IMG/VR virus record: IMGVR_UViG_3300020165_000007
Coordinates: 186,001-250,000 of that record
Reading direction: 5' to 3' (one strand)
DNA length: 64,000 nt
In this document: positions 1 through 64,000 of the stretch, piece by piece
Numbering within the stretch: the stretch's first letter is position 1
Layout of the letters: each line of letters starts with the position of its first letter
Made by a program: the position numbers and the translations under genes
The notes under the pieces: model-generated
What the model saw: the letters and a program-made list of their open reading frames with translations, nothing else
Databases searched by the model: none
Told to the model about the DNA's origin: nothing

Positions 1-331
1 AACCAAATTCACTTTTATAATACCCTTTGTTACCATCCAACGATATCTCATCATCAATCTCTTTCATTTTATTTTCTAAGTATTCACTAACATCAGATGG
101 AAGATTTTCATCGTCTATCATACCATACTTTTTCAAAGAATTTCTAATATTACTAAACTCATTTTGAATTTTGTAATGTTCCGACCATATAGAATCCGGA
201 GCGTCTGTAACTCTAAGTATTTCAGATTCAGTAAATCCGTTTTCTAAAAATAAAGACCTTAATTTTCTATATAATACGTATAGATTACTATCTAAGTCAG
301 TTTGTATAATAAATTTTAGTGATGGTGACAT
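1..331 (-). CDS. Hypothetical protein, 3' end truncated by window edge
   Basis: ATG at 331-329 (MSPSLKFIIQTDLDS...), open frame to position 1; not in ORF track. Confidence 0.6.
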   Translation of the reverse strand, partial: MSPSLKFIIQTDLDSNLYVLYRKLRSLFLENGFTESEILRVTDAPDSIWSEHYKIQNEFSNIRNSLKKYGMIDDENLPSDVSEYLENKMKEIDDEISLDGNKGYYKSEFG

Positions 332-336
332 ATTAA

Positions 337-750
337 TTATTCATTACTTAATACTACAGGTAAAATAGCCGTTAATACGGTGGTTAATATTGTGACATTA
401 CGTGTGTTTCTTAATCTTTTTATTTTATCCTCTTTAGATACAATTTCTAAAGATTGGTAAGTAGTCTTATCAATTAAACCTTGATTTATGAACATCAAAG
501 AATCTGTAGTCGTTTTAAATTTATCAATTAATATATTGTTCTGTTCTACAATACTATTCAAATCATTTACTTGAGATAAAAGGGAGTCTACTTCCATTTT
601 ACACAAATCATACTTAATTAAATCACTAGCGATTTGTTTGGCTTGGATTGTTGGAATGCAAACTAAGTCTTCACTCACTGTATCGCTTTGCGAAAAAATC
701 GGAAAGCTCATTATGAGACATATTGTCGATACCATTAAGTGTCTTATCAT
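337..750 (-). CDS. Signal-peptide/coiled-coil protein with C-terminal hydrophobic tail (possible spanin-like lysis accessory)
   Basis: N-terminal signal-like segment, central heptad-rich helix, C-terminal hydrophobic stretch; overlaps upstream TM-coiled-coil gene. Confidence 0.45.
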   Translation of the reverse strand: MIRHLMVSTICLIMSFPIFSQSDTVSEDLVCIPTIQAKQIASDLIKYDLCKMEVDSLLSQVNDLNSIVEQNNILIDKFKTTTDSLMFINQGLIDKTTYQSLEIVSKEDKIKRLRNTRNVTILTTVLTAILPVVLSNE

Positions 751-1048
751 AATCTTTTTTTAACTTATCTATCTGTTTATTCCTGTTTTGAATTGTAGTG
801 TTTAAACTATCTACCTTCGACTCGGTTTCAACTAAAGTAACCTCTAAACGTTCTTTTAATTTAGTTGCGTCATCAACTTTATCCTGTAACTTGTCTTTCT
901 CTTCTTCTAATAAAGAATCAAATCTTTCTTCAGCAGCCATAACAGCCTTATCTACAAAATTTTTAGTCATGGACCAAACCGCAACTCCGCCTAATATACC
1001 TCCTATTAGTAATCCGACTCCTAAGGAAATTAACCTAACATTTTTCAT
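671..1048 (-). CDS. N-terminal TM plus coiled-coil protein (i-spanin-like architecture)
   Basis: LISLGVGLLIGGILGGVAVW TM followed by long charged coiled coil. Confidence 0.5.
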   Translation of the reverse strand: MKNVRLISLGVGLLIGGILGGVAVWSMTKNFVDKAVMAAEERFDSLLEEEKDKLQDKVDDATKLKERLEVTLVETESKVDSLNTTIQNRNKQIDKLKKDYDKTLNGIDNMSHNELSDFFAKRYSE

Positions 1049-1063
1049 ACTTCACCATATGAT

Positions 1064-1756
1064 TTATGCCTTCATCATCGAGGATGGAAAATCGGGTTTA
1101 GATGGAAAATCAGGTTTGTTAATCTTATCTCTTGGTGGTACTTTACCTCCTTCAAAACATTGTCCTATACCAACACATTGTAGCAAACCTTTTATTTTAT
1201 CTTCATCAATACAGAAATCCTCTTTTAGTCCTCCCATAAACTTAGATATACATCCTTGTACTTTCTCACAGTCCACATTGATACCACCGTCTTTAACTGG
1301 TACAGTACCTATTTGACCACCACCTTTACACTTATCACAAATTTCTTTAGGGATACAACCTAATTCACATAATTTACCTGTAGTTTCAGGTCCGATACCA
1401 CCGTCAACTTTAAGTCCATTTTTTCCTTGAAATACTTCAACAACATCCTTAGTCATACTTCCAAAGATACCATCAACAACTAATGGTTGTAGAGGTTCGA
1501 TACCACATGCGTTTAACGCTTCTTGAAATAACTTAACCAACTCACCTTTAGCACCTCTCTTAAGTTGTCCTTTACCGACCAATACTTGACAAAATTCGTC
1601 AGCAATTGGTAAGTATTTTTTTACAGGTACTTCTTTTTTTGGTGGAGCGTCGGTCATTGGTGGAGATACGACTTTCTCTTGTTCATTTAATAAACCCTTA
1701 TATAGACTCTGTATACTCAGTTTTTCATTTTCGGATAGTATGATTCTTTTTCCCAT
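1064..1756 (-). CDS. Peptidoglycan-binding (PG_binding_1-like) domain protein with N-terminal leader
   Basis: LKRGAKGELVKLFQEAL...VDGIFGSMTKDVVEVFQ...LKVDGGIGPET motif; leader MGKRIILSENEK...LLNEQ; Cys-rich C-terminus. Confidence 0.8.
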   Translation of the reverse strand: MGKRIILSENEKLSIQSLYKGLLNEQEKVVSPPMTDAPPKKEVPVKKYLPIADEFCQVLVGKGQLKRGAKGELVKLFQEALNACGIEPLQPLVVDGIFGSMTKDVVEVFQGKNGLKVDGGIGPETTGKLCELGCIPKEICDKCKGGGQIGTVPVKDGGINVDCEKVQGCISKFMGGLKEDFCIDEDKIKGLLQCVGIGQCFEGGKVPPRDKINKPDFPSKPDFPSSMMKA

Positions 1757-1791
1757 AATATTAAGTTTTACTATAAATACTTTTATAAATG

Positions 1792-1817
1792 AAAAATCCC
1801 CATTAATGAGGATTTTT
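1792..1817. terminator. Intrinsic terminator-like hairpin
   Basis: AAAAATCC...GGATTTTT inverted repeat with A/T tails. Confidence 0.55.
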
Positions 1818-1831
1818 CTTAATTAAAACAT

Positions 1832-1975
1832 TTATTTTTCATTCTTAAGTTCATCTCTTACGTCCCAATAATGTTCTCTAAGTCTTCTACCGAGTTGTTG
1901 CTCATTAAGCTTTTCATCTATAATCCATTTTGTTATTACGGAAATAGGTAGGTGGTGATATTCTTTATTACTCAT
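1832..1975 (-). CDS. Small hypothetical protein (47 aa)
   Basis: ATG overlaps end of upstream gene; MSNKEYHHLPISVITKW... Confidence 0.5.
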   Translation of the reverse strand: MSNKEYHHLPISVITKWIIDEKLNEQQLGRRLREHYWDVRDELKNEK

Positions 1976-2423
1976 TTTCTACTCTATTAATAATTTGTGG
2001 ATTCTGTTTAATGGTTTGTATAGTAATTAAGTCCTTAATCTTAGTCGTAGACCAGTTATGTGAACGAGTAGTATAGATAACGTCAATAGGTAAGTGGTCA
2101 CCTGTATATCTTTTACCGATATAATCATCACCCAATATACGAATGTCAGGCTTATAAAAGGTCATCAATTCGAGGAGTTCTTCTTCCGTCTGATAGCAAA
2201 CCACCTCATCGACATATTTTATCGACATAAGGGTCTTATATCGTTCATACAAGGGTATTACAGGTTTATACTTAGTGTTCCTTGTTTCAGAGGGGTCACT
2301 TTGCAAAAATACCATAAAGTAATCACAATGTTCTTTAGCCGTTTCAAATGTATAAATGTAACCAGGGTGTAATAAATCAAAATTACCCGCAGTAAATCCT
2401 ATTTTTCCTTTTTTACTATCCAT
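1968..2423 (-). CDS. Cytidylyltransferase family protein (TagD/RfaE-II-like)
   Basis: GFTAGNFDLLHPGY (HxGH-type), KPDIRILGDDY, RSHNWSTT motifs. Confidence 0.85.
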   Translation of the reverse strand: MDSKKGKIGFTAGNFDLLHPGYIYTFETAKEHCDYFMVFLQSDPSETRNTKYKPVIPLYERYKTLMSIKYVDEVVCYQTEEELLELMTFYKPDIRILGDDYIGKRYTGDHLPIDVIYTTRSHNWSTTKIKDLITIQTIKQNPQIINRVENE

Positions 2424-2459
2424 GTGGTAATAGTATTACATATAAAATATATTGTAAAT

Positions 2460-2488
2460 AAAAAACCCCTCAACAATAAGGGGTTTTT
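2460..2488. terminator. Intrinsic terminator (bidirectional)
   Basis: AAAAAACCCCT-N7-AGGGGTTTTT. Confidence 0.7.
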
Positions 2489-2511
2489 GTAATCACAAAA
2501 GGAATTATTGA

Positions 2512-2688
2512 TTATCCACAGCAGGACATATCACAACAATTTCCTTCACACTTTGTTTCATCACAGTGGTCCATTTGACAACATGTTGTCTCCTTAACAC
2601 ACTCTGACTCGGATTCACAACAGGACATTTCTGATGACGTTGCACAACTAAACAATCCGACAGATAACAGAATAAATAAATGTTTCAT
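2512..2688 (-). CDS. Cys-rich metallothionein-like lipoprotein, copy 1 (58 aa)
   Basis: Manual translation MKHLFILLSVGLFSCATSSEMSCCESESECVKETTCCQMDHCDETKCEGNCCDMSCCG; lipobox LFSC; paralog at 7051-7227. Confidence 0.85.
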   Translation of the reverse strand: MKHLFILLSVGLFSCATSSEMSCCESESECVKETTCCQMDHCDETKCEGNCCDMSCCG

Positions 2689-3233
2689 GTTGTTTTGTTA
2701 TTATTATTACAGAATCCCTTAACAGGTACACCTGAACTGGATATAAAATTATCGATAGCTTTAGCCAATTCATCACCCCTATCGTAAGAGACTCTTAATT
2801 CTTCGAGGACACCGTCTTTTAATTCCTTAGACATCTCAAAACTTCTACCCTTATTTACTGCTCTAATTATATCATCGATGAGGTTCACCAACTTACTATC
2901 TAATTTATCTAACAATAAACCGATAGCTTCGTCAGGTGTGTTTACCTTTTCACCCACCTGAACTTTTTTAATTACATTTTTAATTGCAAATACACACTGA
3001 GCAACAGCACCTTCGACGTTATCACAAAGACTGTCAGAATCTGCAAGACCATTTAAAGTTTTAAACAAGCTCATCATAACATTTTTATACTTAGTGACCA
3101 ACTCAAGGGCAGTAATTTTAGGGGGTCTGTTCTGAACTTTATCCTTTACCTTATCAATAATATTTTCATCGACTGAATACATGTTAAGAATGTCGTGTTT
3201 TTCAGACTCAGATATAATAATTCTTTTACTCAT
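2685..3233 (-). CDS. Hypothetical protein with N-terminal leader
   Basis: MSKRIIISESEKHDILNMYSVDE leader; TATTTAT upstream (3248-3254). Confidence 0.75.
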   Translation of the reverse strand: MSKRIIISESEKHDILNMYSVDENIIDKVKDKVQNRPPKITALELVTKYKNVMMSLFKTLNGLADSDSLCDNVEGAVAQCVFAIKNVIKKVQVGEKVNTPDEAIGLLLDKLDSKLVNLIDDIIRAVNKGRSFEMSKELKDGVLEELRVSYDRGDELAKAIDNFISSSGVPVKGFCNNNNKTT

Positions 3234-3452
3234 AATATTCTTTTATTATAAATATCACAAGAAAGAAAAAAGTTAACCCACATTATCTTAAAGAGTCACT
3301 ACAGGAGTTCCCATAAGAAGTCGAAAAAAACACGTCCGAAAGGACGAAAAAAAATTTTTCGGTAATCCGGCATCAGAGAGATTTACAAACAAATAAGCAA
3401 AATAAAACCCCCAAACCGAAGAAAGGGGGTTAAATTTACAAACGTAATAGGA

Positions 3453-3818
3453 TTACGCTCTACGGAGATAAGTTTCATCACGAAGGATATAACCAATAAA
3501 GGCAAATGAACCCAACATAATAGGTGCCATAACTCCTGAACCCCCCATCATAGAGAGATGCATGACCACAGCTCCCGTCATAATGGAACCCAAAAGAACG
3601 GAACCATATAATGAAGTACGGGGGTATACAAACAAAATAACACCAAGAACTTCAAGAATACCCACCATAGTAAGGTAAGGGGTTAAGTTCATAAATGTAA
3701 AATTGTTTATCATCTCTTCTGTACCGAAGATTTTAGAGAATCCTCCCATTCCCAACATAACAGCAACAAACGCCGTAAATAACCAACCTAAGTTGGCAAG
3801 TGTTAAATACTTTTTCAT
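3453..3818 (-). CDS. DoxX family membrane protein
   Basis: 4 TM helices, GILEVLG and GAVVMH motifs. Confidence 0.8.
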   Translation of the reverse strand: MKKYLTLANLGWLFTAFVAVMLGMGGFSKIFGTEEMINNFTFMNLTPYLTMVGILEVLGVILFVYPRTSLYGSVLLGSIMTGAVVMHLSMMGGSGVMAPIMLGSFAFIGYILRDETYLRRA

Positions 3819-3890
3819 AATATATAATTTTAGTTTTATATAATATATAAAATGATAAAATACTTGTAAATAGATGATATATGAAGAAAC

Positions 3891-4046
3891 TTAACGATTA
3901 CCGTTAATAAATTCCAAATCCTCGATTTCCTTAATAATACTGTCGACACTGAAATTAACACCGTTAGTCGTAGGTATCTGAAAATGAGTGGTACCCCTTT
4001 CCTTGAGAATATATAACATGTCCTTAACTTGTGAGAGATTATTCAT
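3891..4046 (-). CDS. Small hypothetical protein (51 aa)
   Basis: Manual translation MNNLSQVKDMLYILKERG...; TATTTAT just upstream. Confidence 0.5.
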   Translation of the reverse strand: MNNLSQVKDMLYILKERGTTHFQIPTTNGVNFSVDSIIKEIEDLEFINGNR

Positions 4047-4064
4047 ACCAATAAATATATTAAA

Positions 4065-4613
4065 TTATTTAATACTAACAGTGATTTCTAAAGGAATCGT
4101 TACCTTCTTCTCATAAGGGGGACATACTTCCGTGTCGACGTCCCCGTCATAATCTATATACGTAATCTCTACTTTACCCCCGTCAAGAAGAACCTGAGAT
4201 ATAGGGGGGTAAATTCTTTTATAGTTATTTGTTGATGACCCTATGAAACCATATTCTGTAATTTGATTATTGTTTTGTGAATCACCTACTAATAGACATC
4301 CTGATGTATCCTCAGCAGTATTTCCAATATGAATTAAAATATATTCAAATCCTGGTACATCCCTAACCCATAACATCCCCTTATTAAAGTCTGTACCAAA
4401 TCGTTCATTATAATCTTGGTTCATACCTCCTTCTGTTCTAAGAGTTACGTTGTATGTTCCTGATGGTACCCGTGTCTTACCTGATACCTTTTCATCTCTA
4501 TACTCATCTTCCAAAGTATAAGATAGAAACTTACGTTTACCGTCAGTTACATCAAATAAAATCCCATTAGTTGATGTCCCCTCACTTGATATTCTTAATA
4601 CTTCTAGTTTCAT
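4065..4613 (-). CDS. DUF5675 family protein (L,D-transpeptidase-like fold; possible cell-wall hydrolase)
   Basis: YTLED...T(R)VPSGTY...ILIHIGNTAEDTSGCLLVG signature. Confidence 0.8.
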   Translation of the reverse strand: MKLEVLRISSEGTSTNGILFDVTDGKRKFLSYTLEDEYRDEKVSGKTRVPSGTYNVTLRTEGGMNQDYNERFGTDFNKGMLWVRDVPGFEYILIHIGNTAEDTSGCLLVGDSQNNNQITEYGFIGSSTNNYKRIYPPISQVLLDGGKVEITYIDYDGDVDTEVCPPYEKKVTIPLEITVSIK

Positions 4614-4620
4614 ATATTAA

Positions 4621-4974
4621 TCATTTAATAAAAGGTACCATATCTATATACCTAATATTAGCGTTTAATTTCTTATCGTTAAAAAATGTAGAATGTATTT
4701 CCGTTAACTTAGCAAAAATATCCCCCTTCACTCCCATACTGCCTATTCCTCTCATTCCTTTACAATCTTCTTTAACACTAACTTTAATTTTAGGGGTGAT
4801 ATATTCGTTAAATTTATCATTCATTCTTCTCTCAAAGTCATCTTTGGGTGGGTGTCGAACTAACGATTCACTACCAGAAACAAATCCATCAAACTCAATC
4901 TTATCAATACATTTATGTACTGAAGGTAACATGTACTTTACGAGTAAACTATATTTTTCTTCAAAGTCTTCCAT
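4621..4974 (-). CDS. Hypothetical protein
   Basis: ORF; start moved to MEDFEEK, directly after TATTTAT motif. Confidence 0.6.
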   Translation of the reverse strand: MEDFEEKYSLLVKYMLPSVHKCIDKIEFDGFVSGSESLVRHPPKDDFERRMNDKFNEYITPKIKVSVKEDCKGMRGIGSMGVKGDIFAKLTEIHSTFFNDKKLNANIRYIDMVPFIK

Positions 4975-5029
4975 ATAAATAAATATCATTATGTTTGGAT
5001 AATTGTACAGTTATCACTATATTTATAGT

Positions 5030-5539
5030 ATGAAACAATTACTAAGTATTTACCTTTCTTTTTTTTCGTTGTGTGTATATTCACAAACAGATAGTTTAGT
5101 TTATTACAGACCTAACTACTACACACAGTTTTTGTTGGATTCTTTAAATGTACCATTTATTCCATTGGATTTAAGAAATGATACATCATATAATAACAAT
5201 GAATATATTAGTGAGTTTAATAACTATTTCGGTAATGACTTAGTTTATCTCCCTAATCAAAATACTGATTACTATGATTTTTTAGAATCTGACCTTGAGG
5301 ACCTTTTTGGTAATTTAAAGTCTTTATTAAAACCCGATGGTGTAATTGGTGAAAGATTTATTGAGGACGGAGATAATTTATATCGTTTAATTGAATACTT
5401 TGATATTGTAGATAATGAAAATATTAGGGTCTATTACTTTAAAACAACTCTATATAAATTAAGTACTAATGGTGGGTGGGTCTCAATTATTGACCCTCCT
5501 TCGGATAAGTTACCAAAATTTAACAAAACTTACATGTAA
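5030..5539 (+). CDS. Secreted hypothetical protein
   Basis: Sec signal MKQLLSIYLSFFSLCVYS|Q (Bacteroidota-type Gln +1); TATTTAT at 5020-5026. Confidence 0.65.
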   Translation: MKQLLSIYLSFFSLCVYSQTDSLVYYRPNYYTQFLLDSLNVPFIPLDLRNDTSYNNNEYISEFNNYFGNDLVYLPNQNTDYYDFLESDLEDLFGNLKSLLKPDGVIGERFIEDGDNLYRLIEYFDIVDNENIRVYYFKTTLYKLSTNGGWVSIIDPPSDKLPKFNKTYM

Positions 5540-5540
5540 T

Positions 5541-5566
5541 AAAAAAGGGTCAACTGACCCTTTTTT
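5541..5566. terminator. Bidirectional terminator between convergent genes
   Basis: AAAAAAGGGTCA-AC-TGACCCTTTTTT perfect inverted repeat. Confidence 0.8.
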
Positions 5567-5585
5567 ATTTAATATATGTAATGAC

Positions 5586-6203
5586 TTATAAAGAATTTGA
5601 TAATTCACCAAATCTCTCACTGATTTTATTACCAAACAATTTAATAACTTCTTCTTTATTTGATATAGTACTTAATGCGTTTTTAAAACTATCAAATGCG
5701 CTTTTCTTATTATGTTCAAAATTAATTCTAAACCATGAAGGATTATCTGGATATGTCTCAACATTAAGGCCATTCATGTCTTTTCTAATAACTACATATA
5801 CTCCTCCATAAGTATCAGATTCAGAATCTGATATATAAGGATAACCGTCCTTCGAATAAAGAGGTTTATATACATTCCATTTTAGATTATGTATATCTCC
5901 TGCAATATCCTTTTCTTCATTATTTTCACCATAATTTTTTAATTTAAAAATGTATCCGTTAAAAAAAAACGGAGTTTCCTTGTTTTGACTAGCAACCGAT
6001 AAGAAATTATTAAAGTTTCCATTATCTAATCCAAAGTCGGCATCGAACTTACTATATTTAATGTTTTCATATAGGTCAACCTGACCCAATTGTTTGTTGA
6101 CCATTTGCTGGAACTTCTCGTTCATCAGCTTCATACCACCTGAATGTTGTTCCCTTATAGAGTTTTTTTCTTCCTCCGATATGTTATTTAGTAAATGTTT
6201 CAT
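5586..6203 (-). CDS. Hypothetical protein with N-terminal leader
   Basis: MKHLLNNISEEEKNSIREQH...LMNE; TATTTAT 6221-6227. Confidence 0.75.
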   Translation of the reverse strand: MKHLLNNISEEEKNSIREQHSGGMKLMNEKFQQMVNKQLGQVDLYENIKYSKFDADFGLDNGNFNNFLSVASQNKETPFFFNGYIFKLKNYGENNEEKDIAGDIHNLKWNVYKPLYSKDGYPYISDSESDTYGGVYVVIRKDMNGLNVETYPDNPSWFRINFEHNKKSAFDSFKNALSTISNKEEVIKLFGNKISERFGELSNSL

Positions 6204-6253
6204 ATTAATATCATTTTATTATAAATACTCAGTAACATTAAAAAATTACAATT

Positions 6254-6439
6254 TTATATACCTAATTCAGTTACCCTACCCATAATATACGATTTCTTCT
6301 TTTCCAATAAGGTAATTTGTTTAGTTTCACTTTCGTCTAAATCAAATTTATTCATTTTAATTGAATTAATTTGATTCTCCAATCGATGGTATTCATTCAA
6401 ATAGTCATCATATAACTTAGCCTTTGCATTATCATTCAT
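6254..6439 (-). CDS. Small coiled-coil hypothetical protein
   Basis: ORF in co-oriented run. Confidence 0.6.
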   Translation of the reverse strand: MNDNAKAKLYDDYLNEYHRLENQINSIKMNKFDLDESETKQITLLEKKKSYIMGRVTELGI

Positions 6440-6480
6440 ACTTAAAATTTAACAAATTAAATAATATAGTATATGGTAAA

Positions 6481-6687
6481 TTACTTTTTACTGTATTTTA
6501 CTTTTTTCTTATCATTTGGGAATCTACTGAAATTACCCATACCGTCGATATCCATTTCATCAGCCTCATTGGATAAACTCTTAAATTCTTTTTCTTGTTC
6601 TTTATGAGAACGATTAATCATTGTTAATAACCCCAACATATATAGGATGAAAATAATTGACCCGACAGTAAACATAATAATTTGCAT
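6481..6687 (-). CDS. Small membrane protein
   Basis: N-terminal TM; C-terminal DxDGMGNFSRF. Confidence 0.6.
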   Translation of the reverse strand: MQIIMFTVGSIIFILYMLGLLTMINRSHKEQEKEFKSLSNEADEMDIDGMGNFSRFPNDKKKVKYSKK

Positions 6688-6692
6688 GATAA

Positions 6693-6893
6693 TCAGTTTT
6701 TGTTTTTGTAGTAATCATTTCGACGTTGACGAATAGTTGTCGACATACTCAAGATTGAAGGAACCCAAATCCCAACAAAGATACCCTCAAGTTGATATCC
6801 CATAAACCATAGTGTAACCGAATACAGGAATGAGATGAAAGCAAGAATAACGGGATAATAAATTTCCCAAAATGTAATTAGTTTGTTTTTCAT
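6693..6893 (-). CDS. Small two-TM membrane protein
   Basis: FLYSVTLWF...GIFVGIWVPSIL; ATG at 6893 preferred. Confidence 0.65.
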   Translation of the reverse strand: MKNKLITFWEIYYPVILAFISFLYSVTLWFMGYQLEGIFVGIWVPSILSMSTTIRQRRNDYYKNKN

Positions 6894-6997
6894 ACCAAAA
6901 AGATAATAATAACTTTCCAATTTCTCAAGTTTTTTCTGGAAATTTTCAGAGAGGTTTTTACCCCTTTTTCAGAAAGAGGGTCTTGTTTCTATATAAT

Positions 6998-7027
6998 AAA
7001 AAACCCCTCCGAGTTGGAGAGGTTTTT
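6998..7027 (-). terminator. Terminator hairpin, third member of repeated CCCCTCCG..TGGAGAGG family
   Basis: AAAAAACCCCTCCGAGTTGGAGAGGTTTTT. Confidence 0.7.
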
Positions 7028-7050
7028 AAAATCAGATAAGGATTGTTGGA

Positions 7051-7227
7051 TTATCCACAGCAGGACACATCACAACAATTACCTTCACACTTGTCGGTAT
7101 TACAGTGGTCCATTTCACAACATACAACATCTTTTGTACAATCTGTTTTAGATTCACAACAAGCCATCTCTGTTGATGCCGAACAACTGAATAATCCTAA
7201 CGTTAAGATTACTAATAAATTTTTCAT
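7051..7227 (-). CDS. Cys-rich metallothionein-like lipoprotein, copy 2 (58 aa)
   Basis: MKNLLVILTLGLFSCSASTEMACCESKTDCTKDVVCCEMDHCNTDKCEGNCCDVSCCG; identical Cys spacing to copy 1. Confidence 0.85.
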   Translation of the reverse strand: MKNLLVILTLGLFSCSASTEMACCESKTDCTKDVVCCEMDHCNTDKCEGNCCDVSCCG

Positions 7228-7264
7228 GATAATTAATTTATAATTGTTTATACCAATATGTATG

Positions 7265-7324
7265 CCAATTTTCCCAAAAATTTTAATCAATAAAAAACCC
7301 CTCCGTATTGGAGAGGTTCTTATT
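7265..7324. repeat. ~60-bp direct repeat copy A (contains terminator hairpin)
   Basis: CCAATTTT.CCAAAAATTTTAATCAATAAAAAACCCCTCCGTATTGGAGAGG.TCTTATT, near-identical to 8006-8066. Confidence 0.9.
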
Positions 7325-7335
7325 TTTTATTTTGG

Positions 7336-7980
7336 TCATAGAGGTGGTTTTGTCCCTGTTGGTTTTGGTACTGTACCTCCAATATGCGCAATCGAGTCTA
7401 AATAACGTAATGCTTTAGACAACTCTTCAACCCTATACTTTAAATCAGGAGGAGTCATACTCATTAGTTTTCCCTTTGAAGTTCCACTATTCCTAACTTC
7501 TTCTACAAAATCTGGTAGTCTAGATTTTTTAACACGGTTTATAAAATCTTTGAATTCAGTTTTACTTAAATACAACATGTCTTTTAACCATTTTAAGGGA
7601 AGATAGTCACCATCAATTTTTTGAGTTTGTATTAAATCACTTACGATATCAAAAGGTTCTTCGTATTGGTCTTCATATCCAGTACCTTTGACAGTACTAT
7701 TCCAAAAACCACCTATGTTATTCAATATACTACGATTTGTTTCATTAGTATTCATAACTTGATTCACCATTTCCTTATTACGAATATCAAGTAACTCTTC
7801 CCTAGTTTTATTTAAGATAGGTAAAACTTCAGATAATGATTGTTGAACAGTTTTCATTTTTGATAGTTGGTCTAATTGGTCACCCACTTTAAACTCATCA
7901 TTAGATTGTTCATCAATCAAACCATACATCTCTTGTATGTTTCTTTTTTCTTCTTCGGATAATAATATTTGTCGTCCCAT
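7336..7980 (-). CDS. Hypothetical protein with N-terminal leader, flanked by 60-bp direct repeats
   Basis: MGRQILLSEEEKRNIQEMYGLIDEQ; TATTTAT 7998-8004. Confidence 0.75.
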   Translation of the reverse strand: MGRQILLSEEEKRNIQEMYGLIDEQSNDEFKVGDQLDQLSKMKTVQQSLSEVLPILNKTREELLDIRNKEMVNQVMNTNETNRSILNNIGGFWNSTVKGTGYEDQYEEPFDIVSDLIQTQKIDGDYLPLKWLKDMLYLSKTEFKDFINRVKKSRLPDFVEEVRNSGTSKGKLMSMTPPDLKYRVEELSKALRYLDSIAHIGGTVPKPTGTKPPL

Positions 7981-8005
7981 AGTATTATTGTTTACCAATA
8001 AATAT

Positions 8006-8066
8006 CCAATTTTTCCAAAAAATTTTAATCAATAAAAAACCCCTCCGTATTGGAGAGGGTCTTATT
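8006..8066. repeat. ~60-bp direct repeat copy B
   Basis: Near-identical to 7265-7324; overlaps the last codons of the 8025-8660 gene. Confidence 0.9.
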
Positions 8067-8660
8067 CCAACCTTCATACGCAATGGCTGTAGTACGTTCA
8101 AGTACTTCTGCAAAGTATTCTTCATTATCGTTAATTAAATCAACCATTACTGCCCTTTCATCTTCCCACCAATTATCAGTCTTTAAATTATTTCTCATCC
8201 ACTCGTTTTCAGACAGTGTTATTAAATAACGAGTTAAGTGTAATGATTCATGAGCCAAAATTCTGTTAATATATCCTGGTGATGATGCTCTTTGCACATT
8301 TATAAATTCAAATAGTTGGTCCCTATAAAAATTGGTTAAACCACCAATATATGCATCATCCATTTCCGTCCTTCCTTCAGATTCCATTTTGGTTATGTGT
8401 TCCTCAGCACCTTCTCTAGTTAGACCTGCAATTTCATTAGTACCAAAAGCATCAAAAATAGATAAACTACTATCCCCAAAAATTAAATGATAAGGTTGTA
8501 ATTTAATGTCCTTTTTATCTATAACATCAAATACACCAACGGTAACTAATTCATGTAGTAAAACACCTGTTTTTTTGGGTAAAGAAATGGACTTACTGAT
8601 AGATTTTTGTTCTCTATCTTCCAACTCTTCTTTTAATACTTTTCGGATTAATTCTTTCAT
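8025..8660 (-). CDS. HExxH (zincin-like) putative metallopeptidase with N-terminal leader
   Basis: ILAHESLHLT...NEEYFAE; leader MKELIRKVLKEE; TATTTAT 8665-8671. Confidence 0.65.
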   Translation of the reverse strand: MKELIRKVLKEELEDREQKSISKSISLPKKTGVLLHELVTVGVFDVIDKKDIKLQPYHLIFGDSSLSIFDAFGTNEIAGLTREGAEEHITKMESEGRTEMDDAYIGGLTNFYRDQLFEFINVQRASSPGYINRILAHESLHLTRYLITLSENEWMRNNLKTDNWWEDERAVMVDLINDNEEYFAEVLERTTAIAYEGWNKTLSNTEGFFID

Positions 8661-9259
8661 ACAAATAAATACCAAATTTTCTCAAAAATTTTATAAACAA
8701 TTTTTTCAGGATTCCCATACAAATTTCATTTAGGCTATTGAACCCCCTTTTGACCCCCAAAACCCCCCAGGGGGAGGGGGGATACGGGACCCCATACAGG
8801 AGGGGGGGACCCCATAGGGGGGTATATAGGGGGGTTCTTAGGTAAACTCCATATGGGTCCCCCCTTAGTGTATGTTTTTCTATGGGAGTCATGTCAGGAC
8901 AACTACATATACAAATATAATAGGGGGAAGTTATGAACAGACAATATGTCAGGTGTTAATAACTATAGGGGGAATTGTTTGGTATTGTCAAATATTATTC
9001 GTATCTTTATGTTGACGCTCTGGAGTTTGGTAGGGGGAAAGTATAAGGCAGGTTGGAGTATACTCGGTCCCCCTCGAACTTGTGATGGTTACACCACGAA
9101 GTTACAACAATCTTTTTTAATACACAACTTGTTTCTTAATTATTTTTGCCGTATATTTGTATTGACGCTTCAGATTTAGATAGGGGGAAAAATAAAGCAT
9201 CAACCTAAGTTACGGCGAATTAAACTAATATCCAAATATTTATTGTTAAATTATTCTAT

Positions 9260-9649
9260 ATGGAACAAGATTATTTCAAGACTCTCCCCTCAGGTTACCT
9301 TGAGTATATTGATAAGTTGATGAACAACTTGGTTGTGGGTAATCACATGAGAGCTAATTGGAGTACTGAATGGGAAATACGTTTGGATGATAAGAATGGT
9401 AATCCCGTATTTTCTATCTACGGTGATGTAGGTAGTGACTCCCCCATATATAGAATCATTTATTCCCCTCCAGCTTTCTTATTTAATATGGTTCCCATGG
9501 GGGGTGAAGGTCATCAGTTAGAATTCATGACTCAACTATATGAGAAGTATAATATTGAAGAGTTTGTTAATAACTTCTTTGAAAAGAGGAATGAAGATAT
9601 AGATATCATTGGTCACCATAGGGGGTTTGTCAAGAGGTCCGTCTTTTAA
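9260..9649 (+). CDS. Hypothetical protein, paralog of 10455-10856
   Basis: Shared LP..YLEYIDK, FLF.MVPM, N.DID motifs. Confidence 0.75.
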   Translation: MEQDYFKTLPSGYLEYIDKLMNNLVVGNHMRANWSTEWEIRLDDKNGNPVFSIYGDVGSDSPIYRIIYSPPAFLFNMVPMGGEGHQLEFMTQLYEKYNIEEFVNNFFEKRNEDIDIIGHHRGFVKRSVF

Positions 9650-10060
9650 TAGGGTTTTATTTTATAACTTGTTCATAACTAATTCCTCCTGTTGATATCA
9701 TTAGGGGGAATTGTTGATAACTTTTTATGTCATTTTATTTGGTTTTGTCAAAATGTCATGTGGACTTTGCTCACAGCACAATCCCTTTGGAGGGTTTTGT
9801 ATTAGTATCCCCCCTCATATTTTCCAGCTAATAATAAATAAATCGATGATTTCATCGGCAGAATCCCCGATTTTCTTTAGTTCCCCCTTTTCTAAATGTC
9901 CATTCTGAGTGTATTAAAAGGGGTATATAATTTCCAGATAAAAAGGTGCATTATAAAGGGGGTGTGGGTGAGACGAAGTCCTATAATCCCCTCCAACGTT
10001 TCCCTATCCCCAATTCCTTTAGAAACCTGACAAAATGTCCATGTAAATAGACTTTCTTAA

Positions 10061-10090
10061 GTGGTAAAATGTGGTAGAAAGTGGTGTAAA
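10061..10090 (+). promoter_or_regulatory. Three 10-bp tandem GTGGT repeats (MraZ-box-like)
   Basis: GTGGTAAAAT-GTGGTAGAAA-GTGGTGTAAA. Confidence 0.5.
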
Positions 10091-10404
10091 AATCCGAAGG
10101 ATTATGTATTACTTATGAATACATTTTCGTATATGGTTTTCCTTTTATAAAACCTCTTAGTAAGTATGTCTTTAAAGTCTCTGAGGGGGAAGACTTCTTC
10201 GGTTATTATGGGGGGAATGTAACTATGAACGAAACATAACGACCCGTGTAACGGGGAGTGGTTCACGAAGTGAAATGTATAGTGAGTAGTTACATTTACT
10301 CCATAATAATATCATTCTATATAAGTTATAGAAAAGTTTTATTGGTATCATCACACTAATTCTAATAGTTATTAGTTTCTTGGTATCTTAGAATCGTCCA
10401 CGTA

Positions 10405-10433
10405 GTGGCTAGTTGTAATCCCCTACCCCTTTT
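10405..10433 (+). repeat. Dispersed motif GTGGCTRGTT-N-AATYCCCTACCCCTTTT copy 1
   Basis: Also at 11810-11839 and 13019-13050. Confidence 0.85.
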
Positions 10434-10454
10434 GTTTTTATTAGTGAGTCTAAG

Positions 10455-10856
10455 TTAATAGTTAAGGGCTGCCCTTACTACAGGAGTCTTAAATGGTAGG
10501 TCTATATCTGCGTTCTGTCTTTCGTAGACATCATCAATAGGTTTCATAAAATGTTTTAAGAATATCTGTGTAGTAAAGACTGTTTGTTGTTCCTTACTCA
10601 TGGGTACCATATGGAATAGAAATATTTTGGAACCGTAGAATACAAAATACGTTTCTTGACTAACATTTCCCTGAACACCGAAGACCAAATCATTACCATG
10701 GACTATTTGACAATCAAAAGAATCATCCCATGTGGGTATCTCATTAACCTTTACCTCACATTCACTAACCATTTTATCTATATATTCTAAATAAGATGGT
10801 GGGAGAACAGTTAATGGTTCAAAATCATACTCACTTCTACCTAACCAATTACCCAT
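10455..10856 (-). CDS. Hypothetical protein, paralog of 9260-9649
   Basis: LPPSYLEYIDKM, FLFHMVPM, NADIDL. Confidence 0.75.
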   Translation of the reverse strand: MGNWLGRSEYDFEPLTVLPPSYLEYIDKMVSECEVKVNEIPTWDDSFDCQIVHGNDLVFGVQGNVSQETYFVFYGSKIFLFHMVPMSKEQQTVFTTQIFLKHFMKPIDDVYERQNADIDLPFKTPVVRAALNY

Positions 10857-10977
10857 AGTTTAATTTATTTAATAATAAGTATTTGGTATCCCCTAATTAT
10901 TTTAGTTAGTCCCCATTTTATGACATATATCAGCTATAAATTATGACTGATGTATTCTTTCACCGATATTTATTAGT

Positions 10978-11148
10978 ATGAGTGATTTATTATTTTATGT
11001 GTTGGTTTCTTTGGGTATTATAATATCCCTTGTATTGGTAATTAAGTTAACAATGAATCTTTTATTTAAAGTGGAGTATTACCACGATTGGAAAGATAGA
11101 GACGAGAATATGGAACCTAAGATTAAGAAACGTTACGTAAAACGTTAA
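10978..11148 (+). CDS. Small membrane protein (56 aa)
   Basis: MSDLLFYVLVSLGIIISLVLVIKL...; TATTTAT just upstream. Confidence 0.55.
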   Translation: MSDLLFYVLVSLGIIISLVLVIKLTMNLLFKVEYYHDWKDRDENMEPKIKKRYVKR

Positions 11149-11789
11149 TTCCCCTGCTTCTTACACAGTTTGTTATCTATTACTACTGTGTTTTCGGTAA
11201 TATTGTATTTGGATAGTATTTCGAATACAACCCTTTCCATATCTTCTCTTGGTATCTCTAAATCACTACAAAGAGAACTATTTGATTCTATATACACTGT
11301 AAGTTTCCCCTCTGATTCCCATGCTACGGGATATATTCCGAAATTATATAAACCGTAAAAGTAATCTGATGTCATATCTAAGTTATATTCAGATATAATC
11401 TTTTGTACAATCTCTTCTGTTATTGATTGGAACTTTACACTCATCTCCGTCCATTTCTTTCCGTCTATAGAATCCCAGTCATAGTATGTTTCGATAATTA
11501 AGTTTGGTGCCCCTAAGTATTTTTTGATATCTTCTATATTGGCCGATTTCCATATTGTATCTACATACTGTGGGTCAAAATTTGGTGATAATGGATTTAG
11601 TTTATCTAAGTCAGGTTTGATTTCTATTGTTACGAGTGTGGCTCGCTTATTTTCTCTCCCCGAAAAGTACGCGTTATTGTGACCTAAGTATGCTTCGTAA
11701 TCTAAAATCCCTTTCGCATATAATGTACCGAACAGTTTCTTTACTGTTTCGAATAGTTGTACTTCCTCTTTAGAATATCCTATTTCCAT
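11145..11789 (-). CDS. Hypothetical protein, paralogous family with 13075 and 15530 genes
   Basis: DLDKLNPLSPNFDPQY...KKYLG. Confidence 0.7.
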   Translation of the reverse strand: MEIGYSKEEVQLFETVKKLFGTLYAKGILDYEAYLGHNNAYFSGRENKRATLVTIEIKPDLDKLNPLSPNFDPQYVDTIWKSANIEDIKKYLGAPNLIIETYYDWDSIDGKKWTEMSVKFQSITEEIVQKIISEYNLDMTSDYFYGLYNFGIYPVAWESEGKLTVYIESNSSLCSDLEIPREDMERVVFEILSKYNITENTVVIDNKLCKKQGN

Positions 11790-11809
11790 TGATTAATATC
11801 TTTCATTGT

Positions 11810-11839
11810 GTGGCTGGTTTAAAATCCCCTACCCCTTTT
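11810..11839 (+). repeat. Dispersed GTGGCT...CCCCTACCCC motif copy 2
   Basis: GTGGCTGGTTTAAAATCCCCTACCCCTTTT. Confidence 0.85.
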
Positions 11840-11906
11840 TTTAATAATCCTAATTATAAATATACTTTTATTTGATTATCTTTAACTTATCATTATATTA
11901 GTTAAT

Positions 11907-12482
11907 ATGATTTTTACTGAGTTATCACACGCACATATCACCTTTGTAATAGGTTTACCAGGTAGTGGTAAAAGTTACCTATTAAATTACCTAAAAGAAA
12001 ACCCTTTTATCGAACCTGTCGTTTATGATGATTGGTTAATAGTATACGAAAATGATTGTGGTAATGAAAATTTTAATTGTGACAGTAGATATCCTGAATT
12101 AATAGAAAACTTGAATAATAAGATACCTTGTATTATTTCTTCTATTAAGTTTTTGGAGCCTGAATTTTTAAATAGTTCCATAACCACATTAATTGAAGAA
12201 ATTAATGATTTAAAAATAGAATATTTATACTTTGATAATGACATAGAATCATGTAAGTTTAATGTGAAATGTAGAGATATTGAGTTGGGTGGTTATTGGA
12301 AACCTAATAATGAAGGAATTTTATGGTATTATGGTACTATATATAATAATAAACCTTTATATCTATCTGAGTTATCTAATATTGAGAATCTGTCATCCAC
12401 TTATGAAATTCCTACAAAATATACTCCGATAAAGATTGAACGTAATAAGAATATAACGAAATTACCTTTTGGATATGAATAA
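11907..12482 (+). CDS. P-loop NTPase/kinase (AAA_33-like)
   Basis: VIGLPGSGKS Walker A, VYDD. Confidence 0.65.
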   Translation: MIFTELSHAHITFVIGLPGSGKSYLLNYLKENPFIEPVVYDDWLIVYENDCGNENFNCDSRYPELIENLNNKIPCIISSIKFLEPEFLNSSITTLIEEINDLKIEYLYFDNDIESCKFNVKCRDIELGGYWKPNNEGILWYYGTIYNNKPLYLSELSNIENLSSTYEIPTKYTPIKIERNKNITKLPFGYE

Positions 12483-12846
12483 AATAAAATCTCTAACTTT
12501 ATTAACTTTTCTTTTAATTTGTAATCTATCTTATTCCCAATATTGGTTGGATAGTTTAGATATAAAACCTATTTATGTCCCTAACGCGATTACCTTAGAT
12601 AATGATAACATTAATGATGGGTGGAGAGCTGAAAGTTGTGTAGAGTGGGATGATTATGAGGTTATGATATTTAACTGTTGGGGTGAATGTATTTGGTATA
12701 GTAAAGATATAGAGGAGTGGTGGATTGGTGATAAGGTTAAGAGTGGTACCCACTTTTCAAAAGACGGGTTATATACATATAAAATACAGGCTCGTAAAGG
12801 TTTTGAAACCACGGTTAAGGAAGGAGTAATTTATGTAATAAGATAA
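12475..12846 (+). CDS. Signal peptide plus stand-alone T9SS type-B C-terminal sorting domain (CHU_C/gliding-motility CTD)
   Basis: YVPNAITLDNDNINDGW...IFNCWGECIW...WWIG...GLYTYKI...G.I..IR. Confidence 0.8.
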   Translation: MNKIKSLTLLTFLLICNLSYSQYWLDSLDIKPIYVPNAITLDNDNINDGWRAESCVEWDDYEVMIFNCWGECIWYSKDIEEWWIGDKVKSGTHFSKDGLYTYKIQARKGFETTVKEGVIYVIR

Positions 12847-13016
12847 TGGATTTATACGAAACAATACAAGACTCATTTACATTATCTTTAATAGTATGTT
12901 CCTCTTCGATTTCACTAGCAGCAGTTGTCTTATTAATGGTGTGGTTATTTGTTAGAAATAAAGATGAATATTACAAAGACGGTGTAAAAGTAGAGTTATT
13001 TGAGGATTCTCATTAA
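12846..13016 (+). CDS. Small membrane protein (56 aa)
   Basis: TAATG coupled to upstream stop; central TM. Confidence 0.55.
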   Translation: MDLYETIQDSFTLSLIVCSSSISLAAVVLLMVWLFVRNKDEYYKDGVKVELFEDSH

Positions 13017-13018
13017 TC

Positions 13019-13050
13019 GTGGCTGGTTCAAATTCCCCTACCCCCTTTTT
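13019..13050 (+). repeat. Dispersed GTGGCT...CCCCTACCCC motif copy 3
   Basis: GTGGCTGGTTCAAATTCCCCTACCCCCTTTTT. Confidence 0.85.
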
Positions 13051-13074
13051 TTACTTCTTTAATATTTATCACTA

Positions 13075-13701
13075 ATGGAAGATAATCTATCAGAGAAGTA
13101 TAACGAGTCACAAAGGATTAAACTGTTGTTTGACGGTTTGTTCTTTAACAAGATGGGATTGCCTTGTGATGTAGTGTATCTACCATCCATTTTTCAACAT
13201 TTGGTTGTTGTAAATATTGATTTATCTAAGATGTATCCATCTCTTGGTGGGAACCCTGATACGATTGAAGAACTCAAGAAAGGTAGGTTTCATAGGGACT
13301 TAACTAATTCTTTGAGATATATTGATGTTCTACCTATGGATGTTTATCCATATCCTGTGTTCTCTCTCGATAAAAAAGGTTTTGATGATTTGGATAATAT
13401 TAGAGATGGTGTGTTGAAATCTTATGAAGAAGTGAAAGATGAGATTGGTCATTGTCTAACTGAGGTCGATGTTGAATGGGTTCCTGATTTGGATACTATT
13501 TTAGGTAGGGACACAGTGGATGCAATCGATGAGTATATACTTAGTTTAGATGATGATATATCATTAGCCTTCAAACCATATTTATATTTCATGTATGGTC
13601 AGGGTAAGTGTGATGATATGAGTTTACCGTCAGCATATAAAGTATTTGACGATATCAACCCTGATATAAAATACATGAGACCTGAAAGAATTAAGAAATG
13701 A
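13075..13701 (+). CDS. Hypothetical protein, paralogous family with 11145 and 15530 genes
   Basis: VNIDLSKMYP...LRYID; TATTTAT 13063-13069. Confidence 0.7.
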   Translation: MEDNLSEKYNESQRIKLLFDGLFFNKMGLPCDVVYLPSIFQHLVVVNIDLSKMYPSLGGNPDTIEELKKGRFHRDLTNSLRYIDVLPMDVYPYPVFSLDKKGFDDLDNIRDGVLKSYEEVKDEIGHCLTEVDVEWVPDLDTILGRDTVDAIDEYILSLDDDISLAFKPYLYFMYGQGKCDDMSLPSAYKVFDDINPDIKYMRPERIKK

Positions 13702-14183
13702 GAGATTTAATTAAGAAAGTGTTAAGAGAAGAGTCCGAGTCTATGGACCTGATGCATTTTTGGAGTAACTCACCTAAGGTTACTGATGCAGATAACACAG
13801 AACAAATGGATGATTTCATGTGGCACATCATCAACTATGTGAATTTTCCATCTGACGGTAACTACAGAAGAATTAAAACTTTTATCAAATCTTTAATTAG
13901 GTATGGTTTGATAGATGTTGAATTCTATACCAACATGTATAGATGGTTGAATCGTAAGTTAAGGGAGATATCAACAATTGAAGAAGAATTTCAACTATCT
14001 TTGGATTATGTAGGTGGTGACGACTCATATAACGATTGGAAATGGTATGTTCTGTCTTTTGGTAAAGGTAATTTTGAAAGATTAAAGGAAGGTTATGATG
14101 ATAATATTACATTTGTTGAGTCACTAAACCCTGTAGAATCATTTCAGTATGCATGGCCTCATCCATATGATTTTAGAGACTGA
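13698..14183 (+). CDS. Leader-bearing hypothetical protein, DUF4240-like
   Basis: MRDLIKKVLREE leader; GGDDSYNDWKWYVLSFGK resembles DUF4240 motif. Confidence 0.55.
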   Translation: MRDLIKKVLREESESMDLMHFWSNSPKVTDADNTEQMDDFMWHIINYVNFPSDGNYRRIKTFIKSLIRYGLIDVEFYTNMYRWLNRKLREISTIEEEFQLSLDYVGGDDSYNDWKWYVLSFGKGNFERLKEGYDDNITFVESLNPVESFQYAWPHPYDFRD

Positions 14184-14339
14184 TTAATTATCCGAAGTTA
14201 TTCTAAAAGTACATGCAGGTCTACCATTAATTAACGGCATTCCGTGTTCATCATAAGTAATCGTCTTTACCTTTGTCTTCTTATTCTTAAATCTCCCTGT
14301 TAGTATTGTATCACCAACCTTTATGTCTAACTTAATCAT
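14184..14339 (-). CDS. Small SH3/KOW-like phage protein (51 aa)
   Basis: MIKLDIKVGDTILTGRFKNKKTKVKTITYDEHGMPLINGRPACTFRI. Confidence 0.65.
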   Translation of the reverse strand: MIKLDIKVGDTILTGRFKNKKTKVKTITYDEHGMPLINGRPACTFRITSDN

Positions 14340-14494
14340 TTGGACATGGTTGGTCGTGGTATTGAGTTTAACAGTTCTTCCCTATCTTTTATCCATTCAC
14401 TAACAAAGTTAGGATTATTCACATAAGTTTTCCATATGTAAAAGTCTTTTAAGTCTTTGAGTAGTAACCCTACATCTATAATATTTTCGTCCAT
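14336..14494 (-). CDS. Small hypothetical protein (52 aa)
   Basis: ATGA-coupled to downstream gene. Confidence 0.5.
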   Translation of the reverse strand: MDENIIDVGLLLKDLKDFYIWKTYVNNPNFVSEWIKDREELLNSIPRPTMSK

Positions 14495-14636
14495 TTTTTG
14501 ATATTAAGTCTTTTTTATTTTAAAAATATTTCTTATATTTGCTTTATGGATAAATCAACACGACAATCGAATATTTTAGTCACTACCTTTTTTATTATTA
14601 TGTTAACAATTGCATTTTTAGTTAGTTAGATAATAA

Positions 14637-14942
14637 TTAATCGTTATATAACCATTCTTCTAAAACATTTAAACTAATTTCTGTAAATGTTTTTTTAACT
14701 GTAGATATGTCTTTTTCGTCTAAACTCATATATAACTTTAAACTATCTATTACTTGGTACATATCTGCATCTCCAACTAAGTAGGTATTTTGACTTAATG
14801 GTTTATTATTCCACCCTTTTTTAGCAGGTCTAAAAGTTATATAACCTTCCTGACCTCCAATCCCCTGAAATGTTACTTGATAGTTTTCATCAATTTTAGT
14901 GACGAATGTTTTAAAGTTTTTATCTAAGAATTCTTTAATCAT
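14637..14942 (-). CDS. Hypothetical protein
   Basis: ORF in co-oriented run. Confidence 0.6.
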   Translation of the reverse strand: MIKEFLDKNFKTFVTKIDENYQVTFQGIGGQEGYITFRPAKKGWNNKPLSQNTYLVGDADMYQVIDSLKLYMSLDEKDISTVKKTFTEISLNVLEEWLYND

Positions 14943-14943
14943 T

Positions 14944-15105
14944 TTACCAATTTTTAATTATATTTACTACGATGAATAAGTTAGCTATAAATGCCTGTAA
15001 CACAATTAAAGTCCTAATAATTGCAACTTTATCACTATACCAATTATCTTCTTTATTAACTTTAGAACCTAAAGATTTAGCCCATATTTCCCATACTCTT
15101 CTCAT
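14944..15105 (-). CDS. Small phage membrane protein (53 aa)
   Basis: MRRVWEIWAKSLGSK...SDKVAIIRT motif typical of T4-like aquatic phages. Confidence 0.65.
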   Translation of the reverse strand: MRRVWEIWAKSLGSKVNKEDNWYSDKVAIIRTLIVLQAFIANLFIVVNIIKNW

Positions 15106-15155
15106 AAAAAAGTTTTTATAAACAATAATAATTAATTATTATTATTAAATCAACT

Positions 15156-15530
15156 TTATAATTTTACTACATCCCCCTTTTCTAATGAGGATTTAAAAGA
15201 AGTTTCAATAAAATTTATGATTCTTTTATTCTTTACGTAATCATCTTTTAACTTTATATCGCTAGATATTCCCATGTTCGGAATAACAATATTGTTGTAA
15301 AAGTATTTTATATCTTCTATACTATTTATCCCAAGATAATCTATAATAAAAAAATATTCGTAGTTGGGTACAAAATTCTTAATCTTTGTGGAGTAGTATC
15401 CTGCCAATTTTTCTTTTAATGGGTCGTAAAATATAATTACTTCTTCACCTACTAAGTATTTATCTAACCCTTTACCTAAATCTTTAATTTGATTTAACAA
15501 TGGTTCTGGTATGTTATTTAACTGTTCCAT
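15156..15530 (-). CDS. Hypothetical protein
   Basis: ORF, translationally coupled. Confidence 0.6.
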   Translation of the reverse strand: MEQLNNIPEPLLNQIKDLGKGLDKYLVGEEVIIFYDPLKEKLAGYYSTKIKNFVPNYEYFFIIDYLGINSIEDIKYFYNNIVIPNMGISSDIKLKDDYVKNKRIINFIETSFKSSLEKGDVVKL

Positions 15531-16171
15531 TATCTCATACCTTTTTCACACATGAAATTATGATATGGAAATCCACTTTCTTTAACTCCGTTAGTTTCAA
15601 ACACACTGTCGGTAATCTCAATAAGTTTATCACAATCTACACCTCTATCCATAAACCTACTATCAGTACCTAATCCACTTTTACCTAATGAGTGTGAGTA
15701 AGCTAATATGTTAGTATCGCTTGGATAATCAGGGTTTTCTTGTAGTTGAACTAAAATATCATACTCTTGTATTAAGTCATACGGTATTTTGTATTCATGG
15801 GTTAAGATATTAATTATATCATCATTACAATTCTTAGCAACTTCTTGTACGTATTCATCATTTATGTACGTGTAATGTTGTAATACATCCGGACCTATTG
15901 GTGAAAGTCCTATATATTTTAAAATATCGTTTACCTTGTGTTCAATTTCATCAACTGTTTTTTGATAGTTTTCGTCATAGGTGGGTGAACCTTTGAATTG
16001 TTTGTCAATGTCGATATAAAATTGTAACAATACATAGGGACGTATGGAAGTTTTGGCTACGTGAAAATCATGCTTTACTTCGACATCTTTGAAAAGTACT
16101 TTGTCTACTATTTTGTCGAGTATATTAACTGACTGTTGCAAGTCCTCTATTCGTTTTTCCTCTTCCATCAT
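15530..16171 (-). CDS. Hypothetical protein, paralogous family with 11145 and 13075 genes
   Basis: YIDIDKQFKGSPTYDENY...LKYIG. Confidence 0.7.
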   Translation of the reverse strand: MMEEEKRIEDLQQSVNILDKIVDKVLFKDVEVKHDFHVAKTSIRPYVLLQFYIDIDKQFKGSPTYDENYQKTVDEIEHKVNDILKYIGLSPIGPDVLQHYTYINDEYVQEVAKNCNDDIINILTHEYKIPYDLIQEYDILVQLQENPDYPSDTNILAYSHSLGKSGLGTDSRFMDRGVDCDKLIEITDSVFETNGVKESGFPYHNFMCEKGMR

Positions 16172-17067
16172 CCTATCTCTTGGTTAAAATATTCATGGAA
16201 TAACTCCTCAACTCTTCTATGGTCAGGATAAAAATTGTCAAGATACATTGTTTCAAGATTATGATAACTATCATCATAGTTTCTCATTTCAGCCAAGAAA
16301 CAAACAAAATTACTACATTCTGAAAATACATCAAAATCTTCATACGTACCATTTGTGTAATAATCGTGAACTATGTCGTTTAAGAAGTTGTCTACGTTTA
16401 TTGATAACAGTTTACCATTTTTGTTCTCATCAAACTTTATGTCGTCAGTTTTAAAATAAGTTTTAATATCACTCATTACCCTTTCAAATACCTCATCTTC
16501 TGAAGCCTGTCTATAAGCCCAAGTATATATGTTTTTAAGCTCATCAATAATATCACTATCTTCTAAATCATCAAAATCAAAGGATTCTTTACCCATTATT
16601 TTAGATAGAGTATTCTTTTCTTCATCATTTAAGGCATTCTCAATTTCATCATTTTCAAATTCAGGGAACCAGTCTTCGAACAATCCAGAATCATCTAAAA
16701 TACCAGCCAAGTAATCAGGTCTAATAAGATTAGCCAAATCTTGTTTATCTAAAAGAAGTCTGTTATCATCTACTATATCATACCTAAAAAGTTCTTTAAT
16801 ATCGTTAACGATATAATCAGCATCTTCGTAATATATTAACTTCATACCAACGTGTTCACAACCTACAGACTTTGATAACTCTAAAAACTCAGACTTATCT
16901 TCCGATAATTTATTATCTATAATATATTGTAAGTATGACTCACAGTCTTCATTAAAATAGTTTTGAAAAAACTCTATATCGAAAACATTATTACTGTAAC
17001 TTTCGAGCAGTTTTTTCCTATCAGTCAGTAAGACTTTTATTAGACCTTTTTTTCCTCCGTTTTTCAC
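16168..17067 (-). CDS. Acidic hypothetical protein
   Basis: 299-aa ORF; TATTTAT 17087-17093. Confidence 0.7.
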   Translation of the reverse strand: MKNGGKKGLIKVLLTDRKKLLESYSNNVFDIEFFQNYFNEDCESYLQYIIDNKLSEDKSEFLELSKSVGCEHVGMKLIYYEDADYIVNDIKELFRYDIVDDNRLLLDKQDLANLIRPDYLAGILDDSGLFEDWFPEFENDEIENALNDEEKNTLSKIMGKESFDFDDLEDSDIIDELKNIYTWAYRQASEDEVFERVMSDIKTYFKTDDIKFDENKNGKLLSINVDNFLNDIVHDYYTNGTYEDFDVFSECSNFVCFLAEMRNYDDSYHNLETMYLDNFYPDHRRVEELFHEYFNQEIG

Positions 17068-17103
17068 TTATCTTTAAGTATATGTAATAAATACTTATAA
17101 GAT

Positions 17104-17307
17104 ATGATTATCACCTCTAACTATGAATTAATTTGTTTATATCTACTTGTTGGTACGATTATTGGTTTCTTAATGGAAAAGATGTTTCGTTGGGTTGATG
17201 AAGACGTTTCAGGTATTGAGCGTTTTTGGTTAGTAACACTTTGGCCTCTTATGATATTAATTTTTATATACTACTTATTAGTAGGAATATTTGATTCAAA
17301 TGATTAA
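17104..17307 (+). CDS. Small two-TM membrane protein
   Basis: Two hydrophobic helices, LWP motif. Confidence 0.6.
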   Translation: MIITSNYELICLYLLVGTIIGFLMEKMFRWVDEDVSGIERFWLVTLWPLMILIFIYYLLVGIFDSND

Positions 17308-18058
17308 ATTTTATACAACTATATTATTATTATTCTCTCCATTACTTTTGTTAAGTCAGAGTGAAAGAGATGAAAAGATAAGGAAGAGAAGTGAACGTAA
17401 CGCTCCTACAACTAATTATGTGGAGTCTACACCTGTGTTTGTACCAACTCCTGTACAATCACCTGTTTTCTATCCTAATAATTATTATTCCTCTTGGAAT
17501 CCGTATGTACCTTACAGAACAAGAAATGATAATGGTATTTTTAATAGACGTAACTCAAATAGTCAAACTGAAAGAAATTCAAAACCTCTTAAAGTAAATT
17601 TAGGGTTTACTTTTAGTCCTAACAAACCATCGTCAGTTGGTTTATATGGAACTATAGGTCGTGAAACATTTATTTATTTATCATATGAAGGTAGTAGTAA
17701 GTCTGAATATGAGCACTACTATAATATCACGTTTGAAGAAGTGATGAGCTGGGGAGATGAACAAATAGACACTTTTGAGGAGTATAGTTCTTTCTCTATC
17801 GGTGTTGGTGGTAAAGTATTTAATTCATTATCCCATTTTGCAGGTATAAATCTAAGTACAAAAAAAACCGATTTAGTATTCTATGATGAGTTTTCAGTTC
17901 TTTCTTCAAATGGAGAATATAGTATCACAGATAAGGTTGAAGAGGACTTTAATCTTATGTATGGTTTACTATATAACTATGAGAAGGTTACTTTCGGTTC
18001 TTCTGTGTATTTTTTAGGAGACACTCGTTTTAATTTAAGTATTGGTTTTAACTTTTAA
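17300..18058 (+). CDS. Putative outer-membrane beta-barrel protein
   Basis: Sec signal, Pro/Tyr-rich linker, alternating beta-strands, C-terminal BAM signal LSIGFNF. Confidence 0.65.
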   Translation: MIKFYTTILLLFSPLLLLSQSERDEKIRKRSERNAPTTNYVESTPVFVPTPVQSPVFYPNNYYSSWNPYVPYRTRNDNGIFNRRNSNSQTERNSKPLKVNLGFTFSPNKPSSVGLYGTIGRETFIYLSYEGSSKSEYEHYYNITFEEVMSWGDEQIDTFEEYSSFSIGVGGKVFNSLSHFAGINLSTKKTDLVFYDEFSVLSSNGEYSITDKVEEDFNLMYGLLYNYEKVTFGSSVYFLGDTRFNLSIGFNF

Positions 18059-18432
18059 AAATAATAATTAAAAATCTTACAGTTAGGATTCATTTTACTT
18101 AAGTTAGGGAATGTTACATTTCCAATTTCGTTATTATCTATGTGTGATATATGTAATTCGGTAAAAGAATTACAGAATTTTTCATAGGTTTTTTTCCCTC
18201 CGATACACCAATCAACATCGTAATAATGATTTTCTGAGTGTTCTATCCTATCCACAACTATTAACTTTCTATTCCTTAAAGGTGGAAGTGCTTGTGCGGT
18301 TCTATAACCAACTAAAAGAGATGAATGTTCTGTGAGTTTTTTAAAGTGTAATAAATCCTCTTTATTGTACCAAAGTAATTTGTCATTCAGACCAATAAAC
18401 CCTAAATTATTTACCGCCACTATAGCTTTCAT
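18055..18432 (-). CDS. folA: Dihydrofolate reductase (compact)
   Basis: IVAV...IG..DKLLW..KEDLLHFKKLT...VGYRT...PLRNR...IGG. Confidence 0.85.
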   Translation of the reverse strand: MKAIVAVNNLGFIGLNDKLLWYNKEDLLHFKKLTEHSSLLVGYRTAQALPPLRNRKLIVVDRIEHSENHYYDVDWCIGGKKTYEKFCNSFTELHISHIDNNEIGNVTFPNLSKMNPNCKIFNYYF

Positions 18433-18785
18433 ATCTCTTCTATTCTTTTGGCTTTGTCATCTATAACCAAATCAAAATGTGGTTTAGGGTTTGGGCTCAT
18501 CCCTGTTACTAAGTCATGAAACTTACATCCCCAGCCTGTCAGTTGGTCCCATGTGTAATCGGTATAATCTTTTTTAGATACTGAACCTCTCGCAGTCCAA
18601 TACACTATTTTCCAACCTTCGTCGTATAATTTATTTATCTTATCAATATTCTCTTCAATAGGTATTGATAAATCATACCTACGGTTGTTATTATCTTCGT
18701 AATAACAAATAGTCTCGTCAATATCTACGAGTACTACTTTTTGATTACCTTCTTCGGTAAGTCTTTTTGCGTTGTGAAATTTCAT
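18429..18785 (-). CDS. HAD-superfamily phosphatase
   Basis: LVDIDETIC, YWTARG, KP..DLVIDDKA. Confidence 0.85.
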   Translation of the reverse strand: MKFHNAKRLTEEGNQKVVLVDIDETICYYEDNNNRRYDLSIPIEENIDKINKLYDEGWKIVYWTARGSVSKKDYTDYTWDQLTGWGCKFHDLVTGMSPNPKPHFDLVIDDKAKRIEEI

Positions 18786-18804
18786 TTATTTCAGATTTTA
18801 AAAT

Positions 18805-19812
18805 TTATATCTCATAAGGTGACTCACTAAAGGTTACTTCTTTCAAAGTTGGACATTCTTTAACTAAGTGTTGTATGATAAACCCTTTAAATAACCTTTT
18901 ATCATTGAAGGTTAATAAGTTTCCATTTTCTTTTAGTTTAAAGGTCTTCACTTTCTCTAGTACGTCAATCTTATTCATAATTAGTTTATTAACACCGTTA
19001 ATCTTAATTCCTTTTTTTAAATCGTCTAAATCTAACCATCCAATTTGTCTAGGTCTACCTGTGGTTGCACCAAACTCATTACCAACTTGCCTAATTAAAT
19101 CAAAGGTTCTTGATGGTTCTTCAAATTTTTTATTACCAACATAAGTTCTATAGGCTTTAGCGATTCCATGTACATCCCTTACGGTTTGATATGGTATTCC
19201 GTTTTGTAATGCGCCGGCAACTGTACAATGAGATGAGGTCACGTATGGGTAATCTCCCCAATCTATATCCAACTCAAACCCTTGAGCACCCTCAAAAAGT
19301 ATCTTAACCTCATCTTCTCCATGTAGTTCATCAAAAATATCAACCACATAATCAAATATCTCTTCACAATCCTCTGCTCGTAATCCTGTTCTGTTATACT
19401 TTTCTCTGTATGTAGGTCCGTTACCTGTTTTAGTTGTACCTATCTTTATATCTTTAGAGTCTTCTTCCACATACTCATCTTTAGTTATGTGAACTCTTCT
19501 ATCTATTAGTAGATTTTCTCTTACCTTGAATCCTCCTTTTTCTAATGTCCTTATCTCTTCTTCAAGTTTTGATGGGTTTACTATACATCCAGGTCCAATT
19601 ATAGACTTAATACCATATAAGACCCCAACAGGTATATAGTGAGTCACAAATTTAGTACCGTCATGGTAAATAGTATGTCCTGCATTTCCACCTCCATTAT
19701 ATCTTATTATGTGTGTATATTCATCTTTTGTTGAAGCCAATGCATGGGCTACTTTTCCTTTTCCTGTGTCACCGGCTTGTAAATCGACGATGATGTCTGT
19801 GTATTTAATCAT
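18805..19812 (-). CDS. purA: Adenylosuccinate synthetase (short form)
   Basis: GDTGKGK, GGGNAGHT, EGAQGFELDIDWGDYPYVTSS, EFGATTGRPRQIGWLD. Confidence 0.95.
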   Translation of the reverse strand: MIKYTDIIVDLQAGDTGKGKVAHALASTKDEYTHIIRYNGGGNAGHTIYHDGTKFVTHYIPVGVLYGIKSIIGPGCIVNPSKLEEEIRTLEKGGFKVRENLLIDRRVHITKDEYVEEDSKDIKIGTTKTGNGPTYREKYNRTGLRAEDCEEIFDYVVDIFDELHGEDEVKILFEGAQGFELDIDWGDYPYVTSSHCTVAGALQNGIPYQTVRDVHGIAKAYRTYVGNKKFEEPSRTFDLIRQVGNEFGATTGRPRQIGWLDLDDLKKGIKINGVNKLIMNKIDVLEKVKTFKLKENGNLLTFNDKRLFKGFIIQHLVKECPTLKEVTFSESPYEI

Positions 19813-19861
19813 TTCTTTTCATTAACACTTAATTATAATATTTATAAACAATTAATCAAGT

Positions 19862-20215
19862 ATGTCACACCCATTATTACACGCAAAATCATCAGTAAAA
19901 AAGTTCGGAGGAAAGGTCGAAGATTACATTGGTATTCACAATTGGTTCGATGAAACTAAATCGTGGATTGGACATAGTTACCACAGAGCCTTCAGACACC
20001 ATTCAGAGGGTATATTTGAGTGTGAAAAGGTCTTCGGTGAGTCATTTATCAACTCGGACGGAAAAGTCGTTTATACACGATATGTGGGAGAACAACACGT
20101 AAAAGAAGACTGTTATAATACAATACCTTCTGCTAAGGATTGGATAGACGCATTTAATAATAAAGAAAAACCTGCATGGATGACCCGTACTGTGAATTTA
20201 AAGTTTGATGACTGA
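19862..20215 (+). CDS. DUF6915 family protein (His-rich)
   Basis: MSHPLLHAKSSVKKFGG..EDY..IH.WFDETK...HRAFRHHSEGIF...GEQHVKED. Confidence 0.75.
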   Translation: MSHPLLHAKSSVKKFGGKVEDYIGIHNWFDETKSWIGHSYHRAFRHHSEGIFECEKVFGESFINSDGKVVYTRYVGEQHVKEDCYNTIPSAKDWIDAFNNKEKPAWMTRTVNLKFDD

Positions 20216-20226
20216 TATTTATTGAC

Positions 20227-20919
20227 ATGGAAAAAGAACTTAAACAATTAAAAGTGGTACTAAATATGTTCCAAAAGTTTATGGAACTTAATAAGTGTAG
20301 TGTTGCGAGTTTTGACGTAGATGCTTATAACTTGCAATTACAATCAGGAAATAAATTTTATTGCAATAGTCAGTGGACAAATTCACCCATACCTATTGAT
20401 AAATTTATTGAAGATTTTATGGACGTTTTAAAAGGTAATAATGAATTAGATACTTGGGTTAACCTTCCTGGAGGTGGTGACGCCGAGATATATAACTATA
20501 CTTTTGAGATTAATCCTGAGGAGCGTATGGTAAGAATATATGGGGATTATAGTTACTATACCGAGGGTGAACAAAACAATAATGTATATGATGCTGACGT
20601 ATTACCTGAAGAAATTATTGAATTTTTAAATAAATTAAGTGAGGAAGGTCACGGTGAATTGGAGGTAGATTTCCAAGGTTCAGGTGATAGTGGTTGGCTA
20701 GAGGAAGATGGTAGAACAAGGAGAGATGACCATTATAAAATACCTGAGGTCGTAGAAAACTATTGTTATGAACTTTTAAAACAATATCCAGGTTGGGAAA
20801 TTAATGAAGGTTCTCAAGGTAATTTTTATTTTGATTCCTCAAAAATGATAGTTTCTTTTGAATTCCAATATAATGAAGAGGTTAGTGAGAGAGAATTAAT
20901 GTATCAGTTCAAATATTAA
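20227..20919 (+). CDS. DUF6878-like protein
   Basis: VDFQGSGDSG and GWEINEGSQG motifs. Confidence 0.6.
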   Translation: MEKELKQLKVVLNMFQKFMELNKCSVASFDVDAYNLQLQSGNKFYCNSQWTNSPIPIDKFIEDFMDVLKGNNELDTWVNLPGGGDAEIYNYTFEINPEERMVRIYGDYSYYTEGEQNNNVYDADVLPEEIIEFLNKLSEEGHGELEVDFQGSGDSGWLEEDGRTRRDDHYKIPEVVENYCYELLKQYPGWEINEGSQGNFYFDSSKMIVSFEFQYNEEVSERELMYQFKY

Positions 20920-21953
20920 TTACTTAATGGTGCCTTAATCGTTGGGTGTGATTCGTAGTTAATGATTTTATAATCAAACTCACCATTTAAAATGTCTTGT
21001 TCAATAAGATGAATCTTAGGTAATTTAAAAGGTTTTCTTTTAATTTGTTCTTTAGCCTGTTCTATATGGTTATTATATAAATGAACATCACCTAAGTTAC
21101 CAATCAAATCACCAGGGACCATACCAACTTCATCGGCAATAATTTCTAATAACATCGCATAAGACGCGATATTGAAAGGTAATCCTAAAAAGGTATCCAC
21201 ACTCCTTTGGTTCCACATAAGTGAAATCTCACGTCTTGGAATACCGTATACGTCCATATGTTCATGGAAGTAGTCATTAGAACGACTCATAGGATTTACC
21301 CCTTCATTATAAATGTCAATTCTCTCATCTAAATTCAATTCTCTTGTGTATACTTGAAAACCATAATGACATGGAGGTAATACCATTTTATCAATATCAC
21401 CTGGATTCCATGCGTTAACCATAAGTCTTCTTGAATCAGGATTATCTTTAACCTGCTCTATCAAATTCCTTATTTGGTCAACAGAAGACTTAACGTTTGG
21501 GAATCCCTCTTTATCGGTTAGTTGGTGGTCGTACTTATCCCACTTCTTCCATTGTTTACCGTAAACAGGGCCTAACTCCCCATACAAATCCGCAAAACTA
21601 TCATCAGTTTTAATGTTTTCTATAAATTCTTCCATAGACACATAATCGACATCCGTTACTAATAAGTTCATGAGTTTATAATTCTTATAAGCATCTCCGT
21701 TCCATATCTTACAATTATTTTCAACTAAGTAACGAATATTTGTATCTCCTTTTAAAAACCATTTAAGTTCTGTCATAAGTGATTTAATCGCCATCTTCTT
21801 AGTTGTAAGAAGAGGAAACCCATCTCTCATTTTATGACGTATAGAATAACCGAAGATTGACTTAGTACCTGTACCTGTTCTATCTTTTTTTTCTACACCA
21901 TATTCCAATATGGTCATCAAAAGTTCTTGATATTGTTTATCTAATTTATTCAT
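20916..21953 (-). CDS. thyA: Thymidylate synthase
   Basis: DRTGTGT, FPLLTTKK, LGPVYGKQW, LPPCH, QRSVDTFLGLPFNIASY, GDVHLY. Confidence 0.97.
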   Translation of the reverse strand: MNKLDKQYQELLMTILEYGVEKKDRTGTGTKSIFGYSIRHKMRDGFPLLTTKKMAIKSLMTELKWFLKGDTNIRYLVENNCKIWNGDAYKNYKLMNLLVTDVDYVSMEEFIENIKTDDSFADLYGELGPVYGKQWKKWDKYDHQLTDKEGFPNVKSSVDQIRNLIEQVKDNPDSRRLMVNAWNPGDIDKMVLPPCHYGFQVYTRELNLDERIDIYNEGVNPMSRSNDYFHEHMDVYGIPRREISLMWNQRSVDTFLGLPFNIASYAMLLEIIADEVGMVPGDLIGNLGDVHLYNNHIEQAKEQIKRKPFKLPKIHLIEQDILNGEFDYKIINYESHPTIKAPLSN

Positions 21954-22186
21954 AAGATAGTATTATTAAAATCTTCTTTATTAATCATAACGTACTCACC
22001 TCGATATTTTCCATACATTTCATAATCATATTCTTTGATTGATTCGAAATATTTTAAATTAAATTCTTTAACCAAAACGTAGTCGCTTTCATTACTAAAT
22101 CTCATCCTAACTGTTTGTAATTCACTAATAGCGTGGTTTAACACTCTATCCAATGCGTCTTCCTCATCAAATTCTATTTCATCCAT
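21950..22186 (-). CDS. Hypothetical protein
   Basis: ORF coupled to thyA. Confidence 0.6.
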   Translation of the reverse strand: MDEIEFDEEDALDRVLNHAISELQTVRMRFSNESDYVLVKEFNLKYFESIKEYDYEMYGKYRGEYVMINKEDFNNTIL

Positions 22187-22204
22187 AATGATGTATGTTA
22201 AAAT

Positions 22205-22408
22205 TTATTCATGATTAAATTCCAAAATAGTGTTACTAATCGGAACCCTTAGTAGAGGAGCGTTTTTTTCTGTTATATTTTGTTTTTGTAAAACTTCGTA
22301 ATAATTTTCATGAGTTTTTATAGTCATTACATTTTCAAATGTACGAGTAATATGGTCATACGTGTATTCTAACGAATGATTTAATGTATCAAATTTTAGT
22401 TCAATCAT
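22205..22408 (-). CDS. Hypothetical protein
   Basis: ATG at 22408 preferred (upstream extension crosses a terminator). Confidence 0.6.
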   Translation of the reverse strand: MIELKFDTLNHSLEYTYDHITRTFENVMTIKTHENYYEVLQKQNITEKNAPLLRVPISNTILEFNHE

Positions 22409-22493
22409 AATTGTATTGTTATTTTTTAGGGTATAAAAAACCTTTCCCCTAAACATAAGGAAAAGGTTTTAATTTTTCAAGTTTATAATTATT

Positions 22494-22790
22494 TTAGTTG
22501 CCTATAACTAAATCATTAAAATCTAATTTATCCATTCCTCCTACCTCACCCTCTATCTCATCGTACATAAAAGCCTTAACAACCGCAACTATAGATTGTT
22601 CTGACTGTGCAATTTTAGACTCCATCCAATCCTCTAACTGTTCACCGTCTTCCATCGTTTCCCACATCTTATAAGCTAAAGTTGCTATGGTAAACATTTG
22701 TTGTTTGGCCATATACGACCCATCTTTATTCTCTTTGAGGTTCTCTTTTAATTTTTTAAGTTGTTGTTCTGTAATAACTATATTACTCAT
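22494..22790 (-). CDS. Leader-bearing conserved phage protein
   Basis: MSNIVITEQQLKKLKENLKE; SYMAKQQM...LEDWMESKIAQ. Confidence 0.7.
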   Translation of the reverse strand: MSNIVITEQQLKKLKENLKENKDGSYMAKQQMFTIATLAYKMWETMEDGEQLEDWMESKIAQSEQSIVAVVKAFMYDEIEGEVGGMDKLDFNDLVIGN

Positions 22791-22912
22791 GTCTTATTGT
22801 TTTATATTTTATAAGTATCCCGTATAACGGGTTATTCTATTATACCTACCGTTATTCTTTGTATTTCTTCTTCCATAATAGTATAAATATTATTATTTTT
22901 TTAATCCTTAAA

Positions 22913-23122
22913 CTATTTAATTTTTGACTTATTTTCAATTGATTTAACCCACTTACCCAGTTTAGTTATCTCTTTATTAAATTCAATGAATGTTCTTTTT
23001 ACTTCATTAATATAGTTGACATTTTTTTTAACTTCCGTTTTAACCACACCAACAATATAACCTATTAAAAATATAGATATTGCGATTAAAATAAAACCAA
23101 GAATTTTTAAAATTAGAATCAT
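22913..23122 (-). CDS. Small membrane protein
   Basis: N-terminal TM. Confidence 0.55.
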   Translation of the reverse strand: MILILKILGFILIAISIFLIGYIVGVVKTEVKKNVNYINEVKRTFIEFNKEITKLGKWVKSIENKSKIK

Positions 23123-23141
23123 GTTTTAAAATTATAGATGT

Positions 23142-23549
23142 TTATTCAATATTCTCATATTGTTCACAATATTTGTACTTACCGTTATTACTTCTAACCC
23201 TTATTTTAATATAATAATCGCGGTTTTCTTTTGTTTCCCCAATTAATTTTAATACTCCATTTGGTATTATATGTGCCTCCCACCACCCTGGGTCTATGTT
23301 ATAATAAAACCATAAATCATCACAACTAATATACTCTTTATCAGTGTTTAAATACATAGTAATATCTAATAATTTACTCATGTCAGGTGATGACCACCTA
23401 TCTTTAGTCTCTGTACTTTTCGATATTTCTTTCAATTCCACATTAAACCTATCAATATCAGAATCTCCTTCTTTATTTTTACCTAAGTAATTTAAATACG
23501 TTGGTGTATTTAATATTTTTTCAACTAATTGAGCTTTTTCTACCTCCAT
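23142..23549 (-). CDS. Hypothetical protein
   Basis: Start reassigned to MEVEKAQ after TATTTAT 23554-23560. Confidence 0.65.
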   Translation of the reverse strand: MEVEKAQLVEKILNTPTYLNYLGKNKEGDSDIDRFNVELKEISKSTETKDRWSSPDMSKLLDITMYLNTDKEYISCDDLWFYYNIDPGWWEAHIIPNGVLKLIGETKENRDYYIKIRVRSNNGKYKYCEQYENIE

Positions 23550-23587
23550 AATAATAAATATAACATGTTGATAAATATAAGTTAAAT

Positions 23588-23663
23588 AAAAAAGGTGGAG
23601 AGTTTCCTCCCCACCTGTAAGGCCGACTTGGATGTCGAACTCCACCACTCGTTTCACAACGAG
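23588..23663 (-). terminator. Three-hairpin structured element ending in a terminator with a possible antiterminator
   Basis: Minus strand: CUCGUU-GUGA-AACGAG; CGAC-N6-GUCG; GGUGGGGAG-GAAA-CUCUCCACC-U6. Confidence 0.65.
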
Positions 23664-23664
23664 A

Positions 23665-23928
23665 TTAACTAACCCCCTCTTTCATTTTAGTAACTGCGTA
23701 CTGTCCGAGAGTCATGGAAGATGTGTTTCCTACAATCACACATTCCTTTAGAATATCATAAGGGATGTGAATAAGATTGTCAACCCCGTTGAACATAGAA
23801 AGTGGATTTTTCAGAGCCAAAGCTGAGTGAACCGCATTAAGATAGATTTTGTGTTGGTTTTGTTCGTTATCAAACTCTTGATTCAACAACTGTCCAAACT
23901 GTGGGTGAATAATGACTACGTTTTTCAT
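23665..23928 (-). CDS. Hypothetical protein
   Basis: ORF preceded by host-type TATATTTG (23933-23940). Confidence 0.7.
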   Translation of the reverse strand: MKNVVIIHPQFGQLLNQEFDNEQNQHKIYLNAVHSALALKNPLSMFNGVDNLIHIPYDILKECVIVGNTSSMTLGQYAVTKMKEGVS

Positions 23929-23946
23929 ATCACAAATATAAGAAAA

Positions 23947-24201
23947 TTAATTCATACAAACAAGTAATTCGTCCCTAATATCTGTTAATTCTTCGATAGT
24001 ACAGTCTTCAAACAAATATTCATATTCTTCAGGTACCTCATCCACAAACAACTCATGTATTGGGTTATGTTTGATGTAATTGTTTAGGTGATGTAGAAAA
24101 AATGTATTGTCTTTTAAGTCACATTCGATTGATTGCCACCTCATAGGTTCGTTATGAATCATATTATCAAATAGGTTGAATGAGATTTCGTTATTTTCCA
24201 T
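23947..24201 (-). CDS. Hypothetical protein
   Basis: ORF preceded by TATATTTG (24206-24213). Confidence 0.6.
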   Translation of the reverse strand: MENNEISFNLFDNMIHNEPMRWQSIECDLKDNTFFLHHLNNYIKHNPIHELFVDEVPEEYEYLFEDCTIEELTDIRDELLVCMN

Positions 24202-24257
24202 ATGTCAAATATATACATTTATTACGATGTATCCTATTTTTTTAAAAAAAAAGTTAC

Positions 24258-25190
24258 ATGAGAATTATAGTTACAGGAGGATTAGGTTTTATAGGTTCTA
24301 ATTTTGTTAATCTATTGAATGAGAGATTACCAAAAATCGAAGTAGTAATTTTAGATAAGATGACCTACGCAGCAGACCCAAATAGTATTATTAAGAATAA
24401 TAAATTAATTAAAAAAGATATTTGTGATGTCACACCTGAAGATTTAGGTGTATATGATTATATTGTTCATTTTGCCGCTGAAAGTCATGTAGATAATTCA
24501 ATATCAGATGGTAGACCTTTTATGAACACGAACATTATTGGAACATTTAACTTAGTTGAATGTGCAAAACAAAATAAATCTTTGAAAAAGTTTATTCACA
24601 TATCCACTGATGAGGTATACGGTGATATGGCAGATTCTGAATGGTTAAGTTCGAATGAGGACCACAACTTATCCCCAAGTTCTTATTACTCATCATCTAA
24701 AGCATCTTCAGACATGATTGTGTTGTCGTCTCACAGAACATTTGGTTTACCTTACCTTTTGACAAGAACTTGTAACAACTATGGTGAAAACCAAAATAAA
24801 GAGAAGTTTTTACCTAAAATTTTTGATTCTATAATTAACGAAAAAACAGTTCCTGTTTACGGTGATGGAAAACAGATTAGAGAGTGGATGTATGTTAAAG
24901 ATAATGTTGAAGTAATCTTTGACTTGATGATGGATGATAAAGTCGTAAATGAAGTATACAATATTGGTACTGACAATACTTTCTATAATTTAGAATTAGT
25001 TAAAAAGATATCTGAAATTATCGGTAAAGACGTAACATTTGAATTTGTTACTGACCGTTTAGGTCACGATAGAAAATACAATTTAGATTGTACGAAACTT
25101 AAAGAATACTACAAGTCAAAGGGTAAAGAGTACCAACCAAAAGATATTATTGATTGGATGAATCAGTTCCTCCTTGAAGAAGTGGTATAA
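24258..25190 (+). CDS. rfbB: dTDP-glucose 4,6-dehydratase
   Basis: TGGLGFIGSNF, HFAAESHVDNS, HISTDEVYG, YSSSK, CNNYG, DRLGHDRKY. Confidence 0.93.
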   Translation: MRIIVTGGLGFIGSNFVNLLNERLPKIEVVILDKMTYAADPNSIIKNNKLIKKDICDVTPEDLGVYDYIVHFAAESHVDNSISDGRPFMNTNIIGTFNLVECAKQNKSLKKFIHISTDEVYGDMADSEWLSSNEDHNLSPSSYYSSSKASSDMIVLSSHRTFGLPYLLTRTCNNYGENQNKEKFLPKIFDSIINEKTVPVYGDGKQIREWMYVKDNVEVIFDLMMDDKVVNEVYNIGTDNTFYNLELVKKISEIIGKDVTFEFVTDRLGHDRKYNLDCTKLKEYYKSKGKEYQPKDIIDWMNQFLLEEVV

Positions 25191-25527
25191 GTATATTTAA
25201 GTACTTCTTTTCTTCTGTTCTATTCAATACATAGGACATGTCAAAGTCTATACCTAGTCTTTCTTTTATACTGTTTTCTAAGTACTCCTGCATTTCAGGT
25301 GATTGTTCATAACCATAAAGAATAAGATTAGAAACTGATGGGAGTACTTTTAAATCAATAAAATCCAGTATATTTCTAACAATTATAAAGTAAGGTTTAC
25401 CATTCTTATGTAATACCGCAGTATCGTAGAGAAAACCTGGTAGGGTTCTATCTTCTAACTCTTGAAATTTGAGTCCATCGACAATATTGTCTATTTGTTT
25501 CTTTAATACATCAGGTAGAGTACTCAT
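25147..25527 (-). CDS. Hypothetical protein
   Basis: ORF coupled to upstream gene. Confidence 0.6.
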   Translation of the reverse strand: MSTLPDVLKKQIDNIVDGLKFQELEDRTLPGFLYDTAVLHKNGKPYFIIVRNILDFIDLKVLPSVSNLILYGYEQSPEMQEYLENSIKERLGIDFDMSYVLNRTEEKKYLNILIPLLQGGTDSSNQ

Positions 25528-26438
25528 TTTTTTAATTTTTTTAAGTTAATAGGTACTACATTTCCTTTATCTAAATACATTAATATATCCACTGATTTAT
25601 AACTACCATTCAAATATCTTTTAATGAAATCTTCTTTTTGACCTACACCAGTTTTTACCTGTACAGTATATAGTTTTCCTTTAAATTCTACTATTAAGTC
25701 GATACCTAATTTCATATCTATAAAATCACCATCCCCGCCTTGTCTTACAACTGTACCTCCCCACTTATCACTTTCAATCCACTTTACCGCTTTATTTTCA
25801 GTCGCTAAACCTATTCTATCCGTAACCCCTAATTTTTTATCTGCTATATCTATTAAGTTATGCCCATCAAACATATTACCAAACTCATCTTGGATATCAT
25901 TTTTATATTTTTTTAAGATGTCTTTTAATCGGGTCGGGTTATTTTCCTCAGAAATTTGTTGTAAGATATCATTTCTACCTTGTTCAAATAAAATGTCAGT
26001 AACCAACTCAGAAAGTAAGGTATAATTTGTGTTTATCTTATTTGAGTGGTGCCACCTTCCGTTAACTTCAACTCTTTTAAAATTTTCTAACTCTTCTAAG
26101 AGTTTATTGTAATACCAAGAATTTATTTTATTAGCATTTTTTAACTTAAGTAACCATTCTTTTGAGTTTTCCTTTTCCTCGTTACTCATAGGTGATTTTA
26201 TTTCATCCTGAATGTCGTTAACCAATTTTTTAAGACCTAATCCATTATCACTATGTAAAAATGCTCTTAAATTATTAATTTTTTTTCGTATCTCTGACTT
26301 ATTAAAACTCACGGGCTCGTTATTGGGTATACCGTCCATATTTGGTATACCGTCATAGTTGTCCCCCCGCGGGTGCATTGGGTCATTGGGTCCGATAAGG
26401 TCTTGTTCTCTTAATATTTTACGTATAAGTTCTTTCAT
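25524..26438 (-). CDS. Leader-bearing protein with C-terminal PD-(D/E)XK-like nuclease motif
   Basis: MKELIRKILREQ; G..TEN.A...GIDLIV...TVQVKT. Confidence 0.6.
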   Translation of the reverse strand: MKELIRKILREQDLIGPNDPMHPRGDNYDGIPNMDGIPNNEPVSFNKSEIRKKINNLRAFLHSDNGLGLKKLVNDIQDEIKSPMSNEEKENSKEWLLKLKNANKINSWYYNKLLEELENFKRVEVNGRWHHSNKINTNYTLLSELVTDILFEQGRNDILQQISEENNPTRLKDILKKYKNDIQDEFGNMFDGHNLIDIADKKLGVTDRIGLATENKAVKWIESDKWGGTVVRQGGDGDFIDMKLGIDLIVEFKGKLYTVQVKTGVGQKEDFIKRYLNGSYKSVDILMYLDKGNVVPINLKKLKK

Positions 26439-26476
26439 ACTTCAGGTAATTTCATGTTATTGTTTTTATCTATTAC

Positions 26477-27148
26477 TTATGACCCATATAATCTCCATGC
26501 ATTTCTATAGTTGTGGTCCATACCAGTCATATACAATCCGTACTTATCGATTATATCTAAAAAAGATTCTTTTGCTGCCATCCCTATTTCAGTAGTTACT
26601 TCATACAAATCATCTTGATGAATATCGTGGTCAATCATAAATAGTTCGTCAAAGTCCCATCTAGTATCATCATCTCTATCTAAAAATTGTACTGAACCGT
26701 TAGTTATGCGGACCTTCATACCTAATTCAGTACCATATGGATTTTCATCAGGGTTACCTTCCGTCCTACTGATAATCCCAATAGATAAAGGTGTCACATC
26801 CATTTCATATCCTCCTGAAGATATATGTCTTTTTTTACCTATACCTATTTCTTTTTTGGCTAATTCAAGTGCTTTATCATATCCACCATAGAATTTTATT
26901 TTCAGTTTGTCAATCTCCTCTTCGTATTCTAAACAATTTATACCAATATATCTACAGGGTGTTAGTTCTGTACCATTTTTACTCCAATAGTCAAATAAGA
27001 ATTCTTCTACTTGAGGACTTAGTTCCTTTTTTTTAGGTGCTCCTTGCCAACCTTCACTCATTTCATACTCATCACTTTTAGGTGAAGCGTCAGTAACATG
27101 TGAATACTCTAAGTCTTCTCTCAATATTTTACGTATAAGTTCTTTCAT
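26477..27148 (-). CDS. Leader-bearing hypothetical protein
   Basis: MKELIRKILRED; TATTTAT 27158-27164. Confidence 0.75.
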   Translation of the reverse strand: MKELIRKILREDLEYSHVTDASPKSDEYEMSEGWQGAPKKKELSPQVEEFLFDYWSKNGTELTPCRYIGINCLEYEEEIDKLKIKFYGGYDKALELAKKEIGIGKKRHISSGGYEMDVTPLSIGIISRTEGNPDENPYGTELGMKVRITNGSVQFLDRDDDTRWDFDELFMIDHDIHQDDLYEVTTEIGMAAKESFLDIIDKYGLYMTGMDHNYRNAWRLYGS

Positions 27149-27174
27149 AGTATGTTAATAAATATCGTTAAAGT

Positions 27175-27208
27175 AAAAAAACCTCAGTCGACTAAGACTG
27201 AGGTTTTT
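27175..27208 (-). terminator. Intrinsic terminator downstream of large ncRNA
   Basis: Minus strand AAAAACCTCAGTC-TTAGTC-GACTGAGGTTTTTTT. Confidence 0.85.
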
Positions 27209-27238
27209 AATGTTATATATATTGGGGTAGGGAATTAA

Positions 27239-28060
27239 AGGACGCTGAGATTACACGTTTGAATGACTCGTCTTTTGTGGGATTATTATTACTTTTTCCC
27301 CACTTATCCACCCCATTGACAGGGGTATCGAATCAGTGTCGGTTACTATCGGTAACCACTCGTATCGTTGATAACTACTCAACCGTTACTAAAATCTCTT
27401 AAGACTTGCGGTCTCATAAAGGGTCGGCCAACCCACGAGTTGTTTCACAATCGACATCCTTAGACTTGCGGTCTGAAGGAAAACTTCGTTGACAAAGGTC
27501 CGAAGTATTAGACACCTTTCGTCATCAACGCTCGAAGACTCTTGCTTTTCTAATTGATTTTAGATAAACAACATGGATTTATGAAAGATGCGCTTCGAGA
27601 GAAGTTCTATACCTTTGGAGTACAGAATGCTTCACACCTCTCTGTAAGTCTGTCAACTTACGGTAAGTTAGGACCACGTCGACTTGTCGTCTCGGAGACC
27701 CCTCATACTGGTACTCAGCCCTACAACACCTGACAGGGTGTGTCGAACCGTCACCTGTAGCTTTTCCTATTGATATCACTATCTCAACTCTGATATTCCA
27801 CGGACTCAGAGTGGTTTCATCCCTTTAGCAGTTGCCCTTAGGGTTTTGACCGTAGCCACTTTGTTTAGTTGTCAGAGTAAACTCTGCGGATATCTGAGAG
27901 TTGCTCAACACTCTTCAATCCCTTTAGTCCTGTTACCAGGGTTATCTAACGACGCTAAACCGCCGATGACTAATAACTCACTGTGATTTTAAAAAAAGGG
28001 GGTTAATCTTTTTTGATATAAACTCGATTCAGTGAGTGTTCGTCATTATTATTTCAAAGA
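27239..28060 (-). ncRNA. Large (~820 nt) structured non-coding RNA, GOLLD-like
   Basis: GC-elevated, no credible ORF, dense hairpins with GNRA loops on minus strand, duplicated AGACCGCAAGUCU, 3' end GUGUAAUCUCAGCG; host-type promoter upstream, terminator downstream. Family call is from recalled size and motifs. Confidence 0.75.
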
Positions 28061-28067
28061 ACTTCTA

Positions 28068-28075
28068 CAAAGATA
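28068..28075 (-). promoter_or_regulatory. Bacteroidota-type -7 promoter element (TAnnTTTG) for the ncRNA
   Basis: TATCTTTG on minus strand; second TATATTTG at 28162-28169. Confidence 0.6.
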
Positions 28076-28205
28076 AGAAACTTTTTTCTTAATCTCCAAT
28101 TTTTTTTTACTTTTTTTTAAAAGGTAATATATAAATATACTGTTTTGTCTAAAAGGTTGTACAAATATATAAAAAATCTTTCATATATCAATCAAAAACA
28201 CCATA

Positions 28206-28418
28206 TTATTTAGAATACTGTTTATAATTACTATTTAATGTATCTAAATTACCCTCAGCAGTAGCAAGTTTTTCTATTAATTTATCCATTTCTTCAATAA
28301 TACCTGGATGTTCTCCAATACCCGTGGGATTGTTAAAGTAAATTTCTAATGTAGCTAAACACTCTAACTTGTCAGCCTCATACTTAGACTTTAATGCTTT
28401 GTAAATATAGTTTTTCAT
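28206..28418 (-). CDS. Conserved T4-like phage hypothetical protein
   Basis: YFNNPTGIGEHP..IEEMDKL motif. Confidence 0.7.
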   Translation of the reverse strand: MKNYIYKALKSKYEADKLECLATLEIYFNNPTGIGEHPGIIEEMDKLIEKLATAEGNLDTLNSNYKQYSK

Positions 28419-28822
28419 TTTAAAATTATGTTTAATAGTTTATTAAGTTGTTTCGTCATTGGTTCCGGTAATTCGTCTTTACCGAAGTATCCACATTCAC
28501 TGTGTTCATCACCATCTATAGCGTTATCCAAGTCAGGATATATAGGTTCTTCTGTATCTAAAAGATGACAATACATCACTCCCTTTAAAATTTCTCCGTC
28601 TCTTGTGTACCTTTTTATTGCACCAATAAATTCGACATTACCGTAGATAGGTAAATCTGTTTCTTCAATAAATTCCCTAACCGCAGCTTCTCTCGGTGTC
28701 TCTCCTTGCTCCATTTTCCCGCCAGGACAAGACCAAAAACCTGGTAATGTTCCTTCATTGTTTCTTTTACATAGTAAAACTTTATTTTCATGTCTCACTA
28801 TTATTCCAGCATATTTCTTCAT
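28415..28822 (-). CDS. NUDIX hydrolase
   Basis: PGGKMEQGETPREAAVREFIEETDL Nudix box. Confidence 0.92.
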   Translation of the reverse strand: MKKYAGIIVRHENKVLLCKRNNEGTLPGFWSCPGGKMEQGETPREAAVREFIEETDLPIYGNVEFIGAIKRYTRDGEILKGVMYCHLLDTEEPIYPDLDNAIDGDEHSECGYFGKDELPEPMTKQLNKLLNIILK

Positions 28823-28839
28823 GTATAATATTTATGTAT

Positions 28840-29196
28840 ATGAAGGTAATGATAAATAATAACATTTTTAAAGTCAAATTATGTACGAGACAAAAATCGA
28901 TAGAGGAGGGAATGCAAAATAAAAACTTTAACGAATCTTTTAATGGAATGTTATTTATGATGCCAAAAACTACCGAACAAAGTTTTTGGACGTATAACTG
29001 TATTATTCCTTTAGATATATTAATGATTAATAGAGGCGAAATAAATGAGGTACATCATAACTGCAAACCTTGTCACAAACAATCACAATGTGATTCATAT
29101 AAAGGTTACGGTGGTGAAGTATTAGAATTACCTGGAGGTACTTGTAAAAGTTTAGACATTAAAAAAGGAGACTCAGTCTCCTTTTCTTTAGTTTGA
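28840..29196 (+). CDS. DUF192 family protein
   Basis: GMLF...SFWTYNCIIPLDILMI...VLELPGG...IKKGD; start reassigned to 28840. Confidence 0.85.
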   Translation: MKVMINNNIFKVKLCTRQKSIEEGMQNKNFNESFNGMLFMMPKTTEQSFWTYNCIIPLDILMINRGEINEVHHNCKPCHKQSQCDSYKGYGGEVLELPGGTCKSLDIKKGDSVSFSLV

Positions 29197-30603
29197 TTTA
29201 CTTTCGTTAATCTTTTCTTTTAGAACTTCAACGAATCTTCGTTGAATCATCTTTACAAACTTAACGTATGGAGTGTCTCCCTCTTTTTTACCATACTTCT
29301 TCTTACCTGAAGGAGGTCTCTTACTTCTACCAAAATAATTTAGTGCTGAAATATTTGTAATACATTTATGTCCTCCTGAATTTGCTTGAATCATCTCCCA
29401 AGCAGGAACACCTAACTTATCAAGTATTGCCCATTCACCATCCGTTAAATCATTATATGGTTTGTTCATTATTGTCTTTAATCTATCCATATACTCTTCA
29501 CCACCGTCTATAGACCTAACTTTATCTCCATAAAACGCTTCTAAATCGGCGTTAGTAAACCCTACAGACTCTTGGTCAAAACTTTTACCTGATTCTGATA
29601 TCCACTTAATAGTTGATAATGGTATTATTTTATCTCTGAGTTGTGGTTCCCATTTCGCTAAGACTTCTTGAGCAATCTCACCTAAGTTTACACCTTTAAG
29701 TTCTCTCTCACCCTTAAATGGATTACAACTTGCCTGAACTAATCCCATGGGCCAAGCGATAACTAAAAAATCTGCGTCAGGATTGTTTTTAAATGGTGTA
29801 TATCTATCATATGAACCCGGTTTAAACATAGAACCTCCACCATATTGAACGATTATTCCGTCATCTACTTTTACTTTATCACTACTATCTTGTTTTTTCA
29901 CATAACCTTGTTGATTTAAAACCATTTCCTCAGGTGATGCATATCCTTCTTCTTGTGCAATTCTATTAATATTTTGAAATATATTTAATAGTGATGGTGA
30001 TGAAGACATAACTAATTTTTCTAAGAACTTAGGTTTGTTTTTATAAGCCAGTAGTAGTTTATTCGTGGCCAACCCTAAAGCCATTTTATTTTTTTGTAAT
30101 GATTTATCCTTTTGTAATTTAAATATAAAGTTCATTATATCTTGAGGTTCAAGACCAAATCTAGCGAAATCTGCCGAATCAACTGTTGATATTAGTGTAA
30201 TATCATCTGATGGGAATATGTCTGATGGTGACATAATATCAGAAAGTGTTGCCACATTTGAACGAGATGACCTAAAGGATGTTGAAGTATCTCCCTCAAC
30301 ACCCGTCTGACTATCGTGGTGGTCTGTATGAACCACAAACATAGGTTTACCATGTGCAAAATCTACAAGAACTGGCATTGTGTCTCCTTGAGCGTCCTGT
30401 TTTTTGACTGCAAACTCTTTATCTCCGTATTGAATTATCTCAGAGTCTACTACTTCTATTCCGTTATTTTCCAAATAGTTTTTCATCGCTAAGGCGGTAG
30501 TTACACCGTCTAAGTCTTGGTGGAAATATATCTTAGCCTTCTTGTACCTATCTGCAAGTGCCTTAATATTTCTTAATCCTGTCTCGTTTAATATTTTTTT
30601 CAT
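29188..30603 (-). CDS. DHH/DHHA1-like phosphoesterase
   Basis: YFHQDLDGVTTA, VDFAH, TDHHD, C-terminal GGH. Confidence 0.7.
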   Translation of the reverse strand: MKKILNETGLRNIKALADRYKKAKIYFHQDLDGVTTALAMKNYLENNGIEVVDSEIIQYGDKEFAVKKQDAQGDTMPVLVDFAHGKPMFVVHTDHHDSQTGVEGDTSTSFRSSRSNVATLSDIMSPSDIFPSDDITLISTVDSADFARFGLEPQDIMNFIFKLQKDKSLQKNKMALGLATNKLLLAYKNKPKFLEKLVMSSSPSLLNIFQNINRIAQEEGYASPEEMVLNQQGYVKKQDSSDKVKVDDGIIVQYGGGSMFKPGSYDRYTPFKNNPDADFLVIAWPMGLVQASCNPFKGERELKGVNLGEIAQEVLAKWEPQLRDKIIPLSTIKWISESGKSFDQESVGFTNADLEAFYGDKVRSIDGGEEYMDRLKTIMNKPYNDLTDGEWAILDKLGVPAWEMIQANSGGHKCITNISALNYFGRSKRPPSGKKKYGKKEGDTPYVKFVKMIQRRFVEVLKEKINESKSN

Positions 30604-30917
30604 TACGCTCCTATACTTCCAATGTTTAAGTCACCATCCAAAGCGAATGATGCCACTTTTAAATCAGGGTTCTCTTCAACTCTAAACCTATACTGAGTTC
30701 CGTATCCACCATGACAAACTTCACTTAATTTATCACCTCCCAACTCTATTAACCAATTTAGTTTGTTTTTATCTTTTACGACTTCTTCAATACCTTCTAC
30801 TTGATTTATTGGTATACATTTACCTTCTTGCTCATTCAAATATTGTCTTTTTGTTGCTGACTCGTGAAGGTTTAATATTCTATCTTTTTCCGAGTTATCA
30901 ATTCTGAATTGTCTCAT
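30603..30917 (-). CDS. Leader-bearing hypothetical protein
   Basis: MRQFRIDNSEKDRILNLHESATKRQYLNEQ; TATTTAT 30934-30940. Confidence 0.7.
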   Translation of the reverse strand: MRQFRIDNSEKDRILNLHESATKRQYLNEQEGKCIPINQVEGIEEVVKDKNKLNWLIELGGDKLSEVCHGGYGTQYRFRVEENPDLKVASFALDGDLNIGSIGA

Positions 30918-30951
30918 AGTAACTTATTTTAATATAAATATCACGTATAAC

Positions 30952-30978
30952 AAAAAACCCCTCACAAGGAGGGGTTTT
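30952..30978. terminator. Intrinsic terminator
   Basis: AAAAAACCCCTC-ACAAG-GAGGGGTTTT. Confidence 0.75.
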
Positions 30979-31001
30979 AAGTTAATTTAAATATTTTAAT
31001 C

Positions 31002-32060
31002 TTACTCTTGAGTCATAATATACTTCTTACCATTATAGATATATAAACTACCAAATGGAAGGTCTAATAAATTATCGATTCTCTGACCCATAACATTATA
31101 ATAGTTATTATCTAGTGGTCGTTGAGTATTTTGAATCTCACCTACACTGTTAGTAGTGTTGTCTAACAAGACCGCATCAATTGCATGTACTACACCATTT
31201 TGAGCTTCTAAATCAGCTAAGACGACTGTAGCAGTGCCGTTAATTGTTACTGTTTCACCGACACCGACTGTCAAAGTACCACCACCAACTGTGGTCGCTT
31301 CCAGTCCATCATATAAATCAGTACTCATAACAGTAGTACCTAATACGTGATACAAAAGAATGTCAGTCAAATTAGGAAGAACTAAAAGGTCAGTAACCTC
31401 AACACCCAACGTAGTTGCCAATGCGACGAACGCATCGTCAGTCGGTGCGAATACTGTAAAGGTACCTTCACCTTCTAAAGTACTTTGTAGACCTCCGGCA
31501 ATAACAGCTGCTTCGAGGTAGTTATGGACATCACTTCCTTCAATCCAGTCCCATACTGTTGCCACTGCAGGTGTACCCGGTGGAAAAACAACCGCATCGA
31601 TAACGTGGACTACACCATTGTCAGTAATAAGGTCTGCCACAGTTACTGAAGCTACACCATTTATTGTAATAGTCATACCATCTGATTGTATGTACATTGG
31701 TTCTTCAGGGAGTAAAGTGCCTAACATAGAATTAATTGACGGTGGAAGAAGCACCTCTCCTAAATATACTTCCGGAAGTACGTGGTATAAAAGAATATCA
31801 GTAAGATTAGGTAGTGCAAGTAAATCTTCTACCTCAACATTCAATTCATATGCTAACGCAATAAATGCATCATCAGTTGGTGCAAATACGGTAAAAGTGC
31901 CCGATGTGTCACTTAATGCATCGACAAGACCAGCAGATACAACAGCGGCTTCCAACAATGTATGGTCTTCACTATTAACGATTACATCTACTACTGTAGA
32001 TTGAGAAAAACTAATTAGGGATGTTAAGGCCAACCCAAAGGCCATTAGTACTTTTTTCAT
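31002..32060 (-). CDS. Secreted double-fasciclin (FAS1) protein with T9SS-like C-terminal domain
   Basis: 2x FTVFAPTDDAF...ILLYHV...NGVVHxIDAV; signal peptide; tail YYNVMGQRI...GSLYIYNGKKYI. Confidence 0.9.
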   Translation of the reverse strand: MKKVLMAFGLALTSLISFSQSTVVDVIVNSEDHTLLEAAVVSAGLVDALSDTSGTFTVFAPTDDAFIALAYELNVEVEDLLALPNLTDILLYHVLPEVYLGEVLLPPSINSMLGTLLPEEPMYIQSDGMTITINGVASVTVADLITDNGVVHVIDAVVFPPGTPAVATVWDWIEGSDVHNYLEAAVIAGGLQSTLEGEGTFTVFAPTDDAFVALATTLGVEVTDLLVLPNLTDILLYHVLGTTVMSTDLYDGLEATTVGGGTLTVGVGETVTINGTATVVLADLEAQNGVVHAIDAVLLDNTTNSVGEIQNTQRPLDNNYYNVMGQRIDNLLDLPFGSLYIYNGKKYIMTQE

Positions 32061-32174
32061 TTTTTTTGAAATTTGTTTTTTATTGTTCCTTTAGTATAGT
32101 GTGTAGAGTTTTATTAGTCAATTGTTTTTTTGTGAAAGTTTTATTAAAAATATTTAAACAAAAAAGACTCCTCA

Positions 32175-33647
32175 TTATAAGGAGTCTTTTAACATAGTAA
32201 AAAATTTATCTTGTCTATTATTATCAGGTTTTTCAAAAACTTTTTCCATATTGTACTTACCTATTCTTTTTGGAATTTTTAATTCATTGTATTCTATGTA
32301 ATCATCTTCATAATCTCTTTCAATAACCCCATTAATAACTCCACGGGTTTGTGATAATGAGAATCTTTTATAATTTTTATCAAAACCTGTATTCACTAAC
32401 CACACTTTTACTTTGTGGTTATTCTCAACCCTATTTCTAAACATATTGGTGTAATCAGATATTTTCCTTGGTAGGAATGGGTCCCCAAAACAAGGTGAGA
32501 ACGTTGTGGTAGGTTCAGTAACTCCAACTTCAGTACCCGCAACTTTTGAAGTATACCCTAACTTAAAGTACTCAACTGCTTGTTCTGTATTTAATAATGA
32601 TATAGGTGGTAATACACCAAAAGCGTCAAAAGATAGAAAAAATATATTCTCAACCCCTAAACCTCTACCTGGCATACTTACCTTAACCTCACGTCTTATT
32701 TGGTCCAATGGATAAGAAACCCTAATGTTCTCTGTTATACTACTATCACTAAAATCAACATCACCTTCCTCATCAACTATAACATTCTCTAATAATGAGG
32801 TATTTGTTTTAGTGAATTTACTATGTATTGCGTCCCATATTACAGGTTCTTTATACTCATCTAAATCTATGAGTTTAGCGTAACATCCTCCTTCAAAGTT
32901 ATATATATAATCATCATACCATCCGTGTTCATCATCACCAATAAAATACTTTAAAGGGTCAGAAGATAGGGTAGTCTTACCAGTACCTGATAGTCCAAAA
33001 AATAAATTAACACCTCTACCGTCTTTAGTATTAGAATTAGCAGAACAATGCATCGGTAAGACTCCTCTATCAACTAAAAGAGTATTCATAACGGTAAAGA
33101 CACTTTTCTTTATCTCACCCGTATAACTCGTACCAGCTATTAAGATTTTTCTATCATCAAAATCTAATATTACAAAATTTTCATTTTTAACATCTTCAGG
33201 TCTATTTTTACTTACAAAATCAGGGCAATGTAATATTTCCCATTCAGTAAATGTAGTTGAGAATGTTGTGACAAAACTTTGTGGGTCAATTAACATATTA
33301 TTAAAGAATATGATAGCCCATGGTTCTGTACTTTCTATATTAAAAGTTGCACTGTGTTCATAATTGTAACCTGCAACTTGTCTAGCTCTGAAAGTTTTTG
33401 CGTTTTCTATATATTCTTTAATTTCATTTTTTAATGAAATATAACTATCTCTACTAACTCGTTGGTTTATGATTCTTTCAAAATCGATAGTCTTATCTGT
33501 ATATTTCCCCTCAGAAAAGTATCTATCTTTAGGTGACCTACCCGTAAATTTACCAGTATTAAAATGTAATAAACCCTCTTTGGTGGTCTTCATTCCTCTC
33601 TCCTTAGCAAGGGTCATTAATTGCTCAGTAGTTTCGTAATAAACCAT
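32175..33647 (-). CDS. pckA: Phosphoenolpyruvate carboxykinase (ATP)
   Basis: TGRSPKDR, YTGEIKK, MHCSAN, FFGLSGTGKTTLS, IGDDEHGW, NFEGGCYAK, WLVNTG. Confidence 0.96.
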   Translation of the reverse strand: MVYYETTEQLMTLAKERGMKTTKEGLLHFNTGKFTGRSPKDRYFSEGKYTDKTIDFERIINQRVSRDSYISLKNEIKEYIENAKTFRARQVAGYNYEHSATFNIESTEPWAIIFFNNMLIDPQSFVTTFSTTFTEWEILHCPDFVSKNRPEDVKNENFVILDFDDRKILIAGTSYTGEIKKSVFTVMNTLLVDRGVLPMHCSANSNTKDGRGVNLFFGLSGTGKTTLSSDPLKYFIGDDEHGWYDDYIYNFEGGCYAKLIDLDEYKEPVIWDAIHSKFTKTNTSLLENVIVDEEGDVDFSDSSITENIRVSYPLDQIRREVKVSMPGRGLGVENIFFLSFDAFGVLPPISLLNTEQAVEYFKLGYTSKVAGTEVGVTEPTTTFSPCFGDPFLPRKISDYTNMFRNRVENNHKVKVWLVNTGFDKNYKRFSLSQTRGVINGVIERDYEDDYIEYNELKIPKRIGKYNMEKVFEKPDNNRQDKFFTMLKDSL

Positions 33648-33652
33648 TTTTT

Positions 33653-34528
33653 TTAATTTGTTAATTCATCAACCTGTATTTTAAGTTGTTGTTGTTCCAA
33701 CTGATAATCTTTAATTCTTTTTTTGGCGACTTCACAATAGTTTTTTGAGATATCAATTCCTATCCATTTTCTACCTAACATTTCGGCGGCTAAGCAAGTT
33801 GTTCCTGAACCGTTGAATGGGTCGAGTATTATATCTTCTTTATATGAAAGTATTTTAATCGCTCTGTACGGTATATCTAAAGAGAATGTCGCCTTTGTTT
33901 TTTGTTTGGTATCTGCAAAGTAATTCCATTGACCGAAAACTAGTGACATGAAATCTTTCTTATCTTTATCTTCATAAACAAGTTTCTTTCTCATCCCACC
34001 TTTTTTAGTGTCTTCAACCATTTGGTGTTCACCTTTCCATTGTGGAGTACCTTTTACCTTTTTCTTATGTAAGTTTTTATAAGCCAAAATGACACATTCC
34101 TTAGGGTTATAAATATACGGTGAAGAAGGACTCATCCAACTTCCCCAAGCAGTGGTCTTACTTCTATGAGGTGAACTTTCCTCTAAATCAACAATACCGA
34201 AGAATCCAAAACCAATCTCTTTCATTATCATCCACATCTCTGCAGAAAAATAAATTCTACCACCTTTGTCCTGTCGGTTTATTTCATAAGGTATGTTGAT
34301 AGCAATCCTACCATCATCTTTAAGTACTCTGTAAGCCTGTGTTAACCAATCTTTCGCAAAGACTTTATACTCTTCGAAATATTTGTCGTCATCCCAACTA
34401 TCATAATCAATACCAACACCATAAGGTGGTGATGTAACAATAAGGTCAATCGACCCCTCCTCCATCACCTCCATTTTCTTTATAGAGTCTGACGTATAAA
34501 TCGTGTTTGTTTCCATCTTCATTTTCAA
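33653..34528 (-). CDS. Beta-class N4-cytosine/N6-adenine DNA methyltransferase (orphan)
   Basis: VTSPPY precedes ILDPFNGSGTT. Confidence 0.92.
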   Translation of the reverse strand: MKMKMETNTIYTSDSIKKMEVMEEGSIDLIVTSPPYGVGIDYDSWDDDKYFEEYKVFAKDWLTQAYRVLKDDGRIAINIPYEINRQDKGGRIYFSAEMWMIMKEIGFGFFGIVDLEESSPHRSKTTAWGSWMSPSSPYIYNPKECVILAYKNLHKKKVKGTPQWKGEHQMVEDTKKGGMRKKLVYEDKDKKDFMSLVFGQWNYFADTKQKTKATFSLDIPYRAIKILSYKEDIILDPFNGSGTTCLAAEMLGRKWIGIDISKNYCEVAKKRIKDYQLEQQQLKIQVDELTN

Positions 34529-34739
34529 TTGTTTTTATTCTTCTTTCCAAATACCATAAAGCTTTCTTTAAGTCTTGTAAAGGGGGGTTATCATCTTTTT
34601 TTCCACTACGTCCAATATATTTTAAAACATTAAATAGATAGGCGTCTTTATCTATACCCCAAGCTTCCGCTACTTTTACAACCTCATATGGGTTATCCTC
34701 ACCACCGTAATGTGAAGGATGATTTACCTGTTCTTTCAT
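34446..34739 (-). CDS. DUF3310 family protein
   Basis: VNHPSHY...NVLKYIGR.GKK...QDLKKALWYL. Confidence 0.88.
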   Translation of the reverse strand: MKEQVNHPSHYGGEDNPYEVVKVAEAWGIDKDAYLFNVLKYIGRSGKKDDNPPLQDLKKALWYLERRIKTIENEDGNKHDLYVRLYKENGGDGGGVD

Positions 34740-34900
34740 TCTTCTAATAGTTTTTTTATCTTTTCTTCTGTTAAAACAGCCTGACTGTAGTATTCATCAG
34801 ATTTTTTTCTGTCAATATTTCCGTATTTATGAGAAAGTTCAAAAAATTTATCTTTTTTACTATTTAATCTCTTTAGTTTTATGTTTTTAAAAATACCCAT
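34736..34900 (-). CDS. Small protein resembling flavobacterial Lacal_2735/DUF6435 family (54 aa)
   Basis: Manual translation ...FFELSHKYGNIDRKKSDEYYSQA...I..L. Confidence 0.5.
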   Translation of the reverse strand: MGIFKNIKLKRLNSKKDKFFELSHKYGNIDRKKSDEYYSQAVLTEEKIKKLLEE

Positions 34901-34901
34901 A

Positions 34902-35123
34902 TTACTTTGATTCGTATTTCTTCTTTTTATTTTCTTTCCTCATTTTTCTCTTTTTCTTATCTGACATATTGTCAGATTCATACTCTAATTCCTGTACAGG
35001 TTTTTTCTTACTACCTTCTTTCCATAGGTTCTTTGGGCAATATTCCCATCCAAATTTAACCATATTAATAGCCTCTTTATCTGAGACTCTTTTTACTTCT
35101 ACACCTCTTTTAATTGTTTTCAT
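34902..35123 (-). CDS. Small basic protein
   Basis: KRVSDKEA..MV..GWEYCPK..WK. Confidence 0.65.
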   Translation of the reverse strand: MKTIKRGVEVKRVSDKEAINMVKFGWEYCPKNLWKEGSKKKPVQELEYESDNMSDKKKRKMRKENKKKKYESK

Positions 35124-35301
35124 AGTTTTTGAGTTTTTCTTTTATTTCATTTATTGGTTTGTTTTCCGAAAACATTTTATAAAAATCGTGTGACCAATCA
35201 TCACCAAAAATTAACGCATCTGAATTGAAGAGGTTATCTATGTAGTTATCCTCAGTCATTTCAATTATTTCTTTAGTTATAAATCTTTTATTGAAACCCA
35301 T
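35110..35301 (-). CDS. Hypothetical protein
   Basis: MGFNKRFI N-terminus. Confidence 0.6.
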   Translation of the reverse strand: MGFNKRFITKEIIEMTEDNYIDNLFNSDALIFGDDWSHDFYKMFSENKPINEIKEKLKNYENN

Positions 35302-35696
35302 TTTAGTTCTGAATTTAATTTTACCGATACAATATGTTCTTGTTCTTTATCCCATTCATCTGGTGATATTAATGATAAGAATTTTTTTCCATTATTTCCA
35401 TAGTATAAGTGATAGATATAACCTACCACAGGCTCGAAAGAATAAGTCGAATTGTAAATCATATTATTTAGGTTAACTTCTTCTATTAATTTATTGTATT
35501 TGTCGACAATTTGTTCAAACTCAGATTTAAATATTTTTTGTATTTTATGAGTCCCTTTTTGTCTAAATAAATCAATGTCCTCTACTTCAATTTTAGGTCC
35601 TGATAAATTAGAAGCGTATGGTAATATATTAGCGTGGAATTTTTCATTCTCTTCGTCCCATACGATATTATCAGGGTATCTAGATTTTTTACTCAT
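35277..35696 (-). CDS. DUF2452 family protein
   Basis: YSFEPVVGYIYHLY...FLSLISPDEW. Confidence 0.8.
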   Translation of the reverse strand: MSKKSRYPDNIVWDEENEKFHANILPYASNLSGPKIEVEDIDLFRQKGTHKIQKIFKSEFEQIVDKYNKLIEEVNLNNMIYNSTYSFEPVVGYIYHLYYGNNGKKFLSLISPDEWDKEQEHIVSVKLNSELKWVSIKDL

Positions 35697-36403
35697 TTTA
35701 TATTACTTTCTTTGAGTTCATCTAATTTTATTGTTTGAGTAATGTAATTAATTACCTTTCTTTTAATTATCGAAAGTAGACACCCGTCAATAGGAAATTC
35801 ACTATCGAATTTTGCCTCGAAAATTATGTGATTCTTTTTAAATTTATGTGTGATTAATTCTCCCCTTTCTTTTAATATAAAATCACACTTCTTTTCGTCA
35901 TATCTTCTATGAATTTTTTTTATACGATATTCATATAAAAATTTTTCGTCATTATAGTCAAATATTAAATAACCTTTATTCGCATTTTTATTATTTAATT
36001 TAACTTCTCTGTTAGTAGGCTTTACTAATACAGATTCAAATACGATAGACCATATTGACTTGGCAATTAAAAAGTAATCTTTTAATTGTTCATTAGCCTT
36101 TTTAGATATTTTTACAATTTCTATTAAGTTATCGTCACTAATACCTGTTAATTTTTTATGGGATAAATGAGCTAAAAGTATTTCATCGTCAACATTTTCA
36201 GGTTCTTTTTTTAATACTATTCTAGTTAAGTTTTTACTTATAGAATTAAGATTGGCTAAATGTAAAGAAAGTTCTTGAAATGTTGGGTATAGTTTAAAGT
36301 TTTCTAAGTCTTTATCTATTTTAGAAATATAGTCTAATAGAACATACTCTTTATGTTCCATATCTATAGGTTCTTGTAAAATCCAATCTAAAGGTAATCT
36401 CAT
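35693..36403 (-). CDS. Hypothetical protein
   Basis: W..EPIDxEHKEYVLLDY...LYP. Confidence 0.7.
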   Translation of the reverse strand: MRLPLDWILQEPIDMEHKEYVLLDYISKIDKDLENFKLYPTFQELSLHLANLNSISKNLTRIVLKKEPENVDDEILLAHLSHKKLTGISDDNLIEIVKISKKANEQLKDYFLIAKSIWSIVFESVLVKPTNREVKLNNKNANKGYLIFDYNDEKFLYEYRIKKIHRRYDEKKCDFILKERGELITHKFKKNHIIFEAKFDSEFPIDGCLLSIIKRKVINYITQTIKLDELKESNIK

Positions 36404-36450
36404 AATTAATTATTATACCTTAAGAATAAAAAAAACTTTTAATTAATCAA

Positions 36451-38082
36451 TTAATCTACCCTAAATACATAATAATCGTGACCATCAATTCTAATATCAT
36501 ATTCTACACCATCATAATGTGATATATTGTGACCAACACCATCCGTATCCACCGCATCCTCAATTATCTCATCTTTATTTAAGAATTCCTCAAGGTCTAA
36601 ATCGTAATCTTTAATATAATTTTGTGGGTTAGACCTAACGTCACTTAAATACTCATCCACCTTTTTTTCTATCATTTCCTCAGTGGGTTCTCCCTCAGGA
36701 CTTAATGTTAAATCATCTCTCTCCTCTTCTAACTCATCTATTTTATCATATACTTCACCCCTTTCATCACTACTATAAGGTAACGAGTCAGTATCTCTTG
36801 TCTTTCTATAAAGTTCTTCAATCTCTTGGTCTAATTCTTCGTGTCTTTCCTTTTGTTCTGTAGATAACGGTAGTTCATCTTCATCGAATATAGATTCCCA
36901 ATCATCTCTAACATAATCATAATACCAACTCTCAAAATAACTGACAATAGAATCTATGTCTATGTAATTCATCAAATAGTCTTCGTTAAATGACTCCATT
37001 AACCCTACGTCATTAACCAAGTCGTTTAATCTAGATTTTGCGAGTTCGTAAACATCATCCCATTCACCCACAATATATTCACTATCTGTTTCATTTTCAC
37101 CCATCCATTTAAATGCTAAAATTTCTCCAGGATAAAAATTATTAGTCTCAGGTATTAAATTATATATGTCCTCATCTTCACCAACTTCATTCACTAACCA
37201 CTCATTTCTTAAACCACTCATCACAGCATTTGCCTTTCTTCCTACCTCATCTAATTCGTTGTTTTCAGGATTCCACGCATCTCTTTCTCTTATATCGTCC
37301 ATCCTCCTTAGTAATCTTTCTCTTCTTATTCTATCATCTCTTTGGGTTCGTCTTTGTAACTCTTGTTTCGCTTTAATTTCGTCTTTAAATAATTCGATAT
37401 CACTAGCGTAATTTGTTGACATGTATCTTTGTATAACATTATCAATCTTTTCAAACTCAGGTGTCCCTAAAATCCACCCCACTTTAAATGAATCATCAGG
37501 CGCATCATAGAAAATTTGTTTTCCATCATATTTTTGTAACATTGCAACTTTATAAAACTTACTACCTGATTTAGCTTTTTTATCTAAAAAATAAAATAAT
37601 TTACCGTCTCTATTGTAGGACATAAAGTGACTATCACTACTTTTAGCTGCTGTACACCATTTACTGCCCGCTCCGTAATAACAACTAGCCTCATGTGTCT
37701 TTGGTGTTATTACAGTAAACCTGTCGTCTTCATACACTATGTCGGCCCCATCTATTTTTTTAACGTCCCTCCTTACCTTATTTTCGTGTTTTTCAATCGC
37801 ATCTGTAATATCTTTTAAAGTATTGTATTGATTAATATCTTTTATTTCTAAATTTTTTTGAAATTTTATAAACTTCTCTACCGCAATTTTCGCTTTAACT
37901 AAATCATCATTTACATTTTCAGATGAAATGACCTTACCTAAAAAGTTTAAAAACTTTTGGTTGGATGATAGTTCTATAGATAATAAAAATATTTTTTTTA
38001 TATCCTCAGGTTTGAACTTATCTTTATATCTTAATAAAAACTCGTCTTTTCTTCCTTCTAATAATACTTTACTAAGATTCAT
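36451..38082 (-). CDS. Leader-bearing protein with PcfJ-like (CYYG..WCT) domain and acidic C-terminus
   Basis: PKTHEASCYYGAGSKWCTA...F..Y...GKLFY; TATTTAT 38100-38106. Confidence 0.65.
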   Translation of the reverse strand: MNLSKVLLEGRKDEFLLRYKDKFKPEDIKKIFLLSIELSSNQKFLNFLGKVISSENVNDDLVKAKIAVEKFIKFQKNLEIKDINQYNTLKDITDAIEKHENKVRRDVKKIDGADIVYEDDRFTVITPKTHEASCYYGAGSKWCTAAKSSDSHFMSYNRDGKLFYFLDKKAKSGSKFYKVAMLQKYDGKQIFYDAPDDSFKVGWILGTPEFEKIDNVIQRYMSTNYASDIELFKDEIKAKQELQRRTQRDDRIRRERLLRRMDDIRERDAWNPENNELDEVGRKANAVMSGLRNEWLVNEVGEDEDIYNLIPETNNFYPGEILAFKWMGENETDSEYIVGEWDDVYELAKSRLNDLVNDVGLMESFNEDYLMNYIDIDSIVSYFESWYYDYVRDDWESIFDEDELPLSTEQKERHEELDQEIEELYRKTRDTDSLPYSSDERGEVYDKIDELEEERDDLTLSPEGEPTEEMIEKKVDEYLSDVRSNPQNYIKDYDLDLEEFLNKDEIIEDAVDTDGVGHNISHYDGVEYDIRIDGHDYYVFRVD

Positions 38083-38182
38083 CTTATAATACTTTTATGA
38101 TAAATATTAGTAGTTTATAAAATAAACTTTTTAAAGACTATTTATATATTAAATAAACTCTCACTATTAAAAAATTAAACTC

Positions 38183-38314
38183 ATGGGATGTGGATGTAAA
38201 AAAAAGGCTCAACAAGCTCAACAACAAGCACAAGTTCAGCAACAAGATAATACTAAGTCTGTACAAGAAGCGGTAAATAAAACTGTGGAAAAGTATTATA
38301 AGAAAAAAGACTAA
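38183..38314 (+). CDS. Small MGCGC-motif protein (43 aa)
   Basis: MGCGCKKKAQQAQQQAQVQQQ...; TATTTAT upstream, hairpin 38337-38361 downstream. Confidence 0.7.
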   Translation: MGCGCKKKAQQAQQQAQVQQQDNTKSVQEAVNKTVEKYYKKKD

Positions 38315-38409
38315 GTAAAATCCGCCATAAACTTAAAAAGGGGTGTAATACATCCCTTTTTCTATTTATAGTATTTTTATTTATTGGTATATTTCATAAA
38401 AAGTATAAT

Positions 38410-39240
38410 ATGGAGACAATTTTTTTTGGGGAGAATTTAGGGAATTTATTTTTAAATGAAATAATAAAGGAGTACGATAATATTGACACTTCTCATAAAA
38501 CCAATTTAGAGTTAATTGATGTTACTCAATTTATTATATTAAAAGGTAAAACTTCAATATCTAACCCTATAAATTATTCTAAATTATTTAGAAATTATAT
38601 GGAAAGTAAGATAGGTGTTGAGAATAACTATAGTATTATAGACTTAATTGAGTACGGGTCTTCAATTAATTACAAAGATGTAATAGTAAAAAGTGTTTTC
38701 GATAGTAATTCGTTATACCCTAATCGTCTTTTTTTAGATTCACATCAACAAGGAGAGTATGTGATTGACGACATTCAAAATATAATATACACTACAAGTG
38801 AGTCGTTATATTCTAAAATATTATTAGAAGGTGATTATTCTCAATATATAAATAAGAGGTTAAAAAACAATAAGTCATTTATTTGTGATAAATTTTATGG
38901 AATGAGCTTATCCCCACTCAAAATATATGAAACATATTTAAAATATATTTCACATAATCTTTTTGAAAAACAACTGTGTAAAGACATATCTTATAATCTA
39001 TACTACGAAGGTGATATAAATAAATTAAATTGGGAGACCATGTCTTTTGTAATTGATAGTAATTCTTTAGTTGTTAATAAAGAATGGGTGAAGTCATTAA
39101 TATTGGACTTATTTGACTTTAACATTAATCATGTGAAAAAACATTTATCTTTGGATAAATATGACTTTGAGAATGACATTACTGGTGTATCTCCTTGTTG
39201 GAAGGTTAGAGATAGAACTTCAGAAATGGTTCTACTATAA
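38410..39240 (+). CDS. Hypothetical protein, weak similarity to a degenerate SAM synthetase (MetK) fold
   Basis: C-terminus LFDFN..HVKKHL.L...PCWKVRD parallels MetK FDLRP..II..LDL...PWEKTD; catalytic motifs absent. Confidence 0.4.
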   Translation: METIFFGENLGNLFLNEIIKEYDNIDTSHKTNLELIDVTQFIILKGKTSISNPINYSKLFRNYMESKIGVENNYSIIDLIEYGSSINYKDVIVKSVFDSNSLYPNRLFLDSHQQGEYVIDDIQNIIYTTSESLYSKILLEGDYSQYINKRLKNNKSFICDKFYGMSLSPLKIYETYLKYISHNLFEKQLCKDISYNLYYEGDINKLNWETMSFVIDSNSLVVNKEWVKSLILDLFDFNINHVKKHLSLDKYDFENDITGVSPCWKVRDRTSEMVLL

Positions 39241-39516
39241 TAGGAATTCTTTGACCTTGTGAATTGCTTCATTTAAGTCTTTGAACGATAGGTCTGGAGC
39301 TAACAATTGTATATCAGGTTTTTCCCCTTCTTTAATCTCTACTAATGTTAGAGCGGGTAGATATTCATTTTTAGTTACATCAACAAATTGTTTATATTCT
39401 TTTTCATGTTCATCGACATTTCTTTCAATATACTCTAAATTTTCTTCTTTAAACATTTTTTTTAAAGAATAACAGTGAGGACACCCTTCCATACTATATA
39501 AGATTACTGTTTTCAT
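39235..39516 (-). CDS. Glutaredoxin-like protein
   Basis: YSMEGCPHC. Confidence 0.85.
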   Translation of the reverse strand: MKTVILYSMEGCPHCYSLKKMFKEENLEYIERNVDEHEKEYKQFVDVTKNEYLPALTLVEIKEGEKPDIQLLAPDLSFKDLNEAIHKVKEFLL

Positions 39517-39833
39517 TATAATACGTTTTTAACCATTTCTAATATTTGATTTTCACTAACTAAACCAACTTTATTACCCACATTTTCTCCTCCACTAAAA
39601 ATTTTAATATAGGGAATAGAACGTACCCCTAGTTGAGTAGCCATTTGTTGGTCTTCTTCAATGTTAAATTTATAAACTTTCATTTCACTTCCTTCTTCCT
39701 CCAATTTTTTAGCAACACTTTCGATAATCGGACTTAACATTCTGCAAGGTCCGCACCAATCCGCGTACAAATCTACTATAAATTTTTCACCTGAATTTAT
39801 TTTTTCTTGCAATTCCTGTGCATTTATTTTCAT
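39516..39833 (-). CDS. trxA: Thioredoxin
   Basis: DLYADWCGPCR, GVRSIP. Confidence 0.93.
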   Translation of the reverse strand: MKINAQELQEKINSGEKFIVDLYADWCGPCRMLSPIIESVAKKLEEEGSEMKVYKFNIEEDQQMATQLGVRSIPYIKIFSGGENVGNKVGLVSENQILEMVKNVL

Positions 39834-40180
39834 ATTGTTTTATATTTTTTAAGTTGATTTAAGTAGAAGATTATACTATCAGAAGAATCTTCATTACATA
39901 AGTAATAAAATTTATATGTATTTTCATATTCATTTTTAGTAAAGTATAATAATGTTTTAGTATCTAAAAACTGTATTAATCCTTTATTGTAAATAGTGAC
40001 TTGACCATCAAAATATTTTTTTGACCATATAATTTTATTTTTTTTTAAAGTTATTCTTAACGCGTCAATAGTATAAAAATCAGTCTCAATAATAGAAGGT
40101 AAACTTCCAATTATATTCTCAGATAAGATTGATACTTTATTTGGTATACCATAATTGTTATGTTTTTCTTTATCTTTCAT
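39830..40180 (-). CDS. Hypothetical protein
   Basis: ORF coupled on both sides. Confidence 0.6.
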   Translation of the reverse strand: MKDKEKHNNYGIPNKVSILSENIIGSLPSIIETDFYTIDALRITLKKNKIIWSKKYFDGQVTIYNKGLIQFLDTKTLLYFTKNEYENTYKFYYLCNEDSSDSIIFYLNQLKKYKTI

Positions 40181-41250
40181 TAAACTTCAAGTAATTCTTT
40201 TTCTATACTTTTTGAGTTTTTTACATAATCAATACTATCACTAATTACTTTAGTTATTTTATATGGGTCAGCGTTAGACGCAGGTCTTCTATCTTCTAGA
40301 TACCCCTTCCACGTTTTACTCGTTTGTAGTGGAACTCGTATAGACGCCCCTCTATCAGAAACACCCCAACTAAATTTAGTAATATTCTGGGTTTCATGTA
40401 ACCCTGTTAGTCTCATCTCATTACTTGAACCATAATTATTAATGTGTATATCATGTCTATCCTTGAAAGATTTAAATATATTTTGATAGTACTCTTCATC
40501 TCCGTCTTCCCTCATTTTTTTATTAGAGAAGTTACAGTGAAGTCCTGAACCGTTCCAATCACCTGTAACAGGTTTAGGATGAAATTCGATATCATAACCG
40601 TAATCCTCAGACATCTGATGTAAAATATATCTAGTAATCCATAGGTCATCTCCAGCCTTAATTTTACCCTTACTGAATACTTGGTATTCCCACTGACCTA
40701 GCATGACCTCAGCGTTCGTTCCAGTGATGTCTATACCGGCCATTATACAGTTTTCCATATGTTTATCAACAAACTCCCTACCTGTTACTTGTCCGTTACC
40801 TACACCGCAATAGTACTTTCCTTGTGGTTCAGGAAATCCATTTTTAGGAAAACCTATAGGTTTGCCGTCTTTCATTAGAGTATATTCTTGTTCAAATCCA
40901 AACCATAAATCCTCATCATCTTCATTAAATAATCCCCTACTATTACTTTCGTGTAATGTACCATCAGGGTTTAAAACTTCACATAGAACTAAATAACTTT
41001 CTAATAATCCATTATTCAGTGGATTTGGATAAAGTGTTACAGGTTTTAGTATACAATCGGAAAAATGTCCCTCAGCTTGTTCAGTGGACGACCCATCGAA
41101 TGACCATTCAGGGCAATCAGTTAACCCTACACCATGAACCGTTTTACCATGAATAGTGTGTGTAGGTGGGTTGATTACTTTTACTTTACTTCTGAGATTA
41201 GGTTCAGGATTATACCCATCTAACCATATGTATTCTAATTTAATTTTCAT
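40180..41250 (-). CDS. glnII: Glutamine synthetase type II
   Basis: EYIWLDG, WSFDGSST.QA, WFGFEQEY, NAEVM.GQWEYQ, GDWNGSGLHCNFS, RLTGLHET, DRGASIRVP, YLEDRRPASN. Confidence 0.95.
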   Translation of the reverse strand: MKIKLEYIWLDGYNPEPNLRSKVKVINPPTHTIHGKTVHGVGLTDCPEWSFDGSSTEQAEGHFSDCILKPVTLYPNPLNNGLLESYLVLCEVLNPDGTLHESNSRGLFNEDDEDLWFGFEQEYTLMKDGKPIGFPKNGFPEPQGKYYCGVGNGQVTGREFVDKHMENCIMAGIDITGTNAEVMLGQWEYQVFSKGKIKAGDDLWITRYILHQMSEDYGYDIEFHPKPVTGDWNGSGLHCNFSNKKMREDGDEEYYQNIFKSFKDRHDIHINNYGSSNEMRLTGLHETQNITKFSWGVSDRGASIRVPLQTSKTWKGYLEDRRPASNADPYKITKVISDSIDYVKNSKSIEKELLEV

Positions 41251-41279
41251 TTTTTATTTAATTAAAGTTTTATGTAAAT

Positions 41280-41936
41280 TTATTTAACCGGAATTGGAGT
41301 ACCAACGGGATATGGTGACCCTTCTTTCGCAGCAGTGACAGAAGTCATACCTGAATCTACAGGAATAGCAAATCTTAATGGAATTGCCGCCTCATTTAAA
41401 GGACCATAACATTTGGATAATATTATACCATTGTCAAGTGTGTCTATTATGTCACATGGCATTGCGAACATATTACTCATACTGGTACTTGGTGAATTTG
41501 TGTCAACAATAAACTTACGATTAGTTGGTGGTAACCATTCCCATCCGTTAGTTTCAGGATTAAATTGTGGTACTGTATCACTTGATGTAAAGAACCAAAA
41601 GAATGACCATGTTGTTCCGTCTGTCCCATCAGGAGTTTGTTGATTTTCTTTTACATTAAACTCTCCCCAAGTTTCACTTTTACCTTCCATAGCCAAGTTG
41701 GAAATTGATAGTCCGTTCATAACAGGACAAATTGCACAACCTTCGTCGAACTCAGTTCCTTGTACAGTTATTTTTTTACCTGTAGGTACAGCACCTGACG
41801 CCCCACAGAATGAGAAAGAACCTTCATGTAGTACAACCACTTCTTCAGGTTCAGGAGCGCATGTATCCACTTCCGTTTGTTGTCCACAACTTAGTAGTAA
41901 GAAGGATGACAACAATGTTAATAATGTTTTTTTCAT
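41280..41936 (-). CDS. Putative lipoprotein (Cys-containing)
   Basis: Lipobox LLSC; several Cys in mature part. Confidence 0.7.
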   Translation of the reverse strand: MKKTLLTLLSSFLLLSCGQQTEVDTCAPEPEEVVVLHEGSFSFCGASGAVPTGKKITVQGTEFDEGCAICPVMNGLSISNLAMEGKSETWGEFNVKENQQTPDGTDGTTWSFFWFFTSSDTVPQFNPETNGWEWLPPTNRKFIVDTNSPSTSMSNMFAMPCDIIDTLDNGIILSKCYGPLNEAAIPLRFAIPVDSGMTSVTAAKEGSPYPVGTPIPVK

Positions 41937-42019
41937 TGTTTATGTTTTTTAATGAGTTTATTTGATATTAATAATATCAAATTATAAGTATTAGTATACC
42001 TAATATTTTAAATTTTTTT

Positions 42020-42055
42020 AAAAAAAAAAGGGGTTCAAAAACTGAACCCCTCTTT
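42020..42055 (-). terminator. Terminator after TonB-dependent receptor gene
   Basis: A10-GGGGTTCA-AAAAC-TGAACCCC. Confidence 0.75.
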
Positions 42056-42081
42056 CATATATTTTATAATATTATCGTAAA

Positions 42082-44835
42082 TTAGAAGTTATATCTTAAA
42101 GATGCATTCCAAGTTCTACCAAATCCAAACCACACTGAGTTACGTGTGTCAATACCGTTCCACGTATCTGATGTTTCAGATGCGTGAATATTAGTGTTTG
42201 ACTCCGCAATGTATGTAGTGTCGAATAAGTTATTTACGTTAACTCTAAACGTTGCATTGTTACCTAACAAGTCAAAACGAGTGGTAACACCCAAATCAAC
42301 TAAATTGTATGACGGTAACTTCAACGCCCCTTGGTTATCGGGTGTGAAGAAGTCAGAACCTGTGATTGAGTAGTCAGCGTAAAGTCCGTCAACATATCTC
42401 ATACCTAAGTCTACATTCACACCTCTAGTTACTCTGTAGTCAACACCTAAGTTTCCAACAACTTGTGCTGCGTCACCAACTTTAGCCCCTTCAGTATAAA
42501 GAACTCCTGTACCAATCTCTTCTTGATTCTCATCAAACAAGGTGGTTTCAAAATCCTTTGTATACTTCCAATCTCCCAATGATAACATACCTGTAAGTTT
42601 TAGGTTGTTAGTAGGTCTATATGTAGACTCTAACTCGATACCATTGTGTTGAACGTCAATATCTCTAAACTGTGCAAATCCATCGACACCTTGAGCATTA
42701 GTCAATGAAAGTGCTCTAAATCTATTACCCCATGTTGTTGCATATGCATTAACATTAACAGTAAGCTCGTCACCTAAGTATCCGTAACCTAACTCAAATG
42801 AAGTAATTTCTTCATTTTGTAAGTCGTCATTAATGTCATTACCATAACTTGGGAATACCGCTGAGAAGTTTGGTTGACGTGAGATGAATCCCGCGTTAGC
42901 AAAAACATTAGACTTTTCATCGATATTATAGTTAGCACCACCTTTAATGTATCCACCACCTAAATTAGCCGTTTCTGAAATTGGATTACCTGGTTGGTCA
43001 AAGTAATCTTCTCTTTGGAATGATTGGTTCGATAACCCCGCTTGTACAACCGCGTTTATTCTTCCATCATCATTATATTCAATAAGTCCGTTTACACCGG
43101 CCCATCCAACGTTTCCTACATTATAGTAGTCAATTTTTGGACCGTTAAGACCTGTGTTATTAAACGGACTAGCGTTTACAGTTGTGTTAACAAACTGACC
43201 TACACTATTATCATTACCTGTTGAGTAGTATGCGTCAAAACCCATTAGGTTATTTACTGTACGATAGTGATAACCTTTGTACTTTCTGAGGTCAATACCT
43301 ACAGAAGCCCTAATCTTGTCTTTATCGTACTCTAAATTAGAGATTGCACCTACCCAGTCGTGTGAGTTCATAGACGCTCTACGAATCATCCCACTTCTAT
43401 TAACACCACCTTCATCATATCCATTTGAACCGATGAGTTGTCCGAAAAAAGGACTGTCCATTAAGGTTGAGTCAGGAATTGTTCCGTCAGCATCAATACC
43501 ATAAGTCTGTGCCCCTGATTGGTTATCAGCGACAATAGCGTCAAAATCAATTGTACCATCATCGTTACGAAATTGTGTTGTACTGTCTTCATACATGAAT
43601 TCATACAAATCCTTTCTATAAGGATGGACATCGTAGTTTCTACCACGAGGACCTGTTCCTCCACCTCGACCAGCAGAACCATAGACTGAAGTATTCAATG
43701 TTAAATCTTCGTTGATGTCCCAATCCCAGTTAAAGGTTGCAAGTGGTTTGTTATAAAAGTTTCTTCTCATAGAGAACTCTTCCCCATTTAAAGTACCTCC
43801 GTTTGTGTTCCAACGAGCGTTGATACCATCGTCATTCTGTTCACCAAATGTTTGAAAGTCTCTAATAGAAACCCAAACGTCTCTTTGGTGGTGCCATTGA
43901 CCCGCACCTAAAATAGATAGGTTCAATGCGTGTTTTGAACCTTCAGGTTGGTAACCTACAGCTCCGAAGTATGTCCAACCTTCACCACTGGTGTTGTCGA
44001 CATATCCATTACCTGCCCATCTACTCATTAAGAACGATGACGCCCATCCATTCTCATTTTTACCGGTATTGTAGTTAACACTTGTCTTAGTGTAACCATC
44101 ATTACCAATAGTTTCAGATACTGAACCACCTTGTTCTTTCTCCGCCGCTTTAGTAGAAATAGAAACGGTACCACCAACAGATGGAACCGCAAGACGAGTA
44201 GCACCCAATCCTCTCTGGATTTGAATACCTGAAGCAACGTCAGTAAGACCTTGCCAATTAGACCAATATACCCATCCATTTTCCATATCATTAACAGGTT
44301 GACCGTTAATTAGGAATGATGTGTTACGTTGGTCGAAACCTCTAAGAGATATTCTTGAGTCACCATAACCACCACCTTGTTTCGTAGCATAGACACCAGG
44401 TGTTCTATTCATGATTTCAGGGAATTCTTGGTTTCCGACTTTCAAAGCAATCTCTGACGGACCAATGGTTGATACCGCAACTGGTGTTTCTCTCACTTTC
44501 GCAAAGTCAACAACGTTAACGATTACGGATGCCTCATCCAAACCCAACGCAGTAGCGGTTAATGATATGGTACCCATATCTTTTAGTGCCGGTGTAGTTA
44601 TTGTTTCATACCCGATAAAACGTACAACTAGGTTTCCTGTGGCCTCACTGTTGAGAGTGAATTCACCTGATACATTAGTTGATGTTCCTCGTGTGTTACC
44701 TTCAAGATAGACATTCGCTCCGATGAGCTCATTACCTGTCTTAGAGTCAACAACTTTACCTGTAATTTGGGAGAATAGACTCGTAGTTGAGACCATCATT
44801 ACTCCTAAGATAAACAATCGATTAATTAATTTCAT
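42082..44835 (-). CDS. TonB-dependent outer-membrane receptor (Bacteroidota type, N-terminal carboxypeptidase-regulatory-like domain)
   Basis: Signal, GKVVD..LIGANV...FIGY; plug ISLRGF...LINGQPVND; C-terminal NVNNLFD..Y...GRTWNASLRYNF. Confidence 0.93.
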   Translation of the reverse strand: MKLINRLFILGVMMVSTTSLFSQITGKVVDSKTGNELIGANVYLEGNTRGTSTNVSGEFTLNSEATGNLVVRFIGYETITTPALKDMGTISLTATALGLDEASVIVNVVDFAKVRETPVAVSTIGPSEIALKVGNQEFPEIMNRTPGVYATKQGGGYGDSRISLRGFDQRNTSFLINGQPVNDMENGWVYWSNWQGLTDVASGIQIQRGLGATRLAVPSVGGTVSISTKAAEKEQGGSVSETIGNDGYTKTSVNYNTGKNENGWASSFLMSRWAGNGYVDNTSGEGWTYFGAVGYQPEGSKHALNLSILGAGQWHHQRDVWVSIRDFQTFGEQNDDGINARWNTNGGTLNGEEFSMRRNFYNKPLATFNWDWDINEDLTLNTSVYGSAGRGGGTGPRGRNYDVHPYRKDLYEFMYEDSTTQFRNDDGTIDFDAIVADNQSGAQTYGIDADGTIPDSTLMDSPFFGQLIGSNGYDEGGVNRSGMIRRASMNSHDWVGAISNLEYDKDKIRASVGIDLRKYKGYHYRTVNNLMGFDAYYSTGNDNSVGQFVNTTVNASPFNNTGLNGPKIDYYNVGNVGWAGVNGLIEYNDDGRINAVVQAGLSNQSFQREDYFDQPGNPISETANLGGGYIKGGANYNIDEKSNVFANAGFISRQPNFSAVFPSYGNDINDDLQNEEITSFELGYGYLGDELTVNVNAYATTWGNRFRALSLTNAQGVDGFAQFRDIDVQHNGIELESTYRPTNNLKLTGMLSLGDWKYTKDFETTLFDENQEEIGTGVLYTEGAKVGDAAQVVGNLGVDYRVTRGVNVDLGMRYVDGLYADYSITGSDFFTPDNQGALKLPSYNLVDLGVTTRFDLLGNNATFRVNVNNLFDTTYIAESNTNIHASETSDTWNGIDTRNSVWFGFGRTWNASLRYNF

Positions 44836-44913
44836 TAGTTTTTTTTTAAGTGTTTATTGGTTGTTTATATAATAAAAAACTACCCCCACTCTGAGGGTAG
44901 TTCTAAATTCAAT

Positions 44914-45510
44914 TTATGTGGTTTTTTCGGTTTCCGTTTCCGTAAACACGAAGGGGTCACCTTCCCCATCATTAATAAATGCGTAACCTCTTTCTATAAA
45001 AGCGTCCTGTGTCATACCAACACTATCATAAAGTTCCATCATCGCATCTTCATACGCCTCTTCATTTTCCATATCATCCTCATCAGGATATTCGAAGTCC
45101 TCATCCTCATCTGCGAATATTTGATTTTTATAAACCAATATACCACCGACTGGGTCGTATCCTTCATCTTCATATCTGTTCTCAACAGCCACATCGGGGT
45201 CTAACTCAACAAGTAAATTGTAAAGGTGCATCGTAAATTCTTTAACCGGATGCCATGCCGATGTAACTTTAATTTCGTTATCATCTATAGTGTGTTCAAA
45301 ATATGCCCATTTAGCTCCTAAATTTTCACCAGCCCATGAGTTGAATGTTCCTCCATTTTCACTTATGTGTGGGTTTTTATAAAAGATTTTTGCGAAACCT
45401 CCTGTGTCTGAGTATTCTAAAGAATCAAGTAAATCGATGTACTCATTCATCTTATTAGTTACTTTTTCATTTCCAACAACTCTAATGTTGTTACTTACGT
45501 GATTTGCCAT
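44914..45510 (-). CDS. YubB/DUF1281-like ferredoxin-fold protein
   Basis: MANHV.N, W..ENLGAKW, TSAWHP, Y.DEG. Confidence 0.55.
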   Translation of the reverse strand: MANHVSNNIRVVGNEKVTNKMNEYIDLLDSLEYSDTGGFAKIFYKNPHISENGGTFNSWAGENLGAKWAYFEHTIDDNEIKVTSAWHPVKEFTMHLYNLLVELDPDVAVENRYEDEGYDPVGGILVYKNQIFADEDEDFEYPDEDDMENEEAYEDAMMELYDSVGMTQDAFIERGYAFINDGEGDPFVFTETETEKTT

Positions 45511-45587
45511 TATTTTAATTTTTTTATTTTAAACTTGTTAAAGTTAATTGAACTAAACCATAAGGAAAGTCTTAATATTAAATAATA

Positions 45588-45719
45588 TTATCGACCTTGA
45601 CCTCTATAAGATTTACGATAATTTTTAGAATTTTTATTCTTAGATGATTTTGTTTTGGAGTGAACTCCTGGTCGATTTACTTTGTTTTTACTTTCGTAAC
45701 CTCCTGCAATTTTTGCCAT
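45588..45719 (-). CDS. Small highly basic protein ending YRGQGR (43 aa)
   Basis: MAKIAGGYESKNKVNRPGVHSKTKSSKNKNSKNYRKSYRGQGR; TATATTTG at 45751-45758. Confidence 0.75.
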   Translation of the reverse strand: MAKIAGGYESKNKVNRPGVHSKTKSSKNKNSKNYRKSYRGQGR

Positions 45720-45777
45720 AATTTTTTATTATTTAAAATGTTTTACTAATCAAATATACAACATTTTTTTTAATAAA

Positions 45778-47469
45778 TCAAAAAGGTAAATCGAAATCTA
45801 CGAATTCATCTATATTTCCAATATTATCTTCCCATACCAAAAAATCAAAACTATTATTAAGTTTTTTATTTTTATGGAAATATGATTTGGTTTTCATTAC
45901 TTTACCATTACTAAACTCTTTAATCATTTTAGGTAAATCAAAATTATTACTATTAAACAATAATTCAATTTTATTATCTAAAACTTCTAAAGGAACGTTC
46001 CACGTATCATCTAAATTACTATTAAATTTTCCTCTACTCTGAACTCGTTTTAAACTACTTTTTAATATTCTATATTCTACTGTTGCCCTGTCTTTATTCA
46101 ATATATCATTTTTTCTTAATGATATAATTAAAGATTCAGGTTTTTCAATATAGGTCCTAACACAATTGGACTGTACTTGAGACTCCTCATTATATTCTCC
46201 TGAACTTGTTAAAACTACAGGGTAATAATTTTCATTTGGCAGTACTTCTATCGGTATTTCTATAACCTGAAGGGTATGGTCGTTATATATTCTCTTTATT
46301 TTACCTTTCTTGTATGTTTCAACTAATTCACTTATGATATAATGTTCATCATTAAATTGAGTTATGTTAGTAAATTTCATCTTGAAGTCTTCTCCATACT
46401 TTTTTAAAGATTTTATAATATGTAGATGGTCTTTTATGATTGACCAATTCATATCTTTATTTTCGTTAATTAAATTAACTATTCTTTTTTTATCGATATT
46501 ACTAAGGTCGAAGTAAGACCTTCTATTAAAATCAACGAAATTGAACCATGTGGAATACATATCCACACTATTTTTACTAAAAAAACTTTCTCTTATTTTA
46601 TTAAAATAGTCTACCCCTAAATTGTGAAATACTTCGAATAAAATAAAAAAGTCAATATCTCTACCTTGGTTTAGTATCTTTCTGACTTTCTTACCCTTTA
46701 ATCTATTTTTATCCATAAAAAACTGTGTTAGGTTTCCCTTTTTAATAAGTTCTCTTTTTGGGAGTTGTAGGACTCTATACTCTAATACCGAATCAGGGTA
46801 AGACACTTTGTTAACTTTTAAGTATAGTTTATACATTTCACCCTCTAAGTGGTTTGACGTATATTCCATTAAAATATTGGTTTGCTTATGTAGTTGATTA
46901 ATAAATATTTTTATTGATTGTAGAGCAATTTCATCTCCTACCGTATTAAAGTTATTAGTTGTGGAAATCATATCTTTCCATTCCTTATTTTTACTTACTA
47001 CATGATTAAAGTTTCTTCTTACAGCAAGTTTTATTTCTGTTAAAAATGGTAACTGAAATCCATTACATCTTACTTTTTTGGAAATTATCTTTTTACGTTT
47101 CTTAGATATGTGTCCGTGGTAAAAATTTTTACTTTTAGTATTATAAGTAACAAAACTAATTTCTTTATTGACTTTAAAGTATTGACTACCAACCAATCTT
47201 TTAAAAATATTATGATAAAACCTAATACTGATTTTATCGCCTGATTGTACAACTTTAACCTTTATTTTAATAAGATGTAGTTGTTTAGTCTTATCAGAAT
47301 AAAACTTTTTTACATCTTCGTCTTTAATTATCTCATCTTTTTCAAAAAAAAATTTTCCGTATTTTAGAGTTGATTTTTCGGACTGTACGTAACTTATTTC
47401 ACAACTATTTTTAAAATATTCTAATATGTTAATTGTCCCTTCTTTTTCATACAGTATAGTTTCACCCAT
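45778..47469 (-). CDS. PcfJ-like domain protein
   Basis: EH..I...EESQVQSNCVRTY...IISLR...RATVEY...Q.RGKFN. Confidence 0.7.
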   Translation of the reverse strand: MGETILYEKEGTINILEYFKNSCEISYVQSEKSTLKYGKFFFEKDEIIKDEDVKKFYSDKTKQLHLIKIKVKVVQSGDKISIRFYHNIFKRLVGSQYFKVNKEISFVTYNTKSKNFYHGHISKKRKKIISKKVRCNGFQLPFLTEIKLAVRRNFNHVVSKNKEWKDMISTTNNFNTVGDEIALQSIKIFINQLHKQTNILMEYTSNHLEGEMYKLYLKVNKVSYPDSVLEYRVLQLPKRELIKKGNLTQFFMDKNRLKGKKVRKILNQGRDIDFFILFEVFHNLGVDYFNKIRESFFSKNSVDMYSTWFNFVDFNRRSYFDLSNIDKKRIVNLINENKDMNWSIIKDHLHIIKSLKKYGEDFKMKFTNITQFNDEHYIISELVETYKKGKIKRIYNDHTLQVIEIPIEVLPNENYYPVVLTSSGEYNEESQVQSNCVRTYIEKPESLIISLRKNDILNKDRATVEYRILKSSLKRVQSRGKFNSNLDDTWNVPLEVLDNKIELLFNSNNFDLPKMIKEFSNGKVMKTKSYFHKNKKLNNSFDFLVWEDNIGNIDEFVDFDLPF

Positions 47470-47518
47470 AGTAAGTTTAATTTACTAAAGAATAAAATAC
47501 AATATCTGAACTTTCAAC

Positions 47519-47794
47519 TCAATTTAAATATATTTTACCAAACTTACCTTCCATAGTTACTTTATATTCTTTCTTACTTTCAACTACATTCAACTTTAAA
47601 ATAACCTCTATCATTTGTTTTTGGGTAAGTTGTATGTCATTACCTTCTTTATGGTTAATTAACGCTTTCTTATATATTGCATCAAAAAAATTATCAATAG
47701 GTGAGTCACCGATTAAACTATACAATTCTTTTGGATTTTCTTTAAAGAATGTTTTAATCTGTGAAAGATATATTTGCACGTCAACATCACTCAT
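47519..47794 (-). CDS. Hypothetical protein
   Basis: ORF. Confidence 0.65.
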   Translation of the reverse strand: MSDVDVQIYLSQIKTFFKENPKELYSLIGDSPIDNFFDAIYKKALINHKEGNDIQLTQKQMIEVILKLNVVESKKEYKVTMEGKFGKIYLN

Positions 47795-47857
47795 TTAATT
47801 ATTTTTTAAAAAACTATGTAAAATGAAAATAACCGATTTAACGGTTATTTTCAAGTA

Positions 47858-49186
47858 TTACCTAAAGATATGTAATTTTTTATTATTCTCAATCTCGTCA
47901 GGTATTTTAACGTTTGGACTATTCTTTAAGTTAATTACCTGTAGGTTTTTCAAGTTACTTATCCCCTTAGGTATCGTTGTAAGATTATTATTGTTCGGTA
48001 AGGATAGGAATACTAAATCTTTCAACTCTTCGATTTCTTTAGGTAGTTCTTTAATAATACCTTCCAAGTGAAGGGCATTTAGATTTTTAAATCTACCTAG
48101 CGTTTTTGGGATAGTAAGTGCGACTTCATCTGAAGATTCCCCGTATCTATTATTCGACTTAACAAAATCAAATCTTTCAAGATTATCAGGTAGAGTTTCA
48201 AAAAACTCATCAAACCCATATAATGATATAAACTTAGAAGCGGAATCTTTTGGATATTCAACAGATATCGAAGTTCCTTCTCTATTAGTTAAACTTTTCA
48301 TAAATTCCGGTTTAAATACTTCTTTAAGTTCTTCGTTTTTATTCAAAAATTCTATTAGATTAATTTGTCTATCATTTGCCCCCATATACTGATTAGATGG
48401 GAAATGAAACTGATACCTATTTGCAGGTAATCCACTTTTTTCTCCTGTAGTCACACCTCCATCTCGGAAAGATTCAGGTTTGTTTGGAATTACCACATAT
48501 AAAGGACCATCTTTAATATAAGTATTAAAGTAGTTACTTCTTCCAGGTGCAGATGTACACCAACCACTTTCACCTTTTGCAATATCTAAACCATATCCAC
48601 CGTAAAAACAAGCCGCATCGTGCCCTAACTTTCCAGTGTCTTCGATTTTTACAACGGTCCACTTACTACCTTTAAAAATTACTTCACCACCTGGATGTTC
48701 ATAAGTTTTAGCGGCTTCTTCTTTTTCTGATTTAGAAGCTTTAGTTTTATCCAAACTAAAATCTACAGTAATATCTGCTAATTTTTCAATATTAAGTTTA
48801 TTAATATCTCTAAGTTCTTGGTCAAGTTGACCTTTGAACCTGTCGAACTTTTGTAAAGACTCTGTAGTTTTATATAAATCCTCAAAAAATAGTTCTTGTA
48901 ACCTACTCATTTCACTTTTAAATTCTGAAGTACCATACTCCGATTCAGGCTCAAGTCTAAGAAATTGTTTTACCAACCACGGTGTATATGTACCGGCCTT
49001 TTTAATTTCGTCTCCGTCTCTACGAGTCGTAGGGTCAGCTAATACTATTTTATTCAAATCCTCTAAAGACATTCTAGCAGGTTTTACTTTGTCACCTTTT
49101 TTCTTAGGTTCAGTATAAGTCTTCCTAAGAATTTCATAACGACCCTGTTCTAAAATTATATGTCTAATAATACCACTAAATTTCAT
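47858..49186 (-). CDS. Leader plus PcfJ-like (CFYG..WCT) domain plus C-terminal leucine-rich repeats
   Basis: MKFSGIIRHIILEQ; AACFYGG...WCTSAPG...YIKDGPLYV; LKNLNALHL..IKELP.EI..LKDL..LSL..N..L..IP..I..LKNL. Confidence 0.75.
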   Translation of the reverse strand: MKFSGIIRHIILEQGRYEILRKTYTEPKKKGDKVKPARMSLEDLNKIVLADPTTRRDGDEIKKAGTYTPWLVKQFLRLEPESEYGTSEFKSEMSRLQELFFEDLYKTTESLQKFDRFKGQLDQELRDINKLNIEKLADITVDFSLDKTKASKSEKEEAAKTYEHPGGEVIFKGSKWTVVKIEDTGKLGHDAACFYGGYGLDIAKGESGWCTSAPGRSNYFNTYIKDGPLYVVIPNKPESFRDGGVTTGEKSGLPANRYQFHFPSNQYMGANDRQINLIEFLNKNEELKEVFKPEFMKSLTNREGTSISVEYPKDSASKFISLYGFDEFFETLPDNLERFDFVKSNNRYGESSDEVALTIPKTLGRFKNLNALHLEGIIKELPKEIEELKDLVFLSLPNNNNLTTIPKGISNLKNLQVINLKNSPNVKIPDEIENNKKLHIFR

Positions 49187-49226
49187 ATTATTCTTTTTCA
49201 TATAAATATATAGTTAACTTAAAAGA

Positions 49227-50072
49227 TTACGAATTATAATTCAAAATTAATAGTTCGGTTCCTTTATTTTGTGTTTTTCCTTTTTTAGCTGACGCCGCTT
49301 TGACGAAGTCTTTCTGTTCCCAAAGATAATCATTTTTTGGAAACCACCCATTTAAAAGTTCAAAATCATAGTAAGATAATGAAAACTTTCCTTTGATATT
49401 GTTTAGAATTTTTGCCAACCTTTCGTGGTCATTCCTATCAAAGTCGTGATTAGAATAGTAGTTCTCTGTTTTCCAGTACGGTGGGTCTAAGTAAAAGTAT
49501 GTCTTATCTCCATCATATTTGTTAATGAGTTCTTCAAAGTCCATATTTTCAACAAAGTTAATTTTTGAGAATTTGTCTATCCACTTTTCGTTTTTCAGTT
49601 TATCTCTAAAAGTAAGGTATTTTGATTTGTACTTACCCTTTAAGTCGATGTAATTTGATGACTCTGGTTTACTGCCGCTGAATACCTGTGTAAGAATGTA
49701 AGCATACTTAGCAGCAACATCATAGTCAGGGTAATTTATTTCAAAGTCATCTGCAAATATCTCAGACTGGAACTCTTTGAATAGGTCTTTATATTCTGTA
49801 GGTGTGTTCTCCACTCCTCGTTGTTGACAAGGGATAGACTCAACAGATTTAAGAAGTTCTGTAGGGTTTTGCACACACATAAAGAGATTGTAGTTCAACG
49901 GATTGAAATCGTTATAAACAATGTTCTTTAGATTTGGGTACTCATCCAAATCCATATTGTAGTAACACCAAAACATACCTCCGAATGGTTCAACATATGT
50001 CTCCATATCTTTAGGGTAATATGGGACTATCCATTTACCTATCCTACTTTTTCCTCCTATATAACTAAGCAT
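49227..50072 (-). CDS. Dam-like (D12 class) DNA adenine methyltransferase (orphan)
   Basis: SYIGGKS, YVEPFGG, YNDFN, YLDPPY. Confidence 0.9.
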   Translation of the reverse strand: MLSYIGGKSRIGKWIVPYYPKDMETYVEPFGGMFWCYYNMDLDEYPNLKNIVYNDFNPLNYNLFMCVQNPTELLKSVESIPCQQRGVENTPTEYKDLFKEFQSEIFADDFEINYPDYDVAAKYAYILTQVFSGSKPESSNYIDLKGKYKSKYLTFRDKLKNEKWIDKFSKINFVENMDFEELINKYDGDKTYFYLDPPYWKTENYYSNHDFDRNDHERLAKILNNIKGKFSLSYYDFELLNGWFPKNDYLWEQKDFVKAASAKKGKTQNKGTELLILNYNS

Positions 50073-50223
50073 ACTTATTAATTTTACTACAAATATAGTA
50101 AAGAAAATTCAAAAAGAAAATTAATCTTGATTTTTGAATTTTTCAATCAATACAGATATAACGGATATAGTTATTATTGAGATTGAAAGGATTAAAAAAA
50201 GTATGTCGAATATTGGGAAACCT

Positions 50224-51159
50224 TTATACATAATGTATTAATAATACTATAGCTACTGAAACAAGTAGACCAACTAATAACTTTAAGAAATCTTTAGCTA
50301 CTATAGGAAATACTTGTTTTAAATTACCTTTCTTAGTTAGGTATGTGTTTAAAGCAAGTTCTCTACCACACAACAATCCAACAAATACCCATGTAGTTGA
50401 CATAGGGACGTTATTTAATTGTTTAAAATACAATAGTAGGAAAGCATACACTAAGTCAATTAAAGTCGCTGAGCGAACGTATTTTGTATTTTGTTTGTCA
50501 AGAACTATCTGTTGTATCTTACCACCTTGTTGATAAAATATCCATCCCAATCCTATAGTAAAAAAGGTTATAACACCTGACAGTTCAACAACTGAAAGTT
50601 GTCTTGGTAAGAACACTGCGATGTTTGCGATATCGTGTGAAAGCCACGTAAACCACAAAAAACTTGTGGTTAACCATTGTCCTATTCTCCAATATTTTTT
50701 ATTACTTTCTTTTATGTCGTTATCTTCGTTGAATACTCCTGATATTAAGAACCATAATCCGTACGCCGCCACAGCTGCCAGACCATATCCTACAATACTT
50801 TTCATTAACATCTTCTCTAATACAAATGTTGACGCAAAAGCCGATAATACCAAAAATGATGTAGACACAGGAATACCTTTTCTTGTTAGTGCAACTAAAG
50901 CAAGAGGTGCAAGTGCGTGATACCACTGTACTTCTTGGAAGGGTATCTTATCTAATCTACCAAAGGATATGTCACCGTCATATACATTCCATCCATATAT
51001 TAATGTGAAAGCCATTACGACTGAAGCTGCTAACCATAATACATACCATTTAAATTTTTCTTTATTTGATGCAATCCATGTGCCGAGCGTTTGTACACTA
51101 TCATTGGCAATTACTGAGTAACCCGCCAATGTAAATCCTATTAACGAAAGTAATGTCAT
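50224..51159 (-). CDS. PiT/PHO4-like inorganic phosphate transporter
   Basis: Multi-TM; two-fold repeat signatures IANDSVQ...PVSTS and SHDIAN...PMSTT. Confidence 0.6.
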   Translation of the reverse strand: MTLLSLIGFTLAGYSVIANDSVQTLGTWIASNKEKFKWYVLWLAASVVMAFTLIYGWNVYDGDISFGRLDKIPFQEVQWYHALAPLALVALTRKGIPVSTSFLVLSAFASTFVLEKMLMKSIVGYGLAAVAAYGLWFLISGVFNEDNDIKESNKKYWRIGQWLTTSFLWFTWLSHDIANIAVFLPRQLSVVELSGVITFFTIGLGWIFYQQGGKIQQIVLDKQNTKYVRSATLIDLVYAFLLLYFKQLNNVPMSTTWVFVGLLCGRELALNTYLTKKGNLKQVFPIVAKDFLKLLVGLLVSVAIVLLIHYV

Positions 51160-51163
51160 ATTT

Positions 51164-51610
51164 TTAAATTTTTATAGAAAATCTGAATCTTATGGTTTTA
51201 GAATTATCCCATCCAATTCTGTAAACAAATTTATTATTTTTATATGGTATGTCAACAGCTACTGCCAAATTATATAATTTATCATACCAAAATTCTTGTT
51301 GTACCCAAAGTTTGAACTTTTCAAATTTGTAAATTAATCTAGGTTCAAACGTTGGTTGGTTATTTTCAATCTTATAATGTAGTGGTACACTAAATACTAT
51401 CGGTGATTCTGCAAAATTAAAGTTGTGTCTGTATGTGACTCTATTCTCATCCAACTTTGTTTTGTGTCTGAGTTCAAGTCCTCCCTTCTCAGTAATTTTG
51501 TGACTAAATGTTATGTAGGATTTTCCGTTGGTTCTCATCTCATAACCTATTTTTTGGGATAGGAGACTACAACTGATTAATAACATTAAAAATGTTAGTG
51601 TTAGTTTCAT
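51164..51610 (-). CDS. Small outer-membrane beta-barrel-like protein
   Basis: Signal peptide, alternating beta-strands, C-terminal FRFSIKI. Confidence 0.55.
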   Translation of the reverse strand: MKLTLTFLMLLISCSLLSQKIGYEMRTNGKSYITFSHKITEKGGLELRHKTKLDENRVTYRHNFNFAESPIVFSVPLHYKIENNQPTFEPRLIYKFEKFKLWVQQEFWYDKLYNLAVAVDIPYKNNKFVYRIGWDNSKTIRFRFSIKI

Positions 51611-51670
51611 AATAATCTATTTCTAACCATATATAGAAATAGATTATTTAAAATTTCACATTATCTAATA

Positions 51671-51688
51671 TGTTAACCTTGTGTTAAC
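51671..51688. promoter_or_regulatory. 11-bp-period direct repeat (Pho-box-like) upstream of porin/transporter pair
   Basis: TGTTAAC at 51671 and 51682. Confidence 0.4.
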
Positions 51689-51703
51689 AATTAAGAAACA
51701 ATA

Positions 51704-51874
51704 TTACTTATAGCAATTCTTATAAGGTCTACACGAAGCTTTCTGTGAGAACCCCATATCTTTACAAAGCGTTTTTTCACAATAAGATTTACTCATCTTA
51801 CGAGTTCCCTTATCATTACTTTGTTCTTTCTCCTCTAAGTAGGATTTAATAACACGTTTAATAATACTATTCAT
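51704..51874 (-). CDS. Small leader-bearing 4-Cys protein (56 aa)
   Basis: MNSIIKRVIKSYLEE...YCEKTLCKDMGFSQKASCRPYKNCYK; TATTTAT 51880-51886. Confidence 0.75.
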   Translation of the reverse strand: MNSIIKRVIKSYLEEKEQSNDKGTRKMSKSYCEKTLCKDMGFSQKASCRPYKNCYK

Positions 51875-51888
51875 TAAAAATAAATATC

Positions 51889-52038
51889 ATGAAAGAAAAA
51901 AAAGAAGAAGGTTGTAGTAGTTGTAAAAAAGGATTAGACATTAAACAAAAGTCTATGGTAGTATTATCAGTTTATATATTTATTACCTCTATATATGGAA
52001 CCTATAAAATAATACAGAATGTAGTTTCACACTTTTAA
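51889..52038 (+). CDS. Small CxxC plus TM protein (49 aa)
   Basis: MKEKKEEGCSSCKKG...TM. Confidence 0.6.
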   Translation: MKEKKEEGCSSCKKGLDIKQKSMVVLSVYIFITSIYGTYKIIQNVVSHF

Positions 52039-53001
52039 TTTTTCTATAATATTATTTTTCATCTCTGCATCCATAATTTCGTTAACTACACTCATTTTAA
52101 CGTAAAAATCACCTACCCCACCATTAGTTTTATATCCTTTACCTTTTAACCTTAATGGTTTACCCGTCTCAGTATTTTTAGGGATACTTATTAATACTTC
52201 ACCGTCAGGGTGAGGGAGACTAATTTCATTTTCCATAATTAAATCATATAATTTAACCGATTTAGTATAAACTAAATCATGATTAATTTTTTCAAAGTTA
52301 TCACTATTAATTACCTCTATTTGTAATATTAAATCACCAAAACCTAAATTAGGTGTAAAATCACCCTTACCTTTAACTCTTAAATATTCACCCGTATTTA
52401 CATTTGGTGGAATATCTACAGTTATGTTCTCTATTTTTTGTTTAATCCCCTTACCCTGACAATTAAAACATGGGTCTATCATAATACTACCCACTCCATT
52501 ACAACTACTACACGGAGTATCTATTATATGGTTAACAAACCCTGAACCCATCTTTCTTCTTATGTTACCACTTCCTTTACAAGTTTGACATACATTCTTT
52601 TTACCTCCACTTCCAGCACAGGTACCACAAGTATTATTGGTTTGATAGGTTATCGCTTTACTAACACCTTTAAATGATTCGATAGGGTTAATTTGTATAT
52701 TTATTTTTTTGTCAGGTCTTCTTCTATTTTTTTGATTTTGACTCCTAAACTGATTCATAAAATTAGAAAAAGGGTCAAATCCATTACTTCTTTGATTATT
52801 GAATAGATTAGGATTATCGTATTTCGCTTTTTTATCATCATCCGTCAATGTTTCATATGCCTCAACAATCTCTTTGAACTTGTCTCCCCCATTGGGGTTA
52901 ACATCAGGGTGATACTTTTTAGATAACTTTCGATAAGATTTCTTAATCTCATCTTTGGTTGATTTTTTATTAACACCTAGTATTTTATAGTAATCCTTCA
53001 T
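52027..53001 (-). CDS. dnaJ: DnaJ chaperone (J domain, zinc finger, C-terminal domain)
   Basis: DYYKILGV...YHPD; four CxxCxGxG; GDL/GDF C-terminal motifs. Confidence 0.93.
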   Translation of the reverse strand: MKDYYKILGVNKKSTKDEIKKSYRKLSKKYHPDVNPNGGDKFKEIVEAYETLTDDDKKAKYDNPNLFNNQRSNGFDPFSNFMNQFRSQNQKNRRRPDKKINIQINPIESFKGVSKAITYQTNNTCGTCAGSGGKKNVCQTCKGSGNIRRKMGSGFVNHIIDTPCSSCNGVGSIMIDPCFNCQGKGIKQKIENITVDIPPNVNTGEYLRVKGKGDFTPNLGFGDLILQIEVINSDNFEKINHDLVYTKSVKLYDLIMENEISLPHPDGEVLISIPKNTETGKPLRLKGKGYKTNGGVGDFYVKMSVVNEIMDAEMKNNIIEKLKV

Positions 53002-53003
53002 TT

Positions 53004-53648
53004 ATGGAAAATTTTATAATAGTATTATTTAAGAATAAGAAAAAGAAAAAAATTATCAAAGGTTATTCTACAGAGAAAAACGCTTTATCTAAATTTAATT
53101 CTTTATTAAAAAGTAATAACGTTTTATTTGATACTAAATATGAAAATTCGGAAAAGGTTAAGTACGAGTTAGCACTACTCTCTAAGATAGACGACTATCA
53201 ATTACCCTTATATAAAATGGATGAGATTGGTCGAAATAATCGAGTTTTTATGGATGACCAATCAGGTTATATAATTAAAAATATATCAGACTATAAGTTA
53301 GAAGAATTAGTGTATGACTGGCAGTCATCTTCTCGTATTTCTTTTAATCAATTAATATCAAAATATTGTAAGAAAAAAGACTTTAAAGTTATATCTAAAT
53401 TAAATAATAAAATTGTTATTCAAATAGACGAAATTTTTAGTTTATTTTCTCTAAAAAACACAGAAGACTCTGAACGTCTAATCGACACTCTAGAGTCTTC
53501 ATTTAGAGAGTTAGGAAGGAGTGACGCCATGTTTATTAAAGATAGTACTCAAACTCAACGTAAATGGTTATATAACGTATTAGAAAAAAATGGATTTGAT
53601 AAGAAAAAACTTTATAGACAAAAGACTACTTTTTCAAAACGAACTTAA
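53004..53648 (+). CDS. Hypothetical protein
   Basis: 214-aa ORF. Confidence 0.7.
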   Translation: MENFIIVLFKNKKKKKIIKGYSTEKNALSKFNSLLKSNNVLFDTKYENSEKVKYELALLSKIDDYQLPLYKMDEIGRNNRVFMDDQSGYIIKNISDYKLEELVYDWQSSSRISFNQLISKYCKKKDFKVISKLNNKIVIQIDEIFSLFSLKNTEDSERLIDTLESSFRELGRSDAMFIKDSTQTQRKWLYNVLEKNGFDKKKLYRQKTTFSKRT

Positions 53649-53856
53649 AACTAACCTTACCAAAAGTAATAAAAAACTTTTCTGAATTCCAATCAATCTC
53701 TCTAAAGTGTTTTAATATCTTATCGTATTTAGGTTTTTCTAAATTAAGTTTTATCTGTACTTCTTCATCCTTTAATAAAGAATTTTTCTCAATTAAATCT
53801 GCAATTTCCGCAAATGATTTTATGTTATCCCCAAAGTTTTCTTGATTCTTTTCCAT
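53626..53856 (-). CDS. Hypothetical protein
   Basis: ORF in overlapping run. Confidence 0.6.
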   Translation of the reverse strand: MEKNQENFGDNIKSFAEIADLIEKNSLLKDEEVQIKLNLEKPKYDKILKHFREIDWNSEKFFITFGKVSFKFVLKK

Positions 53857-54023
53857 AATGAATATTTTTCTTCTTCGTTAACTTTAGTCTCTACTATGAG
53901 TTTTTGAGTACTTTTTATTTCTTTAATAAGAACTTGTTTATGTTGTTTTAGGTTCTGTTGATTTTTCTCTATCTGTAGTTTCAACTTCTCCACTTCCTTC
54001 TGAACTTTGTCCATTTTCTTCAA
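53820..54023 (-). CDS. Small coiled-coil protein
   Basis: ORF; C-terminal SLWKRIKKTLG. Confidence 0.55.
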   Translation of the reverse strand: MKKMDKVQKEVEKLKLQIEKNQQNLKQHKQVLIKEIKSTQKLIVETKVNEEEKYSLWKRIKKTLGIT

Positions 54024-54408
54024 TGTTATTAGTTAATAGGGTAAACTCATCAATATCAAACTTAAGATTCTTTAGTATATCCAGATTTTTATCTTCAAAA
54101 ATACTCTTTAATTCTTGAACTTTATTTTTAAACAGTCTTTCTTTCTCCTCTTTTTCGATATTGAATTTAATTATAGAGTTAATAGTATTTTCTATTTTAT
54201 TAATTGACTCTTCTTTAAAAGGAGTTACGAAGGATATTATAATTCTTCCAGTCTCACCTTTATTTTTAATTATTTCAATTCCTTCTGAATGTTCTTTTAG
54301 AATTACCCATTTATCAGGAAATGACATATCAAAACTTATATAGTCTTTTATAACCCTAACCGACTTAAGGTAGTCTTTAGTAGAATTTATGAAATTATAG
54401 TACGACAT
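53938..54408 (-). CDS. Hypothetical protein
   Basis: ORF. Confidence 0.7.
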   Translation of the reverse strand: MSYYNFINSTKDYLKSVRVIKDYISFDMSFPDKWVILKEHSEGIEIIKNKGETGRIIISFVTPFKEESINKIENTINSIIKFNIEKEEKERLFKNKVQELKSIFEDKNLDILKNLKFDIDEFTLLTNNIEENGQSSEGSGEVETTDREKSTEPKTT

Positions 54409-54614
54409 TATGTTATAATATTAAATAAAACTGTAATTAAAAAAGATAAACATATCCCATAGTAAATTAGTGCGTTATTACCCATTACAAACTTTTCTGG
54501 TGGTGTGGACAACAACGCACTAATAAATTTAAACAACAACCTAAATAATGAAATTATTGCAAAAACAAATAAAAAAGTGATAATATATCCCAGTATAGGT
54601 ATTTCTATATTCAT
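54408..54614 (-). CDS. Small two-TM membrane protein
   Basis: Two hydrophobic helices. Confidence 0.65.
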   Translation of the reverse strand: MNIEIPILGYIITFLFVFAIISLFRLLFKFISALLSTPPEKFVMGNNALIYYGICLSFLITVLFNIIT

Positions 54615-54615
54615 A

Positions 54616-54786
54616 TTATTTACTTCTCTCTTCTAAAATTTCTTTTCTTAAGTCTTGAAGTAAAGCTTTTAGTTCCTGTGCTGACTTTCTAGCTCTAGTA
54701 CCCGCTGATTTATTACCTCCGTAAAATTTAACAGTATCTACTGATAGTGTTTCAACAAGTGTCTTAATGTTTTCTAAAGTTTCCAT
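54616..54786 (-). CDS. Histone H1-like (Hc1-family, Bacteroidota-type) protein (56 aa)
   Basis: Manual translation ...KFYGGNKSAGTRARKSAQELKALLQDLRKEI; GNKxAGTRARK signature. Confidence 0.8.
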   Translation of the reverse strand: METLENIKTLVETLSVDTVKFYGGNKSAGTRARKSAQELKALLQDLRKEILEERSK

Positions 54787-54863
54787 TTGTGTATTTTTTT
54801 TATTTTTATTATTCTATAAAAAAGTAATTTTTTTACATTTATAGTAAATAGATAACCACTTTT

Positions 54864-55349
54864 TTAAATATGTAAAGACCTTTCAAGTGTTTTGTAAACA
54901 TCAGTAAACATCTCTAAGTCGGACTTACTGGTTGGTCTTTTTCTATTGAACATCTGTTTTAAGAAATCGTTAAGAGCCTCTCTCATTTCCTTATCTTCTT
55001 GGTCATAAAATACTTCGAAAAAAAAGTCTTTAAAGTACTCTTCGTCTTTTTCACTAAATTTAAAGATTATATTTTCTTTTTTAAAGCTGTCTATTGTTTT
55101 ATTCCAACACCACTGATAGTGTTTGACTTTATCTACTGTCGTCATACCTATTTTAGTCTCTTTAGAATCATTATAACTGTCTCCTAAATATGTACCCCTA
55201 ACTAAGTAATAAAAAGAGAAACAGAAGTCTTTAAATAACTCTGTCAGTTCTGGCATTATATTATGAGCCATATTCCATGTATGTATGTCTTCCTTTCTCA
55301 TAGGTTCAGATAACCACTTAAAGAATTGGTCCGGATTATATCTCTTCAT
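54864..55349 (-). CDS. Hypothetical protein
   Basis: 161-aa ORF. Confidence 0.7.
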   Translation of the reverse strand: MKRYNPDQFFKWLSEPMRKEDIHTWNMAHNIMPELTELFKDFCFSFYYLVRGTYLGDSYNDSKETKIGMTTVDKVKHYQWCWNKTIDSFKKENIIFKFSEKDEEYFKDFFFEVFYDQEDKEMREALNDFLKQMFNRKRPTSKSDLEMFTDVYKTLERSLHI

Positions 55350-55395
55350 ATAAGAAATATAACACGGACCAATAAAAAATGAATAATAAGTTTTA

Positions 55396-57396
55396 TTATT
55401 GTGACTTATAATTGTGTGAGAATAATTTTTTCATTCTGTCAACATTCTCATTAATTTTTAATTTATTTTTATCTTCTTTTTTAGATTCAGGTAACGTAAT
55501 ACCTGCCATCTTACTATTATGTCTTTTTTTACCTGGGTAATCAGTTATAGGTTGGGTTGCCTTATTATAAGCCATATTTTTAAGTTGAGCTAAGACATTC
55601 TTTTCCATTCTTTGTTTAACTTCGTCTCCGACATCAGTAGCCACAGCATTTCCCCACTCAGGATTATTACCTGTATCAGATGAACCCATAATGTTTTTAT
55701 CTAACCATTCCTCATCTGGCTTAATTTGGTCGTATTCTAAGTTTTCTTGTCCTCCTGAACGTGCAATTTGTTCTATATACTCCTCAACACCATCCGAAGC
55801 CGTATACATCATCTTATCATCTTTTATGTCTCCATTACCTGATGGAAATTTTTTGGGGTTAGTTTCATACTTCGCGTTGGAACCTTTTAAAAAGTTTGAT
55901 AGTTTGGACGCTAAATCTTTCATATAACTTTCGGTGTCTTTTTTGCTCTGTTTAAGAGCTTTGTTTTGAGAAGTTATTCCCTCTATCTTTTGTTCTTCAA
56001 TTATTTTTTCAATCAAGTCTATCATATCCTCCTCACTTAACTGTAAACTCTTTTTACCTTCATGAAAATCTAAAGGTGCATTAAAAGAACCTGAAGATGA
56101 CGCACCAGTGGCTTCTTTAGTCTCTTTCTTTTTCTTTTTCTTATCTTTAGCAGCTTTTTTCATAGATTCTTTTTTGTTTCCATCACCATCTAAATCTAAA
56201 AAGTCAGGTTTTTCATCTTCCTTCATTTCATCTTGTTTTTTAATGTTAGAATCAACACCAATAACTTCTCCTGGTCTACCATCAAATTCATCTCTGTCTT
56301 CAGGAGCCTTACCCATATCTTCTTTGGTGACCATTCTTTCCTGTTTTCTCTGTTTAGCAATCTCATAGAATTCAGTCATATCATCAATTTCTTCTGAGAC
56401 AGACTCTGTTATATGTTTGGCTTTTTTATTAATCTCTTCAGACAGTACTTTGTCTACTATCCCATCAATCATATTTTCAATTTCTTTATTCATTTCGGTA
56501 CTTTTATAATAAATATTAGTGTTTTCTAAAATAACACCTTTTATGTAATCTTGATTTAATTTATATCTTGTTGATATGTTTTTTATTGCTTCGTTTACTA
56601 AATTATTTTCAAAAAACTCTAAAGCTTTTATATCTCCCTGATTACAATATGGGAAAGTTTTACATTTATTTTTTATCTTAACGAACTTACCTCCCGGTCC
56701 TCCATACTTTGGGAAGTTCTTGTCTTTCACAGACCTTAAATCTTTATAAACAGTATCAGGGTTGGAAAGTTTCAGTGGGTCTTTCTTTGGTCCCCCAAAT
56801 GGTGCGTCATAAGGTCCTGATGATGATGCTGTTGTCGCTTCTTTGGCTTCTTCCTTATGTGATTTAGATTCCATATCTTCTAATTTATCGTAATAATATA
56901 AATCTTCATATATATGGTCCATAGCAATTTCAATAGCTATGGATTTATCATTAGTGTGTTCCATTTCAACATTAACACCCTTTTCCATTTTATCTAAAAG
57001 TTGTGTAATATCGACCTCATGTTTATTAGCTAAATCACTAACAGTCATTCCGTCAGCTAATCCTCCAGGTATTTCATCTTCATTCACAGATTTAGATAGT
57101 TTTGTTTCAGTGTCAGGTTGAAATAATGTATTTTTAACGGGTTCGGTAAACATCGGCTTTTCGAAAGACCCTGATGAAGATGAGCCAGTCGCTTCTTTAG
57201 CCTCAACTTTAGTAATCTCCTCGAAAAACTCATCATAATCCTCTTCCTTTATCTCTTTTTCCGCTTTACTCAAACTAGTCATCATTTTTCCATAATTTTT
57301 TATCGGTATTGGGTTTTTGCCTGTGGTAATCTGTGTAGCGGCGTCTCTAAACTCACCGCTTAAGGCTTTTTTAAATTGTTGGTTAACTGAACTCAT
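55396..57396 (-). CDS. Large charged mosaic protein (DUF5661-like segment, 3x KEAT..SSSG repeat); probable head-internal/scaffold protein
   Basis: IPGGLADG...GVNVEMEHT...EIAMDH..ED..YYDKL; KPDFLDLDGDGNKKESMKKA; internal repeats. Confidence 0.65.
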   Translation of the reverse strand: MSSVNQQFKKALSGEFRDAATQITTGKNPIPIKNYGKMMTSLSKAEKEIKEEDYDEFFEEITKVEAKEATGSSSSGSFEKPMFTEPVKNTLFQPDTETKLSKSVNEDEIPGGLADGMTVSDLANKHEVDITQLLDKMEKGVNVEMEHTNDKSIAIEIAMDHIYEDLYYYDKLEDMESKSHKEEAKEATTASSSGPYDAPFGGPKKDPLKLSNPDTVYKDLRSVKDKNFPKYGGPGGKFVKIKNKCKTFPYCNQGDIKALEFFENNLVNEAIKNISTRYKLNQDYIKGVILENTNIYYKSTEMNKEIENMIDGIVDKVLSEEINKKAKHITESVSEEIDDMTEFYEIAKQRKQERMVTKEDMGKAPEDRDEFDGRPGEVIGVDSNIKKQDEMKEDEKPDFLDLDGDGNKKESMKKAAKDKKKKKKETKEATGASSSGSFNAPLDFHEGKKSLQLSEEDMIDLIEKIIEEQKIEGITSQNKALKQSKKDTESYMKDLASKLSNFLKGSNAKYETNPKKFPSGNGDIKDDKMMYTASDGVEEYIEQIARSGGQENLEYDQIKPDEEWLDKNIMGSSDTGNNPEWGNAVATDVGDEVKQRMEKNVLAQLKNMAYNKATQPITDYPGKKRHNSKMAGITLPESKKEDKNKLKINENVDRMKKLFSHNYKSQ

Positions 57397-57644
57397 TACT
57401 TAACATTTTTTAAAGATGGTTCCCAAAAACTTCTTCTAGTCCACATAATCTTATAGAACTCTTTCATGATTTTAGTCACTATTTCGTTTATATCACCACG
57501 TATCTTTCCGTTATTAATTTCTTTTTGAATATTATCTACAATTTTTTTTTCGAATTGTTGAATCGTATTAGAGTTAAGAAAGTCTTTAATCTCTTTCCTA
57601 ACTATCACTTCAATATCCTTTTTATCTGTATTACTTAGTGCCAT
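57396..57644 (-). CDS. Hypothetical protein
   Basis: ORF; TATTTAT 57650-57656. Confidence 0.65.
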   Translation of the reverse strand: MALSNTDKKDIEVIVRKEIKDFLNSNTIQQFEKKIVDNIQKEINNGKIRGDINEIVTKIMKEFYKIMWTRRSFWEPSLKNVK

Positions 57645-57656
57645 CACATATAAATA

Positions 57657-58283
57657 TCACTCATTCTTTAATTTCCAATGAATACCTCCTCCAATTGATA
57701 AATTATTTTCTATATCTGTTCCTAAACCTAAAATAAATAGATTTCCTTTTCTACTCTTTACCGCACCTTCTAAACCCATCCAATTAATTTTTTTCATATT
57801 ATATCTTGTCCCAAAACCCACGTATAATTCTAACTTATTAATATCTTCTATTCTGTTAATAGTTTTTATTGGTATTTCTATATCTTGAATATAACTTCTT
57901 GATAAGATATTATTATTATATATGGTGTCAATCACCTCTACATAACCTATACTATCAATCTGTAATGTATCAATATATACGTTTCTTTGGTGGTATCTTT
58001 GAATAATATTTAATGTATCTACTTCTATAGGTACATTAACAATTACAGTATCATATATAAACTTTGTATTTGTTTTCCATAGTGTCTTAATCTTAACAGT
58101 CTCTATGGTGTCGATTAGAGTTTCAGTCTCAATAATAGTTATAGGCTCAGATATTGTAAGTTTATTATCCTCTTCACACTTAATTAAAAAAAGAATTACA
58201 ACAATTAAAGTAAAAATTGTTATGTTTTTTACTCTTCCCCTGCGGGCATAGTTTTCTTTCTTTGTGCTAACGTTTTGGCCCAT
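57657..58283 (-). CDS. Membrane-anchored/lipoprotein-like protein (DT-rich), possible lysis accessory
   Basis: TM ending LIKC; repeated (I/V)DT; C-terminal beta-strands. Confidence 0.55.
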   Translation of the reverse strand: MGQNVSTKKENYARRGRVKNITIFTLIVVILFLIKCEEDNKLTISEPITIIETETLIDTIETVKIKTLWKTNTKFIYDTVIVNVPIEVDTLNIIQRYHQRNVYIDTLQIDSIGYVEVIDTIYNNNILSRSYIQDIEIPIKTINRIEDINKLELYVGFGTRYNMKKINWMGLEGAVKSRKGNLFILGLGTDIENNLSIGGGIHWKLKNE

Positions 58284-58810
58284 TTTGATTTAAATTTTTC
58301 ATAAAAAGATGTTAATTTATTTATTAACTCAACTAACTCTGTATCTAATTTAATCATATCTCCATTAATATATACGCCGTTATTTTCTCCTATAGTAAAA
58401 TAAAATTCTAAATCAAAGTCAATTACTTTACCTGACCAATCAACATTATTAGGGTAAATATTTAACGTACCAAAGTCAGATAGGTCAGAGACTTCATTAA
58501 CAAAATCATCCATAGTCTCTTGGTAGGATAGCTTCTCATCTGTAGATAGTTCTAAGTCTTGCTTATTCTTTCCATGAAGTGTTATTAAACCTCCAGATAC
58601 CCTATATGTCTTTTGCTTATCTTCTTTAGGTCTTGTATCTAATTCAATCTCCTCCTCACTATCAGCGGCTAAATTATCTGGTTTAATGTCCATTTCTTTT
58701 AAGAGTCCACTTTTAATTAAAGTTTTTTTAGACTCCTCTAATCCACTAACACCCATTAAGTTTCTACTACTTTTTAGTAGATTTTTGATTTCGTCGTATT
58801 GGTTACTCAT
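58229..58810 (-). CDS. Leader-bearing hypothetical protein
   Basis: MSNQYDEIKNLLK...GLLKE; TATTTAT 58825-58831. Confidence 0.7.
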   Translation of the reverse strand: MSNQYDEIKNLLKSSRNLMGVSGLEESKKTLIKSGLLKEMDIKPDNLAADSEEEIELDTRPKEDKQKTYRVSGGLITLHGKNKQDLELSTDEKLSYQETMDDFVNEVSDLSDFGTLNIYPNNVDWSGKVIDFDLEFYFTIGENNGVYINGDMIKLDTELVELINKLTSFYEKFKSKWAKTLAQRKKTMPAGEE

Positions 58811-59399
58811 CTTTTATTTTATTTATAAATATATCGAAATCAAAAGCAGGATTCAAATCAGTATTAATTATATCATAATTACTATTACTAGATATACCTT
58901 TAAATCTTTCTATTTTGTCTACCTTAACATTATGTCCTACACTCATTTTAGGTATTTCGTAATCCTCACATAGTTTATTCACTACATTAATCAGTGATTC
59001 CATTTGGTTATCTGTGTATGGTTGCCAAAAGTGATGACCTCTCCATTTTCTACTATATATTTCATCTTCATGTATATCACCTATCCAATTAATAAAATTA
59101 TGAGTTAAAGGGTTTTTTCTCAACCACCCTAAATTTTCCAAACAAACGATTATAGACTGTTTGTTACTCTTGTTAGTTTCCATATAATAACTGTACGTGT
59201 CCGTTGGTATTATACTATATATGTCCCCTTCTCTTCCGATAATAAAATGTGGTAATTTTTTATTATCTCCATTATACCTGTACTTTAATGAGGAAATATA
59301 ATCTTTTAGATTTCTAGAAGTATGAGTGAGAATTATTTGTTTTTTTTTCTTATATCTTCCTACAGGTTTAAAACCATCAATAATATTAACTTTTATCAT
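58803..59399 (-). CDS. N-acetylmuramoyl-L-alanine amidase-like (Amidase_2) protein
   Basis: IILTHT, PHFIIGREGDIY, SIIVCLEN, YTDNQMESL..L. Confidence 0.7.
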   Translation of the reverse strand: MIKVNIIDGFKPVGRYKKKKQIILTHTSRNLKDYISSLKYRYNGDNKKLPHFIIGREGDIYSIIPTDTYSYYMETNKSNKQSIIVCLENLGWLRKNPLTHNFINWIGDIHEDEIYSRKWRGHHFWQPYTDNQMESLINVVNKLCEDYEIPKMSVGHNVKVDKIERFKGISSNSNYDIINTDLNPAFDFDIFINKIKDE

Positions 59400-60420
59400 T
59401 ACGTTTTTTATAAACTAACCTTTTATTGTTTTGAACTTTTTCCATTGTAATCGGTTCTTCTATAATCTCTTCTTTAGGTTCTTCTATAATCTCTTCTTTA
59501 GGTTCTTCTATAATCTCTTCTTTAGGTTCTTCTTTAGGTTCTTCTATAATCTCTTCTATAATAATAGTATTATTTTTTTGTGATAAGTCATTATTATTTT
59601 CTTTTTTTCTTATAGTTTTAAATAAGAAGTTAGCCGCAATTACAAGTGCAATAGCGAGTGGGTCAAATACAAAAATTATAACTAAGAGTAAGTAATTAAT
59701 AATTTTATTCATCGGTAGCCCTGTTAATTCACTTAAGTATTTTAACGGTCCTAATTCAGCTGCTACATCAGAATTAGATTCTATATTTAATATTTTAATA
59801 TCTAAAGATGTTATAGAATCTGTAACTGATTCTAGTTTTACTGATAAATTATTTTTATTATCTATTGCCTCGTCTAACTGTGATTGTAAAGCTCGTCTAT
59901 TAGAAGATGAAGTTGTTGTGATTATTTGACCTGTCTCTTGGTCTTTATATTGAATTACATTGTTGGAGATACCGTCCCTAAGTGATGATATACTTTCTTC
60001 AACAATTTTCTTTTCTTCTATAATATATTCTCGATTTTCAATGAAACGACTACGTTTAACATCTAATAAATTAATTTCTTTATCAATTATTCCTGATTTT
60101 GAGGCGGTTTCTTGATATGCCGCAGATAAAAATCCATATATACCCATAGAGGTAATAATAACTAATGTAGTTGCCGCTACGGTTAAATAGAATCGTAACA
60201 CTTTATTTAATTCATCCCAATATTGATACAGTAATGAGGCGATAATAAGTTTAGAAACTTCTAATGAAGAAGCCATAATTATTACTTCAAAACTTGCACC
60301 GGCAAACAATTTACTTAATCCAGTTATTGAATAAAATGCCGCGGAAGCACTAACTGACAACGCAGATAGTGCAACCATGGTTGGGAATAATATTTCTTTT
60401 AATCTTTGTATAAATCTCAT
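59386..60420 (-). CDS. Multi-TM coiled-coil membrane protein conserved in T4-like phages
   Basis: AAFYSITGL...LEVSKL...GIYGFLS; ELGPLKYLS; IIFVFDPLAIAL. Confidence 0.75.
   Translation of the reverse strand: MRFIQRLKEILFPTMVALSALSVSASAAFYSITGLSKLFAGASFEVIIMASSLEVSKLIIASLLYQYWDELNKVLRFYLTVAATTLVIITSMGIYGFLSAAYQETASKSGIIDKEINLLDVKRSRFIENREYIIEEKKIVEESISSLRDGISNNVIQYKDQETGQIITTTSSSNRRALQSQLDEAIDNKNNLSVKLESVTDSITSLDIKILNIESNSDVAAELGPLKYLSELTGLPMNKIINYLLLVIIFVFDPLAIALVIAANFLFKTIRKKENNNDLSQKNNTIIIEEIIEEPKEEPKEEIIEEPKEEIIEEPKEEIIEEPITMEKVQNNKRLVYKKRNDKS
59453..59560. repeat. 24-bp coding tandem repeat (EEIIEEPK)
   Basis: GGTTCTTCTATAATCTCTTCTTTA, about 4 copies plus a 12-bp half unit. Confidence 0.9.
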
Positions 60421-60458
60421 TTGATTATTTTTAGTCTACCTATAAATAGACTAAGTTA

Positions 60459-61274
60459 TTACAAATAATCAAAAAGTATACTACTCTCGTTTCTTAGTTT
60501 TCTTAAAGCCTTTTCTTTAATTTGTCTAACTCTTTCCTTTGTTAGGTTAAAATCTTTACCTATTTCTTCTAAAGTTTTAGGTGTTCCGCTTATTCCGTAA
60601 TAATCTTTAACTATTACTTGCTCTCTTTTATCTAAAGTTTTCATAATCGCAAATAATTTACCTTTTAAAGCCTTATCATCATTAAAAGTTGCGTCAGGAC
60701 TGCTAGAGTTTTCATTCTCAATTAAATCAAGTAACGTATCACCTTCCTCATTGATGTGATTATCTAAACCTGTAACTTTCGGTAAAGAAGTGAATTTTGC
60801 ATCCATCTCTTTATTTGTCTTTTGACACTCTTTTTTAGCCTTATAAAGGTCTTGGACTACATTTACCGGTAGACGGATTGTACGAGAGTTCTCATTTAAT
60901 GATTGCAAAATTGATTGCTTAATCCACCAAACCGCGTAAGATATAAATCTTAGGTTCTTAGTCCAATCAAAGTTTTTTATCGCCTTCATGAGTCCGTAAT
61001 TACCCTCAGCGATTAAATCACTTAAGTCTAACCCCTGATTTTGGTATTGTTTGGCCACTGTAATAACAAACCTTAGATTACCTTGTAAAAGTTCTTGGTG
61101 AATTTCTTCTTTTTGTTTTTCAGTACATTCGACTGAACATATGATTTTTGCCAATTCTTTTTCTCTTTCTGGCGTCATAACTTTAATCTTACGGATATCT
61201 TTAAGATACATTTGTATCTCATCTTGATTGATAGGATTGTGATTGTTCATTAAATTAAGTTTTTGAGTATTCAT
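60459..61274 (-). CDS. RNA polymerase sigma factor, RpoD/SigA family (Bacteroidota type, no region 1.1)
   Basis: NLRFVITVAKQYQNQG, DLIAEGN.GL.KA, RFISYAVWWIKQSI, RTIRLP, LTKERVRQIKEKALRKLR. Confidence 0.93.
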   Translation of the reverse strand: MNTQKLNLMNNHNPINQDEIQMYLKDIRKIKVMTPEREKELAKIICSVECTEKQKEEIHQELLQGNLRFVITVAKQYQNQGLDLSDLIAEGNYGLMKAIKNFDWTKNLRFISYAVWWIKQSILQSLNENSRTIRLPVNVVQDLYKAKKECQKTNKEMDAKFTSLPKVTGLDNHINEEGDTLLDLIENENSSSPDATFNDDKALKGKLFAIMKTLDKREQVIVKDYYGISGTPKTLEEIGKDFNLTKERVRQIKEKALRKLRNESSILFDYL

Positions 61275-61836
61275 CTAAAATTTGTTTTTCTATTTTGGTT
61301 AGTGAGGTCATACCTTCCTCTTTTATTTTTTCAAGGATGTCGTCCATACTTGGTTTTTCTTCATTTACTTTAGCCATAATATTCTCAAACATCTCATTCA
61401 TTTTTTCCTCTGGTAAAACGTTTTCAGGTAATATAGTAGATGCCGCATTTAATAAAAAGTTGTCTATAATATCTGTCATATCTTTAAAATTAAAATCTTT
61501 TTGTTCAACATTATCATTCTCTTCATTTAAATCAAATAGATTTAACTTTAATTCAGGAGGCATAAAAGCATACATATGTTGTGGTCTCTCTATGAGAAAG
61601 TATTGTGGAGCCACCTTTTCTAAAACCAAATGAATATAATCCCTAATCTCATAAAAAGGTAGAAGACTTTCTAAATTCATTACGATACCATAATCACCAT
61701 AATTATATTTTAGATATGAGTCTTTATTAGTAAAAGGAGATATTTGAGTCGCTATTAATCTGACTAACTCGTCGTCGTTTTTGAAGTTTCCAAAAATGAA
61801 TATCATGTATTGGAATTTCTCGGTTTTATTATCCAT
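61255..61836 (-). CDS. Hypothetical protein with C-terminal DUF6576-like helix pair
   Basis: MDDILEKIKEEGMTSLTKIEKQIL. Confidence 0.6.
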   Translation of the reverse strand: MDNKTEKFQYMIFIFGNFKNDDELVRLIATQISPFTNKDSYLKYNYGDYGIVMNLESLLPFYEIRDYIHLVLEKVAPQYFLIERPQHMYAFMPPELKLNLFDLNEENDNVEQKDFNFKDMTDIIDNFLLNAASTILPENVLPEEKMNEMFENIMAKVNEEKPSMDDILEKIKEEGMTSLTKIEKQILDEYSKT

Positions 61837-61889
61837 ATGTTGTGTTTTATATTTATATATACTTATCTTAATATGTAAAAATTTACGTA

Positions 61890-62279
61890 TTAAAGTTGTA
61901 TTTCAAATCTGTTCTTCATTCTCTCAATAGATTCTGAAGGAACTCCATGAATATTATCACCACTATGACGATTTTCCACAATCAAAGAGAATACCAAATA
62001 ACCTTTTTCTTCAGACATATCTATATATGGTTTCATCTCCCACTCTTGTGTTGAAGTGTTAGATACTACGATTCTCTCAACCTCTTCGTCCATCCATTCA
62101 TTAACCATATTCTGACACCACTTGTGTGCGATAGGTAGACTCGTAGGGTCAAAGTTATATTCTCCATCATCATTAGTAAAATACATGTCGGCTTCGATGT
62201 GATATCCACCAAGAGATTCTGCAAGAGTGGACTTACCACTACCGGGAAGTCCTCGAAGGATATAAAGTTCTTTTTTCAT
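61890..62279 (-). CDS. AAA_33-type P-loop kinase
   Basis: LRGLPGSGKST, EADMYF, VVSNT, HGVP. Confidence 0.85.
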   Translation of the reverse strand: MKKELYILRGLPGSGKSTLAESLGGYHIEADMYFTNDDGEYNFDPTSLPIAHKWCQNMVNEWMDEEVERIVVSNTSTQEWEMKPYIDMSEEKGYLVFSLIVENRHSGDNIHGVPSESIERMKNRFEIQL

Positions 62280-62578
62280 TATGCAAATTTTACTTCAGTA
62301 TTAACAACTTTAACCACATTCACAACACTATCGTTATTAATCATCTCAATAACACGGTAAGTGAACCCTTCTTTGGTTTCACCCGGTAGATTCTCTACCG
62401 GAAGTTTGTTACCTTTACGGTATCCAACCTGCATGTTACTCAACGCAAATGCAGTACCACTACTACTATGACCTCCATAAAAGCTATACTTAAGGCTACC
62501 ATCGACCAAGTTACACACAAGTGTTTTCTTGTTCTTCATACCATCTTCAAGATGGAAATGGAATATTTTTTCTGACAT
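62279..62578 (-). CDS. Hypothetical protein
   Basis: ORF preceded by TATATTTG (62598-62605). Confidence 0.65.
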   Translation of the reverse strand: MSEKIFHFHLEDGMKNKKTLVCNLVDGSLKYSFYGGHSSSGTAFALSNMQVGYRKGNKLPVENLPGETKEGFTYRVIEMINNDSVVNVVKVVNTEVKFA

Positions 62579-62616
62579 GTTTATTTTGTTTGTGGTACAA
62601 ATATAGGTATAAAGTT

Positions 62617-63549
62617 TTAACTGACCAAAAAAGTATCACTAATTGAACGATTTTCTACTAAACAATGTAATGTGGTTGCAAAAAGTTCGTTAGTTGGGAT
62701 TACTTTTATCTTACCGTTAGTCTTGGTTTTGTCAATAGGTATTGTGTCTGTGACAATAAGTTCTGTTAGAACACTTTCTTCAATTCTCTGATATGCGGGT
62801 CCACTAAGAACTGCATGTGTACATAGAGCTCTAACGGATTTTGCTCCGTTATCCATCATTAGTGATGCGGCCTTAGTTAAAGTACCCGCAGTGTCACATA
62901 TATCGTCAACCAACACCACATCCTTACCACTAACGTCACCGATTACTGTCATACTGTCAACTTGATTAGCGACCTTACGTTGTTTGTAACAAATAGCCAT
63001 ATCAACACCCAAAAATTTTGAGTAAGAATTAGCTCTCTTAGTTCCGCCAGTGTCAGGGGTTGCAATACATAGGTTATTAATATTCATTTTTTGAAGATGT
63101 GGTACAAATAGTGTATTAGCATATAGGTGGTCTACAGGTACTTCAAAAAACCCTTGTATTTGGTCTGCATGTAAGTCCATAGTCACTACTCTATCAACAC
63201 CTGAAGCAGTTAAAAGGTTAGCCACAAGTTTTGCTCCGATGGGTACTCGTGGTTTATCTTTTCTATCTTGCCTTGCATATCCGAAATAGGGGATAACTGC
63301 GATGATTCTTTTCGCACTAGCTCTTTTCGCTGCGTCAACCAATAATAATAATTCCATAAGGTTATCAGTTGGTGGGAAGGTTGATTGAATAATTGCCACC
63401 TCATCTCCTCTAATAGTTTCTTCAATACTAACTGAGAATTCACCATCACTAAACCGATGTGTCTTAACAGGAACCAATTTAGTTCCAAACGATTTTGCCA
63501 CTTTTTGGGCATACTCTTTTGATGCCGAGCCAGCCATAATTTTTAACAT
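62617..63549 (-). CDS. prs: Ribose-phosphate pyrophosphokinase (PRPP synthetase)
   Basis: FSDGE, PYFGYARQDRK, DLHADQIQGFF, VDDICDTAGTL. Confidence 0.97.
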   Translation of the reverse strand: MLKIMAGSASKEYAQKVAKSFGTKLVPVKTHRFSDGEFSVSIEETIRGDEVAIIQSTFPPTDNLMELLLLVDAAKRASAKRIIAVIPYFGYARQDRKDKPRVPIGAKLVANLLTASGVDRVVTMDLHADQIQGFFEVPVDHLYANTLFVPHLQKMNINNLCIATPDTGGTKRANSYSKFLGVDMAICYKQRKVANQVDSMTVIGDVSGKDVVLVDDICDTAGTLTKAASLMMDNGAKSVRALCTHAVLSGPAYQRIEESVLTELIVTDTIPIDKTKTNGKIKVIPTNELFATTLHCLVENRSISDTFLVS

Positions 63550-63551
63550 TT

Positions 63552-64000
63552 TTAAACTCTTTTTGAATATCCAACTACTTGATAAAAATCCTTTTTTCCT
63601 TCTGTATACTCTTTAACAAGACCCAAAAGGTTTCTAAACATAAACGCCCCCTCTGTCTGTTTCTCACATTTAGTGAATAACTCAATAAATGTTGTGAGTG
63701 TACTTACAGTGTAATAACCACTTTTAGATAAACTACCGTATTTTTCTTGTAGTTGGTTATTAACGTATTGTAATTCGTAACCATTTCTCTCATCGATACT
63801 ATTGAATGGTTGTATGGTATCATACATACCAATCATATCATTAATGTAATTTTTTACAGTATCTTTTTGTGTTTCACATTTAACCAATAGGTCCACAATC
63901 CAGTGAGTGTGGGAAGGCGTCCGAAGACGCCCTCCTTCCTCTTTATATTTGACGATGAAATCTAACTCAGGATTCCCGCCACGGAACCCCTGATAGATAG
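63552..64000 (-). CDS. Hypothetical protein, 5' end outside window
   Basis: Frame stays open past 63896 to the window edge (IYQGFRGGNPELDFIVKYKEEGGRLRTPSHTHWIVDLLVK). Confidence 0.7.
   Translation of the reverse strand, partial: IYQGFRGGNPELDFIVKYKEEGGRLRTPSHTHWIVDLLVKCETQKDTVKNYINDMIGMYDTIQPFNSIDERNGYELQYVNNQLQEKYGSLSKSGYYTVSTLTTFIELFTKCEKQTEGAFMFRNLLGLVKEYTEGKKDFYQVVGYSKRV

What the first reader, a model, noticed from the sequence alone, without database searches (positions are those of the whole stretch)
8741..8865. Extreme G/C-tract island with G-quadruplex potential
Seen: in a ~30% GC context, C-runs (8743-8768) are followed by G5 (8770), G6 (8776), G3 (8786), G7 (8802), G6 (8817) and G6 (8829). 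GGGACCCCATA repeats at 8786 and 8806, with a near-inverted copy at 8852. Nothing else in the window resembles it. Inference: a G4/hairpin-forming cis element marking an origin, packaging site or physical end.
Basis: partly seen in the sequence, partly recalled or inferred. Interest (0 to 1): 0.6.

Follow-up and report, generated by a model that had tools for sequence, protein, structure and literature searches.

The report
Conserved G/C hairpin island, marine jumbo phages
The odd G/C-run island is real and is a conserved, single-copy non-coding element of a family of roughly 300-kb uncultured marine phages of Bacteroidota; it most likely acts as a structure-based stop or insulator for transcription inside a larger control region, and a role as a replication origin is possible but unproven.

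Summary
**Observation:** it is confirmed to the base. Window 8741-8865 is the most GC-rich 125-nt stretch of the 270-kb phage record. It holds that record's only + strand G4 motif.

**Not an artefact:** the same element occurs in more than 120 independent marine and estuarine contigs, as 79 distinct variants. It is single-copy per record and absent from 185,579 prokaryote genomes and from GenBank phages.

**Setting:** the island is the core of a conserved ~400-nt non-coding module (8650-9050). The module heads an array of small leftward genes separated by terminator-promoter cassettes. TTATNAACA (DnaA-box-like) 9-mers flank the island at fixed positions.

**Host:** Bacteroidota, judged from missing SD sites, a T9SS sorting domain and TerL's nearest relative.

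**Conservation:** the 5' half is near-invariant. The 3' half is reshuffled but always keeps at least 7 G-tracts.

- No RNA covariation was found, although the same loci show clear covariation in the neighbouring non-coding region.
- There is no genome-scale GC-skew inflection.
- The terminase gene is 73 kb away.
- Contig ends scatter across the island rather than piling at one base.

**Verdict:**
- Best reading (0.35): a hairpin/G4 cluster that stops leftward transcription ahead of the promoter block.
- Main rival (0.25): an origin-type locus, possibly R-loop primed.
- A packaging site or physical end is disfavoured.

The parts
8741..8865 (.). G/C-run island. Three C runs are followed by G5-A-G6-ATAC-GGGACCCC, then G7ACCCC, G6, G6, and finally GGGTCCCCCC.
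   Evidence: Sequence and coordinates. Top GC and G4Hunter window of the genome. Homologues in more than 120 contigs.
8766..8788 (.). 23-mer CCCAGGGGGAGGGGGGATACGGG, used as the search anchor. It is therefore invariant by ascertainment in the metagenome set.
   Evidence: An anchor-independent check (scan on a promoter-like motif about 235 nt away) gave ten family hits (9 contigs), each also returned by the scan for the exact 17-mer core. Flanking 8741-8765, outside the pattern, has 79.5% mean pairwise identity, against 53% for the rest of the module.
8759..8781 (-). Core hairpin as read on the - strand: CCCCCC-UCCCCCU-GGGGGG followed by UUUU. It has the form of an intrinsic terminator for leftward transcripts.
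   Evidence: Predicted in the - strand fold. The scanner calls it terminator-like in relative L101. 37 of 79 variants have at least 5 U in the 8 nt after the stem, and 75 of 79 have at least 4. The same hairpin sits 7 nt after a stop codon in unrelated contigs. In the window the scanner does not call it, because only 4 T follow.
8802..8834 (+). G4 motif G7-ACCCCATA-G6-TATATA-G6 (loops 1, 8 and 6 when G7 is split).
   Evidence: It is the only + strand motif with loops of 12 or less in 270 kb. All 79 variants keep such a motif; 30 of 79 have loops of 7 or less.
8786..8813 (.). Two G-run-A-C-run palindromes (GGGACCCC 8786-8793, GGGGGGGACCCC 8802-8813). A third, in the other orientation, lies at 8855-8864 (GGGTCCCCCC).
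   Evidence: Copy number, order and orientation of these blocks vary between family types while the motif persists.
8673..8727 (-). Leftward promoter block with nAnnTTTG boxes (Bacteroidota -7 type) at 8673-8680, 8683-8690 and 8720-8727. It also holds TTATAAACA at 8691-8699.
   Evidence: The block is repeated before two further leftward genes, at 7284 and 8026.
8912..8919 (-). TATATTTG (-7-type box) on the - strand, placed so that transcription would run leftward into the island.
   Evidence: A box occurs at this position in 29 of 78 distinct family modules, against a background of 0.014 per 10 nt. Function is inferred.
8931..8962 (.). Inverted pair of TTATNAACA boxes: TTATGAACA 8931-8939 (+) and TTATTAACA 8954-8962 (-).
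   Evidence: Positions are fixed across the family (+165 and +187 from the core). The N is free and does not covary. Density is 3.44 per kb against 0.20 per kb background. Some relatives carry canonical TTATCCACA in the same place.
9000..9190 (+). Two 41-nt direct repeats (9000-9040, 9150-9190): CGTATNTTT..TTGACGCT-N13-TAGGGGGAAA. Each holds a -7-type box (TATCTTTA / TATATTTG). They are likely rightward promoters.
   Evidence: These are the only two copies in the genome.
8650..9050 (.). Conserved non-coding module (NC1), of which the island is the core.
   Evidence: 82-119 of 131 loci align here, against 4-12 over most of the adjacent gene 8050-8650. Per-column conservation. Identity to L011 is 94% for the island and 83% for 8866-9050, against 43% for the next gene.

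Best explanation
The island is a conserved cluster of G:C-run stem-loops that also has G4 potential. It works while it is being transcribed, as a strong stop or insulator for leftward transcription. It sits directly ahead of the promoter block that starts an array of small leftward genes in a roughly 300-kb marine Bacteroidota phage.

**Shown:**
- the sequence itself and its conservation;
- single copy per record;
- its position in the module;
- the terminator form of the invariant core;
- the terminator-promoter cassette architecture of the neighbouring genes.

**Inferred:**
1. Leftward RNA polymerase enters the island. It comes from the -7-type box at 8919-8912 or, in distant relatives, from a leftward 105-aa gene about 600 nt to the right.
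2. The polymerase first copies the C-rich part, then the hairpin C6-UCCCCCU-G6 plus U4, then two more G5 runs.
3. The nested G:C stems, possibly helped by G-tract structures on the displaced strand, release or block the polymerase.
4. The promoters at 8727-8673 therefore fire independently of upstream transcription.
For: 1. In this genome, runs of 5-7 G and 5-7 C are the normal building blocks of intrinsic terminators. Examples are G7-TAACA-C6-T6 at genome 136,694 and C5-N9-G5-T9 at 137,025.
2. The family-invariant core has terminator form on the - strand.
   - The scanner calls it in relative L101, where it is the first terminator-like site downstream of the leftward 105-aa gene.
   - 37 of 79 variants have at least 5 U of 8 after the stem.
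3. The same C6-7/N7/G6 hairpin stands 7 nt after a stop codon in an unrelated group of phage contigs. It therefore recurs as a stand-alone 3' hairpin.
4. The three leftward genes at 8675-7051 are each preceded by the promoter block. Two of them have a conserved terminator just upstream of that block. For the first gene the island lies upstream of the block instead, about 65 nt further away.
5. A -7-type box reads into the island in 29 of 78 variants.
6. RNA-library contigs cover the module, and one spans the whole island.
7. Reshuffling of the 3' half with G/C runs retained fits selection for stems and structure rather than for a fixed sequence.
Against: - It is far more elaborate than any other terminator in the genome: 7-12 G-tracts over about 125 nt.
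- The U tract is short, and in the window itself the scanner does not call it.
- There is no covariation (term -0.38), although invariant G:C runs cannot show any.
- Folding is no better than shuffles.
- In the window lineage the gene to the right is rightward. The only leftward input is then an inferred promoter box.
- Transcription is not demonstrated. The RNA libraries were laid as contigs without strand, and they may contain DNA.
- The fixed TTATNAACA boxes around the island are not explained by this reading.
Confidence: 0.35

Rival explanations
1. The module is a replication origin or initiator-binding locus. DnaA-box-like sites and an AT-rich promoter flank recruit initiator proteins. 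The G/C island stabilises an R-loop or hybrid G4 from a transcript entering it, and the 3' end of that transcript primes DNA synthesis. Precedents are ColE1, T4 oriF/oriG and mitochondrial CSB II.
For: - It is single-copy and non-coding, and better conserved than flanking genes.
- TTATNAACA 9-mers are clustered: 25 in the window against 10.1 expected, with 6 inside 8691-9720.
- The boxes hold fixed positions and orientations in the family. The N varies freely, as in TTATNCACA, and some relatives carry canonical TTATCCACA there.
- The flank 8640-8720 is 80-82% AT, the 95th percentile of the genome.
- The invariant G5-A-G6 resembles CSB II (G5AG7), which terminates transcription and forms the replication primer (PMC5027508, PMC3488243, PMC4176368).
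- Promoter-type boxes point away on both sides, and one points into the island.
Against: - There is no genome-scale skew inflection. Skew follows gene strand, with only a local blip.
- Replication genes lie far away: DnaB-like at 36 kb, PolB at 70 kb.
- No phage DnaA was found.
- The boxes differ from the DnaA consensus at a conserved position (C6 to A). Canonical boxes are not enriched in the window.
- No promoter was found that would make the G-rich (+ strand) RNA.
- A distant group that shares the rightward promoter unit has no island at all.
Confidence: 0.25
2. The island is a protein-binding platform or a structured RNA with a regulatory role at the divergent promoter hub. As DNA, its G-run-W-C-run palindromes and the invariant C6-A-G5-A-G6 would act as operators for a phage or host factor, or as a supercoil-absorbing element between promoters. 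As RNA, it would be a leader that modifies polymerase, like put or nut.
For: - The 5' half is near-invariant, including spacers such as ATAC, which suggests sequence-specific recognition.
- Palindromic blocks vary in number and orientation, as binding-site arrays do.
- The island lies between outward-facing promoter boxes, where negative supercoiling would favour extrusion of such structures (the physics is from general knowledge).
- The downstream genes are separated by terminators, the setting in which antitermination leaders occur.
Against: - No candidate binding protein emerged. The neighbours have no Pfam, PHROG or Atlas lead.
- There is no RNA covariation in the island, whereas the same family of loci shows clear covariation in NC2.
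- Each downstream gene has its own promoter, so antitermination is not required.
Confidence: 0.2
3. The island is a packaging site, a physical genome end or an injection-stop signal. The closest analogue would be the T5 iss region, next to the first-expressed genes.
For: - Contig ends are enriched near the island: 26 of 95 against 9.6 expected.
- One IMG/VR contig ends inside it.
- The setting resembles T5 iss: a large untranslated region with repeats, palindromes and DnaA boxes beside small early-type genes (bioRxiv 10.1101/866236).
Against: - The ends scatter over about 260 nt on both sides, and no position recurs more than twice. That is typical of assembly breaks in homopolymers shared between co-occurring relatives.
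- Many contigs, including the 270-kb, 199-kb and 169-kb records, read straight through.
- TerL is T4-type, usually a headful packager, and lies 73 kb away.
- All the long records are classed linear fragments, so true termini are unknown.
Confidence: 0.07
4. The island is a chance composition or a homopolymer assembly artefact.
For: Folding energy is no better than shuffles. Contigs often break here.
Against: - The sequence is identical in independent assemblies.
- 79 distinct variants occur in more than 120 contigs from many studies.
- Enrichment statistics rule out chance.
Confidence: 0.01

Closest known systems
Intrinsic terminators and T4-type PeSL promoter-terminator cassettes (PMC2839356, PMC4122927)
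   Same: - G:C stem-loop followed by U residues.
- It lies upstream of a conserved promoter block.
- It sits in a plastic region of small ORFan genes, where conserved regulatory DNA flanks variable or swapped genes.
- One example is gene 8025-8675, inserted between two copies of the promoter block.
   Different: - PeSLs are short, simple and multi-copy. The island is single-copy, about 125 nt long, carries 7-12 G-tracts, and has a 45-nt near-invariant half.
- Its U tract is short.
- The host promoter type is Bacteroidota (-7 TAnnTTTG), not sigma-70.
Mitochondrial conserved sequence block II, G5AG7 (PMC3488243, PMC4176368, PMC5027508)
   Same: An interrupted G run (here G5-A-G6, invariant) lies in AT-rich DNA close to promoters. 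In mitochondria, CSB II stops transcription through an RNA or hybrid G4 and creates the replication primer.
   Different: - No promoter was found that would make the G-rich strand the RNA.
- No T7-like RNA polymerase was detected, and that search had no positive control.
- There is no homology, only a shared sequence pattern.
- Here many C runs lie beside the G runs and would compete by forming duplex hairpins.
Phage T5 injection stop signal region (bioRxiv 10.1101/866236)
   Same: A large conserved untranslated region holds repeats, inverted repeats, palindromes and an ordered set of DnaA-type boxes, beside small early genes.
   Different: - T5 iss lies in a long terminal repeat. Termini are unknown here.
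- The boxes here are TTATNAACA, not consensus DnaA boxes.
- T5 iss has no extreme G/C runs as far as that abstract states.
- The terminase type differs.
DnaA-box origins (bacterial oriC; plasmid oriV of RK2, which also contains a G+C-rich segment) - from general knowledge
   Same: Clustered 9-mers of TTATN-ACA type at fixed spacing and orientation; an AT-rich flank; a GC-rich segment adjacent.
   Different: - Position 6 of the box is A, not C.
- There is no skew inflection.
- No iteron-binding initiator gene lies nearby.
- DnaA binding is untested.
GC clusters of yeast mitochondrial ori/rep sequences - from general knowledge
   Same: Short G/C clusters with GGGNCCC-type cores and partial inverted symmetry are embedded in AT-rich DNA next to a promoter, at a replication origin.
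   Different: A different kingdom and no homology. Yeast GC clusters are multi-copy and mobile, whereas this island is single-copy and syntenic.

Membership tests
Canonical G-quadruplex motif (G3+ N1-7, four tracts) | Four G-tracts of at least 3, separated by loops of 1-7 nt | tested here: not met
   There is none in the whole genome at loops of 7 or less. In the island the best motif has an 8-nt loop. 30 of 79 relatives do meet the canonical rule.
Extended G-quadruplex motif | Four G-tracts with loops of 12 or less, and a high G4Hunter score | tested here: met
   8802-8834 is the only + strand case in 270 kb. G4Hunter is +1.96 here, with a family mean maximum of 2.25 and minimum of 1.64. All 79 variants qualify. 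Actual folding is not testable here.
Intrinsic (Rho-independent) terminator | G+C-rich stem, loop of 3-8, then at least 5 T in 8 nt | tested here: inconclusive
   - In the window, a stem of 6 G:C pairs and a loop of 7 are present, but only 4 T follow, so the scanner lists nothing in 8741-8865.
- Relative L101 is called on both strands.
- 37 of 79 variants reach 5 U.
PeSL-type mobile regulatory cassette | Multi-copy promoter plus stem-loop units flanking variable genes | tested here: not met
   - The island is single-copy in the record.
- The neighbouring terminator-promoter cassettes do meet the definition. The promoter block has 3 copies (7284, 8026, 8692) and the terminator hairpin has 3 (about 7000, 7290, 8031), giving two full cassettes.
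- The cassette terminator is found in 38 of 98 family loci.
DnaA-dependent origin (oriC type) | Cluster of consensus DnaA boxes TTATNCACA | tested here: not met
   There are 5 in the window against 4.4 expected, and none in 8600-9800. The variant TTATNAACA is clustered and fixed in position, but its binding is untested.
DnaA-dependent origin (oriC type) | Cumulative GC-skew extremum at the site | tested here: not met
   Only a local blip coincides with a short block of + strand genes. The global curve follows transcription direction.
DnaA-dependent origin (oriC type) | Adjacent AT-rich unwinding element | tested here: inconclusive
   8640-8720 is 80-82% AT, the 95th percentile of the genome. 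It also carries the promoter block and a gene start.
pac/cos site or physical terminus | A defined end position shared by independent assemblies or reads; proximity to terminase genes | tested here: not met
   Ends are scattered over 8643-8902. TerL lies at genome 121 kb, against the island at 194.8 kb. Raw-read start analysis was not possible, because all runs were held as contigs.
Any Rfam family | Covariance-model match | tested here: not met
   The only gathering-score hit in the window is GOLLD at 27242-27642. The permissive scan of 8400-10700 gave only chance-level hits.
Structured RNA (generic) | Compensatory base changes supporting helices | tested here: inconclusive
   The covariation term is -0.38 on 44 sequences. 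The paired runs never vary, so they carry no information. As a positive control, the same family of loci gives -4.3, with several fully compensated pairs, in NC2.
CSB II-like transcription-primed origin | Interrupted G run on the non-template strand downstream of a promoter | tested here: inconclusive
   G5-A-G6 is present and invariant. No + strand promoter box lies upstream of it: 0-4 of 78 loci per 10-nt bin.

The most novel reading that the evidence does not exclude
The island is the priming core of a transcription-activated replication origin of Bacteroidota jumbo phages. A transcript entering the G/C runs forms a persistent R-loop or hybrid G4, as at mitochondrial CSB II or ColE1, and stalls at the C6-N7-G6 hairpin. 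Its 3' end primes DNA synthesis, while the flanking TTATNAACA boxes recruit host DnaA or a phage initiator.
Probability: 0.2. Interest if true: 0.8.

Novelty: new variant of a known kind. Interest (0 to 1): 0.55.

Why it matters
- **An unannotated genome.** These phages are abundant, uncultured, roughly 300 kb in size, and almost entirely unannotated. A single-copy, near-invariant non-coding landmark gives a handle on their control logic, whether that is early transcription or replication start.
- **A practical marker.** The 23-mer recovers more than 120 contigs and nothing from cellular genomes.
- **If it stops transcription** through G:C-run hairpins or G4, it would be an unusually elaborate terminator or insulator design for Bacteroidota, whose signals are poorly known.
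- **If it primes replication**, it would extend the CSB II/ColE1 principle to phages.
- **For assemblies.** It also explains why assemblies of this phage group tend to break at this locus.

Tried and rejected
- **Similarity to GenBank phages:** blastn of 7000-11000 found nothing.
- **Synteny through the left-hand gene:** its 74-84% relatives (L005-L007) share only that gene, with no island and no synteny.
- **Folding z-scores** as evidence of structure are uninformative, because shuffles with the same runs fold as well.
- **RNAalifold covariation** on 44 island variants gave no signal.
- **The extended inverted repeat** 8793-8812 / 8855-8874 as an RNA stem: relative L011 carries two changes that break pairs without compensation (alignment).
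- **TAGGGGGAA and the 41-nt repeat as general phage promoters:** both occur only at this locus.
- **The island as coding DNA:** rejected, because single-base indels separate close relatives.
- **Prokaryote genomes:** the core 23-mer was not found in 185,579 species genomes.
- **Group 2 contigs:** an island elsewhere in records that share the rightward promoter unit was not found.
- **Neighbouring proteins as initiator or regulator candidates:** Pfam, PHROGs and the ESM Atlas gave nothing usable.
- **T7-like RNA polymerase:** no hit, but the control also rang nowhere, so this says nothing.
- **Metatranscriptome layout:** contigs only, so no strand, no starts and no ends. Higher depth over the module may simply sum several relatives.

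No genetic code other than table 11 was used. The large protein searches were not needed.

Full report
**What the window is.** The window is bases 186,001-250,000 of a 270,383-bp IMG/VR virus record. The record is linear, 88% complete by CheckV and 33% GC.
- It is a tailed phage with a T4-type large terminase at 121 kb, a DnaB-like helicase at 36 kb and a family-B polymerase at 70 kb.
- The nearest cultured relative of TerL is a Flavobacterium phage, at only 26% identity.
- Relatives of 169-199 kb are scored 56-66% complete, so the group has genomes of about 300 kb.

Three independent lines point to a Bacteroidota host.
- Shine-Dalgarno motifs are essentially absent (5% of 223 starts), and leaders are A-rich.
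- One gene (12469-12846) carries a type IX secretion sorting domain.
- TerL's nearest relative is a Flavobacterium phage.

**The observation.**
- The island is the most GC-rich 125-nt window of the whole record, 62.4% against 33%.
- It contains five of the record's 57 G runs of 5 or more within 65 nt.
- It holds the only + strand G4 motif with loops of 12 or less.
- It gives the most extreme G4Hunter scores of both signs.
- The other GC-rich spots are a tRNA cluster and ordinary terminators.
- It is not a homopolymer artefact. Two other assemblies of the same species carry it unchanged, and at least 15 public runs hold half or more of the sampled words of the surrounding 4.5 kb.

**A conserved family.**
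- An exact scan for a 17-mer of the core in IMG/VR found ten further AT-rich contigs with a recognisable island.
Together they give 79 distinct variants.
- The core is absent from 185,579 prokaryote species genomes. The locus has no match among GenBank phages.
- Each record has one copy.
- The 5' half (C run, spacer, C6-A-G5-A-G6-ATAC-GGGA) is near-invariant. The 23-mer itself is fixed by ascertainment.
- The 25 nt beside the 23-mer, outside the pattern, still show 79.5% mean pairwise identity, against 53% for the rest of the module.
- In a scan anchored on a different motif about 235 nt away, the ten family hits (9 contigs) were all also returned by the exact 17-mer scan.
- The 3' half is no better conserved than its surroundings (53.7%). 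It is rebuilt from the same blocks (G run, A or T, C run) in different orders.
- Every variant keeps 7-12 G-tracts and an extended G4 motif.

**The setting.** The island is the core of a roughly 400-nt non-coding module (8650-9050). This module is the most widely shared stretch of the region. Against relative L011:

| Segment | Identity |
|---|---|
| Island 8741-8865 | 94% |
| Module right part 8866-9050 | 83% |
| Gene 9260-9649 | 43% |
| Second non-coding region 9650-10315 | 90% |

- To the left lie small leftward ORFan genes, each preceded by the same promoter block. Two of them also have a conserved terminator hairpin just upstream of that block. That terminator recurs left of the island in 38 of 98 family loci and never to its right.
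- Gene 8025-8675 is an insertion between two copies of the promoter block. Relatives and an RNA-library contig join 8017 directly to 8684.
- This is the behaviour described for promoter-terminator cassettes in T4-type phages (PMC2839356, PMC4122927).
- In distant relatives the module is followed at +600 to +920 by a leftward 105-aa gene (homologue of window 14637-14942), then by about 800 nt of non-coding DNA, then by rightward genes. The window lineage carries about 5 kb of extra genes there.
- Bacteroidota-type -7 boxes (nAnnTTTG) recur at fixed places. Three lie on the - strand left of the island, one on the - strand at 8919-8912 reading into it, and one on the + strand near 9000.

**DnaA-box-like sites.** TTATNAACA is over-represented in the window: 25 against 10.1 expected, with six in 8691-9720.
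- In the family it occupies fixed positions at -75 (+), +165 (+) and +187 (-) from the core. Density is 3.44 per kb against 0.20 per kb elsewhere in the same loci.
- The N varies freely and does not covary between the inverted pair. A few relatives have canonical TTATCCACA at the same place.
- This pattern fits protein-binding sites, not an RNA stem.
- Canonical DnaA boxes are not enriched in the window.

- *Origin.* Cumulative GC skew follows gene strand and shows only a local blip at the island. The left flank is AT-rich, 80-82%, the 95th percentile. The result is neither support nor exclusion.
- *Packaging site or physical end.* TerL is T4-type and 73 kb away. Contig ends are enriched near the island (26 of 95 whole contigs within 130 nt, against 9.6 expected). 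They are spread over 8643-8902 on both sides with no favoured base. RNA-library contigs also break at 8751 and 8764. That is what assembly does at homopolymers shared among co-occurring relatives. The record's own ends fall in tandem-repeat coding DNA.
- *Raw reads* were not available, so read-start analysis could not be done.

**RNA or DNA?**
- Folding energies equal those of shuffles.
- RNAalifold on 44 variants gives a covariation term of -0.38. The paired runs never vary, so this is uninformative rather than negative.
- As a control, 24 homologues of the neighbouring non-coding region give -4.3. They have several fully compensated pairs and many G-U pairs on the + strand. That region does encode structured RNA, and the loci are diverse enough to show it.

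**Why I favour a transcription stop or insulator.**
- G5-7/C5-7 stems are this phage's ordinary terminator design.
- The invariant core, read leftward, is C6-UCCCCCU-G6 followed by U residues.
- The scanner calls it in relative L101, where it is the first terminator-like site downstream of the leftward 105-aa gene.
- About half of all variants meet the U-tract criterion, and 75 of 79 have at least 4 U.
- The same hairpin stands just after a stop codon in an unrelated phage group.
- The island lies upstream of the first promoter block, broadly where the downstream cassettes carry their terminator, though about 65 nt further from it.

Weaknesses of this reading:
- The island is far more elaborate than a terminator needs to be.
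- The window's own U tract is short, and the scanner does not call it.
- Leftward transcription into it is inferred.
- The flanking boxes are left unexplained.

I put this reading at 0.35, an origin-type locus at 0.25, another regulatory DNA or RNA role at 0.20, packaging, end or injection stop at 0.07, and artefact at 0.01.

**Comparison with known systems.**
- No Rfam family matches.
- The nearest functional analogues are listed below. Only the last two rest on general knowledge.
  - Intrinsic terminators and PeSL cassettes.
  - Mitochondrial CSB II, whose G5AG7 resembles the invariant G5-A-G6 and which couples G4-dependent termination to primer formation (PMC3488243, PMC4176368, PMC5027508).
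  - The T5 injection-stop region, a large untranslated region with palindromes and ordered DnaA boxes (bioRxiv 10.1101/866236).
  - DnaA-box origins.
  - Yeast mitochondrial ori GC clusters.
- None is a homologue. Membership in each was tested feature by feature and is either not met or inconclusive.

**Novelty and verdict.** The element family appears undescribed. Its likely function belongs to a known kind (terminator/insulator or origin component) in an unusual, highly conserved form. I therefore class it as a new variant of a known kind, with interest 0.55.

Noticed in passing
window 27242-27642 (-): A full-length GOLLD RNA (Rfam RF02032, 299.8 bits, model positions 1-416 of 416).
   Followed up: no
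window 9650-10315 (+), especially 10067-10127 and 10203-10309: This second large non-coding region is 90% identical to relative L011, while the gene before it is 43% identical. RNAalifold on 24 homologues gives + strand hairpins with several fully compensated pairs and many G-U pairs, and there is no Rfam match. It is a candidate new structured RNA.
   Followed up: partly
window 7000-7030, 7284-7322, 8026-8064, 8673-8692 (- strand): Terminator-promoter cassettes. The hairpin CCTCTCC-AATAC-GGAGGGG-T6 occurs three times, and the promoter block AAAATTTTTGGGAAAATTGG occurs three times, the only three in 270 kb. The terminator is conserved in 38 of 98 family loci, always to the left of the island.
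   Followed up: partly
window 8025-8675 (-): This 216-aa ORFan gene is an insertion between two copies of the promoter block. Relatives and an RNA-library contig join 8017 to 8684. Its 74-84% homologues sit in non-syntenic phage contigs.
   Followed up: partly
window 9260-9649 (+) and 10455-10856 (-): A convergent pair of paralogous small genes (32-33% identity) brackets the second non-coding region. No family, Atlas or fold lead was found.
   Followed up: partly
window 12469-12846 (+); 18055-18432 (-); 18805-19812 (-): A phage gene with a CHU_C type IX secretion sorting domain, a dihydrofolate reductase, and an adenylosuccinate-synthetase-like gene (phrog_1211, PurA/PurZ type) that could bear on base modification.
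   Followed up: no
L017, L018, L020, L021, L025, L030, L032 (core at e.g. L017:1454); L022:2850-3030: The same C6-7/AGGGGGA/G6 hairpin lies 7 nt after a stop codon in an unrelated group of 38-45% GC phage contigs. A different G/C-run island occurs in an intergenic gap of another AT-rich phage contig.
   Followed up: partly
L157, L159-L161, L163-L166, L168, L170: A second group of large phage contigs (up to 241 kb) shares the rightward promoter-like motif CGTATCTTTGTGTTGACGC and the unit behind it, but has no island. No island-like core occurs anywhere in five of those records.
   Followed up: partly
genome 165,650-166,350 (outside the window); genome 1-400 and 269,900-270,383: A tRNA gene cluster accounts for the next most GC-rich windows. 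Both ends of the record lie in tandem-repeat coding sequence, so they are assembly breaks.
   Followed up: no

What the first reader, a model, noticed from the sequence alone, without database searches (positions are those of the whole stretch)
12475..12846. Phage-encoded stand-alone T9SS type-B sorting domain with no cargo
Seen: a signal peptide followed within about 10 aa by a complete CHU_C-type CTD. Known: type-B CTDs route SprB-like adhesins through T9SS with PorP/SprF partners, and gliding/T9SS components influence phage susceptibility in Flavobacterium. Inference: a decoy substrate that jams adhesin secretion, causing superinfection exclusion or motility shut-off.
Basis: partly seen in the sequence, partly recalled or inferred. 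Interest (0 to 1): 0.65.

Follow-up and report, generated by a model that had tools for sequence, protein, structure and literature searches.

The report
Phage cargo-less T9SS type-B sorting domain
A 270-kb phage of Bacteroidota carries a small, conserved gene that encodes only an export signal plus a type IX secretion "address tag" with nothing attached, most likely to occupy the carrier proteins that put adhesins on the host surface.

Summary
Window 12475-12846 (+) encodes a 123-aa protein. It has a Sec signal peptide (residues 1-21, cleavage SYS|Q), a 12-residue linker and a full-length CHU_C / type-B T9SS C-terminal domain (Pfam 52.7 bits, cut-off 27, profile 2-86 of 86). NCBIfam TIGR04131 stays below its cut-off (24.5 against 35).

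The window lies in a 270,383-bp IMG/VR virus record with tail-fibre, baseplate, RNR and DnaB genes. The gene is real: syntenic orthologues give dN/dS of 0.17-0.23. It belongs to a family of at least 12 clusters of 111-123-aa "signal peptide + CTD only" proteins, and every context examined is phage-like. In Flavobacteriales genomes the domain sits almost always at the end of long proteins.

New context: about 50 kb away the same phage encodes a PorP/SprF shuttle homologue (155 bits) and a 998-aa type-B cargo, in a module conserved in its relatives.

The decoy idea is plausible but untested. A complex prediction of the small protein with the phage PorP gave only weak support (0.43; best control 0.00). 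Other complete jumbo phages carry such minimal CTDs without any PorP, so host shuttles are possible targets.

Verdict: a new variant of a known kind, with the mechanism inferred.

The parts
12475..12846 (+). Gene for the 123-aa protein P0001 (stop included): signal peptide, short linker and a CHU_C type-B CTD, with no cargo.
   Evidence: Orthologues at 64-87% identity have the same architecture. dN/dS is 0.17-0.23.
12475..12537 (+). Sec/SPI signal peptide, residues 1-21 (MNKIKSLTLLTFLLICNLSYS). Predicted cleavage comes before Q22, matching the Bacteroidota Q-rule.
   Evidence: Sequence. Q22 is invariant in 21 family members. All family N-termini are hydrophobic. AF2 gives helix 3-27. The Q-rule is described in PMC5837995. 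Cys16 is not conserved, so a lipoprotein is unlikely.
12538..12573 (+). 12-residue mature N-terminal linker (QYWLDSLDIKPI), the only sequence outside the domain.
   Evidence: pLDDT dips to 57 over residues 21-30.
12574..12837 (+). CHU_C / type-B T9SS C-terminal domain, residues 34-121, a beta-sandwich.
   Evidence: Pfam 52.7 bits, profile 2-86 of 86. TIGR04131 scores 24.5, below its cut-off of 35. P0001 keeps all invariant or near-invariant positions of a 48-sequence CTD alignment: P36, D44, N47, D48, W69, G70, W83, G85, Y100, G117, R123. The model has pLDDT 86.4. The PDB sequence match is to the C-terminus of GhpA, 9flp.
11907..12482 (+). Upstream 191-aa P-loop (GLPGSGKS) protein. Its stop overlaps the CTD gene's start (ATGAATAA). 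The same neighbour is present in the orthologous loci.
   Evidence: Only weak AAA_18/AAA_22 hits and PHROG 'ATPase' at 22 bits. Synteny is seen in L015, L016 and L017.
12846..13016 (+). Downstream 56-aa ORF with one predicted membrane helix. Its start overlaps the CTD gene's stop (TAATG). Conserved in close orthologous loci only.
   Evidence: The ORF in the same position at the distant family locus L110 is not homologous.
13075..13701 (+). 208-aa ORF of unknown function, the next member of the same-strand gene run. Syntenic in L015.
   Evidence: No Pfam or PHROG hit.

Best explanation
P0001 is a minimal, cargo-less substrate of the host's type IX secretion system, made by a jumbo phage of Bacteroidota (probably Flavobacteriales).

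Shown: it has a Bacteroidota-style Sec signal peptide (Gln at +1) and a complete type-B CTD and nothing else. It is under purifying selection. It belongs to a phage-borne family of such proteins.

Inferred from work on the family (PMC12618676, PMC9143113, PMC12635249): after Sec export the CTD is recognised by the T9SS translocon and handed to a PorP/SprF-type outer-membrane shuttle. There type-B CTDs stay bound and uncleaved. Because nothing is attached to the CTD, the product is a 'blank' shuttle.

Most likely consequence (inference): it competes with the type-B adhesins that normally load onto those shuttles, namely SprB-like proteins, which are motility adhesins and thought to be phage receptors. 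This would remodel the infected cell's surface through receptor loss, superinfection exclusion or arrest of gliding. Alternatively it may tune loading of the phage's own PorP/SprF shuttle, which serves the phage's 998-aa type-B cargo.
For: - Architecture.
- Phage origin.
- Purifying selection: dN/dS 0.17-0.23 against orthologues in the same four-gene synteny.
- Family: the ten best hits among 1.84 billion representatives are all 116-122-aa signal peptide + CTD proteins aligned end to end. The signal peptides and the Q at the cleavage site are conserved.
- All six further contexts are phage-like: contigs of up to 255 kb, and per the cluster listing up to 270 kb, with ThyA, ligase, NUMOD3, amidase and runs of short ORFs.
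- A separate complete jumbo phage has its own 111-aa version.
- In bacteria the domain sits at the end of long proteins. Three Flavobacteriales genomes gave 109 hits; of their three short open frames, the two examined (the third was not checked) were frameshift pieces of long genes. Of the best 150 matches in 301 genomes, 4 lie in open frames under 170 aa, and none aligns from the signal-peptide end of the profile.
- The same phage encodes a PorP/SprF homologue (155 bits) that keeps the invariant C-tail Cys.
- Complex prediction of phage PorP(20-323) with P0001(22-123): ipSAE 0.43 (runs 0.45, 0.40, 0.43), best of 3 controls 0.00, verdict 'weak support'. The mark was reached by 58 of 80 solved complexes and 2 of 110 mismatched pairs. 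At 0.60 or under it was reached by only 7 of those 80 and by both passing mismatches. Runs agree in at least 70% of contacts and the partner's pLDDT is at least 68.
- Literature: the CTD is sufficient for secretion and needs a cognate shuttle (PMC12618676). The CTD stays uncleaved and bound to PorP/SprF (PMC9143113). SprB and RemA are thought to be phage receptors and T9SS mutants are phage-resistant (PMC9804748).
Against: - No experiment and no expression data.
- TIGR04131 is below its cut-off.
- The gene is not next to a PorP/SprF gene, as cognate pairs usually are. The phage PorP lies about 50 kb away, beside the 998-aa cargo, which is its more obvious partner.
- The P0001 CTD is only 35% identical to that cargo's CTD and is not its sister in the tree. 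Sharing the same shuttle is therefore not indicated.
- The complex score is weak by the tool's own calibration, and such a pass may reflect family likeness only.
- Type-B pairing is specific (PMC12618676), so a single small CTD may block only one shuttle.
- The host is unknown, so no host shuttle could be tested.
- One natural variant (L015) lacks 11 residues in the first CTD motif.
Confidence: 0.4

Rival explanations
1. It is a dedicated partner of the phage's own PorP/SprF shuttle, not a decoy for host shuttles. It would act as a second, minimal substrate or 'cap' that stabilises or regulates the phage shuttle, which carries the 998-aa phage cargo to the host surface.
For: The phage PorP/SprF and the 998-aa CHU_C cargo form a module conserved in relatives. 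The complex prediction of phage PorP with P0001 reached the mark, but weakly: 0.43 against controls of 0.00, verdict 'weak support'.
Against: Complete jumbo phages G004-G007 have no PorP/SprF yet carry small CHU_C proteins. G005 has a 111-aa stand-alone one. The gene is 50 kb from the PorP module. CTD identity to the 998-aa cargo is only 35%. No co-occurrence statistics could be obtained, because the related records are fragments.
Confidence: 0.2
2. The CHU_C beta-sandwich is used here as a generic Ig-like binding module in the periplasm or outer membrane, unrelated to T9SS routing. It might, for example, inhibit or bind a host envelope protein.
For: Foldseek finds only generic Ig-like, FN3 or PKD-like folds at weak E-values. 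TIGR04131 is below its cut-off. There is no adjacent shuttle gene. Other phage proteins that follow the Q-rule are proposed simply to modify the envelope (PMC10367356).
Against: The full-length Pfam match exceeds the gathering score. All conserved CTD positions are retained, including the terminal G-x-I-x-x-x-R. The domain sits at the extreme C-terminus, as a T9SS signal must. The family's nearest relatives are bona fide C-terminal CTDs of long secreted proteins.
Confidence: 0.2
3. It is surface-displayed as a product in its own right, a minimal surface tag anchored on a shuttle. The exposed face or the pyroglutamyl N-terminal stub would have a function such as masking. Competition would not be the point.
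For: The same routing logic as the best explanation applies (PMC9143113, PMC12618676). Phages also encode a graded series of CHU_C proteins of about 190, 400-590 and about 1000 aa, which clearly carry cargo.
Against: Only 12 non-domain residues exist, and they are poorly conserved across the family.
Confidence: 0.12
4. It is a decaying remnant of a longer type-B substrate gene, or an ORF-calling artefact.
For: Short CHU_C open frames in a bacterial MAG turned out to be frameshift pieces of long genes.
Against: Here the ORF has its own start and signal peptide, and it is translationally coupled to its neighbours. dN/dS is 0.17-0.23. Length and architecture are conserved in at least 12 clusters down to about 30% identity. 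14 of 19 stand-alone CTDs cluster together in a quick tree, SH-aLRT 81.
Confidence: 0.03

Closest known systems
Type-B CTD substrates of the T9SS (SprB and Fjoh_3952 of Flavobacterium johnsoniae; PG1035 of Porphyromonas gingivalis)
   Same: N-terminal Sec signal peptide. C-terminal CHU_C / type-B domain with the conserved positions. Expected dependence on a PorP/SprF-type shuttle, to which the uncleaved CTD stays bound (PMC12618676, PMC9143113).
   Different: The known members carry a large passenger: PG1035 is about 50 kDa and SprB is very large. P0001 has none, only 12 residues before the domain. It is encoded by a phage and is not adjacent to a shuttle gene. TIGR04131 scores below its cut-off.
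sfGFP-CTD reporter fusions used to define type-B signals (Kulkarni 2019, cited in PMC12618676; Paillat 2025, PMC12618676)
   Same: These fusions show that roughly the last 100 residues are a self-contained signal that needs co-produced cognate shuttle. P0001 amounts to a natural 'CTD-only' construct.
   Different: The reporters are artificial and carry GFP. No natural cargo-less version is described in the papers retrieved.
Phage-encoded type-A CTD cargo proteins ('Cryophage', PMC7468147)
   Same: A phage of Bacteroidota encodes proteins tagged for the host T9SS. The authors propose surface remodelling or superinfection effects.
   Different: Those carry type-A CTDs fused to enzymes (endoglucanase, GH39, PA14). 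Here the CTD is type-B with no cargo, and the phage also brings its own shuttle. No type-A CTD is present in this phage.
GhpA grappling-hook protein of Aureispira (PDB 9flp)
   Same: The only solved-structure entry whose sequence matches the family profile, at its C-terminal type-B CTD (E 6e-5).
   Different: A 5898-aa bacterial surface filament. Only the terminal domain is related.

Membership tests
T9SS type-B CTD (Pfam CHU_C PF13585) | Match to the Pfam model above the gathering score, over the full length. | tested here: met
   52.7 bits against 27; residues 34-121 cover profile 2-86 of 86. The six-frame search of the genome gives the same result.
T9SS type-B CTD (NCBIfam TIGR04131 Bac_Flav_CTERM) | Match above NCBIfam's curated cut-off. 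| tested here: not met
   24.5 bits against a cut-off of 35, E 2.3e-5, profile 3-74 of 85. It is a divergent member by this model.
T9SS type-B CTD substrates | The domain lies at the extreme C-terminus of the protein. | tested here: met
   The domain ends at residue 121 of 123, and the terminal ...GVIYVIR aligns with the family's terminal G-x-I-x-x-x-R.
T9SS type-B CTD substrates | [quoted passage not shown] | tested here: met
   The n-, h- and c-regions and SYS|Q are visible in the sequence. Gln +1 is invariant in 21 members. No dedicated predictor was available.
T9SS type-B CTD substrates | The conserved sequence motifs of the last ~100 residues (motifs A-E of PMC12618676) are retained. | tested here: inconclusive
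   P0001 keeps every invariant or near-invariant column of a 48-sequence CTD alignment. The exact motif definitions are in a figure that is not held, so a one-to-one check was not possible.
T9SS type-B CTD substrates | A passenger (cargo) region lies between the signal peptide and the CTD. | tested here: not met
   Only 12 residues. This is the feature that sets the family apart.
T9SS type-B CTD substrates | A cognate PorP/SprF-like shuttle gene is adjacent or in the same genome. | tested here: inconclusive
   Not adjacent. A PorP/SprF homologue (155 bits) exists about 50 kb away, beside a 998-aa type-B cargo. Orphan substrates are known (PMC12618676). Predicted binding has only weak support: 0.43 against controls of 0.00.
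T9SS type-B CTD substrates | T9SS-dependent secretion and surface anchorage on the shuttle. | not testable with these tools
   This needs expression in a T9SS host with T9SS-null controls.
Bacteroidota SPI substrates (Q-rule) | Gln immediately after the signal-peptide cleavage site. | tested here: met
   Q22 is invariant in the family. The rule is described in PMC5837995.

The most novel reading that the evidence does not exclude
Jumbo phages of Flavobacteriales carry a toolkit for taking over the host's T9SS and gliding surface. Its parts would be a phage PorP/SprF shuttle that keeps the C-tail cysteine used to couple shuttles to the GldK track, a large phage adhesin-like type-B cargo, and a cargo-less CTD that acts as a competitive inhibitor of host shuttles. 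Together these would replace host adhesins (phage receptors) with phage proteins during infection. This would be the first natural protein inhibitor of type-B T9SS sorting and a new class of superinfection-exclusion or host-takeover factor.
Probability: 0.2. Interest if true: 0.85.

Novelty: new variant of a known kind. Interest (0 to 1): 0.66.

Why it matters
- Type-B sorting is the least understood branch of the T9SS. How CTDs are matched to PorP/SprF shuttles, and how shuttles couple to the gliding track, is only now being worked out.
- A natural, 102-residue, CTD-only protein is a ready-made minimal probe, and possibly an inhibitor, for that step.
- It would also be a concrete example of how phages of Bacteroidota manipulate a surface machinery that doubles as their receptor.
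- The gene family, together with the phage-encoded PorP/SprF plus cargo module, shows that phages do not merely use T9SS-dependent receptors but encode T9SS parts themselves.
- No homologue of this phage's PorP/SprF was found among 50,697 deposited phage genomes, and P0001 gave only two weak matches there, in uncultured huge phages. None of the three proteins matches any PHROG family. None of the papers retrieved links these domains to phages.

Tried and rejected
- Close-relative scan of IMG/VR with P0001 alone found nothing. The alignment-based scan worked.
- The first genome-contig scan, with the phage PorP, found nothing.
- 'relatives' is not available for a virus record, and 'of' needs a G handle.
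- The Bacteroidota -7 promoter motif TANNTTTG is not enriched in the window (78 found against 96 expected) and is absent upstream of the operon.
- The sigma-70 and terminator scan showed nothing above shuffles, so no expression class could be assigned.
- Neighbouring genes gave no informative Pfam or PHROG hits.
- The ESM Atlas gave nothing for the 998-aa cargo.
- Foldseek against the PDB gave no hit at E <= 1e-3, only generic Ig-like folds. These include type-A CTD chains 8glk_D and 8gl8_D, the RgpB CTD, PorZ and PorU.
- The small ORF that follows a distant family member (L110) is not homologous to the window's 56-aa membrane ORF, so no conserved two-gene cassette exists beyond the close orthologues.
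- Lipoprotein reading (Cys16): rejected, because the Cys is not conserved while Gln22 is.
- Short bacterial CHU_C open frames in G003: of three, the two examined are frameshift pieces of long genes and the third was not examined.
- Recent truncation of the phage's own 998-aa gene: rejected. Identity is 35% and the two are not sisters in the quick tree. The careful tree search did not finish, so only the quick tree with SH-aLRT support was used.
- Complex prediction: 'weak support' only. It is reported as such and not taken as proof of binding.

Full report
**1. What is at the coordinates**

The + strand holds an ORF from ATG 12475 to the TAA ending at 12846, encoding 123 aa (P0001). A TTG two codons upstream is possible, but the orthologues begin MNKIK.

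Pfam CHU_C ('Type IX secretion signal domain', PF13585) matches residues 34-121 over profile positions 2-86 of 86, at 52.7 bits against a gathering score of 27. NCBIfam TIGR04131 ('T9SS type B sorting domain') matches at 24.5 bits, below its cut-off of 35.

Residues 1-21 (MNKIKSLTLLTFLLICNLSYS) have the n-, h- and c-regions of a signal peptidase I substrate, followed by Gln22. An AlphaFold2 model built on 48 aligned CTDs has mean pLDDT 86.4. It shows an N-terminal helix (3-27) and a beta-sandwich over residues 32-122. Only 12 residues separate the cleavage site from the domain.

**2. The replicon is a jumbo phage**

The window is positions 186001-250000 of a 270,383-bp IMG/VR virus record with a CheckV completeness of 88%. 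The record is about 30% G+C and carries no tRNA in the window. About 94% of it is covered by ORFs in a crude call.

PHROG matches include:
- tail fibre (176 bits)
- baseplate wedge
- both ribonucleotide reductase subunits
- a DnaB-like helicase
- thymidylate synthase

No near-identical record exists among 50,697 GenBank phage genomes.

**3. The gene is real and conserved**

A word-based search found five relatives of 112-146 aa at 64-87% identity, all with the same architecture. Three of their contigs show the same gene order:
- a 191-aa P-loop protein whose stop overlaps the start (ATGAATAA)
- the CTD gene
- a 56-aa single-helix ORF whose start overlaps the stop (TAATG)
- a 208-aa ORF

Nei-Gojobori dN/dS between the window gene and these orthologues is 0.17-0.23, with dS of 0.3-1.5. 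That indicates purifying selection, not decay.

**4. It belongs to a wider family of cargo-less CTDs carried by phages**

An exhaustive phmmer search of 1.84 billion cluster representatives gave 4044 hits at E <= 1e-3. The ten best (E 5e-34 to 4e-16, 33-54% identity) are all 116-122-aa proteins aligned to P0001 from the signal peptide to the last residue. Two more, P0164 and P0196, follow further down the list. Other short hits lack a signal peptide and begin inside upstream domains, so they are gene fragments.

In the 21-member alignment the Gln after the signal peptide is invariant, while Cys16 is not. This fits the Bacteroidota 'Q-rule' for SPI substrates (PMC5837995), argues against a lipoprotein, and points to a Bacteroidota host. 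Phage proteins that obey this rule have been noted before (PMC10367356).

These clusters have many members, and the cluster listing reports contigs of up to 270 kb. All six further genomic contexts inspected are phage-like. They are long runs of short unannotated ORFs with ThyA, DNA ligase, a NUMOD3 homing endonuclease, PD-(D/E)XK nuclease, amidase or ClpB-like genes, on contigs of 20-255 kb. A different, complete (CheckV 100%) 293,850-bp jumbo phage has its own 111-aa version, L191:2913-3248.

In a quick maximum-likelihood tree of 92 CTDs, 14 of the 19 stand-alone CTDs form one cluster (SH-aLRT 81). The other five are placed elsewhere on long or unresolved branches. One main lineage is therefore likely, and repeated origin is not excluded. 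The careful tree search did not finish.

**5. In bacteria the domain is a tail of long proteins**

Three Flavobacteriales genomes gave 109 CHU_C matches. Three of these lay in open frames of 122-194 aa. The two that were inspected are frameshift pieces of long genes in a high-GC long-read MAG, each directly followed by a PorP/SprF gene; the third was not inspected.

With the family profile, 293 of 301 Flavobacteriales genomes have matches. Of the 150 best matches, 146 lie in open frames of 230-2083 aa. Four lie in frames under 170 aa, which were not inspected. None aligns from the signal-peptide end of the profile. I write 'not found in those searched', not 'absent'.

**6.

The same phage genome has a second CHU_C protein of 998 aa (62 bits; G000:C1:137649-140645, + strand). 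It also has a 323-aa PorP/SprF family outer-membrane protein (PF11751, 155 bits against a cut-off of 22.3; C1:147458-148432, - strand).

The two genes flank five unannotated ORFs of 211, 468, 618, 603 and 226 aa. The whole block is syntenic in related metagenomic contigs. The PorP gene and the long CHU_C gene also lie 5-8 kb apart in four IMG/VR fragments.

The phage PorP has a clade of its own: about 25 clusters at 55-80% identity, on contigs of up to 301 kb. Identity then drops to 39% or less for Flavobacteriales and other Bacteroidota proteins. It keeps the C-tail cysteine that is invariant in the bacterial homologues aligned (VPSCSF against IPCPxF). In SprF, C-tail cysteines form the disulfide link to the GldK gliding track (PMC12635249).

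No PorP/SprF homologue was found by tblastn in 50,697 GenBank phage records. Only eight were found in IMG/VR. PHROGs v4 has no family for P0001, the 998-aa protein or the PorP. The phage has no type-A CTD.

Phage-encoded CHU_C proteins as such are not rare in IMG/VR. 230 contigs were confirmed as encoding a relative. In the best 80 loci, most are 400-590-aa secreted proteins, and a class of about 190 aa occurs on jumbo genomes. The cargo-less form is thus the extreme of a series.

**7. Mechanism**

Established for the family:
- A type-B CTD of about 100 residues is necessary and sufficient for T9SS export when the cognate PorP/SprF-like shuttle is present.
- Pairs are specific, with some crosstalk.
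- The shuttle decides the final destination, either the moving gliding track or a static anchor (PMC12618676).
- The CTD is not cleaved, and the substrate stays bound to PorP or SprF at the surface (PMC9143113).
- Without SprF, SprB is not exported (PMC12635249).
- In F. johnsoniae, SprB and RemA are thought to be phage receptors, and T9SS or gliding mutants of flavobacteria are broadly phage-resistant (PMC9804748).

A protein that is only signal peptide plus CTD should therefore be exported, threaded to a shuttle and left sitting on it. It would consume shuttle capacity, and perhaps translocon capacity, without delivering anything.

Which shuttle it targets is open. For the phage's own PorP, one complex prediction (PorP 20-323 with P0001 22-123, own alignments) gave ipSAE 0.43 (runs 0.45, 0.40, 0.43) against a best control of 0.00, with the tool's verdict 'weak support'. 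The mark was reached by 58 of 80 solved complexes and 2 of 110 mismatched pairs. At 0.60 or under it was reached by only 7 of those 80 and by both passing mismatches. The runs agree in at least 70% of their contacts, and the partner's pLDDT is at least 68. Such a pass may reflect family likeness only.

Three points argue against an obligatory phage partner:
- Four 91-100% complete jumbo phages with small CHU_C proteins have no PorP/SprF at all.
- The obvious partner of the phage PorP is the neighbouring 998-aa cargo.
- P0001's CTD is only 35% identical to that cargo's CTD.

I therefore rate 'occupies PorP/SprF-type shuttles, most likely those of the host, and thereby alters display of type-B adhesins' at about 0.4, and 'dedicated partner of the phage shuttle' at about 0.2. 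The downstream phenotype (exclusion, motility arrest) is inference only.

**8. Comparison and novelty**

By Pfam, by position and by its signal peptide, the protein is a member of the type-B CTD family. By NCBIfam's stricter model it is a divergent one. It fails the usual architectural feature of having a passenger, and it is not adjacent to a shuttle gene.

The nearest described precedent for phage use of the T9SS is 'Cryophage', which encodes type-A-tagged enzymes (PMC7468147). None of the papers retrieved describes a phage-encoded type-B CTD, a cargo-less CTD or a phage PorP/SprF. The library lacks most subscription journals, so this is not proof of absence.

I class it as a new variant of a known kind. 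The host is unknown, and no expression or binding data exist.

Noticed in passing
Outside the window: G000:C1:137649-148432 (L004:1649-12432): A conserved phage module. A 998-aa signal-peptide + cargo + CHU_C protein lies convergent with five unannotated ORFs and a 323-aa PorP/SprF homologue (155 bits) that keeps the invariant C-tail Cys. The module is syntenic in L018-L020, and the PorP gene and the long CHU_C gene lie 5-8 kb apart in IMG/VR fragments G308-G311. There is no PorP/SprF homologue in 50,697 GenBank phage records and no PHROG family.
   Followed up: partly
IMG/VR loci L111-L190: 230 viral contigs encode CHU_C proteins. Most of the best 80 are 400-590-aa secreted proteins with mature N-termini of the form '..AQ|CDLE..'. 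A class of about 190 aa sits on jumbo genomes of 185-483 kb. Phage-borne type-B T9SS substrates appear to be common but undescribed.
   Followed up: partly
L191:2913-3248 (G005:C1:270913-271248): An independent 111-aa signal peptide + CHU_C-only gene in a complete 293,850-bp jumbo phage that has no PorP/SprF. It sits on a very long branch in the CTD tree.
   Followed up: partly
L015:774-1112: The closest orthologue lacks 11 residues (the INDGWRAESC region) inside the first conserved CTD motif, and its C-terminal ~70 residues are identical to P0001's. This natural deletion variant could be inactive or could show that the loop is dispensable.
   Followed up: no
L108:631-5105: In another phage-like contig, a family member lies about 3 kb from a 1021-aa CHU_C protein and an M43/reprolysin-like metallopeptidase.
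   Followed up: no
G000:C1:128523-130544 and L104:8922-10934: A ClpB-like double-AAA+ protein (673 aa) is encoded by this phage. A 670-aa counterpart lies near the small CTD gene in a related jumbo contig.
   Followed up: no
G000:C1:48695-53452: A 1585-aa phage protein contains an OmpA-like peptidoglycan-binding domain (34.6 bits). A 474-aa protein at C1:133538-134962, near the CHU_C/PorP module, has only a sub-threshold OmpA hit, so no PorE-like partner can be claimed.
   Followed up: partly
L101 and L102 (G003): In a high-GC Flavobacteriales MAG, long type-B substrate genes are broken by frameshifts just before the CTD, which gives spurious 'stand-alone' CHU_C ORFs. Each is directly followed by a PorP/SprF gene. 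This is a caution for surveys of short CTD proteins.
   Followed up: yes
window 20916-21953 (-): A phage thymidylate synthase (PHROG 160, 353 bits). In a related jumbo contig (L104) the small CTD gene lies immediately downstream of ThyA.
   Followed up: no
phages records LR745206.1:27691-27963 and LR756502.1:519109-519324: The only tblastn matches to P0001 in GenBank phage records are weak CHU_C-like stretches in two uncultured huge phages of 634-642 kb. Neither record is annotated.
   Followed up: no

What the first reader, a model, noticed from the sequence alone, without database searches (positions are those of the whole stretch)
26406..27149. Leader exchanged as a DNA module between adjacent unrelated genes
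Seen: 26406-26439 and 27116-27149 are 33/34 identical, covering exactly MKELIRKILRE (including synonymous sites), and similarity stops right after the Glu codon. This is direct evidence that the leader is a recently copied unit whose boundary matches the proposed cleavage site.
Basis: seen in the sequence. Interest (0 to 1): 0.6.

Follow-up and report, generated by a model that had tools for sequence, protein, structure and literature searches.

The report
Shared capsid-targeting-like leader on phage genes
Two neighbouring, unrelated genes of an uncultured marine T4-like jumbo phage start with the same 11-residue leader because one copy was recently overwritten by the other; the leader looks like T4's capsid-targeting tag, so it may mark proteins that the phage packs into its head and injects.

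Summary
26406-26438 and 27116-27148 (minus strand) differ at one synonymous base. Both encode MKELIRKILRE at the start of genes A (304 aa) and B (223 aa). Similarity starts at the ATG and stops after the Glu codon.

The bodies are unrelated: no BLASTP hit, profile comparison aligns only the leader, and the predicted folds differ. A has a PD-(D/E)XK nuclease-like C-domain; B has no clear match.

In a related contig, A's ortholog is 96% identical in the body but only 23/33 in the leader. B orthologs keep the B-type codons even where A is absent. So A's leader was replaced by B's. A already had a leader of the same family, so this is homogenisation, not first acquisition.

The leader heads at least 119 proteins in 61 unrelated families across uncultured phage contigs, 2-8 per genome. 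The host genome has a T4-type head module with a gp21-family protease, and the leader ends in that protease's L-x-E motif. T4's adjacent ipII and ipIII genes show the same pattern.

Best reading: a capsid-targeting-sequence analogue on internal or ejected proteins, shuffled by recombination at the leader. The evolutionary part is shown. Cleavage and packaging are inferred. I rate it a new member of a known kind.

The parts
26477..27148 (-). Gene B (223 aa): leader, about 30-residue disordered linker, then an alpha/beta body with no clear structural relative
   Evidence: ORF. Homolog alignment A3 keeps the leader in all 16 members. AF2 model has pLDDT 78.8 with residues 1-39 low. No convincing PDB match: Foldseek E >= 0.27, best VIA Z 5.4.
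27116..27148 (-). Leader of B (MKELIRKILRE, ending I-L-R-E), the native copy
   Evidence: The same codons (CTT ATH CGT) occur in B orthologs L002, L003, L004 and L005, including genomes that lack A.
25524..26438 (-). Gene A (304 aa): leader, disordered linker, helical domain, then a C-terminal PD-(D/E)XK nuclease-like domain (about residues 205-304)
   Evidence: ORF. Alignment A1 has conserved GGDGDFIDM, DLIV and QVK blocks. AF2 pLDDT 84.9. VIA top hits: I-Ssp6803I at Z 9.3 (rmsd 2.9 A over 88 residues), then Hjc resolvases, tRNA splicing endonucleases and restriction enzymes. Foldseek gives the same families weakly.
26406..26438 (-). Leader of A, a B-type copy that replaced A's own version
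   Evidence: 32/33 identical to the window's B leader, and also 32/33 to L005's B' leader, with which it shares the TTA Leu codon. 23/33 identical to the leader of its own ortholog in L005, whose body is 813/846 identical.
26439..26455 (-). Relic of the first 17 nt of the downstream 126-aa gene, duplicated upstream of A. It now forms a 6-codon mini-ORF whose TGA overlaps A's ATG. It is the left copy of an imperfect direct repeat flanking the A cassette.
   Evidence: Three-way alignment of window, L002 and L005. L002/L003 lack A and read exactly as the pre-insertion or post-deletion junction would.
25499..25527 (-). Start of the 126-aa gene (its ATG overlaps A's TGA); right copy of the flanking direct repeat
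26364..26402 (-). GC-rich insertion of 13 codons (12 net, replacing one Ala codon) just after leader+Gln in A. Absent from the L005/P0002 ortholog and single-copy in the genome.
8025..8660 (-). Third leader gene C (211 aa, MKELIRKVLKE); the body contains an HExxH motif
   Evidence: No Pfam or PHROG family.
13698..14183 (+). Fourth leader gene D (161 aa, MRDLIKKVLRE)

Best explanation
MKELIRKILRE is a portable N-terminal targeting propeptide. It is the functional analogue of the capsid targeting sequence (CTS) of phage T4 internal proteins, here in an uncultured marine 270-kb T4-like ('far-T4') jumbo phage. Inferred mechanism: the short basic amphipathic helix brings otherwise unrelated cargo proteins into the scaffolding core of the prohead. 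The gp21-family prohead protease then cuts after the invariant Glu of the L-x-E motif, and the mature cargo stays in the head and is ejected with the DNA. Shown: the same about 33 nt head many unrelated genes, so they act as a patch of homology for recombination. Cargo bodies are swapped, inserted or deleted at the leader's 3' edge, and neighbouring leaders are homogenised. In this window, gene A is a presence/absence cassette inserted into the 5' end of the next gene, and its own leader version was overwritten by gene B's.
For: Shown:
- Leader identity, sharp boundaries and non-chance.
- The bodies are unrelated by sequence, by profile and by predicted fold.
- The A ortholog has a 96.1% identical body but a 23/33 leader, P = 3e-7.
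- B-type codons are native to B, including in genomes without A.
- A is a cassette flanked by a direct repeat and is absent in L002/L003.
- The window's B and L005's B' are identical or near-identical upstream and in the leader (33/33, 31/33), then fall to about 70% and lower.
- The leader heads 119 distinct proteins in 61 unrelated clusters from at least 119 viral contigs, almost always at true ORF starts.
- Glu11 is present in 86 of 114 proteins when it is not imposed by the search, and in every A- or B-family member found through body homology that carries the leader; three distant A-body homologs (P0017-P0019) have no leader at all.
- There are only 2-8 copies per genome, with 0 in controls.
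- In 14 other adjacent pairs with unrelated bodies, codon identity is 0.85 against 0.66 between contigs, Mann-Whitney p = 5e-5.

Supporting the CTS reading:
- The genome encodes TerL, a T4 portal, a Peptidase_S77 (gp21-family) protease, an acidic scaffold and a Gp23 capsid protein in T4 order.
- The four other leader-bearing records in which the protease was found were 64%, 98%, 100% and 100% complete.
- gp21 cuts after Glu at L/I-x-E, and the T4 CTS is a 10-residue cleaved propeptide shared by otherwise unrelated internal proteins (PMC9026906, PMC3012670, PMC12373910).
- T4's adjacent ipII and ipIII have 30/30 identical leader nucleotides ending at the Glu codon.
- AF2 models show a leader helix followed by a disordered linker before the folded body.
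Against: There is no protein-level evidence. Cleavage, packaging and ejection are all untested, and no cultured relative carries the leader: the immuto Flavobacterium phages, Microcystis phage Mel-JY01 and two uncultured huge phages lack it. The leader has no sequence similarity to T4's MKTYQEFIAE beyond Met-Lys, spaced hydrophobic residues and the terminal Glu. Some cargo are housekeeping-type enzymes that are not obvious capsid passengers, such as a CCA-adding/PolyA_pol enzyme and an Fe/Mn superoxide dismutase. The protease-plus-leader complex prediction gave no verdict. Higher codon identity within a contig could partly reflect shared codon bias.
Confidence: 0.6

Rival explanations
1. The leader is an uncleaved N-terminal amphipathic helix with another shared role, for example docking to a phage assembly factor, chaperone, membrane or nucleic acid. 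It is still moved between genes by recombination.
For: It is a basic amphipathic helix (hydrophobic residues at 1, 4, 5, 8, 9; Lys/Arg at 2, 6, 7, 10). Some cargo are enzymes that need not be in the capsid. No cleavage data exist.
Against: The invariant terminal Glu in an L-x-E context, and the variable linker straight after it, are what a Glu-specific prohead protease site predicts. The gp21-family protease is present in the window's genome and was found in 4 of 5 other leader-bearing records tested. The anatomy parallels T4 ipII/ipIII exactly.
Confidence: 0.2
2. The conserved element acts at the DNA or mRNA level, as a translation-initiation or expression cassette, rather than as a peptide.
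For: The leader is A/T-rich, sits exactly at the start codon, and adjacent copies are identical in nucleotides.
Against: Across contigs the peptide is kept while codons vary: mean codon identity is 0.66, with Leu as TTA/CTT/CTA and Arg as AGA/CGT. Nothing upstream of the ATG is shared between A and B. Only 2-8 genes per genome carry it.
Confidence: 0.07
3. Plain tandem duplication of one gene followed by divergence of the bodies.
For: The genes are adjacent, on the same strand, with the same start.
Against: Profile-profile comparison aligns only 14 N-terminal columns. The predicted folds differ. A is absent from otherwise collinear relatives. A's ortholog carries a different leader on a 96% identical body.
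Confidence: 0.02
4. Chance identity from codon bias, or an assembly chimera.
For: The genome is AT-rich with skewed codon usage, and the repeat is short.
Against: P is about 0.009 even given the same peptide, and both copies share rare codons. Independent contigs from several studies span each leader, and some span both.
Confidence: 0.01

Closest known systems
Capsid targeting sequence (CTS) of phage T4 internal proteins IPI, IPII, IPIII and Alt, processed by the gp21 prohead protease
   Same: A 10-11-residue N-terminal leader starting Met-Lys and ending hydrophobic-x-Glu, shared by otherwise unrelated proteins. The phage has a gp21-family (S77) protease and a T4-type head module. There are a few carriers per genome. 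Adjacent carriers have nucleotide-identical leaders that end at the Glu codon (T4 ipII/ipIII 30/30; here 32/33).
   Different: The leader sequence is unrelated (MKELIRKILRE versus MKTYQEFIAE) and is basic. In T4 the ribosome-binding region upstream is also identical between ipII and ipIII, whereas here nothing upstream is shared. Cargo is larger (69-552 aa) and includes recognisable enzymes. The phage is a distant, uncultured marine jumbo relative whose capsid protein is only about 39% identical to the nearest isolate. Cleavage and packaging are not demonstrated.
Hyperplastic internal-protein loci of T-even phages (Repoila et al. 1994; more than 30 IP variants, Comeau et al. 2007, as cited in PMC2839356 and PMC3012670)
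   Same: Presence/absence and replacement of cargo genes between close relatives, with only the leader conserved. Recombination is implied at conserved flanks.
   Different: In T-even phages the shuffling has been linked to promoter/stem-loop elements flanking the genes. Here the breakpoints lie at the leader's 3' edge, and the A cassette sits between a direct repeat made from the next gene's 5' end.
Long N-terminal propeptides of ejection proteins in phiKZ-like and SPN3US giant phages
   Same: Head or ejection proteins are targeted by propeptides that a gp21-related protease removes after Glu. The paralogs gp53 and gp54 keep identical N-termini (PMC5694885).
   Different: Those propeptides are mostly longer than 100 residues, with S/A-x-E motifs, and belong to a different phage lineage.

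Membership tests
T4-type CTS-bearing internal/ejected head proteins | The phage assembles heads with a gp21-family (Peptidase_S77) prohead protease and a T4-type core/shell module | tested here: met
   PF03420 at 81 bits at G000:C1:116087-116500. Terminase_6N, Portal_T4 and Gp23 are neighbours in T4 order.
T4-type CTS-bearing internal/ejected head proteins | A short N-terminal leader shared by proteins whose mature parts are unrelated | tested here: met
   Four genes in this genome. 119 proteins in 61 BLASTP-unrelated clusters elsewhere. hhalign of the A and B families matches only the leader.
T4-type CTS-bearing internal/ejected head proteins | The leader ends in the protease's L/I-x-Glu cleavage motif | tested here: met
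   I-L-(R/K)-E. Glu11 is present in every A- and B-family member that carries the leader, and in 86/114 proteins when not imposed. Motif as described in PMC9026906.
T4-type CTS-bearing internal/ejected head proteins | The leader is removed by the prohead protease during maturation | not testable with these tools
   Needs N-terminal sequencing or mass spectrometry. The complex prediction gave no verdict.
T4-type CTS-bearing internal/ejected head proteins | The proteins are present inside mature heads and are ejected into the host | not testable with these tools
   No cultured phage carries the leader.
T4-type CTS-bearing internal/ejected head proteins | Sequence homology of the leader to the T4 CTS | tested here: not met
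   Compared with T4 ipI/ipII/ipIII read from NC_000866: only Met-Lys, the hydrophobic spacing and the terminal Glu are shared. It is an analogue, not a demonstrable homolog.
T-even hyperplastic IP locus | Cargo genes vary by presence/absence or replacement between close relatives while flanks and leader persist | tested here: met
   A is absent in L002/L003 but present in the window and L005. The B body is 67% identical against a leader of 31/33 between window and L005.
PD-(D/E)XK nuclease superfamily (body of gene A only) | The alpha-beta-beta-beta-alpha-beta core fold with a conserved acidic/Lys motif | tested here: inconclusive
   The fold match for residues 205-304 is consistent: Z 9.3 to I-Ssp6803I, followed by Hjc and splicing or restriction endonucleases. 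The conserved residues are D...D-x12-Q-x-K rather than the canonical E-x-K. The Pfam PDDEXK_5 hit is below threshold.

The most novel reading that the evidence does not exclude
The leader may not be a capsid tag at all. It could be an address label for a different phage-built compartment. The most exotic candidate is the multimeric cage formed by the GOLLD RNA, which lies immediately upstream of gene B and is present in every complete leader-bearing genome tested. In that reading a basic amphipathic leader would load diverse enzymes onto or into an RNA nanocage.
Probability: 0.03. Interest if true: 0.9.

Novelty: new member of a known kind. Interest (0 to 1): 0.5.

Why it matters
If the leader is a capsid-targeting tag, it gives a sequence-only way to list the proteins that a large clade of uncultured marine jumbo phages injects with their DNA. 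In T4 these are first-strike anti-defence proteins. Here the candidates include a PD-(D/E)XK nuclease-like protein, an Acb1-like phosphodiesterase, a C39-like peptidase, a GNAT acetyltransferase, a CCA-adding enzyme and a superoxide dismutase. It would also show that the T4 scheme, in which one short leader serves many swappable cargoes and also acts as the recombination handle, is not peculiar to the T-even phages and recurs with an unrelated leader in a distant lineage. For the finding itself, it explains why two unrelated neighbouring genes share 33 nucleotides.

Tried and rejected
- Pfam and PHROG scans of the four leader proteins gave nothing above threshold.
- tblastn of A, B and two large cargo families against 50,697 isolated phage genomes gave no match.
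- An exact search for the leader DNA in IMG/VR found only the two close relatives already known.
- A literature search for the leader peptide found no paper. Repoila et al. 1994 is not held.
- The complex prediction of the prohead protease with residues 1-45 of B scored 0.00. That is no verdict, neither for nor against.
- The ESM Atlas feature search for B's body gave no usable hit.
- Foldseek and VIA searches for B gave nothing above background.
- I asked whether the scaffold protein's MKEEISELVKE is a leader. I rejected this because the open frame continues upstream to an earlier Met, so the motif is internal.
- I asked whether MKKILNE at the start of the 471-aa gene is a shortened leader. 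I rejected this because it aligns with the post-leader residues of the leader-bearing homolog in L053.
- I asked whether leader genes sit next to GOLLD in other genomes. They do not in three complete genomes.
- The ATATTTAT promoter-like motif upstream of B is shared with head genes. It also precedes 45 of 280 genes, so it does not show late expression.

Full report
**1. Observation**

Two minus-strand ORFs lie head to tail: B at 26477..27148 (223 aa) and A at 25524..26438 (304 aa). Both start with MKELIRKILRE.

- Nothing upstream of the ATGs is alike. After the Glu codon the genes diverge at once.
- The pattern has no chance match in 100 shuffles of the window.
- Using codon usage from 150 long ORFs of the same genome, two independent encodings of this peptide would agree in at least 9 of 10 codons with P about 0.009. 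Both copies use the rare CTT (16% of Leu) and CGT (13% of Arg).
- The arrangement is not an assembly artefact. The stretch is held nearly complete by 14 DNA runs of 12 studies of marine, seawater and estuary samples, and in part by metatranscriptome assemblies.
- A contig from a run not flagged as a possible source covers 25100-26612 with no differences, and another covers 27090-27354. One contig from a further run covers 25100-27655, across both leaders.

**2. Context**

- The window is bases 186001-250000 of a 270,383-bp IMG/VR virus record with 33% G+C, estimated 88% complete.
- The record has a T4-type head module in T4 gene order: large terminase, T4 portal, two small proteins, a Peptidase_S77 (gp21-family) prohead protease, an acidic scaffold-like protein and a Gp23 major capsid protein.
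- The nearest isolates by capsid protein are only 35-42% identical: Flavobacterium immuto phages, Microcystis phage Mel-JY01 and Rhodothermus RM378. This is a distant 'far-T4' jumbo phage.
- Two more genes in the genome, both in the window, carry variants of the leader: C at 8025..8660 (MKELIRKVLKE) and D at 13698..14183 (MRDLIKKVLRE).

**3. The bodies are unrelated**

- With the leader removed, all six pairwise BLASTP comparisons of A, B, C and D give nothing (best E 0.036).
- Family alignments were built for A (18 sequences, A1) and B (16 sequences, A3). A profile-profile comparison aligns only the 14 N-terminal columns.
- AlphaFold models built from those alignments show the same plan in both proteins: a short N-terminal helix, about 30 low-confidence residues, then a confident fold (pLDDT 84.9 for A, 78.8 for B).
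- The folds themselves differ. Residues about 205-304 of A match PD-(D/E)XK nucleases. The best is I-Ssp6803I at Z 9.3 (rmsd 2.9 A, 88 residues), followed by Hjc resolvases, tRNA-splicing endonucleases and restriction enzymes.
- B has no match above background.

**4. The leader was exchanged, from B to A**

- Relatives were fetched from IMG/VR. In L005, the B-like gene is followed by an A ortholog.
- The A bodies are 813/846 (96.1%) identical in DNA. The leaders are only 23/33 identical, MRNLIKKILRE against MKELIRKILRE. Under the body's divergence rate this has P = 3e-7.
- An independent protein record, P0002, has the same L005-type leader.
- The window's A leader is instead identical, apart from one synonymous base, to the B leader of either genome.
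- B orthologs in L002, L003 and L004 keep the characteristic CTT-ATH-CGT codons. L002 and L003 have no A gene at all. The B-type sequence is therefore native to B and was copied onto A.
- A-family members at about 50% identity also carry leaders (for example MKDLIKKILKE) with Lys at position 6, as in L005. So A had a leader long before, and the event was a replacement of one version by another.
- The copied tract ends at the Glu codon, because the next codon (Gln) is the A-family state.

**5. A is a cassette**

- Relative to L002, the window carries A as an insertion running exactly from its ATG to its stop. The stop overlaps the next gene's ATG.
- Immediately upstream of A's ATG lie the first 17 nt of the L002-type downstream gene (26439..26455). 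They now form a 6-codon mini-ORF.
- The A cassette is therefore flanked by an imperfect direct repeat of that gene's 5' end. L002 reads as the state before insertion, or after deletion between the repeats.
- The window's backbone (B and the 126-aa gene) is L002-like, at 88% and 82% DNA identity. The A body is L005-like.
- Between the window and L005, identity is 33/33 just upstream of B and 31/33 in the leader, then 25/33, 23/33 and lower in the body. The 3' edge of the leader is thus also a point where similarity breaks in B.
- Short, low-depth contigs in two runs join the same leader to other bodies, with breakpoints at 26403 and 27114. This is weak evidence but points the same way.

**6. 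The leader is a widespread module**

- Nearly all of the 140 matches sit at true ORF starts.
- The 119 distinct proteins of at least 60 aa form 61 clusters with no BLASTP similarity between clusters. Lengths run from 69 to 552 aa.
- With positions 10-11 left free, 86 of 114 proteins have Glu at position 11 and 81 have Lys or Arg at position 10. Most exceptions belong to one different family.
- Genomes carry 2-8 copies, and the reversed-pattern controls give 0.
- A Peptidase_S77 gene was found in four of the five other leader-bearing records tested, including all three that are at least 98% complete, and GOLLD RNA in those three; the window's own genome has both.
- More distant relatives lack the leader.
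- Recognisable cargo includes Fe/Mn superoxide dismutase, a PolyA_pol/CCA-adding enzyme, a C39-like peptidase, a GNAT, an Acb1-like 2H phosphodiesterase and PD-(D/E)XK domains. Most cargo has no Pfam family.
- Bodies occur both with and without the leader. P0017-P0019 are A-body homologs that start after the linker, and P0018's start was checked on its contig.
- The window's own 471-aa gene (29188..30603) has a 552-aa homolog in L053 that carries the leader.
- Homogenisation of neighbouring leaders appears to be general. In 14 adjacent pairs with unrelated bodies in other contigs, codon identity at shared residues averages 0.85, against 0.66 for 4014 between-contig pairs (Mann-Whitney p = 5e-5). 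Shared codon bias and related contigs may inflate this.

**7. Mechanism**

What is established for T4:
- gp21 cuts head proteins after Glu at L/I-x-E.
- The first 10 residues of IPIII are sufficient to target foreign proteins into the head, and they are then cleaved off.
- The internal proteins share nothing but this leader, and several are injected anti-restriction proteins (PMC9026906, PMC3012670, PMC12373910, PMC5694885).

What I read directly from the T4 genome:
- The adjacent genes ipII and ipIII have leaders identical in all 30 nucleotides, ending at the Glu codon, on unrelated bodies.
- This is the same anatomy as in the window.

What follows for the window:
- The window leader is 11 residues long, starts Met-Lys, has hydrophobic residues spaced as an amphipathic helix, and ends I-L-R-E.
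- I infer that it is a CTS analogue, cut after Glu11 by the S77 protease, and that A, B, C and D are internal or ejected proteins.
- The evolutionary part (modularity, exchange, cassette behaviour) is shown.
- Targeting, cleavage and ejection are inferred.
- The leader is not homologous in sequence to T4's, and some cargo are unexpected passengers. I therefore give the full statement 0.6.

**8. Rivals**

I considered four rival explanations:
- An uncleaved helix with another shared role.
- An mRNA-level element.
- Tandem duplication.
- Chance or an assembly artefact.

They are weighed in the Rival explanations section. The last two are excluded by the tests above.

**9. Novelty**

- Adjacent unrelated genes with a nucleotide-identical, cleavage-delimited leader is textbook T4 biology. 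The finding is therefore a new member of a known kind.
- What is new is the leader sequence, the distant uncultured marine clade and the breadth of tagged cargo.
- No paper in the searchable library contains the motif.
Noticed in passing
window 27242-27642 (-), GC-rich block to about 27990: A full-length GOLLD RNA (Rfam RF02032, 299.8 bits, model positions 1-416) lies directly upstream of gene B, followed by a terminator-like hairpin at about 27172-27205. It is conserved in L002 and L005 and is also present in three complete related genomes. In those three genomes no leader gene lies next to it.
   Followed up: partly
window 26364-26402 (-): A GC-rich insertion of 13 codons (12 net, replacing one Ala codon) sits just after leader+Gln in gene A and contains an internal micro-repeat. 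It is absent from the 96%-identical ortholog and is single-copy in the genome. Short metagenome contigs with GC-rich foreign flanks match about 35 nt of it. Its origin is unexplained.
   Followed up: partly
window 26435-26455 (-): A six-codon mini-ORF (MKLPEV-stop) made from a duplicated 5' end of the downstream 126-aa gene. Its TGA overlaps A's ATG, which could couple translation.
   Followed up: partly
window 8025-8660 (-): Leader gene C contains an HExxH motif (HESLH), suggesting a metallopeptidase-like cargo. It has no Pfam or PHROG family.
   Followed up: no
window 29188-30603 (-) and L053:5745-7400 (-): The window's conserved 471-aa gene has no leader, but a 552-aa homolog in another contig carries one. 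This is an example of leader gain or loss on a conserved body.
   Followed up: partly
many loci, e.g. L022, L026, L037, L074, L082: A second short motif, acidic residues then D-F-D-W (or E-F-E-W), follows the leader directly in many otherwise different cargo proteins.
   Followed up: no
P0016 (491 aa, metagenome protein): An A-family member fused behind another leader-bearing protein. It therefore has one N-terminal leader and a second, internal, leader-like segment.
   Followed up: no
whole genome G000; e.g. 17 nt upstream of B (window about 27158-27165): The octamer ATATTTAT lies within 45 nt upstream of 45 of 280 predicted genes (98 occurrences in all). These include the portal, the protease and other head genes, and gene B. 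It is a likely promoter element of unknown class.
   Followed up: partly
L132-L134, L140, L141, L144, L145, L153, L177, L179: A separate family of about 145-aa proteins starts MKKFIKKIFGIDK. It shares the first nine positions of the pattern but has Gly-Ile instead of Lys/Arg-Glu, so it is probably a different N-terminal module.
   Followed up: no
L199:2880-3000: The leaderless A-body homolog P0018 is preceded by a TAnnTTTG-like motif typical of Bacteroidota promoters (recalled from memory). Together with the Flavobacterium phage affinity of the capsid protein, this hints at a Bacteroidota host.
   Followed up: no
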